DNA of 11,042 nt from Candidatus Methylomirabilales bacterium (GTDB lineage: Bacteria > Methylomirabilota > Methylomirabilia > Methylomirabilales > CSP1-5): NCBI GenBank assembly GCA_046758505.1, contig JBHIAH010000084.1, forward strand, positions 1-11,042, given 5' to 3'. Both the position numbers and the translations under genes were made by a program. Each line of letters starts with the position of its first letter. The stretch's first letter is position 1. Shown piece after piece: positions 1 to 11,042 of this stretch. Under the pieces are notes generated by a model that was not told where the DNA came from, did no database searches, and saw only the letters and a program-made list of their open reading frames with translations.

Positions 1-97
1 GATAACACCTGATGTCCTCGTCACCCCGCAAAGCCATATCCCAATAGACGCAATAAGTTCCCCCCTCACATTGATCCAGGTATCTGCACGGCTTCAT
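1..97 (-). CDS. Cys-rich hypothetical protein, N-terminal part only (truncated by window edge); not in the ORF track
   Basis: ATG at 97-95, preceded by SD-like GAGGGG (109-104) 6 nt upstream. Open to the window edge: MKPCRYLDQCEGGTYCVYWDMALRGDEDIRCY, with 4 Cys in 32 aa. Lies downstream of the predicted sigma54 promoter. Confidence 0.6.
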   Translation of the reverse strand, partial: MKPCRYLDQCEGGTYCVYWDMALRGDEDIRCY

Positions 98-102
98 TCC
101 TT

Positions 103-222
103 TCCCCTCGTCCGATATCCTACGCCTCGCGGACGGGGAGAGCCCCTGGCCTGCCAGTTCTTCCCGGCAGGAAGGGAGGTCAGCATGGCGGCTTAACACC
201 CTTCTAACGGGGCTCCCCCCGC
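103..222 (-). ncRNA. candidate structured cis-regulatory leader RNA (three-way junction plus alternative SD-sequestering hairpin), family not recognised
   Basis: Paired by eye. P1 GCGGGGGGAGCCCC (222-209) pairs with GGGGCUCUCCCCGU (146-133). P2 is GAAGGG/CCCUUC with inner GUUAAGC/GCUGAC (204-171). P3 is CUGCCGG-GAAGAA-CUGGCAG (170-151). The alternative helix is UCCCCGUCCG (139-130) with CGGACGAGGGGA (114-103). Non-Watson-Crick pairs in P1, P2 and P3 are G-U on the minus strand but A-C mismatches on the plus strand. Confidence 0.5.
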
Positions 223-297
223 TACTTTCGACTCAATAAATTCGGTTTCCCCCAGGTCCTTGATCTCAGACATCAGGGCCCGCGGACCTGACACCAC
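193..297 (-). CDS. putative 34-aa leader peptide / small ORF
   Basis: SD AGGAG (307-303), tandem GTG GTG at 297/294, in-frame ATG at 273, TAA at 195-193. Translation MVSGPRALMSEIKDLGETEFIESKVAGGAPLEGC. Begins about 15 nt after the predicted sigma54 start site. Confidence 0.4.
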   Translation of the reverse strand: MVSGPRALMSEIKDLGETEFIESKVAGGAPLEGC

Positions 298-323
298 GGA
301 TACTCCTGCTGAGAATACCAAAC

Positions 324-338
324 GCAATTTCCGGGCCA
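324..338 (-). promoter_or_regulatory. sigma54 (-24/-12) promoter
   Basis: Minus strand TGGCCCGGAAATTGC versus consensus TGGCAC-N5-TTGC, with exact GG-N10-GC spacing. Intergenic, next to a sigma54 activator gene, with enhancer-like palindromes upstream. Predicted start near 312. Confidence 0.8.
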
Positions 339-466
339 TCGGTTGGCTAAAACAAACAACACCTGCCCGCCTGGGCGCCCGGCGCGGTCATGAGAAGCAA
401 AACACCGTTTCCACAAGGAGTTGCGAGGCAGGGACGCAGAGTGATTCAGCCTCGGATAGGGGGTGG

Positions 467-496
467 GGTTGTTCGGAGGGAAAAACTAGAACAACC
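467..496. repeat. inverted repeat GGTTGTTC-N14-GAACAACC
   Basis: Perfect 8-bp arms at 467-474 and 489-496. They share the TGTT/AACA half-site core of the neighbouring enhancer-like sites but with longer spacing. Confidence 0.45.
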
Positions 497-508
497 AGAG
501 GTGCACTT

Positions 509-526
509 TGTTTATCGATTGAAACA
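509..526. promoter_or_regulatory. putative upstream activator sequence 1 for a sigma54 enhancer-binding protein
   Basis: TGTTTATCGATTGAAACA (TGT-N12-ACA, extended arms TTTGTTT/AAACAAA), about 170-190 bp upstream of the -24 box. Confidence 0.6.
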
Positions 527-541
527 AAAGGTCTGTCCGTC

Positions 542-559
542 TGTTCCGATTGGGGAACA
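542..559. promoter_or_regulatory. putative upstream activator sequence 2
   Basis: TGTTCCGATTGGGGAACA (TGTTCC-N6-GGAACA). Same 18-bp geometry as site 1 and offset by 33 bp, about 3 helical turns. Confidence 0.6.
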
Positions 560-572
560 TCTACCCCGATTA

Positions 573-2018
573 TCACGCTTTGGCGATATGGTACCGCTTC
601 ATCTTCCGCCAAAGGGTGGTTCTCCCGACCCCTAACGCCTTGGCGGCGTTCGCCACGTTGCCTTGGCACAACACGAGCTTCCTGATGATCTCCTCCCTCT
701 CCTTCTCCTCCATGATTTTTTCCAGCGGCTTCCGAAGCCACTCCTCGCCCCTTTTCCCAATCCAAGGAGGGAGGGACTCGGGCGAGACCGTATCGCCGGC
801 TGTCCGTGTGAGGGCGAACTCGAGGGCATTTTCCAGCTCCCGGACGTTGCCTGGCCAGTCGTAGTCTAGCAGGAGCTCCACGGCTTCTGGCAAGACCTTT
901 AATGCCTTCCGTTCGAGCTTGGCGGCCAACTTTTCCAGGATATGGTTGACGAGCAGGGGGATATCTTCTCTCCGCTCCCTCAGAGGCGAGGCGACGATGG
1001 GAACCACATTCAGGCGGTAGAAGAGGTCCTCCCTGAACTTCCCCTCCTGTACGGCTGCTTGGAGGTTCCGGTTGCTGGCGGCAATGACCCGGACGTCAAC
1101 CTTGACCGTCCGCGTCCCCCCTACCCTTTCGAATTCCCGGTCCTGAAGCACCCGCAGCAGCTTTACCTGGGTAGAGGGGCTCATCTCTCCGACCTCATCC
1201 AGGAAGATCGTCCCCCTGTCGGCCAACTCGAATCTTCCCGGTTTATCTCTAATGGCCCCGGTAAAGGCCCCCCTGACGTGTCCGAACAGCTCGCTTTCCA
1301 AGAGATTCTCAGAGAGCGTCGCGCAGCTCACATTCATAAAACGGCCGCCAGCCCGGCGACTCAACGCATGAATGGTAGAGGCGATGAGCGCCTTACCGGT
1401 CCCGCTCTCCCCCTGTATCAAGACGGTTACGTCACTTTTGGCCACCGCCTGGACGAGGTCGAAAATCTCTCGCATCCTTGGGCTTCTGCCGATGATGTCC
1501 CCAAGCCTTCCTGGTCTCTTGTGCAGGAGAGTTCGTAAGCTGTGCTCCTTCCTCGCGATCTCCTCTTCGCTCCGCTGGAGCGCATGGAAAAGACGAAGGA
1601 CAGGGCGGATATCCCGGATGGAATGTATGACCCCAATCTTCTCCCCCGCCTCGTTCTTGAGAAGGGAGGTACACATGGAGACCGGCAGTCGCCCACCCAC
1701 CCGGCTCTCCAGGGCGACGTTGAAGTGGACAGCAGTCTCCCCCCGGTCCCAGACCGCTCTGAAGGGACACCGGGTGGAACAGATCTCGCCCCCGATCACC
1801 TCCTCACATCGCTTCCCGATGGCCTCTGCCTCCAGGATCCCGGTCATGGCCTCGGCGGCGACGTTCATGCTCATGATCCTCTTATCGGCATCGACCGTGA
1901 TGATCGCGTCGGACATGCTCCTGAGGACGTCGGCCACGTTGAACGGCCACCTCTTGGGCCGGCACACGGATCCTTCTCCCCCTCGGCCCCGCTCGGATTG
2001 CCAGCCCAAATTCTTCAT
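573..2018 (-). CDS. sigma54-dependent transcriptional activator (PAS + AAA+ + Fis-type HTH)
   Basis: PAS start [12 protein letters not shown]...[10 protein letters not shown]; Walker [23 protein letters not shown]; Walker [57 protein letters not shown] downstream GTG at 1967 is an alternative start. Confidence 0.97.
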
Positions 2019-2159
2019 TCTGTGCCTTTCTTCTCCGTACCGTGGCAGACGAGGGAAGCAAGAGACAACGCGAGCTTACGTCAAGAATTGCAATATGAAC
2101 TGAAAATGCGTATCCTTCCTGGTGATTCCAAGAACATAAACGTAGCGTTGGAAATTGAA

Positions 2160-2351
2160 ACGCCCTCTTGGGCTATGGTTCACCCCGGAGGGCGTCTGAG
2201 TGCTTGGTGCGCCGTCGATTGTGCCAGAGGTGGGCCCGGGGCAATCTTCACCCCGGTTTCATGATTCCACCGGCTCGCCAGGGGCAACCCCTGGCCGCTC
2301 GTTGACGACCCGCATGGTAACGCGGGGCGTCTCACAGTGAAACACATCACT
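2160..2351 (-). ncRNA. candidate structured sRNA or long 5' leader of the activator gene
   Basis: Five consecutive hairpins just downstream of a sigma70-like promoter: 2351-2336, 2331-2304, 2295-2277, 2256-2236 and 2195-2160. G-U pairs favour the minus strand. Confidence 0.35.
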
Positions 2352-2370
2352 TCCCGAAGCTTCCTTTTAG

Positions 2371-2399
2371 AAGATATTGTAGAAGCACGGTCCTGTCAA
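2371..2399 (-). promoter_or_regulatory. sigma70-type promoter
   Basis: TTGACA (2399-2394), 17-nt spacer, TATCTT (2376-2371). The -35 is perfect, the spacing is optimal and the -10 keeps TA---T. Confidence 0.6.
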
Positions 2400-2535
2400 G
2401 AGGAACCTTCGATCTACCGCTCGCCGCCGCCCAGTCCGGGTCGTCCACACCGACACCGATGCCGTCTTCGCTCCATGGAGCACCACCGCCCCCACACGCT
2501 CCTGAATCGACACTTGCTGATAGGTTGCCACAGAC

Positions 2536-2895
2536 CTACGAATGTTCCTCCACCAGTTCCTTCAAGGCTACGGCGTTGTTATGGTCCTCGTCCCGGGCGG
2601 CGTAGAGGAGTGTAACCGTTCCGTGCCGAGCGTGCCCGGCCAGTTCTTTCAACTCCTCCGTCTTTCGCCCGAGCTCCTGGCGATACCGCCGTTTGAACTC
2701 CTCCCATTTCCGCGGGTCGTGGCCGAACCACCGTCGGAGGGCATCGCTCGGGGCGAGGTCCTTTTGCCACTTGTCGATCCGGGCTTTTTCCTTCGCTAGG
2801 CCGCGAGGCCACAGCCGATCCACCAGCACCCGGAAACCATCCGAGGGATCGGGCGGCTCATACACCCTCTTGATCCGGATGATGTCTTCTCCCAC
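2536..2895 (-). CDS. yeaO: DUF488 family protein (YeaO-like)
   Basis: Family signature IKRVYE...DGFRVLVDRLWPRG...W.KDLAPS..LRRWFGHDP..WEEF..RY..EL...VTLLYAARD...NNAVAL. GTG start. Confidence 0.92.
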   Translation of the reverse strand: MGEDIIRIKRVYEPPDPSDGFRVLVDRLWPRGLAKEKARIDKWQKDLAPSDALRRWFGHDPRKWEEFKRRYRQELGRKTEELKELAGHARHGTVTLLYAARDEDHNNAVALKELVEEHS

Positions 2896-2973
2896 TCTTC
2901 AAGCCTCTAGACCCTCTGAGGTGCCCCTCCTGTTGCCGCGGGCACGAAATTGATACCCAGAGGAGCCCCCTCC

Positions 2974-3786
2974 TCAGCAGGCCTCGCGGAAGGGAACCTC
3001 GGCTACGTCGTAAAAGCTTCCAAAGGCTGCGGAATCGTGGATCGGCATCCGGTATTGCCGCAGAAGGGCGTTTAAGGCGTGATGCGCGTAAGAGAGCGCG
3101 TTGTCCAGACCGCGGATCGCGGTGGCCTCGCCCATGTCCGGATCGGCCCGAGCGAGAGCATCCTCGGCTTTTTTCAGATGTTCCCGCCCCTCCGCCGAGC
3201 GCGAGCGCTCGATCTCGTGTGCGAGGGCGGCGAGGTATCGATCGACCTGCCTGTAGGCTCGCTGAAAATCCCGCACAGTGGCCGACGGACCCCGCCACGC
3301 CCCGTAGTACAGGCGATCGTGGGCTTCCATAAGATGGGCAAAGGGCAGGCCACGGTAGGGCGGACCTGGCGGCGCCTCCAGCTCCTCAGCCCGCCGGTGA
3401 CACGCCTCAATGTTCTCCAAATGCTGCTCACGCATCTCGATGAGAAAGGCCCGCGTCTCGGGGTCCAGGTCCTTCGCCAGCAGGGCGTCGATCCGCCTGG
3501 CAACCCATGCCTGCCCCCGAGCCAACAGACTCACCCGCTCCCCTTCGGTTGCCACGACCATCACCTTCTCGGCAAAACCCCCGGTGCGTTCCGATGGCCT
3601 CCCGCCGTATCGCAGAATCGCCTTTCTGAGGCCGCCGCACGCCCACCCTTCGTCCTCGGCAAACTTCTTGAGTTCCCCTTCCGTGAATCCCCGCGCCTCC
3701 GACGTAGCCAGCCGCATCGCCACCTCGACCCCGGCGCGCTCGCACTCCAAAAGCTCGTTCAGCCCATCGATGATCTCCCGCACCAT
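2974..3786 (-). CDS. ferritin-like DUF6306-type domain fused to an unrecognised ~130-aa helical C-terminal domain (270 aa)
   Basis: Pattern LNELLECERAG...DEGWAC..L...I...GG.PS..TG.F..K......ER..LL.RGQAWV.RRI..LL...L.EM...H..NI, recalled as DUF6306. Start moved to ATG 3786, which has a GGAGG SD upstream, rather than the track's GTG 3804. Confidence 0.75.
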   Translation of the reverse strand: MVREIIDGLNELLECERAGVEVAMRLATSEARGFTEGELKKFAEDEGWACGGLRKAILRYGGRPSERTGGFAEKVMVVATEGERVSLLARGQAWVARRIDALLAKDLDPETRAFLIEMREQHLENIEACHRRAEELEAPPGPPYRGLPFAHLMEAHDRLYYGAWRGPSATVRDFQRAYRQVDRYLAALAHEIERSRSAEGREHLKKAEDALARADPDMGEATAIRGLDNALSYAHHALNALLRQYRMPIHDSAAFGSFYDVAEVPFREAC

Positions 3787-4040
3787 CGCCAACCTCCCGG
3801 GCACCGGCCAATGCCCCCACCGCTTGCTACTTCGCGTACCCCACCTCGGTTTCCTTTCGTCATCCAGGCTCCTCCTCTCCTTGCTTATTCCTCAACTCGG
3901 ATCTCGTTTACGTCCTTGATCTTCTCTGACCTTCAGGGACCACGATACGCCGCCTGCGTCCCATCTGCGGATTTCTATCCTCGGGGATTACATAGATGTC
4001 AAAGTTTAGGGTCGCAATGCCCGAACCGGCCCGCGACCGG

Positions 4041-4952
4041 CTACCAGCATCCGCCCGTGCAGTGCCCGATGTGCCAAACGGGGCAGGTGACCCCGCATCG
4101 GAGCTGCCCCCTCGACATCAGTTCCCGATACCGCTGCCAGGCCCGGTCCACCTTGGGATCTTCCCCTGAACCCGTTTGGTTGCCTTGTCGCAGCCAATCC
4201 GTCGTGGGTGATCCTCGCCTCGAAGCGCGGAGGCAGATAAGGCAACGGAAGTTATTGAACACCTGCCGGGACAGGGGACGGAGCTTTTCACACTGGGCTG
4301 GGGTCTCCCCCAGCATCTGCGCTGGGTTCACCAGATCGCGTACCGCGGCCAGCTCGGCCCCGTATTCGCCAGACCACTCCCCAATCATGAGTGGCGTCAC
4401 CTCCAGATGGAACTGAAACGCATAGGCGATTCCCCCAAAGCGAAACGCCTGGTTCCGACATGCTTGAGAACTTGCTAGCTGGACCGCTCCAATGGGAGGA
4501 TGAAACGAATCCCCATGCCATTGGAAGACCGTAAATCTCTCCGGCAGGCCGGCGAGGAGGGGGTCGCGCTGCGCCATCTGGTCGAGGGTGATAGGATGCC
4601 AGCCGATCTCCTTTCCATCGTTCCGCATGACGAGGCCGCCCACCGCCTTCGCCAAAAGCTGCCCACCCAAACAAATCCCGAGAAAGGGAACGTCCTCGCA
4701 AAGTGCCTGACGGATGAACCGGTCCTCCATCTTCAAGAAGGGATAAGCCCCCTCTTCATACACGTTCATCGGCCCACCCAGGCTGATCACCCCTTGGTAT
4801 TGGTGAGGCGGAGGAAGCGGATCCCCCCGGTGGAGTGCCACGACCTCGATGGCAATGCCCTCGTCCCGACAGAACTCCTTCCAGACCCCTAAGCCCTCAC
4901 AATCCACATGCTTAATCACCAGGATCGTCATCCGTTTGTTCTTTGAGTTCAT
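4041..4952 (-). CDS. class I glutamine amidotransferase-like protein (stand-alone GMP-synthase/gamma-glutamyl hydrolase type), copy B, with Cys-rich C-terminal extension
   Basis: GGPMNVYEE, nucleophile motif GICLGGQL, WHGD and QFHLE, so the Cys-His-Glu triad is intact. ATG 4952 overlaps the upstream stop as ATGA. Alternative starts are 4961 and 4931. Confidence 0.92.
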   Translation of the reverse strand: MNSKNKRMTILVIKHVDCEGLGVWKEFCRDEGIAIEVVALHRGDPLPPPHQYQGVISLGGPMNVYEEGAYPFLKMEDRFIRQALCEDVPFLGICLGGQLLAKAVGGLVMRNDGKEIGWHPITLDQMAQRDPLLAGLPERFTVFQWHGDSFHPPIGAVQLASSQACRNQAFRFGGIAYAFQFHLEVTPLMIGEWSGEYGAELAAVRDLVNPAQMLGETPAQCEKLRPLSRQVFNNFRCLICLRASRRGSPTTDWLRQGNQTGSGEDPKVDRAWQRYRELMSRGQLRCGVTCPVWHIGHCTGGCW

Positions 4953-5698
4953 GCGGTCCATGAAGCTTTCTCTTTCCCCCGCCGCTGGCGTGCGGCCGCG
5001 CACCGGCGGACAAGACTGAGAAAATTCCACAACAGCTGCCGAGATTCGGGACGAAGCCTTTCACACAGAGCCGGGACCTCCGCCAGTATACGAGCGGGTT
5101 TCATAGGATCGTCCGGCTCGACCAGCTCGTATTCGCGCACCCACTGTCCGATCATATTCGGGGTCACCTCGAGATGGAACTGAAGGGCGTACGCGATCCC
5201 CCGCAGACGAAATGCCTGGTCTTCACAAAGCGTAGAACTGGCCAGAGGGACCGCCTGGATAGGGGGACGAAAGGTATCCGTGTGCCATTGAAAAACGGTG
5301 AAGCTCTCCGGCAGGCCAGCCAGGAGATGGTCGCGCTCTCCCATCTCGTTGAGCGTGACTCGATGCCAGCCGATCTCCTGCGCGGCATTGAGGATCACGA
5401 GGCCCCCCGCGGCCTTTGCCAGTAACTGTCCCCCCAGACAGATGCCAAGGAAGGGAACGCCCTCAGCGAGGACCTGACGGATGAACTGATCTTCCGTCTT
5501 TAAGAAGGGATACGCGTCCTCCTCATACACGTTCATCGGCCCACCCAGGCTAATCACCCCCTGGAACTCGAGAGGCGAGGGGAGTGGATCCCCCCGGTGA
5601 AGCGACACGACCTCGACGCCCACACCCTTCTGCCGGCAGAAGTCCTCCCAGATCCCCAACCCTTCGCAATCAACATGTTTGATGACGACGATCGTCAT
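4949..5698 (-). CDS. class I glutamine amidotransferase-like protein, copy A (249 aa)
   Basis: GGPMNVYEE, GICLGGQL, WHTD, QFHLE. The start is placed at ATG 5698 (MTIVVIKH), which makes an ATGA overlap with the upstream gene and aligns with the paralog. Confidence 0.93.
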   Translation of the reverse strand: MTIVVIKHVDCEGLGIWEDFCRQKGVGVEVVSLHRGDPLPSPLEFQGVISLGGPMNVYEEDAYPFLKTEDQFIRQVLAEGVPFLGICLGGQLLAKAAGGLVILNAAQEIGWHRVTLNEMGERDHLLAGLPESFTVFQWHTDTFRPPIQAVPLASSTLCEDQAFRLRGIAYALQFHLEVTPNMIGQWVREYELVEPDDPMKPARILAEVPALCERLRPESRQLLWNFLSLVRRCAAARQRRGKEKASWTA

Positions 5699-7722
5699 GC
5701 GTCGTCCCCGCTCCCGCGTTTCGCGGAGTGCGTTGCGTCCAGGGCCTCGACGACCAGCTCCGCCAGGTCCTTGACGTGCAGCGACCGGTCCAGGTCCTTG
5801 GCCTTGACGGCATCCTCCAGCATGTGCAGGCAGTAGGGACAGGCCGTTGCCACCACCTGGGCCTTCGTAGCCCGAGCCTCCTCGAGGCGGAGATGGTTGG
5901 TCTTCTTGTCCGAGGTAAACTCCATCCACATGTGCCCGCCCCCTCCCCCGCAGCACAACCCCTGCTCCCGGAAGCTCGCCATCTCCAAAGGCTTCCGTCC
6001 GGAAACCGATGCCAGAACGTCCCTCGGTTGATCATAAATCCCGTTGTAGCGCCCGAGGTAGCAGGAGTCGTGGTAGGCGATGATCGCTTCGAGATCTGCC
6101 TTCAGGGGAAGTTTTCCCTGCCGAATCAGGTCAGCCAAGAACTCGCTATGATGTTTCACGACATACCGACCGCCGAACTGGGGATATTCGTTCTTGAGCG
6201 TGTTAAAGCAATGGGCGCAGGACGTAATGATCTGGCCAAACCGGTATCGTTTGAATGTTTCGAGGTTCGCGCTTGCCAACTCCTGGAAGAGGAATTCCTC
6301 GCCCAGGCGCCTGGCTTGGTCCCCCGTGCATCGTTCTTCGTTCCCCAGGATGGCGAAATCAACGTCTGCATGTTGAAGGACCTTGACTAACGCCCTCGCG
6401 ATCCGCTGGGCGCGGGGATCGTAGGCAGCGAAGCACCCGGTCCAGAAGAGGACGTCGGTCCCGCCGGCCTCCCGCATCGTCTTGACGCCGAGGCCCTCGG
6501 CCCACCGCCCCCGCTCATCCTGGGGCAATCCCCACGGGTTCGCGCTTCCGGCAATATTCATCAGGGTGGTTCTGGCGCTCGCATCGTACACGTTCCCCTC
6601 GGCCACCAGGGACCGCCGCATCCCGACGATGAGCTCCACGTGGTCGATGAAGACGGGACAGATTTCTGCACAGGCCCGGCACGTGGTACAGGCCCATAGC
6701 TCATCGCTGGAGATGACTGCGCCGGGGAGCCGCTCCTTGCCGTCGCGGGTGCGACGGTCGTCCAGACGCCTGCACAGTTTTTGGACAACGCCCATCGGCG
6801 TGAGGGGAGTTCCGGTCCGAAACGCGGGACAGATGTTTTGGCAGCGTTCACAGCGGGTGCATGCGTGCACCGCGACGCGCTGTCGCCAGCTGAGATCAGG
6901 AATGGCCTCCAACCCGACCCTGCCCGTCTCCTCGACCTCTTGAACGCTGACCAGGGGAAGGGCACCTTTTGGCGAGAAAGAGGCAAGAAAGATGTTCGCC
7001 GGCGAGGTGAAGATGTGTGACAGCTTTGTGTAGGGTAAGAGAGCGATGAAGGCCAAGGCCAGAAAGGCATGGACCCACCAGACGAGCAGGTGGCCCTGAA
7101 AAAGAATTACTCCGTGAAGACCCAAAGCATCGAAAAGCTCCGCGAGAGCGTAGCCAATAAAGGACCACCGCTCCCAGGCAGGGAACCCAGAGAATGCGAT
7201 CCTGAACCCCTCGAGGAGGAATCCCGAACCACCGATAGCAAAGAGGAGAGCCAGGAGACCAAAGTCCTCCCGTGCCCCGCGAACCCGCTCGTGCCGGACC
7301 CACCATCTTCGGTAGGCCGCCATGGCGAGGCCAGTCATGAAGAGGAGCCCGAAGAAATCGAGGAAAAACGAGATAGCGAGATAGGAGGGTCCGCGGTAGA
7401 TACCGAGCTTGAGATGGTGCTCGAGGGCCACAATGACTGTCCCGATGAACAGGACGACGAAGCCCCACAACATGAACTGGTGCATCAGGAAGGCAAACGG
7501 GTCACGGCGGAGCCTCTTCAGGTTAACCCCATACTCAAAAAAGCGCCTGAGACGATGGGCAAAGGCACCCGGGATCTTTTCCGGTCGTCCGGCCCGATAA
7601 AGGGTGATCCGCTTAAAGACCCCATAGCTGAAGATCAGCGTCGCCAGCGCGGAGACGATGTAAAAGACGATGCGCAGGGTTGGCACGATGTTCCCGAAGA
7701 TCTCGCGCGTCGGCTCAACCAT
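5695..7722 (-). CDS. membrane-bound Fe-S oxidoreductase (NarI-like membrane domain, 2x[4Fe-4S], two CCG domains); FadF / ETF:(methyl)menaquinone oxidoreductase-like, 675 aa
   Basis: Hydrophobic N-terminal helices containing His; CTRCERCQNICP and CTTCRACAEICP; CCG-domain motifs GCF, ERCTGD, SCAHC, HDSCYLGR, CCGGGGG, ACPYC. ATG 7722 has an AAGGAG SD and lies directly after etfA. Confidence 0.92.
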   Translation of the reverse strand: MVEPTREIFGNIVPTLRIVFYIVSALATLIFSYGVFKRITLYRAGRPEKIPGAFAHRLRRFFEYGVNLKRLRRDPFAFLMHQFMLWGFVVLFIGTVIVALEHHLKLGIYRGPSYLAISFFLDFFGLLFMTGLAMAAYRRWWVRHERVRGAREDFGLLALLFAIGGSGFLLEGFRIAFSGFPAWERWSFIGYALAELFDALGLHGVILFQGHLLVWWVHAFLALAFIALLPYTKLSHIFTSPANIFLASFSPKGALPLVSVQEVEETGRVGLEAIPDLSWRQRVAVHACTRCERCQNICPAFRTGTPLTPMGVVQKLCRRLDDRRTRDGKERLPGAVISSDELWACTTCRACAEICPVFIDHVELIVGMRRSLVAEGNVYDASARTTLMNIAGSANPWGLPQDERGRWAEGLGVKTMREAGGTDVLFWTGCFAAYDPRAQRIARALVKVLQHADVDFAILGNEERCTGDQARRLGEEFLFQELASANLETFKRYRFGQIITSCAHCFNTLKNEYPQFGGRYVVKHHSEFLADLIRQGKLPLKADLEAIIAYHDSCYLGRYNGIYDQPRDVLASVSGRKPLEMASFREQGLCCGGGGGHMWMEFTSDKKTNHLRLEEARATKAQVVATACPYCLHMLEDAVKAKDLDRSLHVKDLAELVVEALDATHSAKRGSGDDA

Positions 7723-7723
7723 G

Positions 7724-8704
7724 TTATGTCTCCTTGACCTTCTTGATCGCCTCGTTGAGGGCCGGGACAGCCACGAAGAGGTCGGCGACAAGACCGTAGG
7801 TGGCGATCTGGAAGATTGGGGCGTCGGGATCCTTATTGATGACGACGATCACCTTCGAGTCTTTCATCCCGGCCACGTGCTGGATCGCCCCCGAGATGCC
7901 GATCGCAAAGTAGATGTTGGGAGCCACGATCTTCCCCGTCTGGCCAATCTGAAAGTCCGCCGGGACCCAGCCGACGTCCACGGCGGCCCGGCTTGCTCCC
8001 AGGGCCGCGCCTAAGAGATCAGCGAACTCCTCCAGTAGTTCAAAGCCTTCCCGACCCCTGGTCCCCCTCCCCCCGGCCACGACGATCTCTGCCTCTGTGA
8101 GTTCTGGCCTCTCCGATGGCCGATCCTCATAAGAGAGGAACTTGGCCCCTGTGGAGGTGGGATCGATCTCCATGGAAAGGGGGATGAGAGGGGAAAGGCT
8201 TTCCTCGGGCTTCGCCTTGGGGAAGGCCGTCGGGCGGGCGGAAACGATTTGGACGGCCGTGGTGATCACGACCGACGCGACGGCTGCCCCAGCGTACATC
8301 GCCCGCTGAAAGGCCACCGCGCTCCCCTCGATCTCGAAGGCGATGACGTCGCTTGCCATGCCGGCGTTAAGCCTCGCCGCGACCCGGGGGAGGAAGTCCT
8401 TCGTCCACGGAGTGACTGGAGCGACGATGAAGGAGGCCTCGACCGCCCTCGTCGCCGCGGCGACTACTAATGCCGAGGCCTGGGCTAGAGGATGTTCCAG
8501 GAGTTCGCGATCGGCTACAAGGACGCTCGATGCCCCGTAGCGGGCCGCCTCCTCTGCCACCGATGAGACCCCCCTTCCCACGACGAGGATATGCCACGGG
8601 ATTCCCAGGCCGGCGGCCATCTCCTTGCCGAAGCTCAAGGCGGAAAGGCCGGCCGAACGGAGGTGCCCTCGGCGATGCTCCGCGACGACTACGATATTTC
8701 CCAT
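7724..8704 (-). CDS. etfA: electron transfer flavoprotein alpha subunit
   Basis: [59 protein letters not shown]. Confidence 0.97.
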
Positions 8705-9456
8705 CAGAAGACCTTCGCCTCCTCCCGCAGGCGTCGGAGAAGCTCCTCCACGCTATCGACACGGACGCCCTCTGCTCGCTTTGCCGGCGCGAGCAGCTTC
8801 AGCACCTTCACCTTGGGGATCGCCTCGACCCCCAGCTCTTCTAGGGAGACCTTCCTGACCGGCTTTCCCTTGGCCTTCATGATCATCGGAAGGGAGGCAT
8901 ACCGAGGAGTGTTCAATCGAAAGTCACAGGTGATGACGGCGGGGAGCTGGATCTCGACCTGCTCATGTCCTCCTCCGACCTCCCGGGTGACGACGGCTTT
9001 TGCATCGTCTGCTTGGAGATCAATTTTCGAGGCAAAGGTGGCCTGGGGGAGGGCCAGGTATTCGGCGGCGAGCTGCCCCACCTGACCCGCATCGGTATCC
9101 GGGGAGACTTTCCCCAAGAGGATGAGGTCCGGCCGCTCCTCACGAAAGACCGCGGCCAAGGCCCTCGCCACCAGGTCTGAATCGGTGAAACCTTCGTAGG
9201 CGATCAATATGCCCCGGTCGGCGCCCATGGCGAGGCCGGTCCGAAGCTGGTCCTCTGCCTGAGGAGGCCCCAACGAGAAGAGGATCACCTCCCCGCCGCG
9301 CCGCTCTTTCACCTTGAGTCCTTCCTCGATGGCGACTTCGTCGAGGGCGCTAATGACAAACTTCACCCCCTCCGCGTCGATGCCCGAGCCGTCCTGCTTC
9401 ACTCTGATTTTGGTGGAGGGGTCGGGTACCCTTTTGCAGGCGACCAGCATCTTCAT
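8704..9456 (-). CDS. etfB: electron transfer flavoprotein beta subunit
   Basis: KRVPD, DEVAIEEG, LAMGADR, GK...D.D.GQVG, REV.GG, recognition loop LNTPRYASLPMIMKAKGKP. Confidence 0.97.
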   Translation of the reverse strand: MKMLVACKRVPDPSTKIRVKQDGSGIDAEGVKFVISALDEVAIEEGLKVKERRGGEVILFSLGPPQAEDQLRTGLAMGADRGILIAYEGFTDSDLVARALAAVFREERPDLILLGKVSPDTDAGQVGQLAAEYLALPQATFASKIDLQADDAKAVVTREVGGGHEQVEIQLPAVITCDFRLNTPRYASLPMIMKAKGKPVRKVSLEELGVEAIPKVKVLKLLAPAKRAEGVRVDSVEELLRRLREEAKVF

Positions 9457-9457
9457 C

Positions 9458-10597
9458 TCATAACCCTAATTGGCCCGCGATGATCACCCTCGAGATTTCC
9501 GAGGTGCCCTGAAAGATCTCGAAGAGCCTTGCATCCCGGTAATACCGCTCTAACGGATACTCCTTCGTGTAGCCATAGCCGCCGTGAATCTGGAGGGCTT
9601 TGTGAGCCACCCGGGTCGCCATCTCCGAGGCGAAGAGCTTTGCCATGACCGCTTCCTTCACGAACTTCTCTTTCCGCTCGAGGATCCACGCCGCCTTGTA
9701 CACCATTAGCCGGGCCAGCTCGATCTCCAGGGCCATGTCGGCCAACTTGAAGCTGACCCCTTGAAATTTCCCGATGGGCTGGCCGAACTGCTGTCTTTCT
9801 TTCGCGTAGTCGAGGGCCCGGTCGAAGGCGGCCCTGGCCAGCCCCACGGCGCCTGCCCCCAGAGCGATCCTCGTGGCATTCAAGGCCTCCATGAGGTAGT
9901 AAAAGCCCTTGCCTGTTTCCCCAAGCAGGGCATCTTCCGGGACGAAGACGTCGTCCAAGGCGATGGAGCCGATCTCTCCACCTATGATGCCCATCCTGGG
10001 GATGTTGGGTCCCAAAGCCACCCCCGGGGTTTTGCTCTCGACCAAAAAGAGGCTGATGCCCTTGTGCCGCTGTGCCTGGTCGGTGGAGGCTACCAGGGTG
10101 ATGAAATCGCAGTACGGCCCGTTCGAAGTGAACATTTTCGACCCCTTGATCACCCAGCCACCATCGACCTTCTTGGCAGTGGTCTGGATGTCGGCCGCGC
10201 TCGAGCCAACGTTTGGCTCGGTCAGGCCGGCGGCGGCGATTTTCTCGCCTTGAATGGCTGGGACAAAGTATTTGAGCTTCTGCTCCTCGGTGCCGACCAG
10301 GAAGATAGGAGCGCTCCCCATAAGGGTGTGGAGGAGGACGTTAACCCCAACGGCCGCTGAAACCCTTGACACCTCCTCGATGAAGATGCAGAACGTCGTG
10401 AAATCCGCACCTGAGCCCCCATACTCGGGAGAGAAGTGAATCCCGAGATACCCCAGGTCCCCCAGCTCTTTGAAGACCTCGACGGGGAAGCGATCAGTCG
10501 TCTCCATCTCTTTAACGTGCGTCTCCAACTTCTCCTGGGCGAACCGGGCCACGGCCTCCTGAAACATCAGCTGTTCCGGCGTGAGGCTAAAGTCCAT
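9458..10597 (-). CDS. acyl-CoA dehydrogenase family flavoprotein with atypical active site
   Basis: MDFSLT.EQ, PEYGG.G, LTEP..GS, G.K.F..NG, ERQQFGQPI..FQ, K..ASE, LQIHGGYGY..EYP.ER.YRDAR...I..GT.EI. SD GGAGG upstream of the ATG. Confidence 0.96.
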   Translation of the reverse strand: MDFSLTPEQLMFQEAVARFAQEKLETHVKEMETTDRFPVEVFKELGDLGYLGIHFSPEYGGSGADFTTFCIFIEEVSRVSAAVGVNVLLHTLMGSAPIFLVGTEEQKLKYFVPAIQGEKIAAAGLTEPNVGSSAADIQTTAKKVDGGWVIKGSKMFTSNGPYCDFITLVASTDQAQRHKGISLFLVESKTPGVALGPNIPRMGIIGGEIGSIALDDVFVPEDALLGETGKGFYYLMEALNATRIALGAGAVGLARAAFDRALDYAKERQQFGQPIGKFQGVSFKLADMALEIELARLMVYKAAWILERKEKFVKEAVMAKLFASEMATRVAHKALQIHGGYGYTKEYPLERYYRDARLFEIFQGTSEISRVIIAGQLGL

Positions 10598-10706
10598 AAG
10601 TTACCCTCCCTTTCCTATAGATTCTCCCTTGCCCAAGGGGCCACCGAGAGGCTCCATCGGGTCGTCCTCGCCGTACGGTTCCCCCACCATCGGTATATCC
10701 CACCCC

Positions 10707-11042
10707 TCACGCTGCAGGAATGGAGGTGCGACCGCGGACCTCCTCGGCCCATCGGATGAGGTCGAGGTTTTCCTGCAGCGAACGCTCCCGCGTCTCCAGC
10801 AGCCGTTGCACTTTCTCATTCGGCAGCTTCTCCACCATGATGGACAGCCCTTCGCAGTCGCTGACGTGGGGCAGGATGCCGAGGATGAGCCTGGTGGCTT
10901 CGGTGACATCCCCCTCACCCAGCTCGTTTTTGCCGGCCAGGACGATGAGCCGTTTGGCTGATCCGATGGCACGGTCATGGGCCCTGTACAGCTCATCAAT
11001 GTACTCTTGACCGAAGATCTCCACGAGCGCGGGGTAGAGGCT
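10707..11042 (-). CDS. hemerythrin/HHE cation-binding domain-like protein, C-terminal part (5' end outside window)
   Basis: The frame is open to the window edge: SLYPALVEIFGQEYIDELYRAHDRAI...ILPHVSDCEGLSIMVE. The LYPAL...L...HD spacing and a later His helix match the hemerythrin-like pattern. The N-terminal ligands are not visible. Confidence 0.65.
   Translation of the reverse strand, partial: SLYPALVEIFGQEYIDELYRAHDRAIGSAKRLIVLAGKNELGEGDVTEATRLILGILPHVSDCEGLSIMVEKLPNEKVQRLLETRERSLQENLDLIRWAEEVRGRTSIPAA

Follow-up and report, generated by a model that had tools for sequence, protein, structure and literature searches.

The window analyzed here, a stretch of 11,042 nucleotides from a Candidatus Methylomirabilales bacterium, forms the start of contig C84 in genome G000 and carries on its minus strand, in order, an activator gene, a promoter motif, a leader and the beginning of ORF-X (Table 1). 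The original prediction viewed this leader as a candidate new translational RNA switch, in which a three-way junction is mutually exclusive with a hairpin that sequesters the Shine-Dalgarno (SD) sequence. The locus raises the question of whether the RNA is a switch for the gene that it precedes, or whether its conserved bases serve another purpose.

A conserved three-way junction in the leader

The junction itself is borne out by folding. All 14 positions of P1 (222-209 with 146-133) pair, two of them as G-U pairs (222/133 and 216/139), and both enclosed hairpins (204-171 and 170-151) are present in the MFE and centroid folds. Nucleotides 222-133 fold with a free energy of −56.6 kcal/mol, far below the values for dinucleotide shuffles (z −4.7; 0 of 300 as low), and the opposite strand of the same region gives a z of −2.6. 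It had also been argued that wobble pairs reveal the transcribed strand. This is correct for the window copy, but not for the two homologues described below, whose reverse strands fold equally well or better (−52.6 vs −49.9; −56.1 vs −50.4). Folding leaves the strand of the homologues unfixed, and the predicted strand of the element rests on the promoter motif.

Table 1. Coordinates of the leader element and neighboring features in the window.
Feature	Position	Strand	Basis or remark
ORF-X, first 32 codons	1..97	-	ATG 97-95; runs off contig end
Frame from loop AUG, 30 codons, stop overlaps ORF-X start	94..186	-	length not conserved
Possible SD-sequestering hairpin (original prediction)	103..141	-	not above chance, not conserved
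Conserved 90-nt three-way junction (element)	133..222	-	fold, z-score, homologues, pair counts
P1 3′ arm	133..146	-	fold, pair counts
P3 hairpin, sequence variable, three two-sided pair changes	151..170	-	pair counts
Candidate antisense seed	169..189	-	21 nt complementary to SD + AUG at G000:C83:4945-4965
P2 hairpin, bulged stem, invariant 6-nt loop 190-185	171..204	-	loop accessibility, alignment
P1 5′ arm	209..222	-	fold, pair counts
sigma54-type -24/-12 promoter motif	323..339	-	TGGC-N8-TGC
PAS-domain sigma54 activator (bacterial enhancer-binding protein)	573..2018	-	Pfam PAS, Sigma54_activat, HTH_8

Homologous elements are present in genome G008 (L055:2246-2334) and in a metagenome locus (L027:1081-1169), such that 3 of the 10 leaders of this operon that were compared carry the junction and 7 lack it. 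Of the 16 metagenome loci, seven (L030-L036) share no more than the N-terminal domain with ORF-X and are preceded by unrelated DNA; these were omitted from the leader comparison, although three of them were still scanned. A covariance model built from the three sequences gave strong matches only in G000 and G008 among 66 genomes searched, and the same two genomes are the only ones of 251 with exact matches to the sequence pattern. The test for covariation in homologous leaders that had been suggested gives a positive outcome, with five two-sided pair changes among three related sequences. In the model-fitted alignment 96% of cells pair, compared with 53-61% in slid-alignment controls, and only 2 of 500 shuffles score as high; because three related sequences were fitted to the structure, these pairing and covariation statistics are overstated. 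The sequences of the junction strands vary across copies.

Neither the window (98-222) nor L027 yields an Rfam match, at E values of up to 10 for the window, and G008 yields only an 18-bit, chance-level match to a miRNA. To this extent the original prediction is right: the 5′ leader contains a real RNA element that is structured and conserved and matches no Rfam family.

There are two indirect signs of more members. The proteins P0028, P0055 and P0060 are called with N-termini that extend across the element, and a second contig with variants at 198-207 covers the element in all four DNA runs of one study. In these runs (X1-X4; window 88-240), a variant of the element lies on the contig of a second organism, and one contig joins the 5′ part of the element to the ORF start with a different sequence between them. 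No RNA run is listed among the sequencing runs that contain the region, an outcome that does not bear on expression. Other candidates were discarded. One-mismatch pattern matches in other genomes (8 + 13 loci) include none that fits the covariance model, weak model matches in G018 and G055 are partial GC-rich matches, 20-nt blast matches in G018, G022 and G035 lie inside a coding frame, and a second pattern match in G008 (C35) falls, in antisense orientation, in a coding frame. A blastn search of the leader against plasmids gave 10 short chance matches, and the viral contigs held neither a pattern match nor a relative of ORF-X.

The patchy presence and differing flanks of the element, together with a P1 that could be read as a terminal inverted repeat, might suggest the remnant of a mobile element, such as a MITE or an IS110 non-coding end, the latter of which it resembles. 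However, the element is single copy in each genome and always occupies the same leader, with no adjacent transposase, and no model match lies close to the lone IS110 gene of G000. A mobile origin is therefore largely refuted and hardly credible, and the idea of an IS110 bridge RNA was dropped given the lack of both an adjacent transposase and dispersed copies. Elsewhere in the genome, L053:1493-1890 (G000:C14) contains a truncated IS110 transposase beside another IS fragment, unrelated to the element.

The sigma54 activator gene lies directly upstream of the leader, and this synteny is kept in relatives. Seven of the 10 leaders tested, including those of all three element carriers, have the TGGC-N8-TGC motif, from which a transcription start near 312 is predicted. 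The leader spans ∼215 nt between this motif and the ORF-X start. Between the activator stop and the promoter (window ∼345-560, minus strand), short blocks are common to relatives and are probably activator and IHF sites. Within the leader, an SD-like motif accompanies a 34-codon frame (193-297, minus strand) that opens at GTG 297 and ends within P2; no conservation of this frame was seen in the homologues. No terminator-like site was found in window 1-700, so that no discrete sRNA end is evident. Farther upstream of the activator are DUF6306 and DUF488 genes (2536-3804, minus strand), and G018 and G040 have similar-looking genes close to their activator genes. An acyl-CoA dehydrogenase/ETF/FeS oxidoreductase cluster is followed by two tandem paralogs of class I glutamine amidotransferase (4041-5956, minus strand), the second of which carries a small Cys motif at its end.

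ORF-X is a protein of 220-240 amino acids in relatives. Neither Pfam nor NCBIfam has a family that matches it; 39 of 742 candidates proved to be homologues, and it was found in 5 of 251 genomes of the phylum. Fold and atlas searches returned nothing usable: with a predicted model of pLDDT 61, the best fold match has a Z of 5.6, and Foldseek gave no match at E 0.001. The protein (window 1-97, P0001-P0040, P0067-P0096) resembles a fusion of a Cys-rich N-terminal domain with a C-terminal beta-sheet/helix domain. The former also occurs alone, as small proteins on the unrelated phage-like contigs L030-L036, and the latter stands alone in G006, G008 and G018. In relatives, class III CoA-transferase genes come after ORF-X; in L023 these encode two subunits and are joined by a gene for a small Cys protein. 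The G000 assembly lacks the sigma54-type CoA-transferase genes, and hence we infer from synteny the operon downstream of the window leader and its role as a “replacement isoenzyme”.

The Shine-Dalgarno hairpin and the riboswitch reading

The competing hairpin of the original prediction can indeed be drawn (141-130 with 114-103, −16.6 kcal/mol alone), but its stability is at chance level: region 150-90 has a z of +0.18, and 163 of 300 shuffles fold as low. Two close low-energy states had been anticipated, but across four fragments the SD hairpin has a pairing probability of 0-0.08 and can be forced only at an expense of 3.7-10.2 kcal/mol. The proposed logic, with P1 as the ON state and the SD hairpin as the OFF state, fares no better. 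In the thermodynamic model of the full leader (312-70), the SD is predicted to pair with upstream sequence even when P1 is formed, and so is paired in both states. An overlap of sensor and expression platform had likewise been claimed, but sequence and spacing after P1 differ in all three loci, the distance from P1 to the AUG being ∼15 nt in G008 and ∼130 nt in L027, and no SD hairpin is shared. Because the sequence after P1 differs at each locus, there is no conserved expression platform.

A covarying, Rfam-negative three-way junction in the leader of metabolic genes would be in keeping with a new metabolite-sensing translational riboswitch, whose ligand would stabilize P1 and free the SD. 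Against this reading stand an SD hairpin that is at chance, disfavored by 4-10 kcal/mol and not conserved, junction strands that are variable, and a distribution that is very narrow (2 of 251 genomes). The conserved bases are, moreover, accounted for by a match to another transcript, described below. The hairpin loop and strand that hold the invariant nucleotides are complementary to the start region of this other mRNA and change along with it, which a ligand pocket would leave unexplained. The translational ON/OFF reading is thus not supported, and we regard it as very unlikely.

Complementarity to a paralogous CoA-transferase III operon

The clue to an alternative function was a weak blast match of the leader within its own genome (E 0.064), which falls on a CoA-transferase III gene of contig C83, at its SD and AUG. 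Window positions 189-169 are complementary to C83:4945-4965 over 21 nt, comprising 17 contiguous Watson-Crick pairs, one G-U pair and three more pairs. No other site in G000 is complementary to the element over such a length (17 nt Watson-Crick, 21 nt with G-U; the runner-up has 15 and 16), and the C83 site ranks first of 8317 candidate start regions (z −5.0). Five bases of the P2 loop, identical to the first five bases of the seed, are more than 90% unpaired in all three copies.

Match length must be judged with care, since anti-SD sequences tend to pair with start regions, a bias that counts against the finding. Watson-Crick matches of 17 nt to any of 8988 start regions were obtained with 3 of 2000 shuffles and with 22 of 2000 natural anti-SD 90-mers. 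With G-U pairs allowed, matches of 21 nt occurred in 5 of 150 natural controls and in 12 of 150 in a looser control. Length alone is therefore only moderately rare, and with G-U pairs it is unremarkable. The unlikely part is that the top match falls on one of only four CoA-transferase III genes in G000. Furthermore, the gene hit heads an operon paralogous to the one found downstream of this leader in relatives, with 46% identity for both CoA-transferase subunits and 39% for the small third gene. This widespread, resident operon (C83:4037-10657) includes an IclR regulator, the two CoA-transferase III subunits, a small Cys protein, a small protein and a benzoate-CoA-ligase-like enzyme.

The start region of rpoB (G000:C60:3860-3905) ranks second of the 8317; it pairs with the element over 13 nt and with the invariant 12-mer in its entirety. 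An antisense RNA with rpoB or other similar start regions as its main or additional target would explain this rank and the 12-13 nt pairing with the invariant block in both G000 and G008. Nevertheless, no covariation is seen: compared with the window element, the G008 element pairs less well with its own rpoB, and genomes that lack the element have a similar site. For want of covariation we rejected rpoB as the main target, and we give the idea as a whole very little weight.

The CoA-transferase site, in contrast, changes together with the element. The G008 element differs from that of the window at two seed positions (181-180). A complementary change, predicted beforehand, was found at the start of the orthologous target gene (C114:227-241), with which the G008 element forms a perfect 15-bp match; the two positions that distinguish the elements of the two genomes are also those that distinguish their targets. 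Both elements were compared with 28 orthologous start regions. The window element matches that of its own genome alone (21 nt, with the next at 11), and the G008 element matches its own and those of four near-identical congeners (15 nt Watson-Crick), one of which is G007, a genome on which no conclusion here rests. Cross pairs between G000 and G008 extend over 8 nt and are weaker by 9.4-13 kcal/mol. The G008 target site is the longest perfect match among 8 non-self blast matches, and the L027 element matches the G000 target over 16 nt, from which its host would be expected to have a start region like that of G000. In G006 the sigma54 operon is present and both target orthologue and element are absent, which counts for the antisense reading; G040 has both operons and no element, which counts against it, as does the absence of the element from 7 of 10 leaders. 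With three full sequences, and both partners present in only two genomes, these data represent one covariation event. The change in G008 also adds one pair within P2, and so could have been selected in cis.

The same complementarity could instead reflect a protein binding site, as a DNA operator or for an RNA-binding protein, or a relic inverted copy of the paralog start region, with no RNA-RNA pairing in either case. The homologues fold equally well on either strand, the reverse strand of the element reads as a copy of the target SD-AUG, and an IclR-family regulator adjoins both operon types. However, protein binding sites are usually degenerate, whereas the matches here are exact over 15-17 nt and genome-specific. 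A relic would neither follow the host target in two genomes nor keep P1 and P3 covarying. We consider a protein site or relic unlikely, although we take it more seriously than any of the other alternatives.

Translational control of ORF-X in cis, by an upstream frame that is kept occluded or by a switch that RNA triggers, with P2 hiding an SD-like strand and the loop AUG, is distinctly unlikely. Opening of P2, or binding of the paralog mRNA, would alter ORF-X translation. The stop of the loop-AUG frame overlaps the ORF-X start in two of three loci, and in P0028, P0055 and P0060 the frame is called fused in frame. A two-strand fold with the target RNA also switches the window leader, with P1 opening and the SD hairpin forming. 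On the other hand, the frames are 30, 21 and 7 codons long, and the folding program cannot represent pairing inside a closed P1. Nor do the AUG and the SD-like strand within the element speak for control in cis, as both are an automatic consequence of its being antisense to a start region that holds the palindrome CAUG.

A proposed mechanism and comparison with known RNAs

We propose that the element is probably a trans-acting antisense RNA, borne in the leader and independent of Hfq, through which induction of the sigma54 operon would bring about repression of the resident paralogous CoA-transferase operon. The proposal builds on the observed structure and its covariation, the place of the element behind a sigma54 motif, and the complementarity between cognate partners. 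The activator would fire the sigma54 promoter and the leader would be transcribed, folding into the stable junction closed by P1 that both folding and covariation indicate. The P2 loop would then present anti-AUG bases for nucleation on the start region of the resident CoA-transferase III mRNA, and pairing could proceed by strand invasion through the weak, bulged P2 stem. The complementarity found corresponds to a duplex of 15-21 bp covering the target SD and AUG which, if formed in the cell, would block ribosome loading and probably promote mRNA decay without Hfq. A search of five genomes for Hfq found it in none, and RNase III was found in both genomes searched. The acting form may be the whole mRNA or a processed RNA of ∼90 nt. 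The net effect would be that induction of the sigma54 operon lowers expression of the isoenzyme operon, which might keep mixed alpha/beta CoA-transferase dimers from forming or prevent competing use of CoA.

An extended version of this antisense mechanism can also be envisioned, in which the junction is a two-way device. It would silence the resident paralog operon with a seed re-tuned in each host, and binding of the target mRNA would open P1 and alter translation of the first gene, so that the isoenzyme operons gauge each other through their 5′ ends. Target-triggered opening of P1 is speculative, as the program cannot pair the target inside a closed P1, and we consider the device as a whole rather unlikely.

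The free-standing, Hfq-associated sRNAs MicF and MicC pair imperfectly with their targets; each is tied to one porin locus and lowers a related porin. The element resembles them as an RNA that is tied to one locus and would lower a related gene, but it sits in an mRNA leader. It shares with translational riboswitches a structured, multi-stem leader element upstream of metabolic genes, but is without a conserved expression platform or bistability, and its conserved bases can be explained by a target in trans.

A closer precedent is s-SodF of Streptomyces coelicolor. Its published description reports an RNA of ∼90 nt, shown experimentally to derive from an mRNA untranslated region (3′ UTR) and to end at a terminator, whose complementarity to the 5′ region of an isoenzyme mRNA is near-perfect over 16-19 nt (PMC3919588). 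According to the same description, the seed lies in a loop and the remainder in a weak stem, the high-GC host is without Hfq, and the outcome is inverse control of two enzymes with like function (PMC3919588). The element is similar in its size of ∼90 nt, its origin in a UTR, its loop seed and weak stem, its long complement to an isoenzyme mRNA and the lack of Hfq. Features of the s-SodF type found here include a complement to the ribosome binding site (21 nt in G000, 15 nt in G008), an accessible loop seed and seed-target covariation, the last as one two-base event in two genomes. Unlike s-SodF as described there, the element resides in a 5′ leader, forms a closed three-way junction, lacks a terminator-like site and is a prediction from sequence. 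It also covers the SD and AUG of a true paralog; the likeness is functional, and no sequence relationship is claimed. In our assessment the 5′-leader origin and the lack of a terminator-like site lower the probability of biogenesis in the manner of s-SodF, but not that of working in its manner.

Precedents for a 5′-leader origin are Vsr217 (PMC8265627) and rnTrpL (PMC6614838), which these reports describe as trans-acting sRNAs from 5′ UTRs of metabolic operons that base-pair with other metabolic mRNAs; rnTrpL is released by attenuation (PMC6614838). Like them, the element would be a metabolic-operon leader RNA that pairs in trans and is also relevant in cis. As described there, their targets are not paralogs of the host operon and neither has a three-way junction structure, unlike the element. 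In the reported remodelling of flagellin by TldR and guide RNAs, an accessory locus uses RNA to alter the host counterpart of a carried gene (bioRxiv 10.1101/2025.07.22.666180). That system, as described there, targets DNA through a TnpB-derived protein, of which none was recognised here (ORF-X model pLDDT 61). Among the literature matches listed there is no report of the junction motif, which large motif catalogues could hold in their supplements.

If the proposed mechanism is true, the element would regulate a predicted target at the post-transcriptional level in an uncultured Methylomirabilota/NC10 lineage, for which no such RNAs appear among the literature matches listed. The natural two-base swap between G000 and G008 provides a ready allele-specific contrast. 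The case also illustrates how an orphan “riboswitch-like” motif may be explained by matching its conserved loop against the start regions of the genome. Under the proposed mechanism, silencing of isoenzymes by UTR-borne RNAs would be extended to a 5′ leader that acts, without Hfq, on a true paralog.
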